Shown here: piece after piece, positions 1 through 64,000 of the stretch | Position numbering within the stretch: position 1 is the first letter of the stretch | Layout of the letters: every line of letters begins with the position of its first letter | From: an uncultured Eubacteriales bacterium | GTDB lineage: Bacteria > Acidobacteriota > Aminicenantia > Aminicenantales > Aminicenantaceae | Assembly: GCA_964514305.1 (NCBI GenBank) | Contig: CAZEQD010000003.1 | Location: 16,449 to 80,448 of the forward strand | DNA: 64,000 bases | Direction: 5' to 3' | Position numbers and translations under genes: made by a program | The notes under the pieces: model-generated | Told to the model about the DNA's origin: nothing | The model's input: only the letters and a program-made list of their open reading frames with translations | Database searches by the model: none

Positions 1-4
1 CATA

Positions 5-2395
5 ATGAAATACCAAAAAAATTTTTGGCGTCTGTTACTGGTTTTAATTGTCGGACTTTTTCTCGCTTGCTTCTCTACTTCCCTCCTTCAGGCAAAAAAA
101 GTTAAGAAACCGCAAAGAATTATTAACACTGATCCGGCTTTAAGATTAACAGGCTACGCTAAGCATTTGGAAATGACTAAAAGCTCTCCCTGGACTAAAC
201 TCAAATGGCAGTTTCTCGGGCCAACTAATGTCAGTGGCCGCTGCACTGATATAGCTGTAGTTACTCCCAAAGGTAAAAATTACACAATTTATGTTGGTTC
301 AGCATCAGGAGGAGTCTGGAAAACCGATAACGAAGGTACTACCTGGGAACCTGTTTTTGATATGGCCCCTTCAACTTCCGTCGGCGATATAGCTATTGCT
401 CCTTCAAATCCAGATATAATCTGGGTAGGAACAGGTGAAGCCAATATATTCAGAAGTTCCCAGGCTGGAATCGGTGTATACAAATCCACTGATGCTGGTA
501 AAACATGGAAACATATGGGGCTGGCCGATACCTATACCATAAGCAGAATAGTTATCGACACCCAAAATCCTGATGTTGTTTATGTGGCTGCTTCTGGTCA
601 TGAGTGGACATATAACCCAGCCCGGGGAGTTTATAAAACAACTGATGGTGGTCATACCTGGCAAAAAGTGCTTTATATCAATGAAAAAACAGGGGCTATC
701 GATCTGGTTATGGACCCCTCCGATAGTAACATCCTTTATGCCGCCACCTGGCAGAGAATCCGCAAGAAATGGAACGACCCTCGCAATGAACCTGATTACA
801 CTGGCAGCGGTATTTATAAAACAACTGATGGCGGCCAAACCTGGCAGCCCATTAATAACGGCCTGCCAGAGCCTAAGTATCGAGGCAGAATCGGGATTGA
901 TGTAGCCCGCTCCAAACCCAATGTAATCTATGCTTTTATTGACAATTACGAACTCTCGAGAATGCCCACTGAAGAAGAAAAATTAAATGCCTACGGGCTC
1001 CCTTCAACAGGCATTATCAAGGGAGCAACTGTCTACCGTTCAGATGATAAGGGCGAAAGCTGGCATCAGGTAAGCGGTTTAACTAAAGAGATGAAGCTCT
1101 ATATGGAACGCCATTCAGCCACCTATGGCTGGGTATTCGGCCAGATCCGGGTTGACCCTAATGACGAAAATACTGTCTATACTATGGGACTAGCCTTAAA
1201 TGTTTCCAATGACGGTGGCAAAACATTCCGCCGGCTGAGAGGCATGCATGGCGATCATCATGGGCTGTGGATTGACCCCGGCAACTCAAATTATCTGGTA
1301 AATGTTAATGACGGCGGCATTGCTATTTCTTATGACAGGGGTAAAACCTGGAAAACTTTCACCCACAACTTGCCAGTTTGTCAATTTTTCGATATCGCCT
1401 ACGACATGGATACTCCCTTCCACGTCTACGGCTCAATGCAGGACCACGGTAGCTTCAGGGCTGCAGTTGATCTTAGCCGGGGACGAGATCGAATCCCCAC
1501 GGTCGAGTTTGAAAGTGCCCCGGGGGGTGAGGGCAGCCGTCATGCTATTGATCCCACCAATCCCAATATCGTCTATTCAGCCGGCTTCTATGGTCATATT
1601 ACCCGAACCGATCTTAGTTTGCCTGGGAGATCTGGGGTTAAATATATCCTTCCTCGTCAATATGAAAATGAGCCAAAGCTTCGTGGCCAATGGCTGGCCC
1701 CCTTTATTATCTCTCCTCACAACCCCCATATAATTTATCACGGCATGCAGTTCTTACTCCGCTCCCGTGACCGCGGTGACACCTGGGAAAGAATAAGTCC
1801 TGATTTGACCTATAACACTAAAACTGAAATGGGTGACATCCCCTATCATACTATTTTCTCCATCTCTGAATCTCCTCTCAAATTCGGTTTGATCTATGTC
1901 GGCACTGATGACGGCAAAGTATATGTAACCAAGGATGGCGGCAAAACTTGGAAAGAAATCATGAAAGGCCTTCCCTATCAAAAATGGGTCTCGCGAATTG
2001 TAGCTTCAGCTTTTGAGATCGGAACAGTCTACATGACCCAAAATGGTAAACGTGACGAGGACTTCACACCATACATCTGGAAATCGACCGATTATGGACA
2101 AACCTGGAAAGACATTTCCGGCAATATTCCTCTTGGCCCCGTCAATGTTATCCAGGAAGACCCAATCAACAAAAATATCCTTTATGTGGGTACTGATATT
2201 GGTGTCTATGTCACTACAGACGGTGGAAAAACCTGGAATGTTTTGGGCAGCAATTTGCCATCTACCTATGTTCATGACTTAATCATTCATCCACGAGACA
2301 ATATTATTGTCATTGCCACTCATGGACGAGGTATGTGGGCTATGGATGCAACCCCAATTAACAAAGGAAGGAGGCAGCGCAGATTTTTTTATTGA
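5..2395 (+). CDS. Secreted VPS10/sortilin-like beta-propeller protein (BNR/Asp-box repeats; often annotated glycosyl hydrolase)
   Basis: Signal-peptide-like N-terminus; many Asp-box repeats (S/T-x-D-x-G-x-T/S-W); GPTNVSGR and WVGTGE motifs typical of this family. Confidence 0.85.
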   Translation: MKYQKNFWRLLLVLIVGLFLACFSTSLLQAKKVKKPQRIINTDPALRLTGYAKHLEMTKSSPWTKLKWQFLGPTNVSGRCTDIAVVTPKGKNYTIYVGSASGGVWKTDNEGTTWEPVFDMAPSTSVGDIAIAPSNPDIIWVGTGEANIFRSSQAGIGVYKSTDAGKTWKHMGLADTYTISRIVIDTQNPDVVYVAASGHEWTYNPARGVYKTTDGGHTWQKVLYINEKTGAIDLVMDPSDSNILYAATWQRIRKKWNDPRNEPDYTGSGIYKTTDGGQTWQPINNGLPEPKYRGRIGIDVARSKPNVIYAFIDNYELSRMPTEEEKLNAYGLPSTGIIKGATVYRSDDKGESWHQVSGLTKEMKLYMERHSATYGWVFGQIRVDPNDENTVYTMGLALNVSNDGGKTFRRLRGMHGDHHGLWIDPGNSNYLVNVNDGGIAISYDRGKTWKTFTHNLPVCQFFDIAYDMDTPFHVYGSMQDHGSFRAAVDLSRGRDRIPTVEFESAPGGEGSRHAIDPTNPNIVYSAGFYGHITRTDLSLPGRSGVKYILPRQYENEPKLRGQWLAPFIISPHNPHIIYHGMQFLLRSRDRGDTWERISPDLTYNTKTEMGDIPYHTIFSISESPLKFGLIYVGTDDGKVYVTKDGGKTWKEIMKGLPYQKWVSRIVASAFEIGTVYMTQNGKRDEDFTPYIWKSTDYGQTWKDISGNIPLGPVNVIQEDPINKNILYVGTDIGVYVTTDGGKTWNVLGSNLPSTYVHDLIIHPRDNIIVIATHGRGMWAMDATPINKGRRQRRFFY

Positions 2396-2425
2396 TTGTT
2401 CAAGCGGAATTAAAAAGTTAGAAGT

Positions 2426-2668
2426 CTAGAATCTGATGCCAATTCCCCGGCCTCCGTCTCCAAAGCGAGGATTGACTACGTTGCTGTGAACAGAGCCAAA
2501 AGTAAAGCTGAGGCCCATCGACAAAGAATAATTGTAGGTAATAGCTAACTCCTTACGCCGAAGGAGAACTTCCTCTAAGGAGGCCCCTCCTCTAGCCAGA
2601 GAAAGCTGATCGCGGATTCGTGAATAACGAAAGTCAATATTATAATTAAATCCTTTAAAAAGCTTTCT
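2426..2668 (-). pseudogene. Start-less 3' remnant of a probable outer-membrane beta-barrel protein gene
   Basis: My translation gives 80 open codons: RKLFKGFNYNIDFRYSRIRDQLSLARGGASLEEVLLRRKELAITYNYSLSMGLSFTFGSVHSNVVNPRFGDGGRGIGIRF*. Alternating beta-strand pattern and C-terminal Phe; no start codon or RBS; directly follows the SDR TAG in the same frame. Confidence 0.65.
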
Positions 2669-3385
2669 CTATATTCTCCAACCGCCGGCTACTATTAAAT
2701 TTGTGCCTGTAATATAAGATGCTTCCTCAGAAATTAAAAACAACACAGCCTCAGCTACGTCTTTAAACTTTCCCAGCCTTCCAGCTGGTACTTTTTTTTC
2801 AGGAGGATAAAGACTTCCCTCCATAAGGCCGGGGGAGACCATGTTGACCGTAATTCCTGACGAAGCCACAGAAGCAGCCACTGTCCTCGTTAAAATTAAA
2901 AGTCCTGTCTTGGCCACAGCATAAGGGGTAATGGTGGGAAAAGCTGTCAGCTGCTCTGCTCGGCTGTAGCCAATGTTTATTATTCTTCCCCATCTGCGTT
3001 TCTTCATCCCCAAAAGAGAGGCTTTCATACAGAAAAAAGCACTCTCTAAATTAGCCCGGAAAATATAGTCCCAATCCTGTGCTGATAAATCAGGCCAGGG
3101 TTTCAATTGAAGAGGGCCAAAATTATTAACCACAATATCCAGCCGACCAAAGTAGCCCTCTACCTTTTCAATTAAGCCTAAGGCTTCTTTTTCTTTAGTC
3201 AGATCCGCTCGAAAACAGCCACTTTTTTGGCCCTTGGACTTTATCTTTCTAACTACAGCCAAGGCCTGGCGACGCTCATTCCTGTAATGAACAGCTACTC
3301 CCGAGACATTATCAGCCAGCCTTAAGACAATTGCCCTCCCTAATCCCCGGCTGCTACCTGTGACCAAAGCAATTTTTTCCATCAT
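2669..3385 (-). CDS. SDR family NAD(P)-dependent oxidoreductase (FabG-like)
   Basis: TGSSRGLG cofactor motif, YAVAK catalytic YxxxK, NMVSPG, C-terminal YITG..L.V.GG. Confidence 0.9.
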   Translation of the reverse strand: MMEKIALVTGSSRGLGRAIVLRLADNVSGVAVHYRNERRQALAVVRKIKSKGQKSGCFRADLTKEKEALGLIEKVEGYFGRLDIVVNNFGPLQLKPWPDLSAQDWDYIFRANLESAFFCMKASLLGMKKRRWGRIINIGYSRAEQLTAFPTITPYAVAKTGLLILTRTVAASVASSGITVNMVSPGLMEGSLYPPEKKVPAGRLGKFKDVAEAVLFLISEEASYITGTNLIVAGGWRI

Positions 3386-3615
3386 AATAAGAACCTTTCA
3401 CTTTTTTTTATTTAACTTCCTCTTATAAATCTAAAGCAATCTGCCTTATTATTTGGACCCTCAATAATTTGATTCTTTATTATATGAAATTATATCCTTG
3501 AATAAAAACCCGCTTTTTTAAAATTAATTTTAAACTTGGGCTGTAATTGTTTTAGAATAATAAGAGGATTTATCCTGGATTTTTGAATTCTTATTTCTTA
3601 TGAAAGGAAAAAATC

Positions 3616-3906
3616 ATGAAACTTATCATGGAAGTTGTAGAAATTAAAGGTTTTTGTCCCGTTTATAGAACCGGCCATAAAATAGTTATTGATGAAGGCT
3701 ATAAGATAAATTTAAAAGAGACGAATAACATTTGCCTTCACTCTCTGGCTTCCCTTCTACCTTATTATAATTCTCTGGCCAAAGGAATAAATCCAGCGGA
3801 GCTGGGTCTGGCCAAAAAAGGAAATGAAGCTTACCTTCAATGTTTAGATCCTCATCAATATACTGGTGGAGGCACGGTTGTTTTTAAAGTAAGGTGTGAG
3901 GAGTAA
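3616..3906 (+). CDS. TIGR04076-family small Cys-containing protein
   Basis: GFCP..Y..G, ICLH, QCLDP...GGGTVVF pattern; RBS GAAAGGA upstream. Confidence 0.7.
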   Translation: MKLIMEVVEIKGFCPVYRTGHKIVIDEGYKINLKETNNICLHSLASLLPYYNSLAKGINPAELGLAKKGNEAYLQCLDPHQYTGGGTVVFKVRCEE

Positions 3907-4021
3907 GGAATAGGCTCTGTTTGTCCCCAGCAAACTGCTCTTCTTTAATTGGGGAATTGTTCATAAATTAAGAAGAAGATATAATTGGAAACCAATAGAT
4001 CATTAGAAAGGAGGTAGAACC

Positions 4022-4834
4022 ATGCTTATGAATGAAGGTTACCCTCTGAAAAGAGTCATTGTCTGTAGCCCTAAAAAAGAATTTTTCAAGGTGGACAACC
4101 TGGCTGAACATAATATAGCTGAAGTGGCTCAGCCCGAAAAAGCAAAAAAGGAGCACGAGGAACTAAAATTGATAATGAAAGAATTCGGGGCCGAGATAAT
4201 TGATGTTGAAGAGCTTGAATCTCATCCTAATTCAGTCTTTACCAGGGATACCTGTCTCTGTACCAATGAAGGCTATATTAAATTAAGGATGGGACTCAAA
4301 ACCCGTTTGGGAGAAGAAGAATGGATGGCTAATAACTTAAAAGCGCTAGGAATTCCCCAACTTGGTCAAATAACTCCCCCAGGCACAGTTGAAGGCGGTG
4401 ACGTTATCTTGGCCGGTTCAGTAGCTTTTATCGGTTATTCTAAAAGATCAAACAAAGAAGGAGTGACTCAGCTATCTTTAATCCTTAAAAAATTGGGTTA
4501 TGAAGTAAGAATAGCTACTATTCCTCCGCCTCATTTTCATATTGGGGGAATAATGAGTCTTATTGGGCCTGAAGATGTTCTCTACTGCCGCCATTTGCTG
4601 GATAAAGATCTCTGTCGAGGTTTTAAGGCTATAACTCTTAACTGCCGGGATTTTATCAGCGGAAATGTTATTTGTCTGGGAAACGGTCAACTAGTTGCCG
4701 AAGCTCAAAACGAGCCAGCTATTGATATATTGTTAGATAATAATTTTCAAGTTAAGGTTCTATCTCTTACTGAATTTGTCAAAGGACAGGGTGGGCCTAC
4801 TTGCCTTACTCTGCCAGTGGAAAGAGGATTTTAA
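4022..4834 (+). CDS. Amidinotransferase / dimethylargininase (arginine deiminase superfamily)
   Basis: FTRD, VEGGD, His in HFHIG, C-terminal GGPTCLT catalytic Cys; RBS AGGAGG. Confidence 0.85.
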   Translation: MLMNEGYPLKRVIVCSPKKEFFKVDNLAEHNIAEVAQPEKAKKEHEELKLIMKEFGAEIIDVEELESHPNSVFTRDTCLCTNEGYIKLRMGLKTRLGEEEWMANNLKALGIPQLGQITPPGTVEGGDVILAGSVAFIGYSKRSNKEGVTQLSLILKKLGYEVRIATIPPPHFHIGGIMSLIGPEDVLYCRHLLDKDLCRGFKAITLNCRDFISGNVICLGNGQLVAEAQNEPAIDILLDNNFQVKVLSLTEFVKGQGGPTCLTLPVERGF

Positions 4835-4874
4835 AAATAAATATCCCTTCAGCTGATAAAAAATTCAATTTAAT

Positions 4875-6398
4875 CTATTGCAATTCTCCCACTACTTTTT
4901 CTACTGCCTCTAAAATCTCTCCTGATTGGACCACCTTTTTGAGCTTGTTGATATCATCATAAAGAGGCCGGTCTTCATCCAGAAAATCTACATATTTGCG
5001 GATAACTTCATAAGCAGCTTTAACTCCTGGACTAGGCTGAAGAGGTTTTCGAAAATCTATAGCTTGAGCAGCAGCCATCATCTCAATAGCCAGGACGGCT
5101 TGAGAGTTATCTAAGATTTGCTGAGCCTTAAGAGCTGAAGTCATACCCATGCTGACAAAATCCTCTTGATCGGCTGCAGCTGGGATAGAACCGGTGGCGG
5201 CAGGATGAGAGAGTATTCTATTCTCACAGACTAAAGCTCCGGCCGTGTATTGTGACAGCATCAAACCTGAGAACATGCCAGCTCCCTTGGTTAAAAAAGC
5301 CGGCAGCCCCATGCTTAAATGAGGATTCATCAAGCGGTTAGTCCTTCTCTCTGAAAGAACAGAAACAGTGGTAATAGCTGTAGCTAAAAGTTCCAAAGCA
5401 AAGGCCAGCGGTGTCCCTTGAAAATTGGCCCCGGTTAAGACCAAATCCTCATCAGGGAAAAAGGTTGGGTTATCAGCAGCTCCATTAAGCTCTATTTCAA
5501 ACATGGACCGAGACCACTTCAAGGCATCTCGAGCCGAACCAATAACCTGAGGCGTGCTGCGCAGGCTGTAGGCATCCTGAACTTTTTTCCCGGGTTGGGC
5601 TAAAAGCTGACTGCCTTCGGTTATTTGCCTGATGTTACGACTAGATTCTATGGCTCCAGGATAGCCTCTTACTTTGTGCAATCTCTCATCATAAGCCTTC
5701 ATATTGGCATTTAATACTTCTAAAGTCATGGCCACTGCAATCTCTGAATGTTTAAGCCAACGGACGGCATCATAAATTTCTAAGGTACCAAAGCCAGCAA
5801 TCACATTTGAACCATTAATAGTAGCCAGTCCATCCCGAGCTTCATAAACAACGGTGGGAATGCCAGCCCGAGCCATTGCTTCCTTGGCTGGCAGTCGCTC
5901 TCCTTTATAAAAAGCCTCTCCTTCGCCCATGAGGACAAGCGCCATTTGAGCCATAGGTGACAGATCACCGCAGGCACCGACCGAACCTTTTTCACAAACT
6001 ACTGGAGTTACACCTTTATTCAACATCTCTTTTAAAGTCTCCACTACCACTGGCCTTAAACCAGAGTGACCATGACAGTGGCAGTTGATCCGGCTTAACA
6101 TGGCAGCTCTGACGACCTCCACTGGCAGCGGTTTGCCATAGCCAGCAGCATGACTGTAAATCAAGTAGCGCTGGTATTTTTCTACCTGTTCCTGGGTTAA
6201 GACAACTTCTGAGAGCTCGCCAATGCCGGTATTAACCCCATACATTATCTCTCCTTTTTTTATTTTATCTTCAAGAAGATCCCGGCAGCGCTTAATCCGG
6301 ATCATAGCCTGAGGATCGATAGCAATCTCCTCCTTTTCTCGAGCGACTTTGACCACTTTCTCAATTGTAAGATTATAACCATCCAAAATAATTGCCAT
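4875..6398 (-). CDS. hutH: Histidine ammonia-lyase (MIO-dependent), with Ala-Cys-Gly MIO precursor
   Basis: YGVNTGIG, LIYSHAAG (His specificity residue), GSVGACGDL, QDAYSLRSTPQV, NFQG, QEDFVSMG. Confidence 0.85.
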   Translation of the reverse strand: MAIILDGYNLTIEKVVKVAREKEEIAIDPQAMIRIKRCRDLLEDKIKKGEIMYGVNTGIGELSEVVLTQEQVEKYQRYLIYSHAAGYGKPLPVEVVRAAMLSRINCHCHGHSGLRPVVVETLKEMLNKGVTPVVCEKGSVGACGDLSPMAQMALVLMGEGEAFYKGERLPAKEAMARAGIPTVVYEARDGLATINGSNVIAGFGTLEIYDAVRWLKHSEIAVAMTLEVLNANMKAYDERLHKVRGYPGAIESSRNIRQITEGSQLLAQPGKKVQDAYSLRSTPQVIGSARDALKWSRSMFEIELNGAADNPTFFPDEDLVLTGANFQGTPLAFALELLATAITTVSVLSERRTNRLMNPHLSMGLPAFLTKGAGMFSGLMLSQYTAGALVCENRILSHPAATGSIPAAADQEDFVSMGMTSALKAQQILDNSQAVLAIEMMAAAQAIDFRKPLQPSPGVKAAYEVIRKYVDFLDEDRPLYDDINKLKKVVQSGEILEAVEKVVGELQ

Positions 6399-6490
6399 TA
6401 TTTTCCTCCCTATTTATTAATATTATTTAAGCCATACAAATCTACAGCAATAATTTTCTAAATGCAAACAGTTCCTTATTAAACTTAGAC

Positions 6491-6871
6491 CTACTCAAAT
6501 ATTTCTTTTCTTTGCCAGAGATAAACTATTGAGAAACAAGCAAAAAAGAGACTGGGTCCTATTATATTCAATCTGGCTGACTTGGTAATAGCCAGCACCA
6601 GCAGTGAATCGAACAGCCACATGCCCATTCCGACTAGGGCTGCTGCCCGACCATAATTGCGAAGCTTTAAAAGGCCATAAGCACCTAAATATAAAAATAA
6701 AGAAAGGACAATATCCGCCAGAGCGAAAGCATCATAAAAAGAAGACTCGACCGGCATTGTTGGTGGAAAAGCCTTGCCTACTATTCTCGCCAGCCAGAAA
6801 ATATCTGTAGCCAGAGCCACAAAAAACATAATAACAGCTATGACAATAACAGCTAAAGGAATTTTTTTCAT
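6491..6871 (-). CDS. Hypothetical integral membrane protein (about 4 TM helices)
   Basis: 126 aa, four hydrophobic segments, ATG start, same strand as hutH. Confidence 0.6.
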   Translation of the reverse strand: MKKIPLAVIVIAVIMFFVALATDIFWLARIVGKAFPPTMPVESSFYDAFALADIVLSLFLYLGAYGLLKLRNYGRAAALVGMGMWLFDSLLVLAITKSARLNIIGPSLFFACFSIVYLWQRKEIFE

Positions 6872-6928
6872 TCTTTACTCACATTAATAGTTTATCTCAA
6901 CTGGAATAATTTTGTAAATTTTTTTAAG

Positions 6929-6957
6929 TTGACATCTCAGCTGGACCTATATATAAG
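6929..6957 (+). promoter_or_regulatory. Sigma70-type promoter of the threonine dehydrogenase gene
   Basis: TTGACA (6929-34), 17 nt spacer, TATAAG (6952-57); RBS AAAGGAGG precedes the ATG at 7010. Confidence 0.6.
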
Positions 6958-7009
6958 TAAAGCCTCATAATTTCTCATAAGATGAAGTCTTAATTAAAGG
7001 AGGGATGAG

Positions 7010-7990
7010 ATGAGCCAAGAAATGAAAAAAATCATGGTCACTGGCGCTGTCGGCCAAATTGGATCAGAGCTGACTGTGGCCTTAAGAAAAAAATACGGAT
7101 ACGAAAACGTCTTAGCCACTGGACATAGGACAAAACCCAAGCCCGAACTTAGGGATTCAGGTCCATTCGAGTTTATTGACGTTACTCGAAGAGAGACCAT
7201 TGAAGAGGTAGTTAATAAATATAAGATTGACACTATTTATCATATGTCAGCTATTCTTTCAGCAGTCGGAGAGAAAAATCCTCATCTGGCCTGGGATGTA
7301 AACATCAATGGTACTTATAACATCCTAGAGGTTGCCCGCGAACATAACCTGACCAGAGTTTTTGTTCCCAGTTCAATTGCCGTTTTTGGACCAGAAACAC
7401 CGCAGGATAATACTCCCCAAGAAACAGTACTTAAGCCTAAGACCATGTACGGTGTAACCAAAGTGGCTGGTGAACTTCTTTGTGATTATTATGTTAAACG
7501 CTTTGGCCTTGATGTACGCGGCTGCCGTTATCCTGGTATTATCAGTCATGAGACTCTTCCTGGAGGAGGAACCACAGATTATGCTGTAGCCATTTATTAT
7601 GAAGCCATAAAAAACAAAAGATACACCTGCTTTGTCAGAGAAGACACTAGACTTCCTATGATGTATATGGCTGACTGTCTTAAAGCAACTATCGATCTGA
7701 TGGAAGCTGACTTTTCCCGGCTCAAGCATCACTCAGATTTTAATGTTACAGCCATGAGTTTTACAGCTGGCGAGCTAGCAGCCGAAATCAAAAAGCATAT
7801 TCCCGAATTTAAATGTGAGTTTAAACCTGACTTCCGCCAGGAAATTGCCGATTCCTGGCCTAACTCTCTCGATGATTCTGCTGCCCGGGAAGAATGGGGC
7901 TGGCAGCCCAGCTATGATCTGGCAGCCATGACCAAAGATATGCTCAAAGTCCTCAGCCAGCGTTATGCCGAGGGGAAGTTAAATTACTGA
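7010..7990 (+). CDS. tdh: L-threonine 3-dehydrogenase, SDR/epimerase type
   Basis: TGAVGQIG, LSAVGE, PSSIAVFG, YGVTK, GGGTTDYAV, LPMMYM, RQEIADSWP; kbl nearby. Confidence 0.88.
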   Translation: MSQEMKKIMVTGAVGQIGSELTVALRKKYGYENVLATGHRTKPKPELRDSGPFEFIDVTRRETIEEVVNKYKIDTIYHMSAILSAVGEKNPHLAWDVNINGTYNILEVAREHNLTRVFVPSSIAVFGPETPQDNTPQETVLKPKTMYGVTKVAGELLCDYYVKRFGLDVRGCRYPGIISHETLPGGGTTDYAVAIYYEAIKNKRYTCFVREDTRLPMMYMADCLKATIDLMEADFSRLKHHSDFNVTAMSFTAGELAAEIKKHIPEFKCEFKPDFRQEIADSWPNSLDDSAAREEWGWQPSYDLAAMTKDMLKVLSQRYAEGKLNY

Positions 7991-8835
7991 CCTAAAGCTT
8001 CCTTCATAAAATTAGGCAGAGCAAAAGCAGCCCGATGAATTTCCGGATTAAAATATTTTAAGCCGGAGGGAAAATCTCTTCTTATTTCAAATGGATTAAT
8101 CTTATCAGAAAGATAGGTATAGCACCAGCTCCCTCCTGGATAAGTAGGAGTGGGGCCTAAATAAAAATAAACATTAGTGAATATTTCTCGAAAGAATTTA
8201 TTTTTTTGAACGATTGAACCAAGATCAAAATAAGGAGAACCAATCTGAGCGGCAACAACAGCATTGTCTTTTAAGCAGTTTTTAAGCTCAAGATAAAAAT
8301 TTTTTTGATGGAGAGCCAAAGAAGGGCCAACCGGCTCAGAGATATCGATAATAACCACATCGAATTTCTGCTCGGTCTGCCGCACAAACTCTTTCCCATC
8401 CATGTTAATCAGCTCTATCCTTTCATCCTCAAGGCAAGACCCTAACCAGGGAAGATACTTTTTGGAAACATTAATCATCGAGGGATCGATTTCAACTAAA
8501 TATGCCTTTTCAATCTGATAGCGAAGAATTTCTTTAAGGCAGCCACCATCTCCTCCCCCAATAATTAGAATCTCCAGGGGCGAAGGGTGGCTGATTAAAG
8601 CCGGATGAATAAGCATTTCATGGTAGAAAAATTCATCTTTCTCAGTAGTCTGGACTAAGCCATCCAAAAACAGAACTTTGCCGAAATGTTCATTGTCAAT
8701 AACCAAAATTTCCTGATAAGGTGATTTTTCTCGATGAAGGACTTCCTTTTTTATGAAAAAAATGCCGCAAGAGGGTGCATGGAATTCTCTTACTTCCTCT
8801 GAGTTTAGAGATGCTTCTTTTCCTTTTTCCATCAT
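7984..8835 (-). CDS. speE: Polyamine aminopropyltransferase (spermidine synthase family), GGGDG type
   Basis: DEFFYHEMLIHP, IIGGGDGG, PTYPGGSW. Start placed at ATG 8835, an ATGA overlap with the upstream paralogue's stop, rather than at TTG 8844. Confidence 0.85.
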   Translation of the reverse strand: MMEKGKEASLNSEEVREFHAPSCGIFFIKKEVLHREKSPYQEILVIDNEHFGKVLFLDGLVQTTEKDEFFYHEMLIHPALISHPSPLEILIIGGGDGGCLKEILRYQIEKAYLVEIDPSMINVSKKYLPWLGSCLEDERIELINMDGKEFVRQTEQKFDVVIIDISEPVGPSLALHQKNFYLELKNCLKDNAVVAAQIGSPYFDLGSIVQKNKFFREIFTNVYFYLGPTPTYPGGSWCYTYLSDKINPFEIRRDFPSGLKYFNPEIHRAAFALPNFMKEALGQ

Positions 8836-9743
8836 AGCTTCCAAATAAAAGGATTTTTATCGCTCAGCATTTTGCCTTTTTCAAAGCCGACCGCAAGGTA
8901 AAGAGGCAGGGCAAACATTCCCTTCTGAAGAGGAGGATGATAAAATTTAAGGCCATTAACCTTTCTGATTTTTATCCTCTGGGCAATTTCCTCTTTATCT
9001 AATTCAAGAGGATCATATTTTTTCGAGGCTACAACAAAACCCCAGGGGAGACCAAAAGAGAAAATAAAACTCCAATATGGTCTAACCAAAGGAAAAACAG
9101 ACCTCAAAGTTTTTACACAAGAGGAATAAAACTCATGATAAAAGGGATCAGTGCTGCCTGCCTGGAGAACAAACAGACCGTCCTTGTTCAAGGCCTTAAA
9201 AATCTTAGCAAAAAACTCTTTAGTAAAAAGATAGATAGAAGGCCCTCCTTGGACAGGTTCAGTCAGGTCGGAAATAATGACATCGAATTTTCTTTCAGCT
9301 TCCTCTAAGTATTGGCGGGCATCTTCAAAGACTAATTCTGTCTTAGGGTTAGTGAAAGCTCCCTCTGACCACTCAGGCAGATATTTCTGACAAAGTTTTA
9401 CTAATTTCTGATCGATATCAACCATGGCTGCTTTTTGAACTACTTTATGCCTAAGGACTTCCCTCAAAGTTGCTCCTTCTCCCCCTCCAATAATCAAAAC
9501 TTGACGAGGATGAGGATGAGTGAAGAGGGCAGGATGAACCAATGATTCATGATAAACAAATTCATCAATCTGAGCTGATTGAATTTTTTTATCCAGGTAA
9601 AGAACCTTACCGTAAAACTGATTATAAAATATCTGAATAAATTGATATTTTGTTTTACCCTGATAATATAACTTATCAGCTTTGAGAGCCTTGACAACTT
9701 TATCTGTATAAAGTTCAAAAAAATATAAACCTTCTTCGGCCAT
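8832..9743 (-). CDS. speE: Polyamine aminopropyltransferase (spermidine synthase family), GGGEG type
   Basis: DEFVYHESLVHP, IIGGGEGATLREVLRH, DLTEP, WGFVVAS. Confidence 0.88.
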   Translation of the reverse strand: MAEEGLYFFELYTDKVVKALKADKLYYQGKTKYQFIQIFYNQFYGKVLYLDKKIQSAQIDEFVYHESLVHPALFTHPHPRQVLIIGGGEGATLREVLRHKVVQKAAMVDIDQKLVKLCQKYLPEWSEGAFTNPKTELVFEDARQYLEEAERKFDVIISDLTEPVQGGPSIYLFTKEFFAKIFKALNKDGLFVLQAGSTDPFYHEFYSSCVKTLRSVFPLVRPYWSFIFSFGLPWGFVVASKKYDPLELDKEEIAQRIKIRKVNGLKFYHPPLQKGMFALPLYLAVGFEKGKMLSDKNPFIWKL

Positions 9744-9804
9744 GGAAAAAATTATATCAACTAAAGAGCTTTGAGTAAATAGGCAGCAAGGATTGGTTTA
9801 GGGC

Positions 9805-9870
9805 GGAAAAGCTTATAGTTTAGAGTTTAAAGTGAGAAGGTTTAGCTGAAAAGTTTAAAGGGATAAAATT
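9805..9870 (+). repeat. 7-nt-periodic degenerate array
   Basis: GGAAAAG CTTATAG TTTAGAG TTTAAAG TGAGAAG ... GAAAAGT TTAAAGG, between speE and kbl. Confidence 0.5.
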
Positions 9871-10043
9871 GAATGACAAATTAGCAATGTTTAAGGCAAA
9901 AATCTTAATCACAACATGCTAAATGTCTTATCTGAAACGTGAAAATTCTCAACTTAATTTTTGCCTTAAACTTTAAGTTATTAACAATGTATAGACCTTA
10001 CAGGTCTTTTTTGATATAGTTTATTCCCCAAAAGGAGGTTCAT

Positions 10044-11246
10044 ATGTACGGTAAAATAAAAGAAGATTTAAAAAAAGAAATTCAATCTATTCATCAAGCC
10101 GGCCTTTATAAAGAAGAAAGAATTATCATGACTCCTCAAGGTGTGGAAATTGAGGTTAAAGGTGGAAAAAAAGTCTTAAACTTCTGTGCTAATAATTATT
10201 TGGGTCTTTCCAGCCATCCCAAAGTCATCGAAGCTGCCCACAAAACTCTTGATCAACGGGGTTATGGGATGAGTTCTGTCCGATTCATCTGCGGGACACA
10301 AGACATTCACAGAATCTTAGAGCAGAAAATATCCCAGTTCCTTCAAACTGATGATACCATTCTCTTTGCTGCCTGCTTTGATGCTAATGGCGGCGTCTTT
10401 GAGCCTCTTCTCGGACCGGAAGATGCCATCATTACTGACCAGCTCAATCATGCTTCAATTATCGACGGCATCCGCCTTTGCAAAGCCCAGAGATATATCT
10501 TCAAACACGCTGATATGGCTGACCTGGAAGAGAAATTAAAAGAAGCTCAAAGTGCTCGTTATCGGCTGGTGGCCACTGATGGAGTCTTTTCTATGGATGG
10601 CGATATTGCCAAACTGGATGAAATCTGTGATCTGGCCGATAAATATGATGCTCTGGTTATGGTTGACGACGCCCATGCCACTGGATTCCTGGGTAAAACT
10701 GGAAGAGGCACCATAGAATATCGGGGAGTGATGGGAAGAGTAGATATTATCACTGGCACCCTGGGTAAAGCTTTAGGAGGAGCTTCGGGAGGGTTTGTAT
10801 CCGGAAGAAAAGAACTAATCGAATTCTACCGCCAGCGCTCAAGACCCTACCTTTTCTCCAACACCTTAGCCCCGGCTGTTGTAGGAGCATCTATTGCTGT
10901 TTTTGACCTCCTTTCCGAGACGACTGAACTGAGAGACAAACTTGAAGCAAACACCAAATATTTCCGGGATAAAATGACTGAAGCTGGCTTTGACATCAAA
11001 CCAGGCATTCATCCTATTGTTCCTATCATGTTAGGTAAATTCGAAAATGATGCCAAACTCTCCCAAGATATGGCCCGGGACCTGCTCGAGGAAGGAATTT
11101 ATGTCATTGGCTTTTATTATCCGGTGGTGCCTAAAGGCCAAGCCAGAATAAGAGTTCAGCTTTCCGCTGCTCACGAAAAACATCATCTGGATAAAGCTAT
11201 TGAAGCCTTTACTAAAGTTGGCCGCAGATATAACGTTATTCAATAG
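10044..11246 (+). CDS. kbl: Glycine C-acetyltransferase (2-amino-3-ketobutyrate CoA ligase)
   Basis: [40 protein letters not shown] (PLP Lys), [20 protein letters not shown]. Confidence 0.96.
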
Positions 11247-11405
11247 AATTAAATCCGTTAAATCTCTTGGCTGTTACAGTACTTCTAATTAACTTTATTC
11301 AATTCTAAATTTTGGGCTCTGCCTTAGATAAAATAAAAATTGAAATCTTTGCTCAGAAAAGGTCATATTTTAGATTGGAAAAAAGCTTAGGCCAAGGGGG
11401 GATAC

Positions 11406-12845
11406 TTACTTATCCTTTTTATCCCCTTCATTCTCTTGAATAATCCTGTCTTCAGGCTTAATTTTAGTCATAGTAATTCCTGTATAGCCATAAAATATGG
11501 AGACAACCGGGTTGGTAAGATTGAGGAAAGCATAAGGGAGATAAAGAAGAGGATTCACTCCAAGGGTAGCATGCATAAAAGCACCACAGCTGTTCCAGGG
11601 AATAAGAGGTGAAGAAAGAGTGCCTGAATCTTCCAGACAGCGAGAGAGATTCTTGGGATGGAGTCCCTGGGCATCAAAAGCATTTTTATACATTCTTCCG
11701 GGGACAACTATAGCTATATATTGATCCGAGGCAATAGCATTCATGCCAATACAACTAAAAATAGTTACAGCCACCAAAGAACCAGTTCGTTTTACTCTTT
11801 TTAGAAGAGCTTTGGCTAAAACTTCAAGCATACCCGTCTTTTCCATTATGCCTCCAAAAGAGAGAGCACAAATAATCAAAGCTACTGTGGGCATCATATT
11901 TACCAGACCCCCCCGGGTTAGAAGATCATCAACCATAGGCACTCCCGTCTTGGAAATAAAACCCGAATGAGCCGCTTGAATAACTTCAGCGAAAGAACTT
12001 GATTGAGTGGTCATAGCAAAGATGCCACCCAAAACTGTACCTCCTAATAAGGCTGGCAAAGGAGGAATTTTTTTTATAACCATAACGATAACCAGTACAG
12101 GGGGGAGTAAAAGAAGAGGATGGATATAAAAATTTGATTTAATGGTGTTCAAAATGGTTTCAATATTTTGTGACTTCAAAGCCCCACCTGAAAACTTTAA
12201 TCCTAACAATCCATAAATAATGATAGAAAGGATGTAGCCAGGGGTGGTGGTATAAACCATGTGTCTTACATGAGAAAATAAATCTGTCCCGGCTACGGCT
12301 GGGGCTAGGTTAGTAGTATCAGATAAAGGTGACATTTTGTCACCAAAATAAGCCCCTGAAATAATGGCCCCAGCCACCATTGCTACCGGAATTCCCAATC
12401 CTCTGCCCACTCCAATAAGGGCCACTCCAACCGTCCCCGCCGTCGACCAGGAAGATCCAGTGCCTAAGGAAACAATGGAACAAACAATCAAAGTAGCTAC
12501 CAAAAAAATGCCAGGAGAAAGAAGCTCTAAACCGTAATAAATCATGGCCGGCACCACTCCGCCCTGAATCCAGGTCCCAATCATAGTGCCAACGACCATT
12601 AAGATTAAGATAGCTCCCATGGCCAGAGTAATGCCATGAACCATACCTTCTTGAATTTCAGGCCAGGGGTGATTATAAAAGACGGCCACGATAGCAGCCA
12701 CTGCTGCCGCTGCAATTAAAGGCATATGGGGAGGCTGTTTGAAAATAACTATTGTAAAAAATAAGGCGACAATAAGAAAAGCGACGGGCACAATGGCTAC
12801 TAATAGAGGAATTTCCTTCTTCTTTCTTTTCTTCTTGGCTGTCAA
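11406..12845 (-). CDS. nhaC: NhaC-family Na+/H+ antiporter or amino-acid antiporter
   Basis: GTGSSWSTAGTVG, GAYFGDKMSPLSDTTN, LSRCLEDSGT, LIPWN; TTG start. Confidence 0.9.
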   Translation of the reverse strand: MTAKKKRKKKEIPLLVAIVPVAFLIVALFFTIVIFKQPPHMPLIAAAAVAAIVAVFYNHPWPEIQEGMVHGITLAMGAILILMVVGTMIGTWIQGGVVPAMIYYGLELLSPGIFLVATLIVCSIVSLGTGSSWSTAGTVGVALIGVGRGLGIPVAMVAGAIISGAYFGDKMSPLSDTTNLAPAVAGTDLFSHVRHMVYTTTPGYILSIIIYGLLGLKFSGGALKSQNIETILNTIKSNFYIHPLLLLPPVLVIVMVIKKIPPLPALLGGTVLGGIFAMTTQSSSFAEVIQAAHSGFISKTGVPMVDDLLTRGGLVNMMPTVALIICALSFGGIMEKTGMLEVLAKALLKRVKRTGSLVAVTIFSCIGMNAIASDQYIAIVVPGRMYKNAFDAQGLHPKNLSRCLEDSGTLSSPLIPWNSCGAFMHATLGVNPLLYLPYAFLNLTNPVVSIFYGYTGITMTKIKPEDRIIQENEGDKKDK

Positions 12846-12919
12846 TTTGACCTCTTAAGAATAAAGACTAAGAATTTTATTAGAAGCTAAATAAAAAGGC
12901 AAATATTTATTTAAGAAAA

Positions 12920-12954
12920 AAAGGTTAAAGTTGAAAGTGAAAAGCAATAATGAG
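12920..12954 (+). repeat. Short 7-nt-periodic array
   Basis: AAAGGTT AAAGTTG AAAGTGA AAAGCAA TAATGAG, between pyrE and nhaC. Confidence 0.35.
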
Positions 12955-13006
12955 GTAAAAAATAAATTGAAACTTGGAAAATGGTGGGAATTTGTTTAAT
13001 TAAAAT

Positions 13007-13558
13007 TCACTTTAGAAGATCATCGCGAGTCAGGAGAGAAATAAAAGTGTAGCCTTCTTTTTCTAAATTTTCTCTCCCTCCCTCAAGTCGATCCACCAAA
13101 GCCAAAGCTAAAACTATCTCGCCTCCTTCTTCCTCCACCGCTTTACAAGCCTTAAGGGTTGAACCGCCGGTGGTAACCACATCATCGACTACAGCTACTT
13201 TCCAGCCGGGTTCAAATGGCCCTTCAATCATTTTTCTCTGACCATGCTTTTTTGGTTCCTTACGAACAATAAAAGCAGGCAACGGCCGCTCAGTTTTAGC
13301 ACTTAAGGCAGCAACTGCACTGACAATAGGATCTGCACCTAAAGTAAATCCCCCAATAGCATCTATATCATAAGGCTTAAGCATCGCTAACAATAACTGG
13401 GCGGTAAGGAAAGCTCCCTGAGGATCAAGGGTTGTCATTTTAGCATCTATATAATAATTACTTGTCCTTCCTGAAGTCAGGACTCTGTGGACATTGGTTT
13501 GCAAAGATTTTTCTTTAACTAATTTTATTAATTCTTCTTTTAAATCTTTTCTTTCCAT
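13007..13558 (-). CDS. pyrE: Orotate phosphoribosyltransferase
   Basis: LTSGRTSNYYID, VRKEPKKHG, VVDDVVTTGGS (PRPP loop), VDRLEGG. Confidence 0.95.
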   Translation of the reverse strand: MERKDLKEELIKLVKEKSLQTNVHRVLTSGRTSNYYIDAKMTTLDPQGAFLTAQLLLAMLKPYDIDAIGGFTLGADPIVSAVAALSAKTERPLPAFIVRKEPKKHGQRKMIEGPFEPGWKVAVVDDVVTTGGSTLKACKAVEEEGGEIVLALALVDRLEGGRENLEKEGYTFISLLTRDDLLK

Positions 13559-13577
13559 TTTATTGTTTATCCGCTAA

Positions 13578-15794
13578 TTAATATATTTTGGCTATTTTAA
13601 TACCGTGATAATACTTTTTCAATATTTCTTTATAATCTGCACCTTCTCTGGCCATACCAAAAGCACCCACCTGGCAGAGGCCGACTCCATGTCCCCAGCC
13701 TTTCCCATAAAAAATAAAGCTGCTAATTTGACCATGCTTATCATATTCCCTATCTATAACAAAAAGGGTATCTTTAAGACCCAGGACACGGCGAATTTTA
13801 AAGCCTTTGATCAAAACCTGGCTATCGCTGCCTTTAACTAAGAGCTCCACAACTCGATTGGAATGGCCTCTTTTCTGAGGAATCAAATCCTGGAGTTGAC
13901 CTACTGGATAAAATTGATTTATTCTTCTTTCCAATTCTTCTCTCGATTTTTTTATCTGCCAGTTATGAAAAATAGAATCTCTGTCTAAAATATTGGAATG
14001 AAAAGAATAGACTGCTTCCAATAATTTAATCTGGCCTTCTCCTTCAATCCACCTTACTCTATCTCCTTTTAATAATCTAAGTTGAGTAGTAAAAACATAA
14101 TGGCCGCTGTTATTTTTTAAGAGAACTAAATCAGGAGAAAGACCAAGGTTTTTTATTTCTTTTTCTTCTTCGAGTTCAACTGTTTTGCCTTCAAGCTTTC
14201 TAAAGATTCCTGAATGGGTTAAATCCCGATAAGACTGAACAACTTTTCCGAGGTAAAAGGCAAGTTCACTCCGGGTTAGAGAATTTTCTGGGTTTTTCAT
14301 CTTGAGAGTGGCTGGAAAAATACCCGATTGAATTAGATAAGCCAAATAATCTCTCAATCCTTCGGGCCATTGCTCATAATCTTGGAGAATAAAATCTTTC
14401 TCGCTCTTCAATAATAATGTCTGGACTCTCTTTTCCCAACCAAGAGACTTGACAATAAGACTAGCCAAACTGCCATAATTAAGCACAGAGGCTTGCGGCC
14501 AAGGTTGTTCAATTTTTTTCCCTAATAAATTTATAATTTTCTGAAGCCATTGCACTGCCTCTTCATAAGAGGCCTCTTCCTGAAAGAAACTACTATCTTC
14601 TTGAAAAGGAATAATTTGCAAGCATAAGAGAGAAGCAACAATGGGGCTTATATTTTTGCCTTCGACCAAAATAGGCGGTAGAAGATTTTTTCCTTTAATC
14701 AACCATACATTTTGCTTTTCATAAACGCATTCAGTACTTCTCAAATAAGGCAAAGGCTGGCCTCCGAAAACATTTTCCACGTCTTCTGTCATTCCTCCAC
14801 AAGTACTGGTATAAAGAGCATCGATCAACTTACCCTTGTAAAGGGCCACTTGACCGCGAGTCATCTCCACAGCCTTAGTACTCAACGGATGCTCAGCTCC
14901 CATGCCTTTGTAAAACTGAGAATTAGGCGTATCTGAAAGATCAAAACCTAATTCATTATACATGCCTAATTTTTTGATTGCATAGGTTCTGGCGGCTACA
15001 GCTTGAGCCTTAAGAGCTTCCAGTTCATTAAATTCATAAGGAGAAAGTTCACTGGGAACCACTCCTTTTAGATAATCTTCTAAATTTAATATATTAATCA
15101 GAACCAACCCTTTAGAGCTGGGCTTAAGGACAAAAATCCCCCGGTAATTACGGCCGTTAAAAGAAAGAAAACTCTGACCATTACTGGGTATAAAATAAAG
15201 TACAGTTTCTTTTTTTAATCTTTTAAGTTCATCATTGACTAGAATCCAAAGGGGCCTTGTTTCATCAAAAGTAATATCTTCTCTTAAAATCCAGCTTTCT
15301 TTAAAGCCAAGTTCTTCTAATTTTTTAATGAAACTCAGAGCCTCTCCCCGAGTTAAAAAGTCTCCGATTTTCACTTGATAACCGATTGTCACATTATCTT
15401 CTTCATTCTCAGTTATATAAATTTTATTCCTAATTTTTGTCTTCAATTCCTGAGCAATGGCTTCCGCTTCTTTTTTATCTTTTGTTTGAGCTATTTGAAT
15501 CAAAAATTTTTCGCTTAATTTTTCTTTATGACCTTTTATTCTTACTTGGGTTGCCTCATCAGCAATTAGTTTATACCATGAATTTACTTCATATATCTTC
15601 ATGCCAGATGATGAAGAAATTTTAATATCGCTTAAATTGAGGCCAAGACCAATTTTTATTATCGGCTTTTTAATTAAATAGCCATGAAAAAATGTCTTTT
15701 CCAGACCAAATTCTATGGGCTGCCCCCCTAAAATAAAAAAGGCAAGAAAGATAGTAACTATAAACTTTGGCTGAAAAAGATTGGTGGTTTTCAT
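13578..15794 (-). CDS. SpoIID/LytB-domain peptidoglycan lytic protein with SPOR-like domain
   Basis: LEDYLKGVVPSE, ALKAQAVAARTYA, YTSTCGG, GWGHGVGLCQVGA; SPOR-like YQVKIGDF region. Confidence 0.88.
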   Translation of the reverse strand: MKTTNLFQPKFIVTIFLAFFILGGQPIEFGLEKTFFHGYLIKKPIIKIGLGLNLSDIKISSSSGMKIYEVNSWYKLIADEATQVRIKGHKEKLSEKFLIQIAQTKDKKEAEAIAQELKTKIRNKIYITENEEDNVTIGYQVKIGDFLTRGEALSFIKKLEELGFKESWILREDITFDETRPLWILVNDELKRLKKETVLYFIPSNGQSFLSFNGRNYRGIFVLKPSSKGLVLINILNLEDYLKGVVPSELSPYEFNELEALKAQAVAARTYAIKKLGMYNELGFDLSDTPNSQFYKGMGAEHPLSTKAVEMTRGQVALYKGKLIDALYTSTCGGMTEDVENVFGGQPLPYLRSTECVYEKQNVWLIKGKNLLPPILVEGKNISPIVASLLCLQIIPFQEDSSFFQEEASYEEAVQWLQKIINLLGKKIEQPWPQASVLNYGSLASLIVKSLGWEKRVQTLLLKSEKDFILQDYEQWPEGLRDYLAYLIQSGIFPATLKMKNPENSLTRSELAFYLGKVVQSYRDLTHSGIFRKLEGKTVELEEEKEIKNLGLSPDLVLLKNNSGHYVFTTQLRLLKGDRVRWIEGEGQIKLLEAVYSFHSNILDRDSIFHNWQIKKSREELERRINQFYPVGQLQDLIPQKRGHSNRVVELLVKGSDSQVLIKGFKIRRVLGLKDTLFVIDREYDKHGQISSFIFYGKGWGHGVGLCQVGAFGMAREGADYKEILKKYYHGIKIAKIY

Positions 15795-15817
15795 AGGCTG
15801 ACTTTTTCCTTGGGATG

Positions 15818-15847
15818 ATTATAGACAGGATTTAGAGTGGATGTCAA
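15818..15847 (-). promoter_or_regulatory. Sigma70 promoter of the SpoIID-like gene
   Basis: Minus strand TTGACA (15847-42), 18 nt spacer, TATAAT (15823-18); both hexamers match consensus. Confidence 0.65.
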
Positions 15848-16013
15848 GAAATAAATTCAATATGTAAGGCTCCATTTTTCTATCTATACTATATATAGTA
15901 TTTATATCTTCTCCTTTATGACTAAACAATATAGCTGACAAAGGCAAGAAAGTCAAGATTTCTTGGGCTCTTTGACGAAAAGTGGGGTAATATATATATA
16001 ATAGCCACCAGAC

Positions 16014-16142
16014 GGGGTCAGACCTTCATAAGTTTCATAAATTATGCTTCTCTATTTATATATTTCGTCGGTTTGTAAGGGACAAAAATTATTACAGTTA
16101 TTGTAAAAATTAAAGTTATGAAACTTATGAAGGTCTGACCCC
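16014..16142. mobile_element. 129-bp non-autonomous palindromic element (MITE/REPIN-like), copy 1
   Basis: Perfect 27-bp terminal inverted repeats GGGGTCAGACCTTCATAAGTTTCATAA; 124/129 identical to the reverse complement of 60966-61094. Confidence 0.75.
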
Positions 16143-16241
16143 ACTTTTCTATATTTACTCTAATAAAATTTGTAATCTAATGTTTAAATTGTTAACATAA
16201 AGAAAAATTGTATTAGCAGCAAAAATGCATAGTGGTCAACG

Positions 16242-17642
16242 ATGAAAGAAGATTCTAAAGGAGAAAGACTACCTCTAAAACTGAATCTACTTATCCTCAG
16301 TCAAGATCCTTCTTTTTTTCAGTTTATAAGAAATTCAAAGATAGCCGAGGAGTGTAATATCTATTTCTGGCCTAGCCAAGATACTATTACCAGCGGCCTC
16401 GAAAGTCACAATATTGATACTGTTATTGTAGATTCAAAAGGAGATATCAATGACTATGAAACACTTTTCCAATCCCTAAAAAATTTTGATCCTTTAATAG
16501 AAGTGGTTATCTGCGGGCAGCCAATCACCACCGAGAAAACACTGGAGTTAATTAATAAAGGCATTTCTGATTATTTAGTTAAGCCCTTGGCTATTAATAA
16601 TTTAGTTCAAACTCTCACCAAGATAGCCAAAAAAAAGAATCTAAGAAGAGAAACATACAAATTAGAAAAAAAGCTGGAGAAAAAATATTATTTCCACGGT
16701 TTGATTGCTAAAAATCCCCGCATGCTTGAAATTTTTTCTTTAATAGAAAATATTGCCAACTATTTTTCAACCATTTTAATAACTGGTGAAACAGGGACAG
16801 GAAAAGAAATGATAGCCAGAGCTATTCGCCAGCTTGCCTCTACTCCCAACCAAAAGTTTGTTATCTGCGATTGTGTTTCTATTCCAGAAAATCTCTTTGA
16901 ATCCGAACTCTTTGGTTATATGAGAGGAGCTTTCACTGGGGCTGATAAAAACAAAAAGGGCCTCTTTGAAGAAGCTGATGGTGGCATAATTTTTCTGGAT
17001 GAGATTGGAGAAATTCCCCTATCAGTACAGGCTAAATTATTAAGAGTTTTGGAAGACCATCATTTCCGTCCTTTGGGTTCCAACCAAAATAAAAAAGTTA
17101 GAGTCAAAGTAATCGCCGCTACAAGCCGCAATTTAAGAGAAAACACAAAAAGGGGAACCTTCAGGGAAGATCTTTTCCACCGCCTTAATAAAGTAGAAAT
17201 TAACCTTCCTCCTTTAAGAGAAAGATTAGAAGATATACCTCTTCTAACAAGACATTTTCTCCATTACTTTAATCAACAATTTCGAAAAAATATTAAAGGC
17301 ATCTCCCGCCGGGTTCAAAAAATATTTAATCTTTACAAATGGCCGGGCAATGTAAGGGAATTAGAAAACGTCCTGGAAAGAGCATCAATGCTTTGTCTTA
17401 AAGAATTTATAGACATCCAAGATTTACCTTCCTATTTGCAAGAATTCTCACCTGGAATAGAGGAAATTCCTGTCATCGATAAAAGACAATTAGCAACTTT
17501 AGACGAATTGGAAAAAGAATACATAATATTTCTTTTAAAAAAAACTAAACACAATTTAAGAAAAACAGCCAAAATCCTGAATATTTCCCGAACCACCCTT
17601 TATAATAAATTAAAAAAATATGATATTACCCGTAGTAAGTAA
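16242..17642 (+). CDS. Sigma54-dependent transcriptional activator (atypical REC, AAA+, Fis-type HTH)
   Basis: GETGTGKE Walker A, ESELFG..GAFTGA, FLDEIG, FREDLFHRL, WPGNVRELEN, C-terminal HTH (AKILNISRTTLYNKL). Confidence 0.93.
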   Translation: MKEDSKGERLPLKLNLLILSQDPSFFQFIRNSKIAEECNIYFWPSQDTITSGLESHNIDTVIVDSKGDINDYETLFQSLKNFDPLIEVVICGQPITTEKTLELINKGISDYLVKPLAINNLVQTLTKIAKKKNLRRETYKLEKKLEKKYYFHGLIAKNPRMLEIFSLIENIANYFSTILITGETGTGKEMIARAIRQLASTPNQKFVICDCVSIPENLFESELFGYMRGAFTGADKNKKGLFEEADGGIIFLDEIGEIPLSVQAKLLRVLEDHHFRPLGSNQNKKVRVKVIAATSRNLRENTKRGTFREDLFHRLNKVEINLPPLRERLEDIPLLTRHFLHYFNQQFRKNIKGISRRVQKIFNLYKWPGNVRELENVLERASMLCLKEFIDIQDLPSYLQEFSPGIEEIPVIDKRQLATLDELEKEYIIFLLKKTKHNLRKTAKILNISRTTLYNKLKKYDITRSK

Positions 17643-17643
17643 A

Positions 17644-17755
17644 GGGGTCAGGTCTTCCCCTTTGACATAAAATTGATGTTAAATTTAAAAATCTGAGCTT
17701 TACTTCTTCGTTCCATTTGTCAAAAAATTAATGTCAAAGTTGAAGACCTTACCCC
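17644..17755. repeat. 112-bp element with GGGGTCAGGTCTT-type imperfect terminal inverted repeats
   Basis: Left arm GGGGTCAGGTCTTCCCCTTTGACAT versus reverse-complemented right arm GGGGTAAGGTCTTCAACTTTGACAT (22/25); starts just after the activator stop codon. Confidence 0.65.
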
Positions 17756-17763
17756 TTTTACCA

Positions 17764-17860
17764 TGTTCAATTATTGAACACTTCTAAATTATCTTCCTTA
17801 ATATTTTTAATTTCAATTAGATAGAGATAAATAAAAAATAATATGTTCATTTTTCTAACA
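17764..17860 (+). promoter_or_regulatory. Two candidate upstream activator sites (TGT-N11-ACA)
   Basis: TGTTCAA-TTA-TTGAACA (17764-80, perfect palindrome) and TGTTCAT-TTT-TCTAACA (17844-60), 80 bp apart, upstream of a sigma54 promoter. Confidence 0.6.
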
Positions 17861-17937
17861 CTCTCTTCAATCTTCTTTCACCTTATTTCTTTCCATAACC
17901 TATTCATTTTAAAATAGTTAAAACAATTTTCAACTGA

Positions 17938-17953
17938 TGGCACCTTTCTTGCT
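17938..17953 (+). promoter_or_regulatory. Sigma54 (-24/-12) promoter
   Basis: TGGCAC-CTTTC-TTGCT matches the TGGCAC-N5-TTGCW consensus; 58 bp before the GTG at 18012 (RBS GGAGG). Confidence 0.85.
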
Positions 17954-18011
17954 TATTTATAAATGAAGCTTCTGGTTCTGCTAGAGCCATTTCGGGCTAA
18001 GGAGGCTAAAA

Positions 18012-18653
18012 GTGAAAAAGCCAAAAAGAGGTGCCTATCCTTTAAAAATTTTTCTGGCAGGGTTTATGGTTATCCTGCTTTTTTGCAGTTTTGTATCCGC
18101 TGAAGAGGATGAAAGCAAAGAAGCTCAAAGTTTTAAGTCAAATATAAATCTTAGAGAATTAAGAGCCGAACTCCATCCCACTCCGTTGGAGATAAAGTGT
18201 TTAGCTAATTTGAACCTCTCCCCCCTTTACCCTCCAAGCTCATATTATTTTAATCTAAAAAATCAATATGATGTTAATTTAAAAAAAGCTGTATCCAGAA
18301 TGAACTCTTCTTTAGTCAAGACTTCGCGATTAAATGATTTAGAAAAATCATTTTACACTGTTTCCTTGGCTACTTTAACTGTTTTAAATACAGCTGATTG
18401 TGTATCGACTATTTCAGCTTTAAAATACCCGGGACTGCAAGAAGCAAACCCCATTATGAAACCATTCAGCAAAAATGCCTGGCTGTTGACAGCTGTCAAG
18501 GCTGGAATAGCCGTTTATAATTATCACTGCCTTAAAAATCTCTACAAGAAAAATAAAAAACTGGCTTGGATTATAAGTCTGGCGGCTAATATGGTCATGA
18601 CTTATGTTGTGGTCAATAACTTGAGGATGATTCAAGAAGCTCAATCAAAATGA
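18012..18653 (+). CDS. Exported/membrane protein with DUF5658-like C-terminal domain
   Basis: Signal peptide ending ..FVSA; C-terminal LNTAD..ST..AL..PGLQEANPIM motif followed by hydrophobic helices. Confidence 0.6.
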   Translation: MKKPKRGAYPLKIFLAGFMVILLFCSFVSAEEDESKEAQSFKSNINLRELRAELHPTPLEIKCLANLNLSPLYPPSSYYFNLKNQYDVNLKKAVSRMNSSLVKTSRLNDLEKSFYTVSLATLTVLNTADCVSTISALKYPGLQEANPIMKPFSKNAWLLTAVKAGIAVYNYHCLKNLYKKNKKLAWIISLAANMVMTYVVVNNLRMIQEAQSK

Positions 18654-18705
18654 TACTAATAAAATAGAAATATTTATTTGAATATAAATTAATCTGGAGA
18701 AAAAA

Positions 18706-18906
18706 GTGATGAGCAGACCTAAATTTCTCCATTATTACTTGATAGCAAACAAAAAAAATAAAGCTTATGAAAATCTTCCTTCCCTTAATCTCTTAAAAAA
18801 AGACTATATCCGCTATATCCTGAAAATAACAAATAACAATTTAAAGGAAACAGCAGACATATTAAAAGTTCCTCCTCATTCCCTTCACCATCAATTAAAT
18901 AAATAG
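18706..18906 (+). CDS. Stand-alone Fis-type (HTH_8) helix-turn-helix protein
   Basis: LPSLNLLKKDYIRYILKITNNNLKETADILKV aligns by eye with the activator's LATLDELEKEYIIFLLKKTKHNLRKTAKILNI; RBS GGAGA. Confidence 0.65.
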   Translation: MMSRPKFLHYYLIANKKNKAYENLPSLNLLKKDYIRYILKITNNNLKETADILKVPPHSLHHQLNK

Positions 18907-18994
18907 TTTTTTCCTTCTCCAACCTTTTTTATTTCAAAAATTCATTTTTTGTTATAAAATCCAAACAATTTTACATTTCAGAAAGGAGGCTCTT

Positions 18995-21916
18995 ATGAGT
19001 TGTCATTTTAAGACCTTTGTCAGATTAATATTGGTTATCTTTATAAGCAGTTTTTTTCTTTCTCCAGCCCTTTTTTCCACTCAGAAAATTGACAAAGAAT
19101 ATACTCAGAAAATTCTTGACTACACTACTGAAAAATTTTTCCTGACAGAGTTAGTCGACCATTTACCGGCTTCTGAAACTGTTCCTTCTCCCCAGAAAGT
19201 CCTAGGCACTATCATCGGCGCTCCTAATATTCTTCATTACACAGCTGAGATAAATAAATATATGGAAGCAGTAGCTGAAGCGAGCCCCAGGGTTGAAGTT
19301 TTTTCTATAGGATTAAGTGATGAAGGCAAAGAGATGATTGCTGTAGCTGTTTCAGATGAAAAAAACATCCAGAGAATAAAGAGAATAAAAGAGATTTTGG
19401 CCCTCTTAGCTGATCCCCGTCAGATCAAAGACTCGCAGGCAGAAATTCTTATTAAAGAAGGGGTGCCAATTTATTGGATAACAGGGGCTATGCATTCGCC
19501 TGAATGTGGCTCTCCTGAAATGCTGATGGAACTTGTTTATCGTCTGGCTGTAGATGATAGCGATTTTTTTCAGACAATCCGCCATAATATGATCATCCTT
19601 ATCACTCCAGTTTTAGAGGTAGACGGCCGAGATAGATATGTAGATACCTACCTCTATAAAAAAGAGCATAAAGACAAAAAAACTCTGCCTCTTGTTTATT
19701 GGGGAAACTATGTTGGTCACGATAATAATCGAGATGCCATAGGGTTGGCCTTAAAGCTTTCTGAAAATATATTAAAAACATATTTTGAATGGCACCCCAC
19801 AGTCATGCATGACCTTCATGAATCTGTCCCCTTTCTTTATACCTCAACAGGGACTGGTCCTTATAATGCTTGGCTCGATCCAATTACTATCAACGAGTGG
19901 CAGGAATTGGCTTATGCAGAAATATCAGAAATGACCAAACGAGGAGTACCAGGAGTCTGGACTCACGGCTTTTTTGATGGCTGGGCACCCAGTTATAGCA
20001 TATACGCGGCTATGCTTCACAACTCGGTGGGCCGATTTTATGAAACCTTTGGAGGGACTGGAGCTGATACTTTGGTTCGCACAGTCGGGGCACAATCAAA
20101 AAGAGCTTGGTACCGACCTAACCCTCCTCTTAAAGCTGTTAAATGGTCTTTCCGCAATAACGTTAATCTCCAGCAGAGTGCTCTTCTTTTTGCCCTCAAG
20201 CATGTAGCTGACAATCAAATTAAGTTTCTCAAAGAATTTTATCTAAAAAGCAAACGATCCGTAGCTAAAGCCACTACTGAAGGCCCAGCAGCTTGGATAA
20301 TCCCTAAAGAAGAAGGAAAGTTTCTGGCTGTGGCTGACCTTGTCAATCTCCTGCGAAAGCATGGAGTGGAAGTTTGTCAAGCAACCAAAGATTTTACCAT
20401 TAACAAAGAGAAATACCCCAGCGGAAGCTATATAATTCGCCTAGATCAGCCTTACAGCCGCTGCGCCGACATGCTACTCGATACCCAATATTACAATCCT
20501 AATGATCCCCGTCCTTATGATGATACGGGTTGGACTCTGGGTCCTCTCTTCAATATCAAAACAGTTCGTATTATGAATCAAAAAATACTTGATGTGCCCA
20601 TGACTCTTGTGACTCAGGACGTCAAAATTAAAGGAAAAGTGATAAGGGAGAAAAACGCCATCTGCTTTGTTATTAACCACACAACCCAAAATCCATTATT
20701 TAAATTTCGCTATCAATTAAAAGACATAAAGATGCTAGCGGCTGAAACCAGTTTCAAAGCGGCTGAGAAAAAATTTAGGGCAGGATCTTTTATCATTCCA
20801 CTCCAAAGCAATCCTCCCCAAACAGTAGACCATTTAAAAAAGGCAGTAGAAGAAATAGGCCTTGTTGCCTATGGATTAAAATCAATACCTAAGGTAAAAA
20901 GCCATAACCTAGCAGTTCCGCGAATTGCTATCCTCCATACCTGGCTTTCTACCCAAAATGAAGGATGGTACAGATTGGCTTTTGAGAAACTGGACATTCC
21001 TTATTCTTATATCTCACTCCAAGATATTAGAGATACAGAAAATTTAAAAAGCAAGTATGATGTGATTCTTTTTCCACCGGTGATGTTTGGAAAAGCTCAA
21101 AGGATAGTTAATGGTATTAGTGGCGACTCACCTCTCCCCTGGAAAAAATCTGATAAATATCCCAATTTAGGAGGACCAGATTCAACAGATGACATCCGAG
21201 GAGGGATTGAACTTCAAGGAATTCTTCATCTGCAGCAGTTTATAAAAAAAGGGGGACTTTTTATTCCCATCACCAGTAATGTCAGCTTACCCATAGATTA
21301 TGGATTAGTTGAAAGTGTAGCTGTGGTTAAACCAAAAAAACTCAAAACAGCCGGAGCCATCTTACGGGCCAGGATCTCTGACCGAACCAGCCCTATTACT
21401 TATGGATACGGACCAGAATTAGGGGTACATTTCAATGGAGCTCCCCTTTTAGAAACAGGCATAAAAGCAGCCACAGGAGGAATTGATATAGAAGCGCTCA
21501 TCTCTGGTGATTCAAAAGGAAGAGCTAGTGGCCGGGGAAGCCTCAAAGACCCTGATGTCATTCAAGGCAGACCTTACAAACCTCCTAAAATAAAAGGTGC
21601 AGGCACCGGCATTCCGGCTGAATACCGAGAAATGTTAAAACTATTTATGCCTCCTGATTTGGCTAAAATCAGAGTTGTCCTCCGCTTTGATCGACAAGAG
21701 AAACTATTGATAAGTGGTTTATTGGCTGGAGGAGAAGAACTCCAAAATAGAGCTGCTGTCGTCGATGTGCCTCTGGGAAAAGGCCACATTATCTTCTTTG
21801 CCATCAATCCAATGTGGCGTTTTGAAACTAAAGGAAGTTTCTTTCTACTCTTTAATGCTTTCTTAAATTATGATAATTTAGATGCAGGGCGACCAAAGCC
21901 AAAAAATGAAAAATAA
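18995..21916 (+). CDS. Secreted M14-family zinc carboxypeptidase-like protein
   Basis: Signal peptide; GAMHSPE Zn motif, GHDNNRD, HDLHE, PYDDTGWTL; C-terminal glutamine-amidotransferase-like domain. Confidence 0.85.
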   Translation: MSCHFKTFVRLILVIFISSFFLSPALFSTQKIDKEYTQKILDYTTEKFFLTELVDHLPASETVPSPQKVLGTIIGAPNILHYTAEINKYMEAVAEASPRVEVFSIGLSDEGKEMIAVAVSDEKNIQRIKRIKEILALLADPRQIKDSQAEILIKEGVPIYWITGAMHSPECGSPEMLMELVYRLAVDDSDFFQTIRHNMIILITPVLEVDGRDRYVDTYLYKKEHKDKKTLPLVYWGNYVGHDNNRDAIGLALKLSENILKTYFEWHPTVMHDLHESVPFLYTSTGTGPYNAWLDPITINEWQELAYAEISEMTKRGVPGVWTHGFFDGWAPSYSIYAAMLHNSVGRFYETFGGTGADTLVRTVGAQSKRAWYRPNPPLKAVKWSFRNNVNLQQSALLFALKHVADNQIKFLKEFYLKSKRSVAKATTEGPAAWIIPKEEGKFLAVADLVNLLRKHGVEVCQATKDFTINKEKYPSGSYIIRLDQPYSRCADMLLDTQYYNPNDPRPYDDTGWTLGPLFNIKTVRIMNQKILDVPMTLVTQDVKIKGKVIREKNAICFVINHTTQNPLFKFRYQLKDIKMLAAETSFKAAEKKFRAGSFIIPLQSNPPQTVDHLKKAVEEIGLVAYGLKSIPKVKSHNLAVPRIAILHTWLSTQNEGWYRLAFEKLDIPYSYISLQDIRDTENLKSKYDVILFPPVMFGKAQRIVNGISGDSPLPWKKSDKYPNLGGPDSTDDIRGGIELQGILHLQQFIKKGGLFIPITSNVSLPIDYGLVESVAVVKPKKLKTAGAILRARISDRTSPITYGYGPELGVHFNGAPLLETGIKAATGGIDIEALISGDSKGRASGRGSLKDPDVIQGRPYKPPKIKGAGTGIPAEYREMLKLFMPPDLAKIRVVLRFDRQEKLLISGLLAGGEELQNRAAVVDVPLGKGHIIFFAINPMWRFETKGSFFLLFNAFLNYDNLDAGRPKPKNEK

Positions 21917-21937
21917 AATTTTAGGGAGGAAAAATTT

Positions 21938-22669
21938 ATGAAAAAAATCCTAACTCTTTCTTTTTTATCTTTATTTTTTATGTCTCTTCTGACAGTTCCT
22001 GGTTTCTGTCAAAAAGCTTCAGACATTCTGGAGAAAATGATTGAAGCCCAAGGAGGCCGTAAGCTCCTGGAAGGAATTAAAGATACAACCGTTAGCGGAA
22101 CTATCGAAATGATTCAGTTCGGGATGAATGGTTCCTTGACAATGTACCAAAAAGAACCTAACAAAATGCGAATGGATATTGAAGTTATGGGCATGGTCAT
22201 AACTCAAGCCTTCGATGGAGAAACTGCCTGGTGGATCAATCCTCAAACTGGAAGTTCAGAAGAAATGCCAGAAAAACAAGCGGAAGACATGAAAAGGCAG
22301 GCTCTGGGCAATGATTCGCTCATCCATCCGGAGAAGTATGGCATTACTTATACGTATAAAGGCAAAGAAAAAATAGAAGGGAAAGATTATCTAGTCATAG
22401 AGCAAACTTTTTCTGATGGATTCCAAGCTACCCTCTACATTGACCCCCAAACTTATCTTACTTATAAAACCAAGGGAACTACTACCAATCAAATGGGCGT
22501 AGAAGTAGAAGGTGAGACCTATTTTTCTGATTATAAAAAAGTTGAGGGCATGATGGTTCCCTATACTCTAACTATTTACCAGGACGGAGAAGAATTTATG
22601 AAAATGTCAATTACTGAAGTAACCTTCAATTCTAGCCTCGAAGACGACCTCTTCAAAATGAGTGAATAA
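21938..22669 (+). CDS. LolA-like / outer-membrane lipoprotein-sorting family protein
   Basis: Signal peptide; ILEKMIEAQGG, QAFDGETAW, YSDYKKVEG.MVP pattern. Confidence 0.65.
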   Translation: MKKILTLSFLSLFFMSLLTVPGFCQKASDILEKMIEAQGGRKLLEGIKDTTVSGTIEMIQFGMNGSLTMYQKEPNKMRMDIEVMGMVITQAFDGETAWWINPQTGSSEEMPEKQAEDMKRQALGNDSLIHPEKYGITYTYKGKEKIEGKDYLVIEQTFSDGFQATLYIDPQTYLTYKTKGTTTNQMGVEVEGETYFSDYKKVEGMMVPYTLTIYQDGEEFMKMSITEVTFNSSLEDDLFKMSE

Positions 22670-22734
22670 ATTAAAGAAATCGCCTAGCCTCAGCTATAAA
22701 ATGTAAACTTCAAAGGGTAAAACATTAAATAAAT

Positions 22735-22762
22735 GTAGGGTTTGCTGTCCCCAGCGGGCCGT
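22735..22762 (+). repeat. GTAG-class REP palindrome
   Basis: GTAG-GGTTTGCTG-TCCC-CAGCGGGCC-GT between convergent genes. Confidence 0.75.
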
Positions 22763-22827
22763 CTAAATTTTATAGCGGACAAAACACAAACCGGAAAAAA
22801 TAATAAAAATCCCTTAATCAAGGCAAG

Positions 22828-23742
22828 TTACATCTCGATTTCTTCCAGGACGTTATAAGCAAGCCTTAAGGCCCTCAGTCCTTCCTCGCCACTGACTTTA
22901 TCTGTTTTTCCTTTTCTGATGCACTTAAAAAAGTTCTTGAGCTCTTTTTTCAAAGGCTCTTCTTTATTTATTCTTAAAGTCTTAATGTCAGTTTGACAGC
23001 CATTTAAAGGAAAAATCTTCACTTCCTGGTCAATGTAATCAATGGAATAATAGGAGGTAGGTTCAAAGATCCGCAATTTTCTCACTTTTCCCTGGTGAAC
23101 TCGGCTGGCTGTAAGAGTAGCGATGCATCCTGATTTAAATTCCAAGCGGGCACTGGCAATGTCAATCTTTTCGGAGAGGACATGAATCCCGGAAGATCGG
23201 ATAACATTGACCTCATCTTTGATAAGAGCCAAAATAATATCAAGATCATGGATCATAAGATCAAGGACAACATCTATATCCAAAGAGCGGGCTGAAAAAG
23301 AACCTAACCTTTGAACTTCAATAAATTTAGGCTCTGTTATCATATTTTCAATGGATTCCACAGCCGGATTAAATCTTTCTAAGTGTCCAACTTGGAGAAT
23401 AGCACCTTTTTTCTTAGCCATCTCTACCAACTTTTCTCCCTGGGCAACACTCTCAGTAATGGGTTTCTCCACCAAAACTGATTTGCCTGCTTCTAAGAGC
23501 TTCATTGAGATTGAAAAATGCTCTGAAGTGGGTGTGGCCACAATAGCCGCCTCAATCTCATCCAGCATATTTTCATAATTCTGATAATATTGGACTCCGT
23601 GGCGGTTGCCAATCTGCATGGCTTTTTGAAAATTAATATCGGCCACTCCTCTGAGCTCAGCCTCTTCCAAATAGGATAAAATTCTGGCATGTTGCATGCC
23701 TAAATATCCAACTCCAATTATTCCTACTTTTATTTTATCCAT
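22828..23742 (-). CDS. Gfo/Idh/MocA oxidoreductase, GnnA-like (putative UDP-GlcNAc 3-dehydrogenase)
   Basis: GIIGVGYLG, LVEKP, VGHLERFNPA, VVLDLMIHDLD; last gene of the lpxA-lpxI operon. Confidence 0.75.
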   Translation of the reverse strand: MDKIKVGIIGVGYLGMQHARILSYLEEAELRGVADINFQKAMQIGNRHGVQYYQNYENMLDEIEAAIVATPTSEHFSISMKLLEAGKSVLVEKPITESVAQGEKLVEMAKKKGAILQVGHLERFNPAVESIENMITEPKFIEVQRLGSFSARSLDIDVVLDLMIHDLDIILALIKDEVNVIRSSGIHVLSEKIDIASARLEFKSGCIATLTASRVHQGKVRKLRIFEPTSYYSIDYIDQEVKIFPLNGCQTDIKTLRINKEEPLKKELKNFFKCIRKGKTDKVSGEEGLRALRLAYNVLEEIEM

Positions 23743-23759
23743 CGAAAATCACCTTCTTA

Positions 23760-24563
23760 TTATTTCTTGGCAATGATTGAAATATGATTTACATCTGCCA
23801 GTTTAATAGCTGCTTCTTTCTGAAAAAAAGGCATAATCTCAGCTTCAAAACAAAGGGCTCGACTTCCAACCTCGACCATAACTTCCAAAGTCTTCAGCCC
23901 AACCGCAGGCAAATCTACTCTTGCATCCTGTCGAGTTCGGGCTGCTTTAACAACGACTGTGCCTGGCCCCGCTAACAGGCCAGCTCTTTTTATAGTCCTA
24001 TCAGTTCCTTCCATTCCCTCCACAGCCACTACCGCCTTATCTTTGACCACAAGTGTTTGGCCTATATCCCAATCTGCTATCTTTTTGGCCATTTTCCAGC
24101 CAAAAGCAACATCCTCTTCTATCAAAGGAGAAGGTTTGGTTACTGTTAAGATTCCTTCCTTACAAACCAAAGAAGAAAGAAGAAAAAAGGGACTTTTAAT
24201 CTTGATGCCTTTCTGCTCTAAATAATCAATAATAGCTTTTAAAAGAGCGGTGGGACTTCTTGGCTTATTTTTATCAAGAAAAGGGAAAGAGGCTAAAGAA
24301 AAATCATCAAAATTATATATTATTCGATGATCTATCTTCCCGGCCAAAACAGCTTCGCTAACGCCTAAAGCATTAAAAAAGGAAATAATATTTTGGATAT
24401 CTTCTATTCCGAACCATCGAAGGTCCACTTCTTCCAGAATGCTGGCCTCAGCTTCGCCCTCAATAGCGGCCACAGCACATTTATACCCAAGCTTCTTCGC
24501 CTCCTCGACAACCAACCTCGGAAACTCACCGGATCCAGCTATTATTCCTAATTTATTTTCCAT
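23760..24563 (-). CDS. lpxI: UDP-2,3-diacylglucosamine diphosphatase LpxI
   Basis: LGIIAGSGEFP, DIGQTLVV, VEGMEGTDRTI.R, VDLPAVG; follows lpxA. Confidence 0.9.
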   Translation of the reverse strand: MENKLGIIAGSGEFPRLVVEEAKKLGYKCAVAAIEGEAEASILEEVDLRWFGIEDIQNIISFFNALGVSEAVLAGKIDHRIIYNFDDFSLASFPFLDKNKPRSPTALLKAIIDYLEQKGIKIKSPFFLLSSLVCKEGILTVTKPSPLIEEDVAFGWKMAKKIADWDIGQTLVVKDKAVVAVEGMEGTDRTIKRAGLLAGPGTVVVKAARTRQDARVDLPAVGLKTLEVMVEVGSRALCFEAEIMPFFQKEAAIKLADVNHISIIAKK

Positions 24564-24565
24564 TC

Positions 24566-25366
24566 TTATCCTGTTTTCTTAATAATTCCCCGTTTTGAAG
24601 AGTTGATAAAATTAATTATTTCGTCCCTATCTTCTCCAGGTTTGAAATTTTCTTTCATCTTTTCTAAAGCTTGGCTGGTATTCAACTCAGAATAGAATAT
24701 GATTTTAAACATTTCCTTGAGATTTTTTATTCTTTCCCTGGAAAATCCTTGCCGCCGCAGTCCGACAGCATTAAGCCCGAGGACAAAGGGCGGCCGAGCT
24801 CCGGCTACCCGAGAAAAAGGAAGAACATCTTGGGTGATGACCGAAGAACCTCCAATATAGGCATATTTTCCTATGCGGCAGAACTGATGAACACCGCTCA
24901 AAGCGCCAACTGTGGCCAAATCATCCACCAGAACATGGCCACCTAAGGTAGCTCCATGTAAAAATATCGTCTGGTTGCCAACCTTACAATCATGAGCTAT
25001 ATGAGAATAGGCCATAAAATAATTATCGTTACCAATTATTGTCTGGCCTCCGCCTTTTATCGTTCCTCTGTTAATAGTTACAAACTCCCTGAAAACATTG
25101 CGGTCACCTATTTTTACTATTGTCTCCTCTCCTTTATATGTTACATCCTGGGGTTCAGTCCCAATAGAGGAAAAGGGAAAGAAGGAGCAGTCTTGACCGA
25201 TTTCTGTCAAGCCGCTGATGAAGACATGAGCTTCGAGGCGAGTATTTTTCCCTATTTTTACTTTTTCCCCAACACAGGAGAAAGGACCAACGATTACTCC
25301 TTTATCCAGCTGAGCTTTAGGATGAACAATGGCTGTAGAGTGAATAAAAATTTCTTCTTCATTCAT
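24566..25366 (-). CDS. lpxA: UDP-N-acetylglucosamine O-acyltransferase
   Basis: Hexapeptide repeats, PQDVTYKG, TINRGT, MAYSHIAHDC, GVHQFCRIG; Gly at the position of E. coli ruler residue G173. Confidence 0.95.
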   Translation of the reverse strand: MNEEEIFIHSTAIVHPKAQLDKGVIVGPFSCVGEKVKIGKNTRLEAHVFISGLTEIGQDCSFFPFSSIGTEPQDVTYKGEETIVKIGDRNVFREFVTINRGTIKGGGQTIIGNDNYFMAYSHIAHDCKVGNQTIFLHGATLGGHVLVDDLATVGALSGVHQFCRIGKYAYIGGSSVITQDVLPFSRVAGARPPFVLGLNAVGLRRQGFSRERIKNLKEMFKIIFYSELNTSQALEKMKENFKPGEDRDEIINFINSSKRGIIKKTG

Positions 25367-25835
25367 TCAGTTCCTCAAGCTCTAAAACAGAAGCCATTAT
25401 CTCAGCTTCAGCAACAACTTCTCCTTCAACCAGAGCTTCGGCTTTTATTTGACATATCTTGTTTTTGAGTTTCAAAAGCTCTACTTTTAAAATGAGCTGA
25501 TCTCCAGGAATAATTGTCTTCCTAAATTTTGCTTTGTCCACTTTACTCAGAAAAACCATCTTTGTTTCGGGGTTAGAGACTGAATGAAAAAGAAGAATGC
25601 CCCCAGCCTGAGCCAGAGCTTCAATTACTAAGACCCCAGGCATTACTTTTAGCCGGGGAAAATGACCCTGGAAAAAAGGCTCATTATAGGTAACATTTTT
25701 TATGGCCGTAATTGAGCGGCCTTTTTTTATATCCAAGACTCTATCTACCAACAAAAAAGGATAGCGATGAGGAAGAATCTTTAGGACTTCTTGGATATTC
25801 AATAATCCTTTACTTTGTTTTCGATTTTGAGGCAT
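25359..25835 (-). CDS. fabZ: 3-hydroxyacyl-ACP dehydratase
   Basis: LPHRYPFLLVD, FFQGHFP, MPGVLVIEALAQ. Confidence 0.96.
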   Translation of the reverse strand: MPQNRKQSKGLLNIQEVLKILPHRYPFLLVDRVLDIKKGRSITAIKNVTYNEPFFQGHFPRLKVMPGVLVIEALAQAGGILLFHSVSNPETKMVFLSKVDKAKFRKTIIPGDQLILKVELLKLKNKICQIKAEALVEGEVVAEAEIMASVLELEELNE

Positions 25836-26349
25836 CGTATCTTTTAATTACTTCCTGAGTGAGATCGACAGCAGGATTGAAGTAAATAGCTCCACTATTA
25901 GCTAAATCAAAAATAATATCCAGCTTTTTTTCTTTTCCGATTTGCTCAATGATGGGCAGCAGCTCACTTTGGACTTTGTTAAAAAGCCTCATCTGAAGAT
26001 CCTGCAGCTCTTTAACTGAGTCTTCGGCAAAACGTTTTCTTTCTGTCTGCTTTTTATCCAAATCTGAGCTGATTTGAAGGAGAGCTTCATTAGTTAAGGT
26101 CAACCGCTGCGTATTAAGTTTAGTTTGCAGTTGACGAATTTCATCATCAAGTTTGGCTAATTTGTCTTGGTTGCTCTTCCTTTTTGTTTCAAGCTGGGAG
26201 ATAGCTTTTTTCCCCTCTACAGATTGCTGCAATACCTGTTGAGAATTGACCACTCCAATCTTAAATGGCTCCTGAGCGTAGCTTAAAGAAAACAACCCTG
26301 CAGAAAAAAGGATAACAGTAAGTATTAAGCAACTGCTTCTTTTGGTCAT
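25810..26349 (-). CDS. skp: OmpH/Skp periplasmic chaperone
   Basis: Signal peptide, KIGVVNSQQVL, coiled-coil body, DLT.EVIKRYD; between bamA and fabZ. Confidence 0.9.
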   Translation of the reverse strand: MTKRSSCLILTVILFSAGLFSLSYAQEPFKIGVVNSQQVLQQSVEGKKAISQLETKRKSNQDKLAKLDDEIRQLQTKLNTQRLTLTNEALLQISSDLDKKQTERKRFAEDSVKELQDLQMRLFNKVQSELLPIIEQIGKEKKLDIIFDLANSGAIYFNPAVDLTQEVIKRYDASKSKTK

Positions 26350-26390
26350 CTTAGGCCTCCTTAATTTATTTCGAAATCGTGTAATTTAAA

Positions 26391-28709
26391 CTAAAAAGTG
26401 GTTCCAATCGCAAAACGAAAAGCGAAATTAGAATCACCCGGGTATATTTTAGGAGAATTATAAGAAAAAATCAGTCTAAAAGGGACACGTAGAGCAGGGA
26501 CAAATATCCTCATTTCCAATCCTTTAGAGGAATAGAGTTTCTTAAAATCGAGTTTCTGCTCAGCCAGAAAAGAATTACCTATATCATAAAATAAGATAGC
26601 GTAAAGGGGACCTCCTATGGGAATTATATATTCAGCGTTGAACACAATAGATTTTTCACCACCTATGTTGCTTCCATATTCACTCCGAGGGCCAATACTA
26701 TAAATCTGATAGCCTCTAATTGAGCGTTCTCCTCCCAAATAGAATCTTTCCCAGATAGGAACGTCTGAACCCTTCAATGTTTTAATAAATTGATATTCAG
26801 CATGGAATCCGACTACATGATTTTTAATAAGAGGATGAAAAAACGTCCATTCAAAGCGAGGCTTGATGAGACTGATATCACCGCCAAGAAAAGAACCAGC
26901 AAACTTACAAGAAACTGAATACAAAGTTCCTCGAGTTGGAGTTAAAGGACTATCGACAGTAGAGCGATAAACAACTGGAAACAAGCTGCTAACCTTATAA
27001 TTTCCCATCCACATCGAATAGTAGAAAGGATTATAACCATGATATCCATCCTCAGATTGTTGAGGTGTATTGATGTTTATATATTGATAGGTATAAGTTA
27101 AGCTGGCCCGCCAGTAGCCTCTAAGTCTGGCCCCAACTGTAAGGTCGATGCCTTTATCTTTTCTATCAAAAAGATAAGGATAAATCATATATCTATTATA
27201 GACATTGAAACCTAAGGTCACAGGATAGTCAAGAAAATAAGGTTCGGTAAAACCGAAAACATAATTTTTTATTCTTTTTCCGTACTGAAACATAATTTGC
27301 AGATTTTCCCCAGCCCCTAAAAAATTAACTGTTGAATAACTGGCTGAAATGAATGTTCCATAATAGCCACTATAGCCAGCTGAGAACTGAATGTTATTCC
27401 GCTGCAGCTCTTTAACATTGAGAGTAACATCAATTTGGGTGGGATCCTTGGGATTGGGTTTTATATCTGGCTCTTTCTCTAGTTCCACTAATCCTAACTG
27501 TTTCATCCTCAGGATACTATCTTTAAACAGAGCTAAGCTGAATCTGTCTCCTTCTCTAAGAAGAATCTCTCGTCTTATAACTTTATCTTTGGTGTAAGTA
27601 TTTCCCCTGATCTCCAAGCGATGCAGGTAAGCAACTTCTCCTTCGTATATCTGGAAAGTGACATTAACCCTTTTATGTTTAGGGTCAAGATTCTCGACTG
27701 GCATTATTTGAGCATAAAGATAACCGGCATTTCGATAAATTTCTCCTATGTCTTCACTACTCTTCTCTCTAACTTTAGTGCTGTAGATTTGTCCTTTTTT
27801 CAACTTGATAAGCTTGCGTAAATACTTAGTAGCAATTATTTTGTTCCCTTCTATCTTGACCTCACCGACAAAATAACGATAGCCAGCATCAACTGGAATT
27901 ATAATCTTTTTCATTTTTTCTTTTTTTAGGAAAATTGTTCTTCTGGTTATATCCTCAATTCGAGGTTCACCAATAACAGCTTCCATATAGCCGTGCTCCT
28001 GGAGTTTACTTCTGATACTGGCCAAATCTTCTTTAAGCTTATTCTTTTTAAAAACATCTTTACCTGTAATCCAGGAGATCAGACCATATTTTTTGTTTTC
28101 CTTCATAGCTTCCCTAAGAATACTTTGAGGGAGTTTTGGTTTGCCTTCAAAAACAACTTCACCTACTTTAATTTTAGGTCCTTCCTTAATGTTAAAGACA
28201 ACTTCAAGCTCATTTTTACCTGTCTTGTTAACATCAACCTTAACTTCCCCTGCCTGGAGGCCTTTTTCTTGCAATAGTTCTTCAATTGTTTTCTTTATTT
28301 TCTGAATTTTGTAAGGATTATAATAAGAATAAGGTAAGATGTACTCGTCTTTCTCCTTCAATTTAGTGACAATATCGTCCTCTTTAAGCTTTTTTCCTGT
28401 CTTGTAAATAATATTCTTTACAACTGGATTTTCTTCAACAATTATTTTGACAATTTTACCCTTCGTCCCTTCTTCCCTTTCTATTTTAATATTAGAAAAA
28501 AAGCCAGTTGACCAGAGCACTCTAAAATCTCTTCTTAATAAATCTTCGTTATAATAATCACCTTCTCTGGAAGAAAGGTAGTAAAGAATTGTTTCCTTGG
28601 TTACTCTCTCATTTCCGATTATCTCAATTTTTTCGACAATCTCCTGCCCGAAAAGAGAAAGAGAAATAGTTATTAAAAAAATACCTAAAATCAATCTTTT
28701 CATTGTCAT
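26391..28709 (-). CDS. bamA: Outer-membrane protein assembly factor BamA
   Basis: POTRA repeats (GNTYTKDKVIRRE), FYLGGERSIRGY, C-terminal FAIGTTF. Confidence 0.95.
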   Translation of the reverse strand: MTMKRLILGIFLITISLSLFGQEIVEKIEIIGNERVTKETILYYLSSREGDYYNEDLLRRDFRVLWSTGFFSNIKIEREEGTKGKIVKIIVEENPVVKNIIYKTGKKLKEDDIVTKLKEKDEYILPYSYYNPYKIQKIKKTIEELLQEKGLQAGEVKVDVNKTGKNELEVVFNIKEGPKIKVGEVVFEGKPKLPQSILREAMKENKKYGLISWITGKDVFKKNKLKEDLASIRSKLQEHGYMEAVIGEPRIEDITRRTIFLKKEKMKKIIIPVDAGYRYFVGEVKIEGNKIIATKYLRKLIKLKKGQIYSTKVREKSSEDIGEIYRNAGYLYAQIMPVENLDPKHKRVNVTFQIYEGEVAYLHRLEIRGNTYTKDKVIRREILLREGDRFSLALFKDSILRMKQLGLVELEKEPDIKPNPKDPTQIDVTLNVKELQRNNIQFSAGYSGYYGTFISASYSTVNFLGAGENLQIMFQYGKRIKNYVFGFTEPYFLDYPVTLGFNVYNRYMIYPYLFDRKDKGIDLTVGARLRGYWRASLTYTYQYININTPQQSEDGYHGYNPFYYSMWMGNYKVSSLFPVVYRSTVDSPLTPTRGTLYSVSCKFAGSFLGGDISLIKPRFEWTFFHPLIKNHVVGFHAEYQFIKTLKGSDVPIWERFYLGGERSIRGYQIYSIGPRSEYGSNIGGEKSIVFNAEYIIPIGGPLYAILFYDIGNSFLAEQKLDFKKLYSSKGLEMRIFVPALRVPFRLIFSYNSPKIYPGDSNFAFRFAIGTTF

Positions 28710-28825
28710 TTCTCTTATACCATAACGACCCTATTTTTTCAAAAGGAAGGAACGCATTTCTGTATTCATGGTGAGTGAAGATTCTCCAGAGGAAGAAAAC
28801 TGCCTCGGTTCGTCTTTAGGTATTA

Positions 28826-29521
28826 TTAATAACTTTCCTCAGAGCTTAAAAGTTTCAAGTTCCCCTCTTCCATAAGATAAATCTGATGACAAAACTGAGC
28901 CACTTTCTCATTATGGGTAACTATTATAGAAGAAAGGCCTTTCCTCTGATGCAAATCACGGATAAGCTCCAAAATCTTCCTGCCTGTTTTCCAGTCTAAA
29001 TTCCCAGTGGGTTCATCGGCTAATAGAAGCTTAGGTTCATTAACTAAAGCCCTAGCGATGGCTACTCGCTGTTGTTCTCCTCCAGAGAGGAGATTAGGCC
29101 TGAGGTCAGCTTTCTCTTCCAACGATACCTCTTTAAGAAGGAGAAAGGCCCTTGCCAGAGCATCTTTCTTTTCGACTCCTTTGATCAATAAGGGAAAGCT
29201 TACATTTTCTAAAGCTGTAAATTCAGGCAGAAGATGATAAAACTGAAAGACAAAACCTATTTTTTTATTTCTTATCTCAGCTTTTGCCTGGTCGTTCTTA
29301 GAAAGTATATCTTCACCATCCAGAAATATCTTGCCTGCAGTTGGTTCATCGAGGAGGCCTAACAAATTAAGAAGAGTGGTTTTGCCCACACCTGAAACTC
29401 CCATGATGGCTACTAAATCTCCTTTCTGAAGCTCAAAACTAATACCTTGAAAAACACGAAGAACGCCTTGAGGTAAATGATATTCTTTTGCTAAATTCTC
29501 GACCTTAAGAATTTTATTCAT
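28826..29521 (-). CDS. lolD: Lipoprotein-release ABC transporter ATPase
   Basis: [47 protein letters not shown]. Confidence 0.9.
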
Positions 29522-30731
29522 ATTTTAAAGCTATAACTGGATTTACTTTCGAAGCCCGATGAGAAGGAAAGAGGGTCGAAAGCAAGCTGATTAAAAGAGT
29601 GACGCCGATAATCAGCAACAAATCAACGAATCTAATATGGAAAGGCACATAAGATATCTGATAGATATCAACTGGAACCTTAATTAGCTGAAAGGTATTG
29701 GCCAGCCAGCACCAAGCCAAGCCAAAAACGACTCCAGCTGCAGTCCCGATGACTCCAATCATTGCGCCCTGGAGAAAAAATATTTTTCTTATATTGCGTG
29801 AAGTAACCCCCATAGCCATCAGAATACCAATATCCCTTGTCTTTTCCATAACCATCAGGATAAGAGTAGCAATAATATTTAAAGCAGCGACAAAGACAAT
29901 CAGAGCAATAGTCAAAAACATTACATTTTTTTCCAATTTTAAAGCAGAAAAGAGGGATTTATTCAGTTCCATCCAAGTCATGACATAGGCTACAGGGGGC
30001 ACAATTTGCTTAATCCTGGCAGCAATCTTAGGTGCCTGGAAAATATCTTCTATTTTTATCTGAAGCATACTAACCCTATTCTTTAAGCCAAAAAATCTTT
30101 GGGCAGATTCAAGAGGAATTAAAGCTGAAGAAGAGTCAAATTCATATAAGCCAGTGTTGAAAATCCCAGTTACTCTGAATCGTTTACTCTTAGGAATGAG
30201 ACCAAGAGGCGAAAGACGTGAAACTGCCGTCAAAACATCAACTTCATCGCCAACAGTTGCTCCAATATTAAGAGCAATCTCTTTGCCGAGGAGAATACCT
30301 CCTCTTCTATCTGAAGGAGGAAGACTTCCCCTTTCCAGTGTTTGAAGCCAGGGAGAATATTTTTTCTCAAGATTAAAATCCAATCCTTTGAGCATGGCTC
30401 CTGAGGCTTTATAAGGCCCTTTTAAAAGGACAGTATCATAAACCACTGGAGAAACCGAAATTATTCCTTTTATACCCTTAATCTTGCTTATAAGATGATC
30501 ATAATTTGTCAGTCCTTGGCCACTTAAGTCTGAAACCATAATGTGAGCAGTGGAAGATAGTATTTTATTTTGAACATCACCTTGAAAGCCGGTAATAAGG
30601 GCAATAGCAATAATGAGAGCCATAACCCCGATGGTTATGCCCAAGGCCGAAATAAATGTAATAAGGGAAATAAACGCCTGTTTTCTTTTGGCCGTTAAAT
30701 AGCGCTTGGCAATAAATAATTCATAGTTCAT
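29514..30731 (-). CDS. lolE: Lipoprotein-release ABC transporter permease LolC/E
   Basis: FISLITFISALGITIG, LKLEK, VAALNI, DIGILMAMG, DIYQISYVP. Confidence 0.9.
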   Translation of the reverse strand: MNYELFIAKRYLTAKRKQAFISLITFISALGITIGVMALIIAIALITGFQGDVQNKILSSTAHIMVSDLSGQGLTNYDHLISKIKGIKGIISVSPVVYDTVLLKGPYKASGAMLKGLDFNLEKKYSPWLQTLERGSLPPSDRRGGILLGKEIALNIGATVGDEVDVLTAVSRLSPLGLIPKSKRFRVTGIFNTGLYEFDSSSALIPLESAQRFFGLKNRVSMLQIKIEDIFQAPKIAARIKQIVPPVAYVMTWMELNKSLFSALKLEKNVMFLTIALIVFVAALNIIATLILMVMEKTRDIGILMAMGVTSRNIRKIFFLQGAMIGVIGTAAGVVFGLAWCWLANTFQLIKVPVDIYQISYVPFHIRFVDLLLIIGVTLLISLLSTLFPSHRASKVNPVIALKYE

Positions 30732-30735
30732 AGCT

Positions 30736-30959
30736 ACCGTAAAGATTAAACAGTAAAGATGAAGGAGTCAAGACGAAAAAACGTGAACTGCAAAACATAA
30801 AACGCAAATCGTAAGATATAAATAGCAAGAAGTTTTATGTTTCACACTTGAGCCTCTAAGCTTTGCTCCTCACATTTCGCTTCTTACTCCTCAATTCTTA
30901 CAGTTTACTATTTACTGTTTACCCTTTACTCTTTACTTTTCACTTTTTACTTTTTACTG
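30736..30959. repeat. Bipartite inverted 7-nt-periodic array (about 31 units)
   Basis: 26 in-phase heptamers from 30778 to 30959 (e.g. TTTACTA TTTACTG TTTACCC TTTACTC TTTACTT). The left part is purine-rich (AAACAGT, AAAACGT) and the right part is its pyrimidine-rich reverse complement. Confidence 0.75.
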
Positions 30960-32486
30960 TTTGGGACGTAAGAGAGGAAAGAGGATTACTTCTCTTATTG
31001 ATTTCTGGTTGGCAAAAATCATTACCAGTCGATCGATGCCTATTCCTTCCCCCCCTGTGGGCGGAAGACCATATTCTAAGGCCTGAATATAATCCCTATC
31101 TATCCAGTGAGCTTCCTCACTTCCTTTTTTCCTCTCCTCAGCTTGCTGTTCAAACCGTCTTTTCTGGTCGGCTGGATCAGTTAACTCACTGAAAGCATTG
31201 GCAATTTCCATGCCAGCCATGATAAGTTCAAAGCGTTCTGCTTCTTCTGGGTTATCAGGAGAAGCCTTGGCTAAAGGAGAGACTTCTTTAGGGGGATTGG
31301 TAATAAAAGTTGGTTGAATAAGATTTTCTTTTACATATTTATCAAAAATTATATCAAGAGCCTTGCCATAAGAAAGGAGCTTTTTTTCTGGGGTCAAAGT
31401 AGAAGCCAATTCTATAACCTCAGCTTCATTTTCAAATCGACTGGGAGCAAGGCCGCTATAATAAACTAAGGCTTCCTTAAATTTGATCCTTTTCCACGGT
31501 CTCTTTAAAGATATTTTATCCTCTCCGAAAATGATTTCATCAGAGCCGAGGATTGATTGAGCTAAGTAATTAATAAGTTCCTCTGTCATTTCCATCATAT
31601 CATTGTAATCGCTATAGGCTTGATAGAATTCGAGCATGGTGAATTCAGGATTATGTTCGGAGGAAATACCTTCGTTTCGAAAATTACGATTTATTTCATA
31701 AACTTTTTCAAAGCCTCCTACAATCAATCTCTTAAGATATAATTCGGGAGCTATTCTCAGATAAAGATCAATTCCCAAAGCATTGTGATAGGTTTTGAAA
31801 GGTCTGGCTAAAGCTCCGCCAGGAATAGCCTGCATCATCGGTGTTTCAACTTCTAGGTAGCCTCTTTGATCAAAATATTTTCGGAGGTGAGTAATAAGGG
31901 CACTTCTTAATCTAAAAATCTGAGCACTTTTGGGGTTAACAATAAGGTCTAAATATCTTTTTCGGAAACGGAGCTCCACATCCTGTAAGCCGTGCCACTT
32001 CTCAGGGAGAGGATGAAGGCACTTGGCCAAAAAAGTAAACGATTGAGCTAAAACAGTCAATTCTCCTGTTTTTGTTTTGAAAAGAAATCCTTCAACTGAT
32101 AAGATATCTCCGATATCTATTAGAGAAAAAATCTGGTAATTTTTCTTCCCAACTTTATCTTCCCTTAAATACACCTGAATCTTAGCTTGGCAGTCAGCCA
32201 TGTGAAAAAAAGTAGCTCGACCCATACGGCGGATAGACATAATTCTGCCAGGCACAGCTACCTTTATTTTTTCCCTCTCTAACTCATCTCCGGATAAGGA
32301 AGAATATCCTGAGACAAGCTCAGGAATTGAATGGGTTTTTTTTACTCGATGGGGAAAAAGTTCAACTCCTTGTTGACGCAGCTTGGCCATCTTGACCAAA
32401 CGGGCTGCTTCCTGATCGCTCATTCTGGCTACTTCTGAGTCAGAAGGTTTCATTATATTTTTTTCTAATTCCTTCTTATTATTCAT
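30954..32486 (-). CDS. lysS: Lysine--tRNA ligase (class II)
   Basis: OB-fold anticodon domain, LRIAPELYLKRL, FRNEG, HNPEFT, YGLPPTGG.GIGIDRL. Confidence 0.97.
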   Translation of the reverse strand: MNNKKELEKNIMKPSDSEVARMSDQEAARLVKMAKLRQQGVELFPHRVKKTHSIPELVSGYSSLSGDELEREKIKVAVPGRIMSIRRMGRATFFHMADCQAKIQVYLREDKVGKKNYQIFSLIDIGDILSVEGFLFKTKTGELTVLAQSFTFLAKCLHPLPEKWHGLQDVELRFRKRYLDLIVNPKSAQIFRLRSALITHLRKYFDQRGYLEVETPMMQAIPGGALARPFKTYHNALGIDLYLRIAPELYLKRLIVGGFEKVYEINRNFRNEGISSEHNPEFTMLEFYQAYSDYNDMMEMTEELINYLAQSILGSDEIIFGEDKISLKRPWKRIKFKEALVYYSGLAPSRFENEAEVIELASTLTPEKKLLSYGKALDIIFDKYVKENLIQPTFITNPPKEVSPLAKASPDNPEEAERFELIMAGMEIANAFSELTDPADQKRRFEQQAEERKKGSEEAHWIDRDYIQALEYGLPPTGGEGIGIDRLVMIFANQKSIREVILFPLLRPKQ

Positions 32487-32920
32487 TCTTTCTTTCCTCT
32501 AATGTTTATTTTAACTGAATCCAATTTTTTGCTGATTGCATCTAAAATTCCATTGATAAAAACAGCTGCTTCCTGACCACTATATTTCTTAGCAATCTCG
32601 ATGGCTTCATTAATGATAATAGCTGGAGCTACATTTTCCTCATAAAGGAGTTCAAAAACGGCCATCCTCAAAATATTTCTATCAACCACAGCCATCCTGG
32701 ATAGACGCCAGTGTTCAGAAAAAGATTGAATTATTCTATCAATTTCTTTTTGGTTGGAGATAATACCTTCAACCAGCCATTGGCTATATTTTCTAATTTC
32801 AGGCAGAGCCTTTCTCTCCTGCCAATAATGATTGATTGTCTGGCCAGGCTCAGAGTTGTTAAAATCTAATTGAAAAAGAATTTGCAGGGTAGCTTCTCTA
32901 GCTTTTCTCCTTTTGCCCAT
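32483..32920 (-). CDS. nusB: Transcription antitermination factor NusB
   Basis: RRKARE, VDRNILR, INEAIEIAKKY, FINGILD. Confidence 0.95.
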   Translation of the reverse strand: MGKRRKAREATLQILFQLDFNNSEPGQTINHYWQERKALPEIRKYSQWLVEGIISNQKEIDRIIQSFSEHWRLSRMAVVDRNILRMAVFELLYEENVAPAIIINEAIEIAKKYSGQEAAVFINGILDAISKKLDSVKINIRGKKE

Positions 32921-32934
32921 TAATCATTCTAACC

Positions 32935-33405
32935 TTAAACAAGCCCAGTTTCTCTAATTAAATTAATAGTTTCAACCAAAGATAAAGCTGCCTCATAACC
33001 CTTATTACCCGCCTTGGTTCCAGCCCTTTCAATTCCCTGTTCAATATTTTCCACAGTTAAGATACCAAAAGCTACAGGAATGCCTTCCTCCATACTAATC
33101 TGAGCTAATCCTTTAGTAACCTCAGCACTTAAAAAATCAAAATGAGGGGTATCGCCTCTTATCAGCGTTCCCAGGCAAATAATCCCCTCTACTTTTCCCA
33201 TCTGAGCCAGTTTTTTGGCCATAAGGGGTACCTCAAAAGAACCGGGGACTTTATAAATAGATAAGTCTTTATCTTCTGCCCCTAATTTCTGAAGAGCATC
33301 AAGGGCACCTTCCAAAAGTCTATCAGAAATAAACTGGTTGAAGCGGCTGACTATAAGGCCAATCTTTAAACCTTTAGCCTGCAGTTTTCCTTGATAAATT
33401 TTCAT
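32935..33405 (-). CDS. ribH: 6,7-dimethyl-8-ribityllumazine synthase
   Basis: [32 protein letters not shown]. Confidence 0.97.
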
Positions 33406-33415
33406 GTTTTCTCCT

Positions 33416-34198
33416 TTATTTACCTTGAAAATTAGCTTGTCTTTTGGCTAAAAAAGCTTTTGTCCCTTCTTCGCTGTCTGCAGTAGCACAGGCTTCGCCA
33501 AAAAGTTCTGCCTCCACCAGAAGGCCTTCTTCAAGAGTTCCATCTAATCCCTTATTGATAGCCTTAATAGCATATTGAAGAGCCAAAGGAGCATTGGCTG
33601 CAATTTCTTTCGCCAGAGCTTTACAAGCCGGCAAAAGATCTTGGGAGGCGACAACCTTGTTGACCAAGCCAATCTTTAAAGCTTCTTCAGCCCCAATAAT
33701 TCTGCCAGTGAGAATAAGCTCCAGGGACCTGCCTTTCCCTACCAGTCTTGACAGCCGCTGGGTTCCTCCAAATCCTGGAATAAGGCCTAATTTGACCTCA
33801 GGTTGACCCATCTTGGCTTTTTCGGAGGCAAGGCGCAAATGACAAGCAAGAGCTAACTCTGTACCCCCACCCAGTGCATAACCATTAATAGCAGCTATGA
33901 CTGGTTTAGGGAAATTTTCTATGTACTTTGTTAAATCTTGACCAGCTAAGGCATATTCTTTGCCAGAGACTAAATCAAGATGGGAAAGCTCCTCAATGTC
34001 AGCTCCAGCTACAAAGGCTTTTTCTCCCGATCCGGTTAAGATTACAACTCGGAGCTCAGGATCATTTTGATAAGATAGGAAAGCCTCCTTTAATTCCTTA
34101 ATAGTCTCTTTATTCAAAGCATTCAATCTTTGAGGGCGATTAACAAAAATCCAACCCAAGCCCTCCTCTTTCTTGACAATTAAATTCTGGTAACTCAT
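33416..34198 (-). CDS. crt: Enoyl-CoA hydratase (crotonase family)
   Basis: [38 protein letters not shown] (both catalytic Glu present). Confidence 0.85.
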
Positions 34199-34235
34199 TC
34201 AATCACCTCTTTAAAATAAGGAATAATAAAAAATG

Positions 34236-35357
34236 TTAAACTATTTTTTTCTCAAATATTCTATATTTTTTATATACTTTGCCTCCAAGAGACTCAACAA
34301 AACGATTAATAGCATCGTTGTCTTCTAACTGCCAGGAGGTTTCGCTCCACTCATAGCCAGCTTTTAAAGCATTTTTTTCAAGTTCTGAATAAAGCAAATA
34401 GCTAATTCCTGCTAGTCTATATTCTCTGAGAACGCCAAAAACAATCGCTCTCATCCCTTTTATTTTCCGTCGATACATCAAGAATTTAAGGATACTTAAG
34501 GGAGTAAGCCGTCCGTTCATGCGTTTTATTACTTCATTATAATTGGGAAAGCCAAAGGCAAAACCAATGGGCTTACCGTTGTGCTCGGCAAATATAACCA
34601 GGCGCGGGTCTGCAAATTGTTTAAGTTTCTTAACCATAAAATCCATCTCGCTCTCAGTCCAGGGAACAAAACCCCAATTCTTCTCCCAGGCATTATTATA
34701 AATGAATTTTATTTTTTTCACTTCTTCAGCCAAATTTTTCATATCCACAGTTCTTAGCTTAACCTTTGTTTCTTTTCTTACTCTCTCTACAATCTTTCGC
34801 ACCTTGGCGGCCGTGTCATGATCTTTTGTCATATAAAAAGCATATAAGTCTTTAGCCTTGACTAAACCACATTTTTCCATTAGCTCCAAATAATAAGGAG
34901 GATTATAAGCCATCATAACTACAGGTGGAGAATCGAATCCCTCCAGCAGGAAAGCACATTCATCATTCATAGATAGATTCATAGGACCCCTTAAAATTTC
35001 CATTCCCCTTTTTTTACCCCATTCTGCTACTATATTTAGAAGAGAAGCCGCTATTTCTACATCATTTATACTTTCATAAAGGCCAAAGAAAACAACTTTC
35101 TCATTATGCATTTCATTATGATTCTCATCAATAATGGCCGCTATTCTACCCCCTATTTGATCGTTTTTGTAAGCCATAAAAAGTTCAACTTCAGCATGTT
35201 CAAAGAATGGATTCTTCTTTTTATCAAGTTTTTCCTTCATATCGGCCAGAAGAGGAGGAATCCAATTAGGATCATCTTTATAGATCTGCCAAGGGAATAA
35301 TAAAAATTTTTTGAATTCCTTTTTTGATTTAACTTCTTTAACTTGGATATCATCCAA
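34236..35357 (-). CDS. GNAT-fold N-acetyltransferase (YghO-like)
   Basis: IYKDDPNWIPPL, GRIAAI, NPPYY, PWTESE, SWQLEDN, YKKYRIF; TTG start with GGAGG RBS. Confidence 0.75.
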   Translation of the reverse strand: MDDIQVKEVKSKKEFKKFLLFPWQIYKDDPNWIPPLLADMKEKLDKKKNPFFEHAEVELFMAYKNDQIGGRIAAIIDENHNEMHNEKVVFFGLYESINDVEIAASLLNIVAEWGKKRGMEILRGPMNLSMNDECAFLLEGFDSPPVVMMAYNPPYYLELMEKCGLVKAKDLYAFYMTKDHDTAAKVRKIVERVRKETKVKLRTVDMKNLAEEVKKIKFIYNNAWEKNWGFVPWTESEMDFMVKKLKQFADPRLVIFAEHNGKPIGFAFGFPNYNEVIKRMNGRLTPLSILKFLMYRRKIKGMRAIVFGVLREYRLAGISYLLYSELEKNALKAGYEWSETSWQLEDNDAINRFVESLGGKVYKKYRIFEKKIV

Positions 35358-35576
35358 TCTATTTTCCTCCTAAGTTTTTCATATTTTATCAGATAAAATT
35401 TAATTTTGCATCATTAAATTAAAGAACGAAAGCATCCCCATTTCAAATTGCATCAAATCATCATAAAAGCATCTCTATTTCCGCGATTCCTGTAAGGAGC
35501 CATAAATAACTTCTTTAATTATTGGATATCACGGAAATAGAGACTCTTCCTTTCACGTTTCACGCTTTAAAGGCTA

Positions 35577-35604
35577 ACTGCCTGCTGAGGACAGCAGGCC
35601 CTAC
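35577..35604 (-). repeat. GTAG-class REP palindrome
   Basis: Minus strand GTAG-GGCCTGCTG-TCCT-CAGCAGGCA-GT. Confidence 0.75.
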
Positions 35605-35710
35605 ACCAATATAAAGTTGCTGGAGGTTATATTTTGTGATAAAAACTTAGGACAAAAGTTTTAATGATGATAAAATAGACTAGGCAGTAGCCAAAATAAA
35701 GGAGGACAAA

Positions 35711-38161
35711 ATGAAAGTTGCTACAAACTTTAAAGAGCTGCCTCCAGAGAAACTCCGTTGGAGACTTGATCCCCTAAAAATTCCTTTTGAAACCAGCGCT
35801 CAGTGCAAAACTTCTGAAGAAATAATTGGCCAGGAAAGAGCCTTAAGAGCCATCCAAACTGGTTTAGAAATAGAAAGCCTTGGCTACAATATTTTTGTCA
35901 CAGGCATAGTTGGTACGGGCAGGACAACCACTATCAAACAGCTTTTGGAAAAATTAGAAAAAGGAGAAAAAGCACCTGATGATATTCTTTACGTCAATAA
36001 CTTCAAGGCTCCTGATGAACCTATGTTGATTAAGATGCCAGCCGGCAAAGGAAAACTATTTCGCCAAGCCATGGACCATTTGATTAAAATGCTATCAAAG
36101 AGCATACCTGAGCTTTTGAAAAGTAAATACTATCTTGAAAAAAGAGATAGTATTATTCAAAGCCAGCAGAATAAACAAAAAGAAATATTAAAAAAGTTTG
36201 AAGAAGAAGTAGGTAAAGAAGGATTTTCTGTCATTCAAGTCCAGATGGGGCTCTTTGTCAAACCCGACCTTGTGCCTTTAATCGACAACAAACCCACTCC
36301 TTTTGCTAAACTGGAAGCCTTAGTCAGAGAAGGAAAATTTCCTAAGGAAAAGCTGGAAGAGCTGAAAAATAAATATGAAGAATTAACTGATAAACTAGAA
36401 GAAATTTTTCAGAAAATAAAAGAAACAGAGGAAAAAACCAAGCAAATGTTAAAAGAATGGGATGCTGAATCCATTACTCCCATTATCACCGGAGCTGTGG
36501 CTGAAATTAGAGAAAAATATAACTATCCAAAGATTCCAGAGTATCTTCAAGATGTAGAGCAAACTCTCATCAAAAATATCGACCTTTTCAAGGGAGAAAA
36601 AAAAGATCAGAAAGAAAAGTTACCTATTGATCCTTTCTTAGAATACAGAGTTAATCTGGTTATCGATAACTCAAGAGTAACAGGAGCACCCGTGGTCATT
36701 GAAACTAATCCCAATTATGTCAATTTATTTGGCTCGATTGAAGCCACTCTCAATAGATTTGGAATATGGCAAAGTGACTTCACCAAAATCAAAGGCGGAT
36801 CTTTGCTTAAGGCAAACGGCGGCTATTTAGTCATGAATGCTCTGGATGCTTTGGTAGAAATAGGTGTCTGGCCCACCCTGAAGCGAACTTTAAGAAACCG
36901 TAAGCTCGAAATCCAAAACTTTAGCACCATTTATCTCATCTCGTCCAGTCGACTTAAACCCCAGCCTATAGATATCGATGTTAAAGTGGTGATGATTGGA
37001 GATGAACATGTTTATAATCTTCTCTATTATTTAGATAAAGATTTCAAGAAGATATTTAAAGTAAAAGCCGAATTCGATTCGGAAACACAAAAAACTGAAA
37101 AAACAATTGAAGAATATGCTTCCTTTATAAAAAAAATAACAGATGCAGATAAATTGATTCCTTTTAATAAAGAGGGAATAGGAGCTCTTATTGAATATGG
37201 CACTAGGCTGGCCGGTAGGCAGAAGAAATTATCAACCCGATTTCATATTATTGCTGATGTAATTCGAGAGGCCTGCTATTGGGCAAAAAAAGATAAGCAG
37301 TCATTAGTGGACCGCCAGCACGTGGAAAAAGCCATCAAAGAACGCTTTGAACGCGTAAGCTTAATAGAAGATAAAATTCAAGAGATGATTGAAGAAGGAA
37401 CCATCATGATCGATACCCAAGGTAAGGTTATCGGTCAGGTAAACGGACTTTCTGTCTACGCCATGGGTGAATTTTCTTTCGGAAAACCCACCAGAATAAC
37501 AGCCCGGACAGCAGTAGGACGAGCAGGTGTAATCAATATTGAAAGGGAAGCAGACTTAAGCGGCCGCACCCATAACAAAGGTGTTCTTATCTTGGGAGGC
37601 TACCTAAGAGGAAAATACGCCTGGAACAAGCCTTTCTCTCTCTCGGCTAGCATTGCTTTCGAACAATCTTACTCTGGAATAGAGGGAGACAGTGCTTCAT
37701 CGACTGAAGTCTATGCCATTCTTTCCAGCCTCTCCAAATTGCCGCTGCGCCAAGATATCGCCGTTACCGGCTCTCTCAACCAAAGAGGTGAAATCCAGCC
37801 GATCGGAGGCGTAAACGAAAAAATCGAGGGCTTTTTCGATGTCTGCAAGGCTAAAGGACTAACTGGCAGCCAGGGTGTAATTATTCCCCACCAAAATGTT
37901 CAGAATCTTATGTTAAGAGAAGATGTGGTAGAAGTAGTTAAAAAAGGGAAATTTCATATCTATCCTATTAAAACCATTGACGAGGGTATTGAAATCTTAA
38001 CTGGAGTTAAAGCGGGGAAAAGAAAAGAAAATGGAACTTTTGAAGAAGGCACTGTAAATTATTTGGTAGATAAAGAACTGCAGCGGCTAGTTAAAAGCTG
38101 GAAAGCTTACGCAGCTGAAAAAGAAACTGAGAAAGAAAGACAAAAGGAAAAAGAAGTTTAA
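35711..38161 (+). CDS. Lon-like S16 protease (LonB/LonC type)
   Basis: IIGQERA, G..GTGRTT, IEGDSAS (Ser) and GGVNEKIEGFF (Lys) catalytic dyad. Confidence 0.9.
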   Translation: MKVATNFKELPPEKLRWRLDPLKIPFETSAQCKTSEEIIGQERALRAIQTGLEIESLGYNIFVTGIVGTGRTTTIKQLLEKLEKGEKAPDDILYVNNFKAPDEPMLIKMPAGKGKLFRQAMDHLIKMLSKSIPELLKSKYYLEKRDSIIQSQQNKQKEILKKFEEEVGKEGFSVIQVQMGLFVKPDLVPLIDNKPTPFAKLEALVREGKFPKEKLEELKNKYEELTDKLEEIFQKIKETEEKTKQMLKEWDAESITPIITGAVAEIREKYNYPKIPEYLQDVEQTLIKNIDLFKGEKKDQKEKLPIDPFLEYRVNLVIDNSRVTGAPVVIETNPNYVNLFGSIEATLNRFGIWQSDFTKIKGGSLLKANGGYLVMNALDALVEIGVWPTLKRTLRNRKLEIQNFSTIYLISSSRLKPQPIDIDVKVVMIGDEHVYNLLYYLDKDFKKIFKVKAEFDSETQKTEKTIEEYASFIKKITDADKLIPFNKEGIGALIEYGTRLAGRQKKLSTRFHIIADVIREACYWAKKDKQSLVDRQHVEKAIKERFERVSLIEDKIQEMIEEGTIMIDTQGKVIGQVNGLSVYAMGEFSFGKPTRITARTAVGRAGVINIEREADLSGRTHNKGVLILGGYLRGKYAWNKPFSLSASIAFEQSYSGIEGDSASSTEVYAILSSLSKLPLRQDIAVTGSLNQRGEIQPIGGVNEKIEGFFDVCKAKGLTGSQGVIIPHQNVQNLMLREDVVEVVKKGKFHIYPIKTIDEGIEILTGVKAGKRKENGTFEEGTVNYLVDKELQRLVKSWKAYAAEKETEKERQKEKEV

Positions 38162-38182
38162 ACCTTCTTCTTGATCTGATCA

Positions 38183-39670
38183 CTAAACTTTCATTACTCT
38201 TCTAAAATGATAGCCATAAATGGCAAACTTTACCGCCAAGGGAAAAAGATGAGGCCGCCTGAACAATGTCCAGCTGAGAAGTTTCCAGTAATGAAGTCTT
38301 TCCCTCCCTTTTATTCCTAAGACGCCAATGGATTTTATAAAAGCCCCGAGATAGCTGAAATCAAGATTGAATTTTCTTTTAAAAATTCGAGGCTTGTATT
38401 GTCTAAGAAAAATCATTACCCGCTGATAATAATGTTGAGGTGAATAAATAGTATCCATGATAGATTTATAGCCGCTGAGAAGGGTTTTAAGGTTCATTTT
38501 GGGCACAAAATTTATGGAATAATCTGTATTATCACCGGATGAATTACTTATCAATCTTTTCTCTCTTTTTAAGCGAGAATAAAGTCTGGAGCCAGGAGGT
38601 GCATTAAGCAAGCCGACCATGGCTGTCACAATTCCACTTTTCTGGATAAAGCGGATCTGTCTTTCAAAAATAGAAGGAGGATCGCTATCAAAACCGACAA
38701 TAAAACCTCCCTGAACTTCAAGGCCAAATTCCTGAATTTTCTTGACACAGGAAAGTAAATCACGGTTCTTGTTCTGAAACTTATTGCATTCAGTAAGACT
38801 GTCTTCGTTTGGCGTTTCAATGCCGATGAATACTTTATTAAAGCCAGCTTCGACCATTAATTGAATTAATTCCTTATCATCATAAAGATTTATGGAGGCC
38901 TCGGTAAAGAACGAAAAGGGGTATTTTTTCTGCTTCATCCATTTTATCAAGAAGGGAAGAATTTCTTTCTTTAATTTTTTCTTATTACCAATAAAATTAT
39001 CATCGACAAAAAAGACACTTCCCCGCCACCCATGTTTATATAAAGAATCTAACTCTTCAATTATTTGCTCTTTATCTTTTGTCCGAGGCCGATGTCCATT
39101 AAGAAAAGGTATATCACAGAACTCACAATTGTAAGGGCAACCTCTCGAGTACTGAATGTTCATAGAAGCATATTTCCTCATATTAATTAGTTCCCAACTT
39201 GGAACGGGTGTTTCTCTTAGGTCGGGCCACTTCTTAACTTTATAAAGACGGCGAAGATTACCTTTTTTCAGATCCTCCAAAAAAGGAGGCAGCGAGGCCT
39301 CAGCTTCGTTTAAAACAAAGCAATCAACATCTTCAAATTCTCGGTATTGAGTGGAAAAAAGGGGACCACCGGCCACAGTTTTGACTCCCTTTTTCCGGCA
39401 GAGCTTTATTATTTCTCTAGCGGACTTTTGTTGAACCATCATTGCACTAATAAAAACATAGTCAGCCCATTCCAGATCGGACTCATTCAAGGCAGTAACA
39501 TTTAAGTCTACTAATTTTTTTGGCCATTCTTTGGGCAGCATAGAGGCTACTGTTAACAGGCCAAGAGGCGGGAATGATGCTTTTTTAGAAACAAATTTCA
39601 GAGCATAAGTAAAACTCCAAAAAGTATTCGGATAACGGGGATATATTAAAAGAATGTTCAATTTATTCAC
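38183..39670 (-). CDS. B12-binding radical SAM protein with DUF4070-type C-terminus
   Basis: PPLGLLTVA, VAGGP, SRGCPYNCEFCD (CxxxCxxC), FFVDDNFIGN, GGFIVGFD. Confidence 0.9.
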   Translation of the reverse strand: MNKLNILLIYPRYPNTFWSFTYALKFVSKKASFPPLGLLTVASMLPKEWPKKLVDLNVTALNESDLEWADYVFISAMMVQQKSAREIIKLCRKKGVKTVAGGPLFSTQYREFEDVDCFVLNEAEASLPPFLEDLKKGNLRRLYKVKKWPDLRETPVPSWELINMRKYASMNIQYSRGCPYNCEFCDIPFLNGHRPRTKDKEQIIEELDSLYKHGWRGSVFFVDDNFIGNKKKLKKEILPFLIKWMKQKKYPFSFFTEASINLYDDKELIQLMVEAGFNKVFIGIETPNEDSLTECNKFQNKNRDLLSCVKKIQEFGLEVQGGFIVGFDSDPPSIFERQIRFIQKSGIVTAMVGLLNAPPGSRLYSRLKREKRLISNSSGDNTDYSINFVPKMNLKTLLSGYKSIMDTIYSPQHYYQRVMIFLRQYKPRIFKRKFNLDFSYLGAFIKSIGVLGIKGRERLHYWKLLSWTLFRRPHLFPLAVKFAIYGYHFRRVMKV

Positions 39671-39785
39671 CTTATTTCCTTTTTTAATTTTAAAATAACA
39701 AAAGAGATTTTTATCTAATGAAAGAAGACATTAAAATAAATCCGACTCTTTCTAATTTTCGTTGGTTTTAAGTATACACTATTGC

Positions 39786-39799
39786 TTGACGAATATCAA
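39786..39799. promoter_or_regulatory. FNR/CRP-like box overlapping a candidate -35 of the radical SAM gene
   Basis: TTGAC-GAAT-ATCAA versus the FNR consensus TTGAT-N4-ATCAA; on the minus strand it reads TTGATA-17 nt-TATACT. Confidence 0.35.
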
Positions 39800-39839
39800 T
39801 CATTTTTAAAAAAAAGGATTTTTTCATTGACTCGGATAA

Positions 39840-39909
39840 ACGGCCCGCTGATGACAGCAAGCCCTACAGCAATATAATCTGACGGTCTGTTGAGGACAGC
39901 GGAGCCTAC
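39840..39909 (-). repeat. Tandem doublet of GTAG REPs (42-bp period)
   Basis: GTAGGCTCCGCTGTCCTCAACAGACCGT (39909-882) and GTAGGGCTTGCTGTCATCAGCGGGCCGT (39867-840); the first supplies the TAG stop of the pseudouridine synthase gene. Confidence 0.75.
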
Positions 39910-40634
39910 ACCTCACTTTTTGTCAGCCTTTTTAGGAGAGAGATCTCTCTGGGAGTTAAATAACGCCATTGACCCCTTTTAAGACTTCCCAAGGCCAATG
40001 GCCCGAATTTTATTCGTTTTAAATAAACAACCCTACACCCCATGGCTTCAAACATTCTCCTTATCTCCCGCTTTCTTCCTTCGTAGATTTCAATCCTCAG
40101 CCCTAAGCCAGTAGCAGTAGAATTTATAATTTTAATCCTGGCTGGAGCTGTTTTCTGTCCATCTAATATTATTCCCTTTTCTAAACGAGAAATCTGACCT
40201 GGCTTCAGTTCTCCTTTAATTCTGACTAAATATACTTTTTTTATTTTAAAGCGAGGATGAGTAAGGCGAAAAGTAAGCTGACCATCATTGGTCAAGAGCA
40301 ACAATCCCTGGCTGTGGTAATCCAATCTCCCTACAGGAAAGAAGCGCTTTTTAAAGGAAGGTAACAAATCCATAATATTCGCTCGCCCAAAGCTGTCTTT
40401 AAGTGTAACTAAAAAGCCTGGGGGTTTGTTAAGCATAATATAAACCTGGCCTTCCTCTTTTCTAACTTTTCGGCCATCTACCTTAACCACATCCTTTTCG
40501 GGATCTATCTTTACTCCCAAATTTTCCACTTGCTGACCGTTAACCGAAACTCTTCCTTCAGCAATTAACTTATCAGCCTCTCGTCTGGAAGAAATACCTG
40601 CTTGGGCTAGAAATTTATTCAATCTCATTAACAT
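39906..40634 (-). CDS. rluB: rRNA pseudouridine synthase (RsuA/RluB family)
   Basis: S4 domain RLNKFLAQAG.SRR, FPVGRLDYHSQGLLLLTNDG, YEGRKREIRRM. Confidence 0.88.
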   Translation of the reverse strand: MLMRLNKFLAQAGISSRREADKLIAEGRVSVNGQQVENLGVKIDPEKDVVKVDGRKVRKEEGQVYIMLNKPPGFLVTLKDSFGRANIMDLLPSFKKRFFPVGRLDYHSQGLLLLTNDGQLTFRLTHPRFKIKKVYLVRIKGELKPGQISRLEKGIILDGQKTAPARIKIINSTATGLGLRIEIYEGRKREIRRMFEAMGCRVVYLKRIKFGPLALGSLKRGQWRYLTPREISLLKRLTKSEV

Positions 40635-40645
40635 CTTAATTTTCC

Positions 40646-41743
40646 TCAGGTCAATAGATGGATATTGCCAATGTTCACTTTCTTTATGCCTGCCTCTAAA
40701 GCTACTTGTCGAGATTCTTCAGCCTGAATTCGCGATGTACAAGGCAAATCTTTAAAATAAAAATGAGGATAAAAGGCCAGAAGAGAATAGGGAATTTCAG
40801 GATTAAGAGAAGCTATGAATTTGGCAATAAGTCCCACCTCTTCTGTGTTTATATATCCTGGGACAAGAAGAGTACTGGCTATAACCAGGGGAGGCTCTTT
40901 TCTCTTAAATGACCAATTAGCTGCCAGCTCAAAATTCTTCAACGTCTGCCCGTTAGATCTCCCGCATAAGGCCATATTTAGCTGAGGATTGAATGTTTTT
41001 AGATCGAATTTAACACATCCCCCACTTTCCAAGGCAATAGCCAGAATCGTTTCTAACAAATGGCTGTTCATTGTTCCATTAGTCTCCCAACAGAACCTCA
41101 ATATCTTGTTCCTTTTCTGGGACAGAGCCAAACGAGCCGTAAAGATAGAATGGGGAAGCTGAGGAGTAGGGTCTCCCCCAAAATAACATACACATGATGT
41201 CCGTTCATCAATATGCTGGACCAGGTCTTTAGCAGAAGTCGTTTTCATTTGGTGTCCAAATTGTTTGTGTTGCCAATTCTGACAAAAAAGACAATTAAAA
41301 GTGCAGCCATAATAAAAAACTGCCAAATTTTTAAATCCATATTCTGGCCCCCGGCTATAAGAATAGTCGGGATAGCCAGCTCCTGTTCCTCCTGGGCACA
41401 CCCAACTGGCCACACAATTGGTAGGTAAAGGATCGTAATACCAGGCAAGGTATGCTTCTTGAGAAAAAGGTCTTAATTTTTGACCATTCTGATTCTTCCT
41501 CACACCACAGAAGCCAGCTTTTCCTCTGCCAATCTGGCACTGGTTAAAACAATAATTACAGGGTAATCCTTCCTTATCTCGGGGAGGAAAGGGACTCAGA
41601 TTAAATGCCTCTCTGGACTCCTGGTGAGCTTTTATGATTCGAGAGTGGATTTTCTGGCTGCCTTCCAGAATACAATCCCGACATAGACCTAAAGCCTTTG
41701 AAATAAGAGGACTTTCCCGGCCACAGCCAAGACATCTGCCCAT
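40646..41743 (-). CDS. Radical SAM protein, PFL-activase-like with N-terminal Cys-rich region
   Basis: CTFNCLFCQN, YYDPLPTNC, YFGGDPTPQ, WETNG, VKFDLK. Confidence 0.85.
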   Translation of the reverse strand: MGRCLGCGRESPLISKALGLCRDCILEGSQKIHSRIIKAHQESREAFNLSPFPPRDKEGLPCNYCFNQCQIGRGKAGFCGVRKNQNGQKLRPFSQEAYLAWYYDPLPTNCVASWVCPGGTGAGYPDYSYSRGPEYGFKNLAVFYYGCTFNCLFCQNWQHKQFGHQMKTTSAKDLVQHIDERTSCVCYFGGDPTPQLPHSIFTARLALSQKRNKILRFCWETNGTMNSHLLETILAIALESGGCVKFDLKTFNPQLNMALCGRSNGQTLKNFELAANWSFKRKEPPLVIASTLLVPGYINTEEVGLIAKFIASLNPEIPYSLLAFYPHFYFKDLPCTSRIQAEESRQVALEAGIKKVNIGNIHLLT

Positions 41744-41758
41744 GGTCTCTATCTTAAG

Positions 41759-42322
41759 CTAAAAATAAATATTCAAACCCCCACTGATAGTAAAATCTCC
41801 AATCTTAAATTTTCTCTGATCAATATCAAGGCTGACATGGTGATATTTGCCTTCGGCCAATAAAGAAAGCCTGCTACCCAGATGCAATTCCAGTCCAAGT
41901 CCTAAATTATATCCTCCATCTCTGTCTTTATCGATGTCATGAATATTGGCCGTATAATAACCATAACCCATGGTAAGATAGGGATGGATGAGAAAAAAAG
42001 GGAAAAAATATTTAAAATTTAAGCCAATAAAATTATAATCGACTTGCCTTCCTCCCCAATCTAGGGCTATCAAGTCAGCCACATCCAAATTATGTGCAGC
42101 TTGAAAATAATTAATTTCCACAGCTATCATCATGATTTTAAGACCAGCTCGCAATCCATACAGAAAAGTGGTGTCAGTGTTAAAGTTAACGTTTTTCAGA
42201 CTGGGTTTCTGGGCTGAATAGCCTGCTTGAACTCCAAAATAGAGCCCCCCCCGAGCATAAACTTTGGACATAAATAGCAGGATAAAAAGAATTATCAACA
42301 CTCCTAAAAATTTTTTTCTCAT
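41759..42322 (-). CDS. Small outer-membrane beta-barrel protein (OmpA/porin-like)
   Basis: Signal peptide, amphipathic strands, HPYLTMGYG, C-terminal GGLNIYF. Confidence 0.75.
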   Translation of the reverse strand: MRKKFLGVLIILFILLFMSKVYARGGLYFGVQAGYSAQKPSLKNVNFNTDTTFLYGLRAGLKIMMIAVEINYFQAAHNLDVADLIALDWGGRQVDYNFIGLNFKYFFPFFLIHPYLTMGYGYYTANIHDIDKDRDGGYNLGLGLELHLGSRLSLLAEGKYHHVSLDIDQRKFKIGDFTISGGLNIYF

Positions 42323-42495
42323 TTATTTACTCCTTACTGTTTACTTGCTACCTCTTTCGCTTTACGATTTAAACGGTTTGCTGTCCTCAGCAGACCCTCC
42401 CCTATTTATTATAAACGGCCCGCTGAGGACAACGGGCCCTACACTCCTTTATTCCCACTCCTTACTCCTCACTGTTTACTGTTTACTCTTTACCT
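42323..42495 (-). repeat. Composite intergenic element: 7-nt array interrupted by a REP doublet
   Basis: Minus strand heptamers (AGAGTAA ACAGTAA ACAGTGA GGAGTAA), then REPs at 42442-415 (GTAGGGCCCGTTGTCCTCAGCGGGCCGT) and 42400-373 (GGAG variant), then more heptamers up to the ATG at 42322. Confidence 0.7.
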
Positions 42496-42912
42496 TTAAA
42501 ATAGTCGGGGTTTAGCCAATATATCCATAATTTTAAGGTCAAAAAAATTTTGAAGTTTTTTTCTGGCAGCTCGACCAACCCCACCTAAAGCATTTTGACA
42601 GGTCAAAACTTTAGCCCCAGCCTCTATTATTTTTTCTCTCAGCTCAGCTTTCAGTTCTTGATAATCTGGCTTCAAAAATCCAGTAGAATGGGTAACAATC
42701 ACTAAATTTCTGGCTGGGAAATAGCGGGCAGCCATTAATCCCGTCTTCCCTGATGAAGAGGCCACTATTACATTTTGAACTTCAAGCTCTTCAGCTCTTT
42801 TAGCTGCTATTTCCAGCGTCTTCTGGGTATTTTCGGGCCTTGGATTATCAAAATAAAAACAAGTTGATAAATAACCTGGAAATTTCTGATTTTTGTTCTC
42901 TATCATCCTCAT
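42496..42912 (-). pseudogene. Pyruvate-kinase C-terminal-like (PK_C) family protein with an apparent in-frame internal deletion
   Basis: YFDNPRPENT.KTL, VASSSGKTG, VTHSTGF, LGGVGRA and FFDLKI..I.AKPR are present. The conserved middle block I recall from the family (G.G.KV..E...MAADAG...GG...G.DTA) is missing. 138 aa versus about 185-190 aa recalled for homologues. Confidence 0.55.
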
Positions 42913-43095
42913 TCCTCTTATTCAGTTAATTTCTACTGCATCCATTTTGTTGTCTCTCAATCAAGTTGTCAAGGATATATCAACTTAACAATTTGCTGGA
43001 AATACGCATCCTTCCCATCTCTAAAAACTCTTTCCTTCATTATCACGTATTATATATAATACAAATTCAAGAGGTAATTTAAACTAAAAAGAAAA

Positions 43096-44331
43096 ATGGC
43101 AAGAATTAATGTTAGTGAATCTGTGGCCATGGCCATGAGCTCACTCTGGTCTAACAAGCTGAGGACCTTTCTGACTCTTTTAGGAATAATTATCGGAGTC
43201 CTGACTATAATAGCTGTCGTCTCTATTATCCAGGGCTTAAACAATTATGTTTATACCAAAATGGCCTTTTTTGGGGCCAATGATTTTTCAATCAGCAAAT
43301 TCTCGATGACAGTCAGGTCACTTAAAGAATTTAGAGAACAACTTAAAAGAAAAAACCTGACTATGGATGATATGAAGGCTATTCGCAATCAATGCCAGGA
43401 ATGTGATCTGGTTGGAGCTACAACCAGCACCTCAAGAACTGTAAAATTCGGAAACCAATATCTTAAAGATGTAGAAATCAGAGGTGTCACTTATCTTGAT
43501 CATATGATAGGAACTGTAGAAGAACTGGAAAGAGGAAGACATATTCAACGAGAAGATGAAAACAGCTCTCGATACGTATGTATCATCGGGGCTGACGTAG
43601 CTGAGAAGCTTTTTCCCCATATTGATCCTTTGGGAAAGTGGATTAAGATAGGCCCCCACAATTTTCGTGTAATCGGTCTAGGCATCAAGAAAGGAAAAAT
43701 TCTGGGCATGAGCCAAGATAATTATGTCCGCATTCCTATCACTACTTTTCAGAAAATTTACGGATCCAGACGGAGCATCAGCATTAATGTTCACACCTCT
43801 TCCCAAGAACAGATGGTCAAAGCTCAAGAAGAAGTGAGGACTATCCTCCGCTCCAGGCATCATAGATCTTTTAATCAGCCAGATGATTTTTCTTTTATGA
43901 GCTCAGATACTTTTATTCAATTCTACAAAGGGGCTACTACCAGCATCTATTTTGCCATGATTGCCATTTCCTCCATTGCTCTCATCGTAGGCGGGATTGT
44001 AGTCATGAATATTATGCTGGTTTCAGTTACTGAAAGAACCAAGGAAATCGGCATTCGCATGGCCGTCGGAGCCCGTCGCCTTGATATTCTATTTCAATTC
44101 CTGATTGAATCAGCTTCCCTGTCAGCCACCGGAGGCATAATTGGTATTATCTTAGGCTTTATTATTGCCAAAATAGTCAGCGCTGCTACTTCTATGCCCT
44201 CAGCTCTTGACCCGACATCTATTATCATTGCCATCCTTGTCTCAGCTTCAGTCGGTATCTTTTTTGGCCTTTATCCTGCCAGTAAAGCTTCTCGCCTTAA
44301 TCCTATAGAATCATTACGGTCAGAACAATGA
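43096..44331 (+). CDS. MacB/FtsX-family ABC transporter permease
   Basis: NKLRTFLTLLGIIIG, GGIVVMNIMLVSVTERTKEIGIRMAVGA, QFLIES. Confidence 0.92.
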   Translation: MARINVSESVAMAMSSLWSNKLRTFLTLLGIIIGVLTIIAVVSIIQGLNNYVYTKMAFFGANDFSISKFSMTVRSLKEFREQLKRKNLTMDDMKAIRNQCQECDLVGATTSTSRTVKFGNQYLKDVEIRGVTYLDHMIGTVEELERGRHIQREDENSSRYVCIIGADVAEKLFPHIDPLGKWIKIGPHNFRVIGLGIKKGKILGMSQDNYVRIPITTFQKIYGSRRSISINVHTSSQEQMVKAQEEVRTILRSRHHRSFNQPDDFSFMSSDTFIQFYKGATTSIYFAMIAISSIALIVGGIVVMNIMLVSVTERTKEIGIRMAVGARRLDILFQFLIESASLSATGGIIGIILGFIIAKIVSAATSMPSALDPTSIIIAILVSASVGIFFGLYPASKASRLNPIESLRSEQ

Positions 44332-45575
44332 GATTGGGAATTCTAAGAGAAATTGGAGCCATGGCCTTTGACTCCATAAAAACTCATAAGCTCCGTTCCT
44401 TTCTGACCTTATTGGGAATCATGATCGGCGTTATGACTGTCATCGGTATGGTATCTATTATCCAAGGTTTAAATCGGTCTTTTTTAAGTCAGTTAGAATC
44501 TGTCGGCTCAGATCTTATTATTGTCGAAAAATACGAACCCGGTATTCAAATGGGACGACGCTCTGAAGAAGAAAGACAAAGAAAAGATCTTACTTTCGAT
44601 GATGCTTTAGCTATTGAAAGAGAATGTTCTCTGGTGAAAGCAGTAGCCGTAAGTCTGACAGCCAACATATTTGAGGGTATTTCTATCAAATATAGAGATA
44701 TTAAAAGCGAGGATGCCTTGGTTTTAGGTATGAATGATAAATTTCCTCAGGTCCTCTCTGTTTATCTTCCAGAAGAAGGTAGATTTATCACTGAATCAGA
44801 TGTATCTCACAGGACAAGGGTCTGCGTTTTAGGAGCTGAACTGGCTGAAACTTTATTCCCCCATACCCAGCCCTTGGGCAAAGAAATAAGAATTGGGCCT
44901 GAAAAATTTACGGTGGTTGGAGTCTTGAAAAAAAGGGGGAGTATGTTTGGTCAAAGTCAAGATAACTTTGTCGGCCTGCCCATTACCTCTCTAATGAAAT
45001 ATTTCCCCTACGATCTGGGCAATTTACAAATAATAGCTATTCCTACCAAACACGGCTACCTCCCTGATACTATCGATCAGATCATCAACTTGCTCAGAAA
45101 AAGAAGAAAAGTGCCTTTTGGTAAACCAAACGATTTTGCTGTCTACACTCAAGACACACTCCTAAATCTTTATAATCAACTAACAGGAGCAGCTTATTTA
45201 GTTATGATAGTTATCTCCTCTATTGGTCTTCTGGTGGGTGGGATCGGAGTTATGAATATTATGCTCGTCTCGGTCAAAGAAAGAACCAGAGAAATAGGCA
45301 TCCGCAAAGCTATCGGGGCTCGACCAGGAGATATCCTCAAGCAGTTTCTAGTAGAAGCTATTTTTCTAACAGGAACCGGAGGCATTCTGGGAATAATCAT
45401 CGGCTTTTTAATAGCCCTTCTGGTTAAAGCGGCTACACCGCTGCCGGCTTCAGTAACACTCTGGTCTGTCTTTCTGGGATTTTTTGTCTCTGTTTCGGTT
45501 GGGCTCTTTTTCGGCATTTTTCCTGCCAAAAAAGCCGCTCGTCTGGATCCCATCGTCTCCCTAAGATATGAATAA
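44328..45575 (+). CDS. MacB/FtsX-family ABC transporter permease (paralogue)
   Basis: HKLRSFLTLLGIMIG, GGIGVMNIMLVSVKERTREIGIRKAIGA; ATGA overlap with the previous gene. Confidence 0.92.
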   Translation: MRLGILREIGAMAFDSIKTHKLRSFLTLLGIMIGVMTVIGMVSIIQGLNRSFLSQLESVGSDLIIVEKYEPGIQMGRRSEEERQRKDLTFDDALAIERECSLVKAVAVSLTANIFEGISIKYRDIKSEDALVLGMNDKFPQVLSVYLPEEGRFITESDVSHRTRVCVLGAELAETLFPHTQPLGKEIRIGPEKFTVVGVLKKRGSMFGQSQDNFVGLPITSLMKYFPYDLGNLQIIAIPTKHGYLPDTIDQIINLLRKRRKVPFGKPNDFAVYTQDTLLNLYNQLTGAAYLVMIVISSIGLLVGGIGVMNIMLVSVKERTREIGIRKAIGARPGDILKQFLVEAIFLTGTGGILGIIIGFLIALLVKAATPLPASVTLWSVFLGFFVSVSVGLFFGIFPAKKAARLDPIVSLRYE

Positions 45576-45603
45576 GTAGGGTTTGCTACACCAGCAGACC
45601 GAT
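45576..45603 (+). repeat. GTAG-class REP palindrome
   Basis: GTAG-GGTTTGCT-ACACC-AGCAGACC-GAT directly after a stop codon, between convergent genes. Confidence 0.7.
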
Positions 45604-45614
45604 AACCTGCTTTA

Positions 45615-46802
45615 TCACCCTAACTTTTGCTTAACAAAATCATAAACTTTATCTACAGCTAAAGAAAGATTCTCAACGGCTTGGCCGGCCATCTCTACTA
45701 AAGAGGGCTGACCGCCTCCTTTTCCCTTTATCAACTCAGCTAGCTTGGGCACCAACTCTCTAAAATCAATATCAATAGAATCTGAATGGGCTAAAATCAG
45801 ATAAATCCTCTCTTTCTCTCTCACACCGTAGATAACTGCAAATTGACCAGCCCTGATTACATTAAGGGCTAAAAATTTTACTTCCTTCCTGGTTCTATCG
45901 CTAAATACATTTTTAATAATATTTCCTTTGCTCTTTTTGGCAATATCCTGAGCTTCATATTCAATCAGTCTATTCTGGATTTTTTTATTAATTTTTCTTT
46001 GGGCCTTTAGTTCAGACAAATGCCTCTCCACCGAAGATAAAATTTCTCGCTCATGGACAGTAAATTTCTGGCAAAGCTGCCTAATAAGACTGTTTTTGAA
46101 ATCATAATCTCCAAGAGCTCTACGGCCACAGACAAATTCAAATCTAATATTATTCCTTATCCTCTCCCATTTAAGAATCTTAATAAGGCCTATCTCCCCT
46201 GTCCTTTTAAGGTGAGTACCACCACAGGCTGAATAATCAAAGTCTGAAACCTCGACAATTCTGATCAGACCCTTTTTCTTCGGAGGTTTTCTTAAAGGAA
46301 TATTCTTTAGTTCATTATCCTTAACAAAATAGGTTTTTATCAGTCTATTTTGAAAAATAACCTCATTAGCTCTTTTCTCAACCCTGAATACACCTTCTTC
46401 TTTTATATTCCTTAAATCTACCTCTATCGACGAGACTTCCTGACCCAAATGGAAAGAAAGAGTCTCAGCCCCAAATAATTCATAAAAACTTTGAGAAAGA
46501 ATGTGCTGGCCAGAATGCTGCTGCATATGATCAAATCGCCTCGACCAATTAATCTGACCTTTAATTTTGGTGGCTGTAATTTCTCTCTCAATAAGGTGAA
46601 CAACCCTTTCATCTATCTCCAGCACATCAACCACTTCAATTCCGTCTATTGTGCCTTTATCTGCCGGCTGCCCCCCTGATTCTGGGTAAAAACAGGTCTG
46701 GTTAAGTATGAGAGCAGGCTTTTTTTCATAAATAAGCCTCTCGACAACATCAGCTTCAAATTCTGTTCGGTAAGGATTCTTAAAATAGAGTCTTTCAGTC
46801 AC
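45615..46802 (-). CDS. AlaX-type tRNA editing protein with DHHA1 domain
   Basis: FYPESGGQPAD.G, HMQQHSGQHILS (HxxxH), ACGGTH, KGGG; GTG start overlapping the rnhC stop. Confidence 0.85.
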   Translation of the reverse strand: MTERLYFKNPYRTEFEADVVERLIYEKKPALILNQTCFYPESGGQPADKGTIDGIEVVDVLEIDERVVHLIEREITATKIKGQINWSRRFDHMQQHSGQHILSQSFYELFGAETLSFHLGQEVSSIEVDLRNIKEEGVFRVEKRANEVIFQNRLIKTYFVKDNELKNIPLRKPPKKKGLIRIVEVSDFDYSACGGTHLKRTGEIGLIKILKWERIRNNIRFEFVCGRRALGDYDFKNSLIRQLCQKFTVHEREILSSVERHLSELKAQRKINKKIQNRLIEYEAQDIAKKSKGNIIKNVFSDRTRKEVKFLALNVIRAGQFAVIYGVREKERIYLILAHSDSIDIDFRELVPKLAELIKGKGGGQPSLVEMAGQAVENLSLAVDKVYDFVKQKLG

Positions 46803-47472
46803 TTTTTTCCCTCGAAGTTGTTAATATTCTGGGCGTCAGTTTAAAGTGCTTTTTAGCTACTTTATCCAGAATCTTTTCTCCATGAAGATTGATCAATTTA
46901 AGGCCGGCTTCTTCAGTTCGAGGAGAAGAGCCTTTAGGAAGATCCATTCCCACTTCTTGGGAAAGGAAATAGAGACGCTTCAGAAATTCAGCCCTGGCTA
47001 AAATTGAGGCTGCAGCCACAGCTAAATCTTCTTCTGCTTTGGGTCTCTGAATAAGCTCGATCTTCTTTCCTTTCTTCATCAGGGCATTAAGCACATAAAG
47101 CTTATCCCCAAATTGATCTGTTATGGCTAAAGAGCAGGGCACTTCTTCCAGTATATTCTCTATAGCACGGCTGTGAGCCCAAGCCAGAATTCTGTTTAAA
47201 TTTCTCAGTTTGGCGTAAAGTTCATTATATTTTTCAGGACCAATGACAACCAAGGAATATTTATAACCTCTTTTTATGACCTCAGCCATTTCTCTGACCC
47301 GATTATCAGAAAACTTTTTACTATCTTTCACTCCCAGTTCTTTTAGAACAGGCTCTTGCTTGATCGGGATAAAGACGGCGGCCACTACTAAAGGGCCAAA
47401 ATAATCCCCTTTGCCCGATTCATCGGTACCAATATGGTCTTCCTCAGAAGGAAAAAGTTGTGATTGATGCAT
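46795..47472 (-). CDS. rnhC: Ribonuclease HIII, catalytic domain only
   Basis: IGTDESGKGDYFGPL, GVKDSK, DQF, KAE....VAAASILAR, K.AK.HFK. Confidence 0.85.
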   Translation of the reverse strand: MHQSQLFPSEEDHIGTDESGKGDYFGPLVVAAVFIPIKQEPVLKELGVKDSKKFSDNRVREMAEVIKRGYKYSLVVIGPEKYNELYAKLRNLNRILAWAHSRAIENILEEVPCSLAITDQFGDKLYVLNALMKKGKKIELIQRPKAEEDLAVAAASILARAEFLKRLYFLSQEVGMDLPKGSSPRTEEAGLKLINLHGEKILDKVAKKHFKLTPRILTTSREKSD

Positions 47473-47502
47473 ATTTAATTTTTAAAATCTTCCTGGCCTG
47501 TC

Positions 47503-48801
47503 TCAGTCTAAGAGGTTTCTTTCCTTAGCTTCTTTTATCAGGTCCGGCCTAAATTTAGGGTGAGCAATACTGATCAGAGCTTTTGTTCTTTCCTGGAGGT
47601 TTTTTCCATGAAGGTAAGCTACCCCATACTCAGTGACTACATACTTAACATCGGCCCGGGTAGTAACCACCCCGGCCCCTTTTTTCAGAAAGGGAACGAT
47701 GCGTGATATTTCACCATTTTTAGCCGTAGAAGGAAGAGCAATAATTGGTTTACCTCCCTTGGATTGAGCTGCGCCCCGAATGAAATCGACCTGTCCCCCA
47801 AACCCGCTGTAAATGTAAGTACCAATAGAGTCCGAACAAACCTGACCAGTTATATCAACCTCAATAGCTGAATTGATGGCTACCATATTATCATTGCGAG
47901 AGACATTGAAAGGATGGTTAGTGTAATCTACAGGATGTCCTTCAAAGATAGGATTATTATCAGCAAATTCATAGAGCCTATCGGAGCCTAAAATAAAAGT
48001 CAAAATTACCTTATAAGGATGAAAGGTTTTTTTGGCTCCAGTAATGGTTCCCTCTTCAATGGCTTCCATGACTCCATCGGAGACCATCTCGGTGTGGATT
48101 CCTAAATCCCGACGACCCTTCAAAGCAGAGAGAACAGCATCCGGTATTCCCCCAATGCCTAACTGCAAGGTTGAGCCATCCTCGATTAAATCAGCAATAA
48201 AGTTTCCTATCTTTCTTTCTACTTCACTAAAAGGTTTTTTCTCAAGCTGAGGTAAAGGTTCAGAAACTTCAACAATTTTATGGACTCTCGACACATGAAT
48301 AAAAGAATCTCCCAGAATACGCGGCATCTTTTCATTTACCTGAGCGATGACAATTTTGGCTGTTTCAGCAGCAGCTTTGGAAGCTAAGACTTCGGCTCCA
48401 AAGCTCATAAACCCATGTTCATCAGGAGGAGATAGATGGACCATGGCTACATCTATGGGCATCTGACCAGAATAGAATAAATTTGGTATTTGATGGAGGA
48501 AAATAGGCACATAGCCAGCTCTTCCTTCATTGATGGCTTTACGGTCAGCCGGGCCGACAAAAAGAGAATTATGGCGGAAATGGCCTTCCATTTCAGGCTT
48601 AGAAAGAGGATCTTCGCCCATTAAAAGAACGTGAACCAGCTCTACCCCTTCCAGTTCATCCTTCCTCGAGGCTAAGGCCTTTAATAATACATAAGGAGTA
48701 GCAGCATTGCCGCTGATATAAACTCGGCTACGGCTTTTAATTTCAGCTACCGCTTCTTCAGCTGAGACCAACTTTTTTTTGTAATCATCAACACATGACA
48801 T
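47503..48801 (-). CDS. Acetyl-CoA hydrolase/transferase (4-hydroxybutyrate CoA-transferase-like)
   Basis: TLQLGIGGIPDAV, LGIHTEM (catalytic Glu), INSAIEVD.TGQV, SGFGGQVDF, ADVKYVVTEYG. Confidence 0.92.
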   Translation of the reverse strand: MSCVDDYKKKLVSAEEAVAEIKSRSRVYISGNAATPYVLLKALASRKDELEGVELVHVLLMGEDPLSKPEMEGHFRHNSLFVGPADRKAINEGRAGYVPIFLHQIPNLFYSGQMPIDVAMVHLSPPDEHGFMSFGAEVLASKAAAETAKIVIAQVNEKMPRILGDSFIHVSRVHKIVEVSEPLPQLEKKPFSEVERKIGNFIADLIEDGSTLQLGIGGIPDAVLSALKGRRDLGIHTEMVSDGVMEAIEEGTITGAKKTFHPYKVILTFILGSDRLYEFADNNPIFEGHPVDYTNHPFNVSRNDNMVAINSAIEVDITGQVCSDSIGTYIYSGFGGQVDFIRGAAQSKGGKPIIALPSTAKNGEISRIVPFLKKGAGVVTTRADVKYVVTEYGVAYLHGKNLQERTKALISIAHPKFRPDLIKEAKERNLLD

Positions 48802-48854
48802 TTTTTTTCACCTACCTTCTAGGCGGTTTTCCTTAAAGACAGCAGCTTCTATTT

Positions 48855-50381
<1,527 letters not shown>

Positions 50382-50395
50382 TCATAGCTTAGAGC

Positions 50396-51229
50396 TTAAG
50401 AAAAATTTTTCTTCTCCCAAAAAGATAAGGATTGAATTTCATCGTCAAAATAGGTCTTCCTTCGGGCAAAAAGCTCTTCCCAATTGACCAGATGTCCATC
50501 AAATTCGGGCCCATCAACACAGGCAAATTTTGTCTTGCCTCCAACTGTTACCCGGCAAGCTCCGCACATCCCAGTGCCGTCAACCATAATAGGATTGAGA
50601 CTGACCATGGTTTTTACGCCCAGGGGCCGGGTGGCCTCAGCACAGGTATACATCAGATAAGTACAACCGATAGAGATCACCCGATCTATCCTGGCCTTCC
50701 TCTTCAGGATATCCTTGAGGACGGCAGGAACATAATCTTTACAATTATAATAATTGTCCCTTGAAGAAACATAAAATTCATCGCTAATTTCTTTAAACCT
50801 TTCCTCCCAATAGAGAAGATAACTGGCTTTTATATCCAAAAGAGTAATAATTTTATTTTTTGCTTTCTTGAGAGCACGAGCAATAGGATATATAGCTCCA
50901 ATCCCGTAACACCCACCAGCACAAATCACAGTGCCGAATTTAGCTATTTCAGACGGTTTGCCCAAAGGACCGACAAAAACCGGAACTTCATCTCCTTCTT
51001 TGAGCAAAGAAAGTTTGTGAGTAGAAGTTCCTACAACCAGAAAAACAGCTGTAATAGAGCCTCTCTCGCTATCCCAATCGGCAATGGTTAAAGGGATTCT
51101 CTCGCCTAATTCATCAGGCATAATAATGACAAATTGGCCCGGCTTACATTTTTTAGCAATTTCAGGCGCCTCGACCTCAATTAAGTGAATATTGGGGACC
51201 AAACGCTCTCTTTTTAAGACTTTAGCCAT
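50396..51229 (-). CDS. nfnA: NfnA / SudB-like FAD-[2Fe-2S] subunit with altered NAD-binding motifs
   Basis: PGQFVI, ERIPLTIAD, GPLGKP, DGTGMCGACRV, CVDGPEF. Start placed at ATG 51229 (TAATG coupling with the upstream gene). Confidence 0.82.
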   Translation of the reverse strand: MAKVLKRERLVPNIHLIEVEAPEIAKKCKPGQFVIIMPDELGERIPLTIADWDSERGSITAVFLVVGTSTHKLSLLKEGDEVPVFVGPLGKPSEIAKFGTVICAGGCYGIGAIYPIARALKKAKNKIITLLDIKASYLLYWEERFKEISDEFYVSSRDNYYNCKDYVPAVLKDILKRKARIDRVISIGCTYLMYTCAEATRPLGVKTMVSLNPIMVDGTGMCGACRVTVGGKTKFACVDGPEFDGHLVNWEELFARRKTYFDDEIQSLSFWEKKNFS

Positions 51230-53787
51230 TATTTTCCTCTTATAATTTTGACAGCTATGGGGCCTAAACAAAGCTGATCTTTTCCCGAAGAAAACAAAGC
51301 TAGAGAGGAATACTCTGAATCTTGTTCAGGTAAAAAACTTGCCCTTAAAATCCCTTGAGGCAGGGCCTCGGAAATTTTAGTAATTCCCTTAAACTGGCCG
51401 CTGGAGGATTTGACAATTATAATCTCCCCCTCTCTTAAATTCAATTGCTGGGCATCTTGAGGAGAGATCTCAACCCATCTTGAGTCTCTAATCCTGCTTA
51501 AACCTTTCACTTCCTGACTGAGAATAAGATTGCGGTAATGATCTGAATTATATCTGAGAAGAAGAAGATAAGGGTACTTTTTTCCTAATTTTGCTTTTGA
51601 GGGAAGAGTATCTGTCAGCATAAATTTATTCTGGTCTTTGCTTGCCTGGGAAGAAATAAAAACATCCTTTCTTTTGGCTAGCTGAGAGTAAGAAGCTTTA
51701 GCCAAAGCTGGAATTGACTGCTGTATTTCTTTCATGATCGAAGAAGCTCTTTTATAGCCAAAATCTTTACTTCCCATTTTTTGAGCAATTTTAGATATTA
51801 TCCACCAATCTGGTTGAGCCTCTCCTAAAGTATTAATAACTTTGTTCAATTTCTGAATTCTGCCTTCTGTGTTGACCAAGGTCCCCTCTATTTCTAAAAA
51901 AGTGGCCGCAGGGAGGAGGGCATCAGCCTGGCTGGCTTTTTCACTTAAAAACGAATCCTGAATTACTAGAAACTCAGGCCTCCTCTTAAAGTGAGGGATA
52001 CCCCCTACTGCGTATATGGCTTTTATTTTAGAATCAGACAATTGAGTAAAAATCGTTTGCTCGTCAGCAAAAGAAGAAGAAAAATGATTCTCAATTTCCA
52101 TCATTCCCCGTTGATCACAATCCAAACTCAAAGGAATAAGTCTGCCACCAGTTAACAGAGTTAAGTTCCAGAGAGCTTCAAGGCTCTGAGACCCGCCAGC
52201 ACCCAGGGACAAGCCTGGGCCAAAAATAAAGAGCGGAGAATCTTCATGAAGAAGGTGAGCCGTTTCTTTCAGAGTCTCTTCCCTTAGGCCTACAATCTCC
52301 TTGACCCGAGCAACCTCAAATTTGTCCAGGAAATTTCGGAAAGAATCAAAGTTTTTAATCTCGGATAGTGATTTGAGATGGACCTCTTCTAAGAAATATT
52401 TGGAAATAAAGCTAAGGAGATAGAATTCCGAACCGGGCTTCAGCTTAAGGAAAATTGAAGAGAAACGACTCCAAAAAAACTCTACAGGCGAAGCTATAAC
52501 AAGTTTGGCTCCTTTCTTAACAGCTTTGAGAATTGCCAGCCAGATTATAGGATAAGAAGTGACTATATCTTCATTAATTATAAATATTAATTTAGCTTTA
52601 GAAATTGCTTCTAAGCTGAAATTATAATCTCCAGCCGGCCCATTCTTCTCGATTATCTTTTTATAAAGTTCTAAAGGAGATTGAATCCTTACCCTCATCA
52701 TATTTCTAGTTTTTAAAACATTATGAGCGAATTTATATAAAAGATAGCCATCTTCAAGAGTTATTTCTGAGGAAGGAATAACTCCAATTTCATCACCTTT
52801 GTAAGCTCTTAACTTTTTAGCTACAAAATCCAAAGCTTCATCCCAGCTGACTTCTTCCAATTTTTTCTTCTTCCTAATCAAAGGCTTTAAAATCCTTTTA
52901 GGGCTATAGGCTAACTCCCTAAGAGTAAAGCGGCCTTTGACGCAGGCCTGCCCATGATTAACCTTTCCTTCGGCCAAAGGTTTTGAGTTCAATATCCTGC
53001 CTTTTATCAAATCTACTTTCATTTCACAGCCCAACGGACAAAGGGAACAGATAGTTGTAACTGACTCATCAGGCAGAAGTTCATATTTAATAGCTCTTTC
53101 TGTTAAGGCTCCAGTAGGGCAGATATCAACACAGGCCCCACAAAATTGGCAACCCGATTCTAAAAGTGGTCGGTCGAGAACCGTTCCAACCACTGCCCTT
53201 GAGCCTCTAAAAACAAAGGAAAGAGCCGAAGCCCCCCTCAGTTCTTGACAGACTCTGACACATCTTCCGCACAAGATACAAAGATTATAATTGCGGTCAA
53301 AAAAAGGATCCTCTCTCTTGACTTCATAGTTACGGTAAAGGGCTGGAAAATTTACTCGATTGATTTTCAAAGCTTGAACTACATCCTGAAGGTCACAGCG
53401 GCCGTTATTAGGGCAAAAAACACAACCTGTAACCTCACTCACTTTTCGGATAGTGGACTTATATTCGTCGCAATTCTCTTTTTCGCTGCAGATTAGGCAA
53501 GCATGGGGATGCTCGGAAAGAATAAGTTCTAAAATTTGTCTTCTAATCTTCTGCAGTTGAGGAGTATCTGTTTTTATTTCCATGCCCTCTTCAACATAGG
53601 TTCCGCAGGAAGGAGGGAATCCTCTTCTTCCCTTAATCTCCACAATGCACAGGCGGCAGCCGCTGAAAGGCTCCAAGTAAGGGTGATCACAGAGGGAAGG
53701 GATAAAAATATTGTTCTCTCTGGCTACCTCGAGGATAGTCTTTTTACCTTCTACTTCTAAGAGCTGGCCATTAATGATAATCTTCAT
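51229..53787 (-). CDS. HydA/NuoG-like multi-Fe-S subunit with molybdopterin-oxidoreductase fold, no catalytic Cys/Sec and no H-cluster
   Basis: [2Fe-2S] C..P.L....GCRLC..SC; HPHAC..C; 2x[4Fe-4S] CILCGRCVRVC and CQFCGACVDIC; CSLCPLGC...CVKG. The FdhF ligand segment reads NMMRVRIQS instead of N.D.CAR(C/U)H. Confidence 0.8.
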   Translation of the reverse strand: MKIIINGQLLEVEGKKTILEVARENNIFIPSLCDHPYLEPFSGCRLCIVEIKGRRGFPPSCGTYVEEGMEIKTDTPQLQKIRRQILELILSEHPHACLICSEKENCDEYKSTIRKVSEVTGCVFCPNNGRCDLQDVVQALKINRVNFPALYRNYEVKREDPFFDRNYNLCILCGRCVRVCQELRGASALSFVFRGSRAVVGTVLDRPLLESGCQFCGACVDICPTGALTERAIKYELLPDESVTTICSLCPLGCEMKVDLIKGRILNSKPLAEGKVNHGQACVKGRFTLRELAYSPKRILKPLIRKKKKLEEVSWDEALDFVAKKLRAYKGDEIGVIPSSEITLEDGYLLYKFAHNVLKTRNMMRVRIQSPLELYKKIIEKNGPAGDYNFSLEAISKAKLIFIINEDIVTSYPIIWLAILKAVKKGAKLVIASPVEFFWSRFSSIFLKLKPGSEFYLLSFISKYFLEEVHLKSLSEIKNFDSFRNFLDKFEVARVKEIVGLREETLKETAHLLHEDSPLFIFGPGLSLGAGGSQSLEALWNLTLLTGGRLIPLSLDCDQRGMMEIENHFSSSFADEQTIFTQLSDSKIKAIYAVGGIPHFKRRPEFLVIQDSFLSEKASQADALLPAATFLEIEGTLVNTEGRIQKLNKVINTLGEAQPDWWIISKIAQKMGSKDFGYKRASSIMKEIQQSIPALAKASYSQLAKRKDVFISSQASKDQNKFMLTDTLPSKAKLGKKYPYLLLLRYNSDHYRNLILSQEVKGLSRIRDSRWVEISPQDAQQLNLREGEIIIVKSSSGQFKGITKISEALPQGILRASFLPEQDSEYSSLALFSSGKDQLCLGPIAVKIIRGK

Positions 53788-53788
53788 T

Positions 53789-55714
53789 TTACCGCTTTTT
53801 TCTCAAAGATTTTTTAAGTAGCCTATCTCTTTTCTGGCCTGTATATTTAGAAACAGCTTTTACTTTAGGGGGACAAACATCAAGACAGGCCCCGCATTTT
53901 ATACATAAATTCTGATCGATAACATGAACTTTTTTCCTTTCTCCAGAAATGGCTCCAGCTGGACAGCTCTTCAAACAAAGAAGGCAGCCGACACATTTTT
54001 CTGGTTCAATATAATAAACAATCAAATCTTTGCAGACTAAAGCTGGGCAGGCTTTATTTTTAATATGAGCTTCATATTCCTGGCGGAAATAACGAAGCGT
54101 GGTTAAAACGGGATTTGGGGCGGTTTGGCCTAAGCCACAAAGGGAAGCAGCCTTCACTGTTTTAGCCAGATTTTCGAGTATCTCCAGGTCCCCCTCTTCC
54201 CCTTTACCCTGAGTAATTCTGGTTAAAATCTCTACCATCTGTCTGGTTCCCACCCGACAGGGAACACACTTACCGCAGGATTCTTCTTGAGTAAAATTTA
54301 GAAAATAACGAGCTACATCAACCATACAGGTTTCTTCATCCATGACAATCATTCCCCCAGAACCCATGATTGAGCCAGCCTTAGTTAAAGTATCATAATC
54401 TACAGTCAAATTAAGCATTGAGGCAGGAATACATCCTCCAGAAGGACCTCCTGTCTGGACAGCTTTAAATTTCTTATCATCCTTTATCCCGCCTCCTATA
54501 TCATAAATAATTTCTTTAAGAGTAATGCCCATCGGAACTTCAACTAAACCTGTATTTCTTATTTTACCCACTAAAGAAAAAATCTTGGTTCCCTTGCTCA
54601 TTTGGCTCCCAATCTGAGAATACCATTCAGCACCCTTATTAATGATAAGAGGCACGTTAGCCCAGGTCTCAACATTGTTGATATTGGTGGGCTTACCCCA
54701 TAAACCTGATTGAGCTGGAAAAGGAGGTCTCTGCCGGGGAAAAGCCCGACGTCCTTCAATTGAAGCTATCAAAGAAGTTTCTTCTCCGGAGACAAAAGCC
54801 CCGGCTCCCTCGACCACATGAATATCAAAGCTAAATTCCGATCCCATTATTGACTTTCCCAAAAGTCCAGCTGCCTTTGCCTGTTCCAGAGCTATTGTTA
54901 CATGTTTAACAGCGAGGGGATATTCCATCCTGACATAAATGTAGCCTTCATTGGCTCCAATGGCATAAGCTCCGATAATCATACCTTCAATTACACTGTG
55001 AGGGTTTCCTTCCAGAAGACTGCGGTCCATATAAGCTCCAGGGTCTCCCTCGTCAGCATTACAAATTATGTATTTCACCTCTGCCTTAGAGGCCCGACAG
55101 ATCTCCCATTTGCGTCCGGTTGGAAAACCAGCGCCACCCCGCCCTCTTAAACCTGAGGCCTTAACTTCTTCAATTACCTCTTCGGAAGTCATATTAAAAA
55201 GAATTTTGGCTAAGGCCTGGTAACCATCAATAACAATATAATCTTCGATATTGGTAGGGTCGACTCTCAAGTTATTTTCTGTCAAGAGTCTTATTTGTTT
55301 TTGATAAAAAGGTATATCTTTCTGCTTGATCACCTTCTTTTTGGTTTTGGTATCTTCGTAGACAAGAGAAGGAATAATCTTATCTTTTAAAATCGTCTCC
55401 TCAATTATTTGAGGGACATCATCAGCTTTAAGGTTCTTATAAAAAATTTCACCTGGATAAATAATTATATTAGGTTCCAGCTGACAAAAACCATGGCAAC
55501 CTGTTATCTTGAGACCGACCCTCCCTCCAAGGCCTCTTTTCTTAATCTCAGCTTTTAAAGCCTCAATCACTGGTAAAGATCCGCTGGCTTGGCCGCAGGT
55601 CCCAGAGGAGACGACAATTGTTTTCTCATAGATAGGACGAGAGGCAATAATCTTCTTCTTCCATTCTAAAAGTTTTTCAGGTTGAGTTATCTTTTCTTTA
55701 AACATGTCTGTCAT
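53789..55714 (-). CDS. nuoF: HydB/NuoF-like NADH-binding FMN subunit, long (bifurcating-type) form
   Basis: SGLRGRGGAGFPTG, CNADEGDPGAYMDR, GEETS, ESCGKCVPCR, LCGLG; N-terminal thioredoxin-like [2Fe-2S] domain and C-terminal 2x[4Fe-4S]. Confidence 0.9.
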   Translation of the reverse strand: MTDMFKEKITQPEKLLEWKKKIIASRPIYEKTIVVSSGTCGQASGSLPVIEALKAEIKKRGLGGRVGLKITGCHGFCQLEPNIIIYPGEIFYKNLKADDVPQIIEETILKDKIIPSLVYEDTKTKKKVIKQKDIPFYQKQIRLLTENNLRVDPTNIEDYIVIDGYQALAKILFNMTSEEVIEEVKASGLRGRGGAGFPTGRKWEICRASKAEVKYIICNADEGDPGAYMDRSLLEGNPHSVIEGMIIGAYAIGANEGYIYVRMEYPLAVKHVTIALEQAKAAGLLGKSIMGSEFSFDIHVVEGAGAFVSGEETSLIASIEGRRAFPRQRPPFPAQSGLWGKPTNINNVETWANVPLIINKGAEWYSQIGSQMSKGTKIFSLVGKIRNTGLVEVPMGITLKEIIYDIGGGIKDDKKFKAVQTGGPSGGCIPASMLNLTVDYDTLTKAGSIMGSGGMIVMDEETCMVDVARYFLNFTQEESCGKCVPCRVGTRQMVEILTRITQGKGEEGDLEILENLAKTVKAASLCGLGQTAPNPVLTTLRYFRQEYEAHIKNKACPALVCKDLIVYYIEPEKCVGCLLCLKSCPAGAISGERKKVHVIDQNLCIKCGACLDVCPPKVKAVSKYTGQKRDRLLKKSLRKKR

Positions 55715-56152
55715 TTATTTGTACTCGCTTAGTATAGAATCCACTTTTTTCAAGGTAGTATAGGAATAATATTTACCATCAACTACTACTACCGGACCAA
55801 TAGCACAGCATCCTAAACAGTTAACTGTTTCCAGGGTAAATTTTCGATCGGGGGTTGTTTGGCCAACCTTGATATTTAGTTTGCGAGCAAAATCATCAGC
55901 AATCTTATCTCCGCCTCTAACATGACAAGCAGTGCCCAGACAGACTGTAATTAAATGTTGGCCTCTTGGTTCTAAAGTAAAAGCCTTGTAAAAAGTCAGA
56001 ACTCCAAATATCTCACTTTCTGAAATCTTTAAATAGTCGGATATCCTGGAGATAGCTTCAGCTGGAATATAACCATATTTATGCTGGACCTGATGAAGAA
56101 TATGAATAAGATTTCTCTGTTGGGGCTTAAACTGTCTTAATATTTGCTCCAT
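55715..56152 (-). CDS. nuoE: HydC/NuoE-like [2Fe-2S] subunit
   Basis: TFYKAF, VCLGTACHVRG, VNCLGCCAIGP. Confidence 0.92.
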   Translation of the reverse strand: MEQILRQFKPQQRNLIHILHQVQHKYGYIPAEAISRISDYLKISESEIFGVLTFYKAFTLEPRGQHLITVCLGTACHVRGGDKIADDFARKLNIKVGQTTPDRKFTLETVNCLGCCAIGPVVVVDGKYYSYTTLKKVDSILSEYK

Positions 56153-56168
56153 TTGTTATTCTGAGAAA

Positions 56169-57281
56169 TCAAACTAAAGAAAATTCTTGATATTTTAATC
56201 CAAACCTTTCAGCAAAAGTTTTTCTGACAATATTCCCATGATAAACATACAATCCTCTGACCAAGGTTCTATCACCTTTTAAGGTCTCATCCAACCCCTT
56301 TTCTCCTATCTTCAGCAAATAAGGAGTCACCATATTAGACAAAACTTTGGTTGAAGTCCGGCTTACAGCCGAGGTAATATTGGGAACACAATAATGAATA
56401 ACGCCTTCTTCAACAAAAGTGGGCTGTTCAAGAGTAGTTAAACGACTAGTCTCAATACACCCCCCCTGATCTATGGCCAGATCAATAATTATTGATCCTT
56501 TTTTCATGCTCTTGACCATGTCCTTGGTGATCATGATTGGCGCTCTCTCTCCAGGCCTGAGAACAGCTCCAACTAGAATGTCTGCAATTTTGACCATACG
56601 CGCTAAGTTGTAATTGCTGGCAATAAGAGTTATCAGACGGCCAGAAGTCATCTCCTCCAGCTCTCTCAGCCTTTCCATATCCCGACCTAAAGCAATGGTA
56701 TGAGCTCCAGCCCCAAGCAAGGCCTTAATAGCACTGCGGGCTAAGACCCCACTACCGACAATGATTGCTGTCGCTGGAGGCACAGTTACAACTCCTCCCA
56801 TTATCACCCCTTTTCCACCTTGACTTGTCTGAAGATAATGGCCGGAAATAAAAAGGCACATCTGTCCAGCAATCTCGCTTAAACTCTCAATAAAAGGCAG
56901 GACACCATTATCCCTCTGAATTATTTCATAGCCAATAATGGTTACTTCTTTCCTAAGAAGTTCTTCGATTAAGCTTTTTCGAGCAACAGCCAAATGCTGA
57001 AAGCCAAATAAAATCTGGCCTTTTTTTATCAGGCCACATTCTTCCTTACTAAGAGGAGAAATATTAAGGACAACATCTGAACGACCAAAAACTTCTTCTT
57101 TAGTAAAAACGATTTTAGCTCCAAGAGAAGCATATTCTTCATTAGAATAGCCTGATTTCAGACCTGCTCCAGCTTGAATATAGACAGTATGTCCTTTTTC
57201 AACCAAAAGAGAGACACTGCTTGGAGTTAAACTAACCCGGTTTTCTATTTTTCCACTTTCATTGATAACACCCACACTCAT
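56169..57281 (-). CDS. ald: Divergent alanine dehydrogenase/PntA-fold protein
   Basis: ENRVSLTP, GAG..SG, HLA, DLAIDQGGC.ET and GVIHYCVPN are present, but KVKEP reads NISPL, GGGVVG reads GSGVLA and IDLN reads LGRD. The symbol denotes homology; the function is doubtful. Confidence 0.65.
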   Translation of the reverse strand: MSVGVINESGKIENRVSLTPSSVSLLVEKGHTVYIQAGAGLKSGYSNEEYASLGAKIVFTKEEVFGRSDVVLNISPLSKEECGLIKKGQILFGFQHLAVARKSLIEELLRKEVTIIGYEIIQRDNGVLPFIESLSEIAGQMCLFISGHYLQTSQGGKGVIMGGVVTVPPATAIIVGSGVLARSAIKALLGAGAHTIALGRDMERLRELEEMTSGRLITLIASNYNLARMVKIADILVGAVLRPGERAPIMITKDMVKSMKKGSIIIDLAIDQGGCIETSRLTTLEQPTFVEEGVIHYCVPNITSAVSRTSTKVLSNMVTPYLLKIGEKGLDETLKGDRTLVRGLYVYHGNIVRKTFAERFGLKYQEFSLV

Positions 57282-57361
57282 ATCTTCCTCCTTTCCTTAA
57301 AGATGGATTATATTAACAAAAAATTTTTTCAATGACAACAAAAAGCAACCTTAATCAAACT

Positions 57362-58345
57362 TCATCCAAAAAACGTGAGAGTTAACCCTAAATAAAGCCC
57401 ATATAATATAAATAGAATAATTCCCTTAGCCTTTCCCAAGCGGCATCCCAGACGCATACTGACTAACATAACAGTCACAATCAAAATCATATAAGGAAAA
57501 GTAAAATTAATCACTTTAAGGTCAACGGTAATAGGATTAACAACCGAAGAAACTCCTATAATCCAGAGAATATTAAGAATGTCGGCTCCAATTATATTGC
57601 CCACAGCTATTTCCCCCTCTTTTTTCAGAGCAGCTGTAATGGCCGTGCTTATTTCAGGCAGGGAAGTGCCAATGGCAATAATAGTTAAGCCTATAACCGT
57701 CTCTGAAATTGAAAAATAGCGGGCGATGTGAAGAGAAGCCCAAATTACCAATCGGCTGGTAATAATAACCCCTACTATCCCTCCAGTAAATAAAAAAAGA
57801 GGCTTTTTCAAAGCCGGCCATTTAGGAGAAGGTGGTGAAGGTTCTACCCTCATAATCTTTAGCTGACCAAGAGTTGGCCTCTCCAAATGTAGATTCTTGC
57901 CTCTAACAATAAAAACGTAGTAAAGGCATAAGATTACGATAAAAAGAATTCCCTCTAAGCGACCAATAGTTCCATTCCTTGCCAAAAGGTAAGCTCCAAC
58001 ATCAATCGAAAGAAGGAAAATTCCGGCAATCTCCAATAAGCGGCAGTTAACAAAAATTATTACCGGTGAAAGAATGGCAGCCAGAGCTAAAGCCACTCCA
58101 TCATCACAGACAACAGAGCCGATAGCATTACCCAGGGCAATCTCTGGATGCCCCAGAAAAGCAGCCTGGACAGAGACTCCAAATTCAGGAGCAGTGGTGG
58201 CTAATCCTACCAGGGCAATACCGACTATCATCCGCGAGACATTCAATATTTTGGCAATACATACTGCCCCCGTGACAAAGAAATCAGCACATTTAAAGAG
58301 TAAAGCAAAAGAAACTACTAATAAGAAAATTTGTAAATAAATCAT
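57362..58345 (-). CDS. Calcium/sodium antiporter (YrbG/CaCA family)
   Basis: Two alpha repeats: GLATTAPEF...GNAIGS and AIGTSLPE...GNIIGA.I.N. Confidence 0.9.
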   Translation of the reverse strand: MIYLQIFLLVVSFALLFKCADFFVTGAVCIAKILNVSRMIVGIALVGLATTAPEFGVSVQAAFLGHPEIALGNAIGSVVCDDGVALALAAILSPVIIFVNCRLLEIAGIFLLSIDVGAYLLARNGTIGRLEGILFIVILCLYYVFIVRGKNLHLERPTLGQLKIMRVEPSPPSPKWPALKKPLFLFTGGIVGVIITSRLVIWASLHIARYFSISETVIGLTIIAIGTSLPEISTAITAALKKEGEIAVGNIIGADILNILWIIGVSSVVNPITVDLKVINFTFPYMILIVTVMLVSMRLGCRLGKAKGIILFILYGLYLGLTLTFFG

Positions 58346-59962
58346 CTAAACCCGATGCCTGGAAAAGACTATTTTCCCATTGACGATGGTCATTCTAACA
58401 GCTACCTGGCTAAGGGCTTCAACTGGAAGATGGAAAAGATTCTGCTCTAAAACTACTAAATCAGCCAATTTCCCTTTTTCTATAGAGCCTCTTTCTTCCT
58501 CCATAAACTCAGCATAGGCTCCATTAATAGTATAGGCTTTAATCGCCTCTTCGACAGAAATTTTTTGTTCGGGAAACCACCCCGCTGGATTTTTGCCGTT
58601 CAGAGTTTGCCGACTTACAGCTGCATAAATTCCTGTCAAAGGATTCAAAGGAGCTACAGGCCAATCCGAACCGCCGAGGAGTCGGATACCTTGATCTAAT
58701 AGAGATTTATAGGCATAGCTTGTTTGACATCTTTTTCTTCCTATTTTCTTTTCTGCCCAGCAGCCATCTTCGACAAGATGATAAGGTTGAACAGAAGCAA
58801 TCACTCCCAGCTTGGCCATTCTAGTCATATCTTCAGGAATGAGATGCTGTGCATGTTCACAGCGCCACCTTCTGTCTCTAATTGGATTGGAGATTTGAAT
58901 ATTTTCGAAAATGTCAAGAAGAACATGATTAGCTCTATCGCCAATAGCATGAATAGCTACCTGTAAGCCAGCTTTGTCGGCTTCTAAAATACGCCTAGCC
59001 ATAATCCCCTCAGGAAGCATCTGGGAATGAAACAATCCCTTATGAGCAGGATTATCGACATAAGGCTCAAAGAACAAGGCTGTCTCTGAACCTAAGGAAC
59101 CATCTATAAAACCTTTAAATCCACCCACTTTTAAAAAATCATTGTCAGACATTAAGGGTAGCTGGAGAGAAGAAAGGTGGGAAACCTCAGTTATAGGAAG
59201 GTAAAGACAAATCCTGGCCGTAAGCTTGTTCTGCTGCCAGAGTGTGCGATAAACCTCAAGGTTTGAGGAAGAACCCATGTCATGGATTGCAGTCAGCCCA
59301 ACTTCATTGGCTTTTTTCAAGGCAGCCTGAGCTGCATTTATTTTCTCTTTAAGACTTGGCTGAGGGATATGAAGTTTCAGCAGATCAAGGGCTGCATCCT
59401 TTAATATCCCCGTTGGTTCCCCAGTTTGAGGAGCCTTAACAATCTCTCCGCCAGGAGGAGAAGGAGTATCTTTATTGATGCCAGCTATTTTTAAGGCCAA
59501 ACTGTTAGCTAAAGCTAGATGGCCATCAATGCGGTTGAGGCAAACAGGATTAGAAGAGGTAATATCATCAATCCATTCCTTGTTAGGCAAGCAAGGAGGC
59601 TTAAATTGATGATGGTCCCAATTACCGTGCAGAATCCATTTTCCTTCACCAATTTCTTTTGCCTTTTCCTTTACTTTAGCTACGAATTCTTTTCTACTTT
59701 TAACTCCTCTGAGATCTAAGCCAGAGAGAAAAAAGCCTCCATCTATGAAATGGGTATGAGCATCGGTTAAACCCGGAAGAAGAAATCTTCCTTGGAGATC
59801 GATATATTTAGTGGTAGGCCCGGCCAGCTTCTTTATTTTTCCAGAAGAACCTACCTCTAAAATTCTTCCTTTGGCCACGGCTACAGCTTCTGCCCAAGGC
59901 TTAATAGGATTCACCGTCCAGACTTGGCCATTGAAAAGAATAAGGTCAGCTTTCTCTTTCAT
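58346..59962 (-). CDS. Amidohydrolase 3 family (YtcJ-like) metallo-hydrolase
   Basis: PGLTDAHTH, K.FIDGSLGS.TA, HAIGDRA, RCEHAQ, GGSDWPV, GKLADLVVL. Confidence 0.9.
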   Translation of the reverse strand: MKEKADLILFNGQVWTVNPIKPWAEAVAVAKGRILEVGSSGKIKKLAGPTTKYIDLQGRFLLPGLTDAHTHFIDGGFFLSGLDLRGVKSRKEFVAKVKEKAKEIGEGKWILHGNWDHHQFKPPCLPNKEWIDDITSSNPVCLNRIDGHLALANSLALKIAGINKDTPSPPGGEIVKAPQTGEPTGILKDAALDLLKLHIPQPSLKEKINAAQAALKKANEVGLTAIHDMGSSSNLEVYRTLWQQNKLTARICLYLPITEVSHLSSLQLPLMSDNDFLKVGGFKGFIDGSLGSETALFFEPYVDNPAHKGLFHSQMLPEGIMARRILEADKAGLQVAIHAIGDRANHVLLDIFENIQISNPIRDRRWRCEHAQHLIPEDMTRMAKLGVIASVQPYHLVEDGCWAEKKIGRKRCQTSYAYKSLLDQGIRLLGGSDWPVAPLNPLTGIYAAVSRQTLNGKNPAGWFPEQKISVEEAIKAYTINGAYAEFMEEERGSIEKGKLADLVVLEQNLFHLPVEALSQVAVRMTIVNGKIVFSRHRV

Positions 59963-59984
59963 CAGTTTTACTAGTTCTTTATTT

Positions 59985-60085
59985 TTCCCTATTTCTTATT
60001 TACATTTCATCTTTAACTTTAAACCTAAAACTTTCCGCTCTTCACTTTCCCCTTCTCACTTTTCACTTCTTATTTTCAGCTAATT
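59985..60085. repeat. 7-nt-periodic array (about 14 units)
   Basis: CCCTATT TCTTATT TACATTT CATCTTT AACTTTA ... CACTTTC CCCTTCT CACTTTT CACTTCT filling the intergenic gap. Confidence 0.65.
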
Positions 60086-60086
60086 T

Positions 60087-60863
60087 TCATATTTTAATCC
60101 TTTGGAAATCCGTAGGGATAATCAATTCGCCTTTATAATTCTGTTTTATCTCCTTTTCAATTTCTAACAGAGAAAAATCTAATTCCCCAAAAAAATGGCA
60201 GGGAATAAGACATTTGATTCGGGCCTCTTGGGCAAATTTTCCTAGCTGGAGAGAATGAGTATGCATTTCATAAAGCGAAGGGTATTCTTTAAAAAAACGG
60301 GAAGGTGCACTACAGTCATGAACCAGACAATCTAAGTCATTAACTAAATCAAACAGAGGGGGATAAAGAGGAGTGTCACCAGAATAAATTAACTTTTTAT
60401 TCTCCTTGACAAAATTAAAATAAAAAGCAAGAGAAGAAGGATGATGAGGAACTTTGACAGCCATTACTTGCAAAGAAGGAGTTAAAGTAAAGAGTTGACC
60501 ATCTTTCAAAGTAATGAAATTAATTTTTGTTTTTATTTTCTCTTCTCTAAGATGAAAAAGATCAAGAAGCTGCTGACAGAAGATAATAGTTTCTTCGGAA
60601 CCATAAAGGTTTATAAGACATTCATCCAACATCAGGCTATGTACCAAAGAAGGTAAACCATAGATATGATCAGGATGAATATGAGTAACCAGGATTGTAG
60701 AAAGATGCTGAGGGGTAAAGTCCAATTTTTTTATCTTCTGGATAACACTCCCAGGACAATCAATAAGAATGAGGGACTCCGCTTGACTGAAGAGCAAAGA
60801 AGTATTATCCCTTTCTTTGGTGGCTACCGAGCCGCCAGTGCCCATAAAAAACATTTCAGCCAT
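60087..60863 (-). CDS. MBL-fold metallo-hydrolase, RNase Z-like
   Basis: GTGG, LIDCPG, THIHPDH..G, HH, YSGDT, HDCS, HTH, PCHF. Confidence 0.82.
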   Translation of the reverse strand: MAEMFFMGTGGSVATKERDNTSLLFSQAESLILIDCPGSVIQKIKKLDFTPQHLSTILVTHIHPDHIYGLPSLVHSLMLDECLINLYGSEETIIFCQQLLDLFHLREEKIKTKINFITLKDGQLFTLTPSLQVMAVKVPHHPSSLAFYFNFVKENKKLIYSGDTPLYPPLFDLVNDLDCLVHDCSAPSRFFKEYPSLYEMHTHSLQLGKFAQEARIKCLIPCHFFGELDFSLLEIEKEIKQNYKGELIIPTDFQRIKI

Positions 60864-60965
60864 TATTCTCTTTCTTCTGGGTAAAAGACTTTTATAATTT
60901 AAATCTTTCCCAAAATCAAGGACAGTCAGGGCTCTGTTACGAAAAGTGGGGTTATTGATGCTTAT

Positions 60966-61094
60966 GGGGTCAGACCTTCATAAGTTTCATAACTTTAATT
61001 CTTACAATAATTGTAATAACCTTTGTCCCTTACAAACCGACGAAATATATCAATAGAGAAGCATAATTTATGAAACTTATGAAGGTCTGACCCC
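60966..61094. mobile_element. 129-bp non-autonomous palindromic element, copy 2
   Basis: Same 27-bp TIRs as 16014-16142, core in the opposite orientation, 5 substitutions. Confidence 0.75.
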
Positions 61095-61253
61095 ATCTGC
61101 TGGCTATTATAGAGCCGGACAATCATGTGAATCATTCAACTTTAGTTGCTGATTTTTTTGCCTGTTTCCTTAATTTTCCCCTTTCTCTTTACTCCTCACC
61201 ATGGTAACAGATGTACCCCTTTGACTTTTAATTTGTGAGCTTATATAAAAATA

Positions 61254-62342
61254 ATGAAAAAAATGGCAGAAGACGAAATCAAAGTTTCTGCTCCAGGCAG
61301 ATTATGCCTCCTGGGTGAACACCAAGACTATTTTGGTCTATCCATCATAGCCATGGCCATCAACCGCAGAATTACCATTTCTGGCCGAAAAAGAAATGAC
61401 CATCACTTGAAAATTGATCTGCCTGACACAGACGAAAGAGATGAATTCCACCTAGGCCAAGAACTACCCTATCGGCAGAAGAGAGAATACTTAAGAAGTA
61501 CAGTCAATATCCTTTTCAGAGAAGGAATTTGGCCGGAGATAGGCTGGGATTGTTCGATAACCGGCTCTATCCCTATCAATTCTGGCACAGCCAGCTCTTC
61601 AGCACTCGTTGTGGCCTGGACAAAGTTCCTGCTGGAAGCAGCTAAACATCCTTTAGCTAATAATCCACAGGCTTTGGCCGAATTAAGTTTTAAGGCAGAA
61701 GTCAAAGAATTTAAAGAACCAGGGGGGAAAATGGATCATTTTTCCTCTTCTTTGGGTGGTCTCATCCATCTTAGCTTCAGCCCTAAATTTAAAATTACAA
61801 AATTTAAAACCTCACTCCAGGAATTTGTCTTAGCTGACTCCCTTGAAAAAAAAGACACAACCGGCCTTCTTAGTTACATTAAGACTAATGTTTACCAGGC
61901 TGTGGCTTCCTTAAGAAAAAAAGTAAAAAACTTTAACCTAAATACTCCTCTTAACCGGGAAACTTTAGCTGAAATAAACAAGTTAGAAGAGGAGAAAAAA
62001 AGGTTGCTCCTGGGAACCCTCCTAACCCGAGATTTGATTGGAGAAGGAACAAAGGCTTTTCAGGCTCGAAATTTCAATCATCAACATTTCGGAGATTTAC
62101 TTAATCGTCAGCATCAAATACTCAGAGATTATCTTCATATCTCTACTTCTAAAATTGAAGAAATGATAAAAACTTCCCTTCAAGCTGGTGCTCTGGGAGC
62201 CAAAATAAACGGTTCGGGTGGGGGTGGCTGTATATTTGCCTATGCTCCTCAAAAAGCCAATAAAGTAGCTAAAGCCCTGGAGAACATGGGAACAAAAGCT
62301 TACATTGTCAAAATGGATTACGGAGTAAAGAGAGAAAAATAA
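61254..62342 (+). CDS. GHMP-family sugar kinase (galactokinase-like)
   Basis: SAPGRLCLLGEHQDY, PINSGTASSSA, GKMD, GAKINGSGGGGC. Confidence 0.88.
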   Translation: MKKMAEDEIKVSAPGRLCLLGEHQDYFGLSIIAMAINRRITISGRKRNDHHLKIDLPDTDERDEFHLGQELPYRQKREYLRSTVNILFREGIWPEIGWDCSITGSIPINSGTASSSALVVAWTKFLLEAAKHPLANNPQALAELSFKAEVKEFKEPGGKMDHFSSSLGGLIHLSFSPKFKITKFKTSLQEFVLADSLEKKDTTGLLSYIKTNVYQAVASLRKKVKNFNLNTPLNRETLAEINKLEEEKKRLLLGTLLTRDLIGEGTKAFQARNFNHQHFGDLLNRQHQILRDYLHISTSKIEEMIKTSLQAGALGAKINGSGGGGCIFAYAPQKANKVAKALENMGTKAYIVKMDYGVKREK

Positions 62343-62409
62343 ATATTTTAGAAGATGAATATTCAAAATTACAAATCGAAAAAAGTTAAGAAAGGGGTAA
62401 AACAAAAAA

Positions 62410-62973
62410 ATGATTAGTGCCACTCAAATCAGGAAAGGAATGATTATTAAAATCGAAGGAAACCTCTATCGGGTGCTGGAAGCAACCCACATTACCCCAG
62501 GCAAAGGCCAGGCTTTAATGCAGACCAAACTTCGCAATCTAAAAGATCAGACTCTCCTCGATTATAGATTCCGCTCAAAAGACAAGGTCAAGCAGGCTTT
62601 CTTGGAAGAAATAGAGATGGAATACCTCTATCAAGATGGGAAAGAGTATGTTTTTATGAATCTTTCCTCTTACGAACAGATTAAACTGCCAGAGGAAGTA
62701 ATTGGCGAGAGCAAAAATTACCTGGTTCCTAACGTAGTCTTTTCCGTAGAAATGCATCAAGGTCAACCGGTAGGCATCAATCCTCCCCTCACAGTAGATT
62801 TAAAAGTGGTGAAAACAGAGCCCTTTCTCAAAGGCGCTACTCAATCTGCTAGCAGTAAGCCGGCTCTGCTGGAAACGGGAATTACCATTAACGTTCCTCA
62901 GTTTATAAAAAATGGCGACGTAGTCCGAATTGATACCCGGGAAAATAAATATTTGGAGCGGGTAAAAAGTTGA
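62410..62973 (+). CDS. efp: Translation elongation factor P
   Basis: HITPGKGQA, TFRS-like YRFRS, YLYQDG, KPALLETG, VPQFI..GD...IDTR...Y..R. Confidence 0.96.
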   Translation: MISATQIRKGMIIKIEGNLYRVLEATHITPGKGQALMQTKLRNLKDQTLLDYRFRSKDKVKQAFLEEIEMEYLYQDGKEYVFMNLSSYEQIKLPEEVIGESKNYLVPNVVFSVEMHQGQPVGINPPLTVDLKVVKTEPFLKGATQSASSKPALLETGITINVPQFIKNGDVVRIDTRENKYLERVKS

Positions 62974-63015
62974 TCCAAAGAGGAGACAGTCTAGGAGCTT
63001 AAATAAGACTCGCTC

Positions 63016-64000
63016 TTAAAAAGTATGCCGATAAACACCGATATTTCCTTGGCCATCTATTATCTTTATTGTTATCAAATTATCCATAGCCTTAGAAAGC
63101 TTTATGCTTAATTTAAAACTTTCTTGTTTTGAATCACAAAGCCCATCTATAGGAAAAACAGCCTGCCAATTTCCTGGTTTTATAATATAATAAACTTTCT
63201 TTATAAAAGAGGTAGTATCGGTAGTTGTAAAGGTGACTTCAAGCTTTCCTTTATTTTTTATTGCTTGAAAATTCGCAACAGCCGGCAGAGAATTGTCAAT
63301 AACAATAGGAGAGCTTACTTTCTCTGTTCTTAATTCCATTCCCTGAGGATTAGAAGGAGAGTCAACCGCCTCAATCTTGAGAAAATAAACTCCATCGGGA
63401 AAAGATAGGGTTTCGAAGGTATAAATTTTATCTCTGTAGCCCTCTTTGACCATCCTCCATTTTTTCTCATCCTCTCTTCTTAAGTAAAGATTAAAAACGA
63501 CGTCATCTCCATTCTCATCCATTGCTTCCCAGACTACAGTTTGAAACCCTTTCCTCCATACTTTTTTAGCTATAACCACTGATTTAATCTTATCTTGTTC
63601 TTGGTTGGTCAGACTAACTTCCTTTTCTGTTCCCCAAATTATTTCTTCCTGGGGAGGAGGTTTGAGAAAAACCTGGTTGGGAGGAAGTAATTCCAGCTTA
63701 GTAATGATAGGAGCTAAGTTGGACTGAAGATAAAAGAGAGAAATTTTGCTTAAAAGAGGGGAAACTTTCCCTGATTGGCTTTTAAAAATTATTTTAAACT
63801 GGAGATAACGGCCTTTTGGACTTAAAATCTGTTCCCCTTCTTTTTTCTGGTAAGGAGGCGACCAGTCACTCCAAGTTTGGCTAGGCTCGTAGGAATTACC
63901 GCTTCTTGTTTGAAATTGGAGAGAACTTTGAGGAGGCACTTCTGCTTCCCAAGAAATTTTACCCCAAGATGAAATAGTCTTAGTGTCCAGGACCCGACTT
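63016..64000 (-). CDS. Conserved hypothetical secreted-type protein, C-terminal part (5' end outside the window)
   Basis: The frame stays open to the window edge (SRVLDTKTISSWGKISW...). Motifs QTRSGNS..P..TWSDWS, RYLQFK, W.A.D.NGD, PDG.Y.LKI.A.D, DG..DS..E. Confidence 0.7.
   Translation of the reverse strand, partial: SRVLDTKTISSWGKISWEAEVPPQSSLQFQTRSGNSYEPSQTWSDWSPPYQKKEGEQILSPKGRYLQFKIIFKSQSGKVSPLLSKISLFYLQSNLAPIITKLELLPPNQVFLKPPPQEEIIWGTEKEVSLTNQEQDKIKSVVIAKKVWRKGFQTVVWEAMDENGDDVVFNLYLRREDEKKWRMVKEGYRDKIYTFETLSFPDGVYFLKIEAVDSPSNPQGMELRTEKVSSPIVIDNSLPAVANFQAIKNKGKLEVTFTTTDTTSFIKKVYYIIKPGNWQAVFPIDGLCDSKQESFKLSIKLSKAMDNLITIKIIDGQGNIGVYRHTF

What the first reader, a model, noticed from the sequence alone, without database searches (positions are those of the whole stretch)
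50396..51229. NfnA with all three NAD-binding-domain motifs remodelled and extra cysteines
Seen: the FAD-binding motifs (ERIPLTIAD, GPLGKP) and [2Fe-2S] ligands (DGTGMCGACRV...CVDGP) are intact. The motifs I recall as conserved in NfnA/PyrK are changed: GGGxG to AGGCYG, TDDGSYG to SRDNYYNC, IGPxxMM to IGCTYLM, and G-A-R to D-I-K. Four or five new Cys lie in this domain. Inference: loss of NAD(H) binding, or gain of a new metal/Fe-S or thiol site that receives electrons from the neighbouring complex.
Basis: partly seen in the sequence, partly recalled or inferred. Interest (0 to 1): 0.65.

Follow-up and report, generated by a model that had tools for sequence, protein, structure and literature searches.

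The report
NfnA subunit with rebuilt NAD pocket
A small flavin and iron-sulfur subunit of a transhydrogenase-like enzyme has had its NAD pocket rebuilt around a conserved cysteine pair, probably because it is wired into a second electron-bifurcating enzyme and no longer uses NAD itself.

Summary
The gene at 50396-51229 (-) is real and intact. It is an NfnA/NfnS-type protein (PDB 5jca_S, E 5.8e-89). Its FAD and Asp(Cys)3 [2Fe-2S] motifs are kept.

This is not drift. The changes are fixed in 120 of 120 close homologues. A wider clade shares G107C and P189C, always together (34 with both, 0 with one), plus G132D/E.

Only these two Cys define the clade. C163 is Ser in the sister subclade. C103 and C196 are also common in ordinary NfnA. 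A four-Cys Fe-S site is therefore not supported.

The variant is tied to a Bfu-type NuoEFG-like module. That module lies upstream in 7 of 8 variant loci against 1 of 45 canonical loci. Nine of 10 long variant proteins scanned are fused to NuoG-like proteins. The genome also holds a canonical fused NfnAB.

Best reading (0.55): the subunit no longer uses free NAD(H), and its FAD passes electrons to the NuoG-like Fe-S chain.

The scan has noted this operon, and this remodelled NfnA, on other DNA before. I found no paper describing it.

The parts
50396..51229 (-). NfnA/NfnS-like small subunit (277 aa, P0001) with a remodelled NAD-binding domain
   Evidence: NCBIfam NF004862 scores 365.3 bits against a cut-off of 220. 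PDB 5jca_S has E 5.8e-89.
51077..51103 (-). FAD-contact strand ERIPLTIAD (residues 43-51), intact
   Evidence: E43, R44 and P46 are kept in 36 of 36 variant rows. The ERxPxT motif is described in PMC6405883, section 8.
50954..50971 (-). GPLGKP (residues 87-92), the second FAD-domain motif, intact
   Evidence: G87, P88 and G90 are kept in 36 of 36 variant rows.
50903..50920 (-). Glycine loop AGGCYG (residues 104-109). The canonical form is GGGxG. It holds clade-defining C107 and aromatic Y108.
   Evidence: Position 107 is C in 36 of 36 variant rows and G in all 145 canonical rows, which were defined by G107 and P189. Position 108 is Y or F in 35 of 36 variant rows.
50828..50836 (-). D132-I-K134 at the end of strand beta-2. 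The canonical form is G-A-R.
   Evidence: Position 132 is D or E in 36 of 36 variant rows and G in 135 of 145 canonical rows.
50741..50764 (-). SRDNYYNC (residues 156-163). The canonical form is T-D-D-G-S-x-G. It holds R157 and the subclade-specific C163.
   Evidence: Position 157 is D in 130 of 145 canonical rows and R or K in 24 of 36 variant rows. C163 is 120 of 120 in the close set but Ser in 116 of 120 of the sister subclade.
50651..50671 (-). IGCTYLM (residues 187-193). The canonical form is (I/V)GPxxMM. It holds clade-defining C189 and aromatic Y191.
   Evidence: Position 189 is C in 36 of 36 variant rows and P in all 145 canonical rows by definition. C107 and C189 never occur singly.
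50507..50581 (-). Asp(Cys)3 [2Fe-2S] motif DGTGMCGACRV...CVDGP (residues 217-241), intact
   Evidence: Pfam PF10418 has E 2.1e-13. D217, C222, C225 and C237 are kept in 36 of 36 variant rows.
48855..50372 (-). NfnB/NfnL (GltD-like) large subunit, canonical. It begins 23 nt after the NfnA-like stop.
   Evidence: PDB 4ylf_B has E 3.8e-163 with residues 41-495 aligned without large gaps, and Y-R-R is kept. The Y-R-R residues are named in a passage of bioRxiv 10.1101/717884. Pfam finds Fer4_20 and Pyr_redox_2.
51229..53787 (-). NuoG/BfuA-like Fe-S scaffold (852 aa) with a molybdopterin-oxidoreductase-like domain. Its stop overlaps the NfnA-like start.
   Evidence: Pfam finds Fer2_4, NADH-G_4Fe-4S_3, Fer4_Nqo3, Molybdop_Fe4S4, Molybdopterin and Molydop_binding. 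22 Cys columns are kept in at least 18 of 19 partner sequences. Scores are below the NuoG and Fdh-alpha cut-offs.
53789..55714 (-). Bfu-type NuoF/BfuB-like subunit (641 aa): FMN/NAD(H) site, an N-terminal thioredoxin-like [2Fe-2S] domain and C-terminal 2x[4Fe-4S]
   Evidence: Pfam. The best PDB matches are full-length B subunits of bifurcating enzymes: 7t2r_B (E 3e-250), 9bov_B (E 1e-233) and 9n5u_B.
55715..56152 (-). NuoE/BfuC-like [2Fe-2S] subunit
   Evidence: Pfam PF01257 has E 3.4e-51. NCBIfam gives NuoE and HoxE families.

Best explanation
P0001 is the small (NfnA/NfnS-type) subunit of an uncharacterised five-subunit redox complex. The complex is BfuC-like, BfuB-like, a BfuA-like scaffold with a dead formate-dehydrogenase-like domain, this NfnS' subunit, and a canonical NfnB/NfnL.

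The subunit keeps its FAD (a-FAD) and its Asp(Cys)3 [2Fe-2S] cluster. It can therefore still take electrons from the NADP(H)-linked FAD of NfnL. These cofactor motifs are shown by sequence.

Its pyridine-nucleotide cleft has been rebuilt in one old, conserved lineage. The changes are G107C with P189C, G132D/E, D157R/K, aromatic residues at 108 and 191, and loss of P112. This is also shown.

The following steps are inferred:
- The cleft no longer turns over free NAD(H).
- It has become the face through which a-FAD exchanges electrons with the Fe-S chain of the BfuA-like subunit.
- The most likely contact is the [4Fe-4S] cluster of the molybdopterin-type domain. That cluster is kept in all 19 partners. 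The NfnS' domain is fused behind that domain in other lineages.
- NAD(H) is handled at the FMN of the BfuB-like subunit.

Residues 107 and 189 follow neighbouring strands (beta-1 and beta-4). Residues 132 and 157 also follow neighbouring strands (beta-2 and beta-3). This comes from recalled fold topology. The paired changes are therefore read as filling or closing the pocket.
For: 1. The motif changes are confirmed against three solved NfnA/NfnS chains.

2. The changes are fixed.
- In the 120 listed homologues (76-100% identical, query included): C107, C163, C189, D132, R157 and D158 are each 120 of 120, K134 is 119 of 120, and C196 is 117 of 120.
- In the sister subclade: C107, C189, D132, K134, R157 and D158 are each 120 of 120.

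3. C107 and C189 co-occur perfectly.
- Of the 150 cluster representatives, 23 have both, 117 have neither, 0 have one, and 10 are gapped.
- Of the 80 genome loci, 11 have both, 68 have neither, 0 have one, and 1 is gapped.
- D or E at 132 is present in all 36 variant rows, against G in 135 of 145 canonical rows.

4. Divergence is domain-specific.
- Window against canonical identity is 0.48 in the FAD domain, 0.34 in the NAD domain and 0.63 in the Fe-S/C-terminal part.
- Canonical against canonical identity is 0.45, 0.45 and 0.61.
- 15 of the 20 most clade-discriminating positions lie in residues 96-210.

5. The variant is linked to the partner subunit.
- Among the 53 loci with at least 4.4 kb upstream, 7 of 8 variant loci have NuoF/NuoG-like genes upstream, against 1 of 45 canonical loci. 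Fisher p = 4e-7, but related genomes are not independent.
- I scanned 10 of the 23 variant representatives (the long ones). Nine carry NuoG-type domains N-terminal to the NfnA-like domain.
- L021 and L031 encode such fusions.

6. Variants form one clade when the motif columns are left out. 34 of 36 group together, with SH-like support 97 on 210 rows and SH-aLRT 96 on 85 rows.

7. An NAD(H) site exists elsewhere in the operon. The NuoF-like subunit matches full-length bifurcating B subunits.

8. The genome has a separate canonical fused NfnAB with GGGVG, GAR, TDDGT and GPAVMM.

9. There is a precedent. P. furiosus NfnII-S has an obstructed, altered NAD site and no NAD-dependent activity (passages in PMC8097209 section 12 and PMC6405883 section 8).

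10. In Csac NfnABC the cluster branch ending in the pterin-domain cluster (A5) is called a likely non-functional remnant (passage in PMC11829005). Here that cluster is kept in 19 of 19 partners.
Against: - No structure, docking or assay was possible, so loss of NAD(H) binding is inferred from motifs alone.
- The loop still has G105, G106 and G109. D158 and K164 are kept in most variants.
- An acidic residue after beta-2 is, from general knowledge (recalled), typical of NAD-ribose binding. G132D/E could therefore mean changed binding and not lost binding.
- The strong conservation of the new residues shows a function but does not say which.
- One variant locus (L007) has no Bfu genes within 9 kb upstream. 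Its genome's best NuoG-like match lies about 1.67 Mb away.
- One canonical NfnAB (L037) sits beside NuoEFG-like genes.
- In NfnSL the [2Fe-2S]/a-FAD branch is the high-potential branch (PMC6405883 section 8). Why such electrons should enter a Bfu core is not explained.
- The strand-neighbour argument for residues 107/189 and 132/157 rests on recalled fold topology, not on coordinates.
Confidence: 0.55

Rival explanations
1. The pocket still binds a pyridine nucleotide, with altered geometry or specificity (NADH in a new pose, or NADP(H)). The complex would then have two or three nucleotide sites.
For: - The domain is under strong purifying selection.
- G105, G106, G109, D158 and K164 are largely kept.
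- D or E at 132 after beta-2 is a classical NAD-ribose ligand position in Rossmann-type folds (recalled general knowledge).
- D157 changed to R or K in 24 of 36 variants. That could bind a 2'-phosphate.
Against: - G107 and P189 are never singly replaced by Cys in any of the 219 rows with both columns filled.
- The 'AP' of the GxGxAP loop is lost. Position 112 is P in 79 of 145 canonical rows and in 2 of 36 variant rows.
- Bulky aromatic residues appear at 108 and 191.
- A basic 157 together with an acidic 132 looks more like an internal pair than a phosphate site (inference).
- The operon already has an NAD(H) site in the BfuB-like subunit and an NADP(H) site with Y-R-R in the NfnB-like subunit.
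- The tight link to NuoG-like partners, fusions included, is not explained by a specificity switch.
Confidence: 0.2
2. C107 and C189 form a redox-active dithiol/disulfide, or a cysteinyl link to the flavin. They would sit in the former nicotinamide pocket and serve as a new catalytic or potential-tuning site beside a-FAD.
For: - The two Cys always occur together: 34 with both and 0 with one.
- They are 240 of 240 in the two Aminicenantes-type subclades.
- They follow strands that are neighbours in FNR-type folds, so they could lie within bonding distance (recalled topology, not measured).
Against:
- All variants may stem from a single origin. The AU test does not reject one clade (p = 0.096). 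Co-occurrence may therefore be one inherited event.
- Cys may simply be a small residue that packs in a closed pocket.
- No thiol-substrate genes stand out in the operon.
Confidence: 0.13
3. The new Cys residues (C103, C107, C163, C189, C196) bind an extra Fe-S cluster or metal ion in the NAD-binding domain.
For: - There are five Cys in residues 96-210.
- In the closest 120 homologues, C107, C163 and C189 are 120 of 120, C196 is 117 of 120 and C103 is 115 of 120.
- Three of them lie in loops at the C-terminal edge of the sheet.
Against: - In the sister subclade, position 163 is Ser in 116 of 120, 103 is Leu in 120 of 120, and 196 is Ser in 77 of 120.
- In the wider clade, 163 is mostly I, L or V.
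- C103 occurs in 73 of 145 canonical rows and C196 in 24 of 145.
- No conserved extra Cys is seen in the C-terminal part of 19 NuoG-like partners that could complete a 2+2 site.
- The NfnB-like N-terminal extension has no Cys.
Confidence: 0.1
4. The domain is decaying. The changes would be drift in a redundant paralogue.
For: The genome has a second, canonical fused NfnAB.
Against: - The frame is intact and translationally coupled.
- The new residues are invariant in 240 homologues from two subclades.
- 26 of 30 relatives searched have a best match of 52-79% identity.
- The FAD and Fe-S motifs are kept in 36 of 36 variant rows.
Confidence: 0.02

Closest known systems
NfnI small subunit (NfnS/NfnA, formerly SudB) of Pyrococcus furiosus (PDB 5jca_S) and NfnA of Thermotoga maritima (4ylf_A/4yry)
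   Same: - Full-length homology: E 5.8e-89 and 1.6e-70.
- The same ERxPxT and GPxG FAD motifs and the same DGTGMCGxCR...CVDGP Asp(Cys)3 [2Fe-2S] motif.
- Encoded directly before a canonical NfnB/NfnL.
   Different: - All four NAD-cleft segments are changed.
- There is a clade-defining C107/C189 pair and D/E132.
- It is encoded behind, and in other lineages fused to, a NuoG/BfuA-like subunit.
- NfnI uses NADH at this subunit (PMC6405883 section 8).
NfnII/Xfn small subunit of P. furiosus (PDB 5vj7_B)
   Same: It is an NfnS-type subunit whose NAD site is altered or obstructed. [quoted passage not shown]
   Different: - It is a more distant match (E 6.5e-51 against 5.8e-89 for NfnI-S).
- Its changes are different: GAYTG in the loop, GP kept, and the TDDGS region replaced by a longer insert (alignment).
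- It has no Cys pair.
- I did not examine its gene context.
Nfn-Bfu / NfnABC / StnABC transhydrogenases (Csac 9bov, T. sibiricus 9n5u, Sporomusa ovata 8oh5)
   Same: - A Bfu-type B and C core plus a NuoG-like A subunit with a dead pterin domain, joined to an NfnL/GltD-like NADP(H) module.
- The window's BfuB-like subunit matches 9bov_B (E 1e-233) and 9n5u_B.
- Its BfuA-like N-terminus matches 9bov_A and 9n5u_A.
   Different: - There the GltD-like domain is inserted into the A subunit and there is no NfnS/PyrK-like part (PMC11829005 passages).
- Here NfnL is a separate canonical subunit, and an NfnS-type flavoprotein with a rebuilt pocket sits between it and the A subunit.
PyrK, the electron-transfer subunit of dihydroorotate dehydrogenase B (1ep1_B)
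   Same: The same fold family: an FNR-like module plus a C-terminal [2Fe-2S] domain (E 7.2e-14; PMC8097209 passages).
   Different: - Scores are far below the PyrK equivalog cut-offs (91.6 against 224).
- There is no PyrD neighbour.
- The genome has its own PyrK-like gene on contig C20.

Membership tests
NfnA/NfnS (sulfide/dihydroorotate dehydrogenase-like FAD/NAD-binding protein, NF004862) | Whole-protein profile score above the curated cut-off | tested here: met
   NF004862 scores 365.3 bits against a cut-off of 220, with residues 1-274 aligned to profile positions 1-274 of 281.
NfnA/NfnS | FAD-binding strand ERxPxT and GPxG of the FNR-like barrel | tested here: met
   ERIPLT at residues 43-48 and GPLG at 87-90. 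They are invariant in 36 of 36 variant rows. The motif is described in PMC6405883, section 8.
NfnA/NfnS | Asp(Cys)3 [2Fe-2S] motif DGTGMCGxCRx10CV | tested here: met
   Residues 217-238. PF10418 has E 2.1e-13. The ligands are kept in 36 of 36 variant rows.
NfnA/NfnS | Adjacent NfnB/NfnL partner with two [4Fe-4S] motifs, FAD and an NADP(H) site | tested here: met
   The partner gene is at 48855-50372. PDB 4ylf_B has E 3.8e-163 and Y-R-R is kept. A partner was detected next to 72 of the 80 related loci.
NfnA/NfnS | Canonical NAD-cleft segments (GGGxGxAP, GAR, TDDGSxG, GPxxMM) | tested here: not met
   All four segments are changed. Position 107 is C instead of G, 189 is C instead of P, 132 is D instead of G, and 157 is R instead of D.
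NfnA/NfnS | NADH oxidation / NAD+ reduction at the small subunit | not testable with these tools
   This needs purified protein.
NfnII/Xfn-type small subunit | Closest similarity to NfnII-S and its pattern of changes | tested here: not met
   5vj7_B has E 6.5e-51, against 5.8e-89 for NfnI-S. NfnII-S has different motifs: GAYTG, GP kept, and a longer insert.
PyrK (DHOD-B electron-transfer subunit) | Equivalog score above the cut-off, and a PyrD partner | tested here: not met
   The best PyrK equivalog scores 91.6 bits against a cut-off of 224. The neighbours are NuoG-like and NfnB-like.
Bfu (HydABC-type) bifurcating complex, for the operon | B subunit with an FMN/NADH domain, an N-terminal thioredoxin-like [2Fe-2S] domain and C-terminal 2x[4Fe-4S]; C subunit with a [2Fe-2S] cluster | tested here: met
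   Pfam domains. There are full-length matches to the B subunits of 7t2r, 9bov, 7q4v, 8oh5 and 9n5u. The definition comes from PMC9304861, section 5.
Bfu complex, for the operon | NfnS'/NfnL physically part of the Bfu complex | tested here: inconclusive
   Support comes from gene overlap, conserved adjacency and NuoG-NfnA fusions. No protein-level evidence is available.

The most novel reading that the evidence does not exclude
The invariant C107/C189 pair sits on the flavin in the former nicotinamide pocket and is chemically active. It would act as a dithiol/disulfide or a cysteinyl-flavin link. This would turn an NfnS-type subunit into a new kind of flavin-thiol relay that wires an NfnSL-type bifurcating FAD to a Bfu-type bifurcating FMN/Fe-S core. 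The result would be one enzyme with two different bifurcation sites in series.
Probability: 0.15. Interest if true: 0.8.

Novelty: new variant of a known kind. Interest (0 to 1): 0.6.

Why it matters
NfnSL and BfuABC are treated in the papers I could read as two separate, unrelated families of electron-bifurcating enzymes. [quoted passage not shown]

Here a whole lineage of NfnS subunits has given up the canonical NAD cleft, and it has done so only where it is encoded next to, or fused with, a Bfu-type A subunit. The lineage was found in Aminicenantes, Phycisphaerae, Desulfobacterota, Thorarchaeota and Methanothrix loci.

The finding offers three things:
- A sequence signature (C107, C189, D/E132) that separates ordinary Nfn transhydrogenases from subunits of the hybrid complex in genome annotation.
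- A concrete site to mutate.
- A testable case of how a nucleotide pocket is converted into an inter-subunit electron-transfer face.

It also suggests that the cluster branch regarded as a remnant in Csac NfnABC may be the working connection in this family.

Tried and rejected
- Four-Cys Fe-S site: rejected on conservation.
- A 2+2 inter-subunit cluster with the NuoG-like C-terminal domain: no conserved Cys was found there in 19 partners.
- Drift or pseudogene: rejected.
- NfnII/Xfn identity: rejected.
- Independent double origin of the Cys pair, which would have been strong evidence of coupling. L015 and L039 fall outside the main clade. However, the AU test on 41 rows does not reject one clade (p = 0.096). 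The same test on 85 rows did not finish in three tries.
- ESM Atlas: it only listed NfnA-type clusters and holds no model.
- Pfam does not detect NAD_binding_1 or FAD_binding_6 in P0001. I give this no weight, because these models are also found in only part of ordinary NfnA clusters.

Literature:
- Searches found no paper describing a BfuABC plus NfnSL/NfnAB operon or this NfnA variant.
- Of PMC9304861 I read passages and section 5 parts 1-2, not part 3. Its supplementary tables are closed and may list such operons under another name.
- Of PMC6405883 I read passages and section 8 part 1.
- Of PMC8097209, PMC13689815, PMC11829005, 10.1101/717884 and PMC5736913 I read passages only.
- Of PMC12018979, PMC10482914 and PMC7483475 I saw only the search listing.
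- Demmer 2015 and Nguyen 2017 are not held. What I say about them comes from the reviews.
- The formate-dehydrogenase Sec/Cys-His motif, the FNR-family loop motifs and the strand order are recalled, not taken from any call.
Full report
**Observation**

The minus-strand ORF 50396-51229 encodes 277 residues. Its ATG shares one base with the TAA of the upstream NuoG-like gene (TAATG). AGAGGA lies a few bases upstream. The next gene starts 23 nt after its stop.

NCBIfam places the protein in NF004862, 'sulfide/dihydroorotate dehydrogenase-like FAD/NAD-binding protein'. The score is 365.3 bits against a cut-off of 220.

The best solved relatives are:
- the small subunit of P. furiosus NfnI (5jca_S, E 5.8e-89)
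- T. maritima NfnA (4ylf_A, E 1.6e-70)
- P. furiosus NfnII-S (5vj7_B, E 6.5e-51)

- GGGVG becomes GGCYG.
- GFR/GAR becomes DIK.
- T(N/D)DGSxGMKG becomes SRDNYYNCKD.
- VGPxxMM becomes IGCTYLM.

ERIPLTIAD, GPLGKP and DGTGMCGACRV...CVDGP are unchanged.

**Is it drift?**

No. In the 120 best homologues (76-100% identical, query included, several named Aminicenantes or Zixibacteria by their sources), conservation is as follows:
- C107, C163, C189, D132, R157 and D158: each 120 of 120
- K134: 119 of 120
- C196: 117 of 120
- C103: 115 of 120

A sister subclade was reached with the L006 protein as query (120 proteins, 82-92% identical to it). It keeps C107, C189, D132, K134, R157 and D158 in 120 of 120. 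But it has Ser at 163 (116 of 120), Leu at 103 (120 of 120) and Ser at 196 (77 of 120).

In the order of the window's genome, 26 of 30 relatives have a best match of 52-79% identity. Thirteen of them also have a second match of 42-48% identity. I did not inspect motifs in those matches.

**The wider clade**

I looked at the 150 best cluster representatives, out of 7608 hits at E <= 0.001:
- 23 have both C107 and C189.
- 117 have neither.
- None has only one.
- 10 are gapped at one of the two columns.

Among 80 loci from species-representative genomes, the counts are 11, 68, 0 and 1.

All 36 variant rows have D or E at 132, where canonical rows have G in 135 of 145. Position 108 is Y or F in 35 of 36. 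Position 157 is R or K in 24 of 36, where canonical rows have D in 130 of 145.

C103 occurs in 73 of 145 canonical rows and C196 in 24 of 145. They are therefore not new.

A further 29 of 210 family rows have other degenerate NAD loops. Erosion of this site is not unique in the family.

**Where the divergence lies**

| Comparison | FAD domain | NAD domain | Fe-S/C-terminal part |
|---|---|---|---|
| Window vs 145 canonical rows | 0.48 | 0.34 | 0.63 |
| Canonical vs canonical | 0.45 | 0.45 | 0.61 |

Of the 20 positions that best separate variant from canonical rows, 15 lie in residues 96-210. The top five are 189, 107, 132, 157 and 191. The FAD motifs and [2Fe-2S] ligands are invariant in 36 of 36 variant rows.

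**Context**

The operon on the minus strand reads as follows:
- an AlaDH/PNT-like gene
- a NuoE-like gene
- a 641-aa NuoF-like gene with an extra N-terminal [2Fe-2S] domain and C-terminal 2x[4Fe-4S]
- an 852-aa NuoG-like gene with a molybdopterin-oxidoreductase-like domain
- P0001
- a 505-aa NfnB-like gene
- an acetyl-CoA hydrolase/transferase gene

The NuoF-like protein matches, over its full length, the B subunits of solved bifurcating Bfu enzymes: 7t2r_B (E 3e-250), 9bov_B (E 1e-233), plus 7q4v_B, 8oh5_B and 9n5u_B.

The NfnB-like protein is canonical. It matches 4ylf_B at E 3.8e-163. Both [4Fe-4S] motifs and the Y-R-R residues are kept. A preprint passage names Y-R-R as the NADP-phosphate ligands.

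The NuoG-like segment that would hold the Sec/Cys-His of formate dehydrogenases reads NMMRVRIQS. That motif is recalled from memory.

**Association with the partner**

Among the 53 loci with at least 4.4 kb upstream, 7 of 8 variant loci have NuoF/NuoG-like genes upstream on the same strand. Only 1 of 45 canonical loci does. Fisher p = 4e-7, though related genomes are not independent.

Three variant loci were left out for short flanks:
- L006 and L024 have NuoG-like genes upstream.
- L015 has a NuoF-like gene downstream on the other strand.

There are two exceptions:
- L007 is a variant with no Bfu genes within 9 kb. Its genome's best NuoG-like match is about 1.67 Mb away.
- L037 is a canonical NfnAB next to NuoEFG-like genes.

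I scanned 10 of the 23 variant representatives, the long ones. Nine carry NuoG-type domains N-terminal to the NfnA-like domain. L021 and L031 encode 834- and 824-aa fusions of this kind.

The window's own genome also holds a canonical fused NfnAB (754 aa; GGGVG, GAR, TDDGT, GPAVMM) on another contig, and a PyrK-like gene.

**Phylogeny**

With the four motif regions removed, 34 of 36 variant rows form one side of a branch. Support is FastTree SH-like 97 on 210 rows and IQ-TREE SH-aLRT 96 on 85 rows.

L015 and L039 fall next to other degenerate sequences. An AU test on 41 rows does not reject a single clade of all variants (p = 0.096). The perfect co-occurrence of the two Cys may therefore reflect a single origin.

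**The partner subunit**

I aligned 19 NuoG-like partners: the window's, 9 from loci and 9 fusions. All keep the [2Fe-2S] cluster, the His-type cluster, two ferredoxin-type [4Fe-4S] clusters and the [4Fe-4S] of the molybdopterin-type domain (C247, C250, C254, C282 in the window's numbering). An extra CxxCx5C lies in a 25-residue insertion in 18 of 19. No Cys is conserved further downstream.

In Csac NfnABC the branch ending in the corresponding cluster (A5) is described as a likely non-functional remnant, because the pterin site is incomplete (PMC11829005, passage). In this family that cluster is always kept. The NfnS' domain is attached behind the pterin-type domain, which is sometimes truncated.

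**How it most likely works**

Shown:
- An NfnS-type subunit with intact FAD and [2Fe-2S] motifs.
- A rebuilt and conserved nucleotide cleft.
- A canonical NfnL partner.
- A Bfu-type core with its own NAD(H) site.
- Gene fusion to the Bfu A subunit in other lineages.

Inferred:
- The cleft no longer serves free NAD(H).
- a-FAD passes electrons to or from the BfuA-like Fe-S chain, probably through the pterin-domain cluster.
- NADP(H) is handled at NfnL and NAD(H) at the BfuB-like subunit.
- Ferredoxin binds at the NfnL and/or BfuB-like clusters.

Residues 107 and 189 follow neighbouring strands beta-1 and beta-4. Residues 132 and 157 follow neighbouring strands beta-2 and beta-3. This strand order is recalled for FNR-type domains. 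I read the paired changes as closing the pocket.

The precedent is NfnII-S, whose NAD site is obstructed and whose enzyme lacks NAD-dependent activity (PMC8097209 section 12; PMC6405883 section 8; passages).

What remains unexplained is the energetics. In NfnSL the [2Fe-2S]/a-FAD branch is the high-potential one, and why that branch should feed a Bfu core is open.

**Rivals**

- Altered but retained nucleotide binding (0.20)
- A chemically active Cys pair (0.13)
- An extra Fe-S or metal site (0.10)
- Drift (0.02)

**Comparison with what is known**

By sequence the protein is an NfnA/NfnS family member, but it fails the family's NAD-cleft feature. It is not the NfnII type and it is not PyrK.

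The operon resembles Nfn-Bfu (NfnABC/Stn). In those enzymes, however, the GltD-like domain is inserted into the A subunit and there is no NfnS-type part.

Six literature searches found no description of the hybrid or of this variant. Supplements were closed.

Earlier notes of this scan describe the same operon type on other DNA (e1-4695384, e1-1532983, e1-1485806, e1-3596944). One first-reader note describes the same remodelled NfnA in another genome (e1-5098313). Notes that call the NfnAB pair there 'canonical' or 'complete' do not fit what I see here for the small subunit.

**Verdict**

This is a real, conserved and functionally meaningful variant of a known subunit. Its signature (C107, C189, D/E132) marks membership of an undescribed Bfu-Nfn hybrid complex. 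The loss of NAD(H) use and the role of the Cys pair are inferences that need a structure or an assay.

Noticed in passing
window 53395-53487 (-), residues about 101-131 of the NuoG-like protein: There is a 25-residue Cys-rich insertion in the His-cluster motif. It gives C97-x2-C100-x5-C106 followed by C122-x2-C125-x5-C131-x-LQ. It is kept in 18 of 19 partner sequences and is absent from FdsA 6tg9_A. In Csac NfnA (9bov_A), T. sibiricus NfnA (9n5u_A) and Stn (8oh5_C) the GltD-like domain is inserted at this same place. It could be an extra cluster or the docking point for NfnL.
   Followed up: partly
window 56169-57281 and 47503-48801; L004, L005, L008, L047: The AlaDH/PNT-like gene and the acetyl-CoA hydrolase/transferase gene flank the operon in the Aminicenantes loci as well: L005 and L008 have both, L004 has the transferase. 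In L047 (Kryptoniota) both follow directly after a canonical NfnAB pair. The pairing with Nfn genes therefore recurs in two different contexts.
   Followed up: no
L018:4170-7289: In a Phycisphaerales genome the NuoF-like subunit is fused to a second GltD/NfnB-like domain (1039 aa). This comes in addition to the short NuoG-like, variant NfnA-like and NfnB-like genes.
   Followed up: no
L007:8814-11333; G031:C1:29450-30742: One Aminicenantes genome has the variant NfnA'-NfnB pair without Bfu genes within 9 kb. The upstream 448-aa ORF has no Pfam match. The genome's best NuoG-like match lies in a 1309-aa open frame about 1.67 Mb away.
   Followed up: partly
window 50253-50372 (-), residues 1-40 of the NfnB-like protein: The NfnB-like subunit has a basic N-terminal extension of about 40 residues that is absent from T. 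maritima NfnB. The alignment starts at residue 41. It holds no Cys.
   Followed up: no
representatives P0127, P0133, P0150, P0162 and others: 29 of 210 NfnA-family rows have other, non-Cys degenerate NAD loops. Some group with L015 and L039. The NAD site of this family has been eroded several times.
   Followed up: no
L037: A Dehalococcoidia locus has two NuoE/NuoF sets and a NuoG-like gene directly upstream of an NfnAB pair with canonical NAD motifs. It is the only such case among the 45 canonical loci with enough flank.
   Followed up: no

Follow-up and report, generated by a model that had tools for sequence, protein, structure and literature searches.

A gene at positions 56169–57281 on the minus strand of the window (the whole 64,000-nucleotide stretch of DNA analysed here, from an Aminicenantales genome) most likely encodes a member of the alanine dehydrogenase-like protein (ADLP) family. 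We consider it probable that the product is a catalytically dead redox sensor that restrains the CoA-transferase encoded in what appears to be its own operon, and that its pocket has been retuned towards NADP(H). An ADLP is a duplicate of alanine dehydrogenase that lost catalysis and kept the fold, the dinucleotide pocket and, presumably, the hexameric state. It senses redox state, and it binds and restrains a class I (butyryl-CoA:acetate/4-hydroxybutyrate type) CoA-transferase, and the likely target here is the one encoded at the 3' end of the operon (47503–48801). In the Aminicenantales, Gly has replaced the Asp by which the pocket recognises the adenine-ribose hydroxyls, and GxGxxG has become GxGxxA, with Arg200 kept; the gene stands before genes predicted to encode Bfu-type (NuoEFG-like) and NfnAB-like NADH/NADPH/ferredoxin oxidoreductase subunits. 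With the gene directly before these redox genes, the cell would produce the sensor together with both the CoA-transferase under its control and the complex that sets the NADPH pool. Databases label the protein 'alanine dehydrogenase', which would wrongly credit uncultured sediment and vent bacteria with a step of alanine fermentation. As an ADLP, the protein would instead mark a control point that ties acyl-CoA and short-chain fatty acid flux to the redox state of a nicotinamide pool.

The gene begins with ATG and encodes 370 amino acids, spanned over their full length by the Pfam domains AlaDh_PNT_N and AlaDh_PNT_C. The AlphaFold2 model (mean pLDDT 93) has the full alanine dehydrogenase (AlaDH) fold, with a TM score of 0.94 to the M. 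tuberculosis Ald structure 2voe. Structure searches matched only canonical alanine dehydrogenases (Alds) and PntA, from a library that holds no ADLP entries, so the fold cannot tell an ADLP from an Ald. Names attached to ten divergent homologue clusters are equally uninformative, all being 'alanine dehydrogenase' or blank. The genome has one other weak match to PF01262, in a 437 amino acid open reading frame on contig C70.

Residues were compared with the solved Alds 2eez, 8hye and 8hyh and with 150 cluster representatives. The preliminary description, made from the sequence alone, had reported a set of altered active-site and cofactor-site residues, and these hold in the wider alignment. The KVKEP motif reads NISPL, which places Ser75 at the catalytic Lys in a MAFFT alignment with intermediates and in the family profile; pairwise phmmer sets Ile74 there, and no alignment gives a Lys. 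Asn73 takes the place of the motif's first Lys. SEVAGR reads SEIAGQ, TTH reads TTL, the GxGxxG fingerprint reads GSGVLA (residues 176–181), and Gly199, with Arg200 next to it (LGRD), occupies the place of the NAD-selecting Asp that ends beta-2. The equivalents of Arg15, His96 (in FQHLA), Asp270 (the Asp of DQGG, D271 here, followed by Q272) and Asn300 (N301) are retained, as had also been claimed.

Among 120 close homologues (74–100% identity), N73, S75, A181 and Q140 vary little or not at all, G176, S177, G178, A181, D271 and Q272 each occur in at least 118, G199 occurs in 113 and R200 in 96. The altered states are neither chance nor sequencing noise. The protein is better conserved than the products of the neighbouring genes, with 71–75% identity compared with 51–68% for NuoE; with its nearly invariant pocket residues, this indicates that the gene is under purifying selection. 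Replacement of Lys75 by Ala abolishes AlaDH activity (PMC10401832). The retained His96, Arg15 and Asp271 leave room in the sequence for residual or altered catalysis.

The closest known system is that of Thermus thermophilus HB27, in which ADLP (TT_C1082) and the CoA-transferase encoded beside it, TtCoAT (TT_C1083), were described in a 2025 preprint (bioRxiv 10.1101/2025.10.31.685773). Experimental knowledge of the family comes from this single preprint and this single organism. According to that work, Thermus ADLP has no AlaDH activity, is inactive on the 20 proteinogenic amino acids and on pyruvate, and binds both NAD+ and NADH, with Kd values given for each. With NAD+ bound, the cleft of ADLP opens and admits a loop of the CoA-transferase, which is thereby locked and partly inhibited; NADH lifts the inhibition. 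Cryo-EM contacts involve CoA-transferase loop 120–126 and ADLP Arg69, Arg88 and Glu2, and Ser is among the replacements of the catalytic Lys in the ADLP clade (same preprint). PDB entries 9wns and 9wnu each contain an 'alanine dehydrogenase' chain and a '4-hydroxybutyrate CoA transferase' chain, and the sequence of 9vae, with LKVARP and Asp199-Arg200, matches the preprint's description of ADLP.

Phylogenetic analysis bears out the earlier view that the window protein is not an ordinary Ald. It scores 352 bits against TIGR00518 (alaDH, EC 1.4.1.1), below the cut-off of 391.85. The phylogeny with Alds that had been proposed as a check was built from 106 proteins, 30 of them Alds picked by their KVKEP motif and 76 on the ADLP side; Thermus ADLP itself was represented by its nearest representatives (P0141 type, best PDB match 9vae). 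The KVKEP Alds split from the CoA-transferase-linked and Aminicenantes proteins with an SH-aLRT support of 99, and the window protein falls outside them. It sits in a clade of 12 (support 100) nested among 59 CoA-transferase-adjacent proteins. The window protein scores higher against the canonical Ald 2eez (321 bits) than against Thermus ADLP (9vae, 256 bits), and the assignment thus rests on the tree, the gene context and the contact residues rather than on the best match.

Like L-alanine dehydrogenase (M. tuberculosis Rv2780, B. subtilis Ald, T. thermophilus 2eez), the protein has the common fold, domain order and length and the four retained residues named above; unlike it, it lacks Lys75 and the NAD-type Asp, belongs to a separate clade and has a different gene context. 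It also shares its Pfam domains with PntA domain I of proton-translocating transhydrogenase, itself a dinucleotide-binding protein without a carbon substrate. However, it scores only 111–138 bits against the NCBIfam PntA models (cut-offs 383–444), and a PF02233 search of its own genome (93% complete) gave no match for PntB.

Compared with Thermus ADLP, to which its sequence identity is about 40% (an estimate), the window protein likewise has the AlaDH fold with the catalytic Lys replaced (Ala77 in Thermus, Ser75 here). Arg15, the His, the pocket Asp-Gln pair and Arg200 are common to both. Arg67, the equivalent of the CoA-transferase contact Arg69, is found in 76/76 ADLP-side proteins and in only 5/30 canonical Alds. 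Of the two other named contacts, Arg88 corresponds to K86 and Glu2 to Ser. Among the NAD(H)-binding residues of ADLP, Ser136, Val179-Leu180, Arg200, Asp270 and Gln271 are kept, and Asp199 is Gly. The NAD(H) site of the family is therefore not preserved as such, the third Gly of the fingerprint being Ala as well, and Lys73 is lost. With Asp199 and the third Gly both changed, recognition of NAD+/NADH here cannot equal that described for Thermus ADLP. The hosts also differ, T. thermophilus being an aerobic thermophile and the host here an anaerobic sediment or vent Aminicenantes bacterium.

The gene had been described as heading a redox operon, and its spacing agrees: a gene for a NuoE/HydC-like [2Fe-2S] subunit (55715–56152; PF01257 and NCBIfam NuoE) starts 16 nt past it, and the 80-nt gap upstream holds a promoter-like site (57310–57338; TTGTCA, 17 nt, TAATAT, with TG). 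This site is a consensus match only, in a region with 32 such sites where 21 ± 4.5 are expected. There follow a NuoF/HydB-like FMN subunit of the Bfu B type (53789–55714), with an N-terminal 2Fe-2S and two C-terminal 4Fe-4S domains; a NuoG/FdhA-like Fe-S subunit with a molybdopterin-type domain (51229–53787); an NfnA/PyrK-like FAD/[2Fe-2S] subunit (50396–51271; NF004862, 365 bits); and an NfnB/GltD-like NADPH-FAD subunit with two 4Fe-4S clusters (48855–50372; TIGR01316, 628 bits), whose gene adjoins that of the CoA-transferase in 5/5 Aminicenantia genomes checked. All are on the minus strand and tightly spaced, with no terminator-like site between operon genes. The preliminary description had called the downstream genes a HydABC-Nfn cluster; for the A subunit this label is wrong, as Pfam and NCBIfam identify the protein as NuoG/FdhA-like and not as hydrogenase HydA. 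Reading its sequence by eye, we saw no Cys/Sec-His ligand motif, and NMMRVRIQSP stands at what we take to be the Cys/Sec-His place of formate dehydrogenase.

The last gene of the operon (47503–48801, minus strand) encodes a class I CoA-transferase of 432 amino acids (PF02550 and PF13336), a close homologue of TtCoAT. It scores 639 bits against PDB 9vag, its docking loop SPPDEHG (residues 124–130) is identical to that of Thermus, and E238 is invariant across 22 homologues. As in Thermus, the ADLP and CoA-transferase genes run in one direction in an apparent operon, but here five redox genes and 7.4 kb part sensor gene from target gene. Those five genes encode the same cofactor modules as NfnABC, Stn and Nfn-Bfu transhydrogenases and NfnAB (NfnSL), namely a NuoE/F-like bifurcating core, a NuoG-like Fe-S subunit and an NfnB-type NADPH-FAD module. 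This likeness belongs to the neighbours and not to the ADLP-like protein. PMC9304861 describes no AlaDH-like subunit in Nfn-type enzymes and does not mention alanine dehydrogenase, and a search for literature tying AlaDH to NuoF and Bfu found nothing.

Gene order in other genomes links the family to the CoA-transferase. The ADLP-like gene lies at most 500 nt upstream of a CoA-transferase gene at 52 of 73 evaluable loci from at least 10 phyla, with a spacing mostly of 40 nt or less and often a 4-nt overlap, and the same holds at 12 of 18 further Acidobacteriota loci. The module is thus far more widespread than the defining preprint suggests. Open frames of 800–900 amino acids in high-GC genomes, considered as possible ADLP–CoA-transferase fusions, proved not to be such fusions.

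A co-fold of the window's ADLP-like protein and its CoA-transferase lends weak support to a complex of the two. The median ipSAE was 0.55, against 0.00 for the best of three controls, with at least 87% of contacts shared between runs and a partner pLDDT of at least 91. Of 80 solved complexes 58 passed the mark used, as did 2 of 110 mismatched pairs, but 0.55 falls in the band at 0.60 or under, which holds only 7 of the 80 solved complexes and both of the mismatches that passed; these counts apply only roughly here because self-made alignments were used.

In each of the 12 Aminicenantales genomes the gene immediately downstream of the ADLP-like gene encodes a redox protein (NuoE-like in 10, NuoF-like in 1, NfnB-like in 1). 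This association coincides with a change in the pocket. Position 199 is Gly in 12/12 clade members and Asp or Glu in the 64/64 other ADLP-side proteins; position 181 is Ala in 12/12 and in 1/64, respectively; and the two changes occur together only in the clade. Orthologues that are unlinked to the cluster and keep Lys75 and Asp had been named as evidence against the earlier reading; this holds in part, since in relatives outside the Aminicenantales the gene is unlinked and the Asp retained, but Lys75 is missing there as well.

Substitutions of this kind move AlaDH towards NADP, as seen with D196A/L197R in the B. subtilis enzyme and D198A in that of Shewanella (PMC5817062). The NADP-type fingerprint proposed earlier, which combined GxGxxA, the lost acidic residue and the Arg, stands as a clade-specific change of that type, with one correction: Thermus ADLP already has Asp199-Arg200, so that only the Asp to Gly and Gly to Ala changes are derived. 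We infer that the Aminicenantales sensor reads NADP+/NADPH, or both pools. This reading is weakened by variation within the clade. At position 200 the 12 species-level genomes have R (5), H (5), Q (1) or L (1), Thr or Ser replaces the fingerprint's second Gly (G178) in 3/12, and Ser135 to Gly and Gln272 to His are found in 5/12. Such variation could mean another ligand or a loosened pocket.

Alternatively, the protein could belong to the NuoEFG/NfnAB-like complex as a subunit that regulates it or docks NADP(H), instead of or besides controlling the CoA-transferase, which we regard as unlikely. The invariant redox neighbour and the confinement of the fingerprint change to the same clade both fit a complex subunit, as does the finding that same-class NAD-type relatives are detached from the cluster or two genes off. 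NfnB lies beside the ADLP-like gene even in reduced clusters (L049, L050), and at a Vicinamibacteria locus (L106) NfnB/A-like genes adjoin the ADLP–CoA-transferase pair. However, the redox association is one evolutionary event and hence lacks independent replication. In two related genomes (G133 and G027) the six-gene redox/CoA-transferase cluster is complete without an ADLP gene at its head, the ADLP-like gene being on a different contig, so the redox complex needs no ADLP encoded in cis. The residues conserved in the protein are, moreover, those that contact the CoA-transferase. The preliminary description had suggested an NADP(H)-binding partner or sensor of the downstream complex; the sensor or partner idea was the better of its two options, but the experiments on ADLP point to the CoA-transferase as the partner. 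Equally unlikely is the combination, in which the Aminicenantales ADLP would be an NADP+/NADPH sensor that both gates the CoA-transferase and docks on or regulates the Bfu/Nfn-type bifurcating complex. If true, this would give bifurcating transhydrogenases their first known regulator of the pseudoenzyme kind, and it would show a redox sensor changing its cofactor pool in nature. In G133 and in another genome, G257, ResB/CcsA genes for cytochrome c biogenesis lie beside the ADLP-like gene and look unrelated.

The other earlier option is quite improbable, namely that the protein is active as an NADP-dependent dehydrogenase on some substrate besides alanine, the role of Lys75 being taken over or unneeded. 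The near invariance of Arg15, Asp271, Asn301 and His96, which most homologues precede with a further His95, the confidently predicted complete fold and an NADP-compatible pocket would all suit an enzyme. Thermus ADLP, with the same residues, is nevertheless inactive on alanine, the 19 other proteinogenic amino acids and pyruvate, and the Lys75 to Ala replacement cited above kills AlaDH. Proteins on the ADLP side differ widely at position 75 (S, G, A, Q, T and others) and several family members lack His96, which is unlike a selected substrate-binding site.

We give a similarly low probability to a decayed dinucleotide pocket, which would leave the protein to serve the CoA-transferase constitutively, as a partner or scaffold that needs no ligand. 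Five positions that are near-invariant in Alds and ADLPs change in the clade (G181A and D199G throughout, G178T/S, S135G and Q272H at the frequencies given above), as decay would predict. Within each subclade, however, the new states are conserved, as the counts among the 120 homologues illustrate, and S135G, R200H and Q272H go together in one subclade, which looks like selected retuning and not drift. A metabolic pairing, in which an amino acid would be converted by way of its 2-oxoacid to an acyl-CoA, or else a role as aminoacyl-CoA dehydrogenase, was dropped once the solved ADLP–CoA-transferase complex and its biochemistry were found.

If the protein is indeed a sensor that restrains the CoA-transferase, the Aminicenantales form would be a natural experiment, with the NAD-selecting Asp lost and the gene moved before an NADPH-linked bifurcating complex, and would bear on the question whether sensors of this type can switch from NAD(H) to NADP(H). 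DNA of the operon occurs in hydrothermal-vent and sediment metagenomes.

In the window, seven tightly spaced genes on the minus strand run in one direction, from an alanine dehydrogenase (AlaDH)-like ORF of 370 amino acids (56169-57281) through NuoE-like, NuoF-like, NuoG/FdhA-like (51229-53787), NfnA-like and NfnB-like genes to a class I CoA-transferase of 432 amino acids (47503-48801). Source names of close homologues assign the organism to Candidatus Aminicenantes (Acidobacteriota), and this DNA is found in hydrothermal-vent and sediment metagenomes. The AlaDH-like protein is the sole true AlaDH/PNT family member in its own genome (93% complete), in which no PntB was found. The NuoG/FdhA-like subunit carries Fe-S domains and a molybdopterin-type domain, and reads NMMRVRIQSP at the position of the Cys/Sec-His ligand of formate dehydrogenases.

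The motif changes listed for the AlaDH-like protein in the preliminary description were all verified by alignment. KVKEP has become NISPL, SEVAGR has become SEIAGQ and TTH has become TTL; the dinucleotide fingerprint is GSGVLA, and the Asp that ends beta-2 is replaced by Gly199, followed by Arg200. Arg15, His96, D271 and N301 are retained. Pairwise phmmer alignment places Ile74 opposite the catalytic Lys, whereas MAFFT with intermediates and the family profile place Ser75 there; the Lys is gone in both cases. These states are near-invariant across 120 homologues (74-100% identity), and across the order the protein is better conserved than its neighbours (71-75% identity, versus 51-68% for NuoE). 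The predicted model is a full, confident AlaDH fold, and the score of 352 bits falls under the curated alaDH cut-off (391.85).

Loss of the second Lys of KVKEP is shared by many of the 150 best cluster representatives (50% identity), some of which have lost His96 too. A tree of 105 proteins places 66 lysine-less members on one side, and the window's clade (n=12, support 100) is unique in that tree in having lost the Asp as well. A second tree (106 proteins) separates 30 KVKEP Alds from all CoA-transferase-adjacent proteins, among which the Aminicenantes clade sits; this split has an SH-aLRT of 99, the KVKEP group having been chosen by that motif, i.e., by 5 of 374 columns. Lysine-less proteins of ~400 amino acids with an N-terminal extension (locus L062 on a Bacteroidota-type contig; representatives P0152, P0153 and P0161) have no adjoining CoA-transferase, and several also lack His96.

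The window CoA-transferase matches PDB 9vag with 639 bits, and entries 9wns and 9wnu combine a 9vag-type chain with an 'alanine dehydrogenase' chain. In 2025, the Nishiyama laboratory described an AlaDH-like protein (ADLP) of this kind, Thermus thermophilus TT_C1082, in a preprint (bioRxiv 10.1101/2025.10.31.685773). According to that work, TT_C1082 has Ala77 instead of the catalytic Lys, co-purifies with the CoA-transferase TT_C1083 (TtCoAT), binds NAD+ and NADH (Kd 9.1 uM and 0.22 uM, respectively) and inhibits the CoA-transferase when NAD+-bound. In its cryo-EM complex, one ADLP hexamer binds one to three CoA-transferase dimers; the ADLP cleft receives CoA-transferase loop 120-126, of which Asp123-His125 is touched by ADLP Glu2, Arg69 and Arg88, while Asp199 binds the adenine-ribose hydroxyls and Arg200 stacks on the adenine. 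The 9vae sequence (LKVARP, Asp199-Arg200) is consistent with the preprint.

Besides the second tree and the predicted fold, contact residues favour placing the window protein in the ADLP family. Thermus Arg69 corresponds to R67 of the window protein and is invariant in 76/76 proteins on the ADLP side of the tree, opposite the KVKEP Alds, in contrast to Arg in only 5 of 30 canonical Alds. Arg88 corresponds to K86, and the docking loop SPPDEHG of the window CoA-transferase is identical to that of TtCoAT (9vag). Other features speak against such a placement: the window protein differs from Thermus ADLP in having Ser for Glu2 and in lacking the NAD-reading Asp, and it scores lower against 9vae (256 bits) than against canonical Alds (321). 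Co-folding of the window pair lends weak support to membership (median ipSAE 0.55, against 0.00 for the best control). Of 80 solved complexes, 58 attained the mark, as did 2 of 110 mismatched pairs; only 7 of those 80 complexes, and both of the passing mismatches, did so with a value of <=0.60. These benchmark counts apply only approximately, since our own alignments were used for the co-fold. Residues 8-10 of the window CoA-transferase are Lys-Lys-Lys, against Arg4-Lys5-Lys6 in TtCoAT, so that a Lys stands opposite the Thermus acetylation site Lys5, reported as conserved only in Thermus (bioRxiv 10.1101/2025.10.31.685773).

The preliminary description held that the protein was no ordinary Ald, which stands, and offered either another dehydrogenase or a sensor partnering the redox complex. 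Of the two, a sensor is the likelier; by analogy with Thermus, its partner would be the CoA-transferase at the operon end, the documented partner of the family, and not the redox complex.

In other Acidobacteriota families, a CoA-transferase (432 amino acids; 57-75% identical to the window's) lies directly 3' of the best-matching AlaDH-like gene at 12 of 18 loci, frequently with a 4-nt overlap, and the pair recurs in Gemmatimonadota and on other unrelated contigs. When the CoA-transferase alignment was scanned against one genome per species, an AlaDH-like gene lay <=500 nt upstream at 52 of 73 evaluable loci in at least 10 named phyla, and all of the linked proteins retain Asp or Glu at position 199. 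Redox genes intervene only at Aminicenantes-type loci (L064, complete; L065, L067 and L069, truncated upstream). No conclusion here depends on the unpublished genome G024, which was counted solely in one overall tally. The phyla include Acidobacteriota, Ignavibacteriota, Bacteroidota, Gemmatimonadota, Planctomycetota, Chloroflexota, Myxococcota and Actinomycetota (loci L070-L143 and L029-L041); the defining preprint calls the distribution limited (bioRxiv 10.1101/2025.10.31.685773). In a Vicinamibacteria MAG (L106:8878-13669), an NAD-type pair is followed by NfnB- and NfnA-like genes on the opposite strand, possibly another, independent instance of the module lying beside Nfn.

ADLP is already known from one preprint; what is new here is the altered cofactor site and an operon in which a Bfu/Nfn-type gene set separates the ADLP-like gene from the CoA-transferase gene. 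G181A and D199G occur together in 12/12 Aminicenantales genomes; among 64 other ADLP-side proteins, A181 occurs once and Gly199 never. Arg200 is shared with Thermus ADLP and hence not new, and position 200 is not uniform in the clade (R 5, H 5, Q 1, L 1). In genuine AlaDHs, it is loss of this Asp that moves the enzyme towards NADP (Shewanella D198A; B. subtilis D196A/L197R; PMC5817062), so Aminicenantales ADLP could reasonably be expected to sense NADP(H). Overall, we consider an ADLP-type regulatory pseudoenzyme the likely identity of the window protein, with a change to NADP(H) that is probable though unproven. However, the clade varies at other positions too: three of the 12 genomes have Thr or Ser for the second Gly of the fingerprint, and S135G and Q272H occur in five, the same ones with His200. 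Conservation of these states inside subclades argues for retuning of the pocket rather than decay. The joint Ser135->Gly, Arg200->His and Gln272->His changes of one subclade (L016, L018, L020, L021 and L022; families f3/f6) suggest that the ligand site was retuned a second time.

Throughout class Aminicenantia, the CoA-transferase directly follows NfnB (5/5 genomes checked). Two genomes (G133 and G027) have NuoEFG-NfnAB-CoA-transferase without an ADLP gene at the head and carry an NAD-type ADLP gene on a separate contig; in a third (G257), the NAD-type gene is upstream of the cluster by two genes (ResB, CcsA). The Gly199-type gene immediately precedes a redox gene in 12/12 Aminicenantales genomes (NuoE in 10, NuoF in one, NfnB in one). 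The altered pocket and the move to the head of the redox operon therefore go together, but they amount to one evolutionary event and not to replicated evidence. Two reduced operons, ADLP-NuoF-NfnB-CoA-transferase (L049, genome G374) and ADLP-NfnB-CoA-transferase (L050, genome G277), lack NuoE, NuoG and NfnA; the G374 NfnB match contains one in-frame TAG. ResB- and CcsA-like cytochrome c biogenesis genes follow the NAD-type ADLP gene in two Aminicenantia genomes (L046:10177-12851 and L047:6188-9158).
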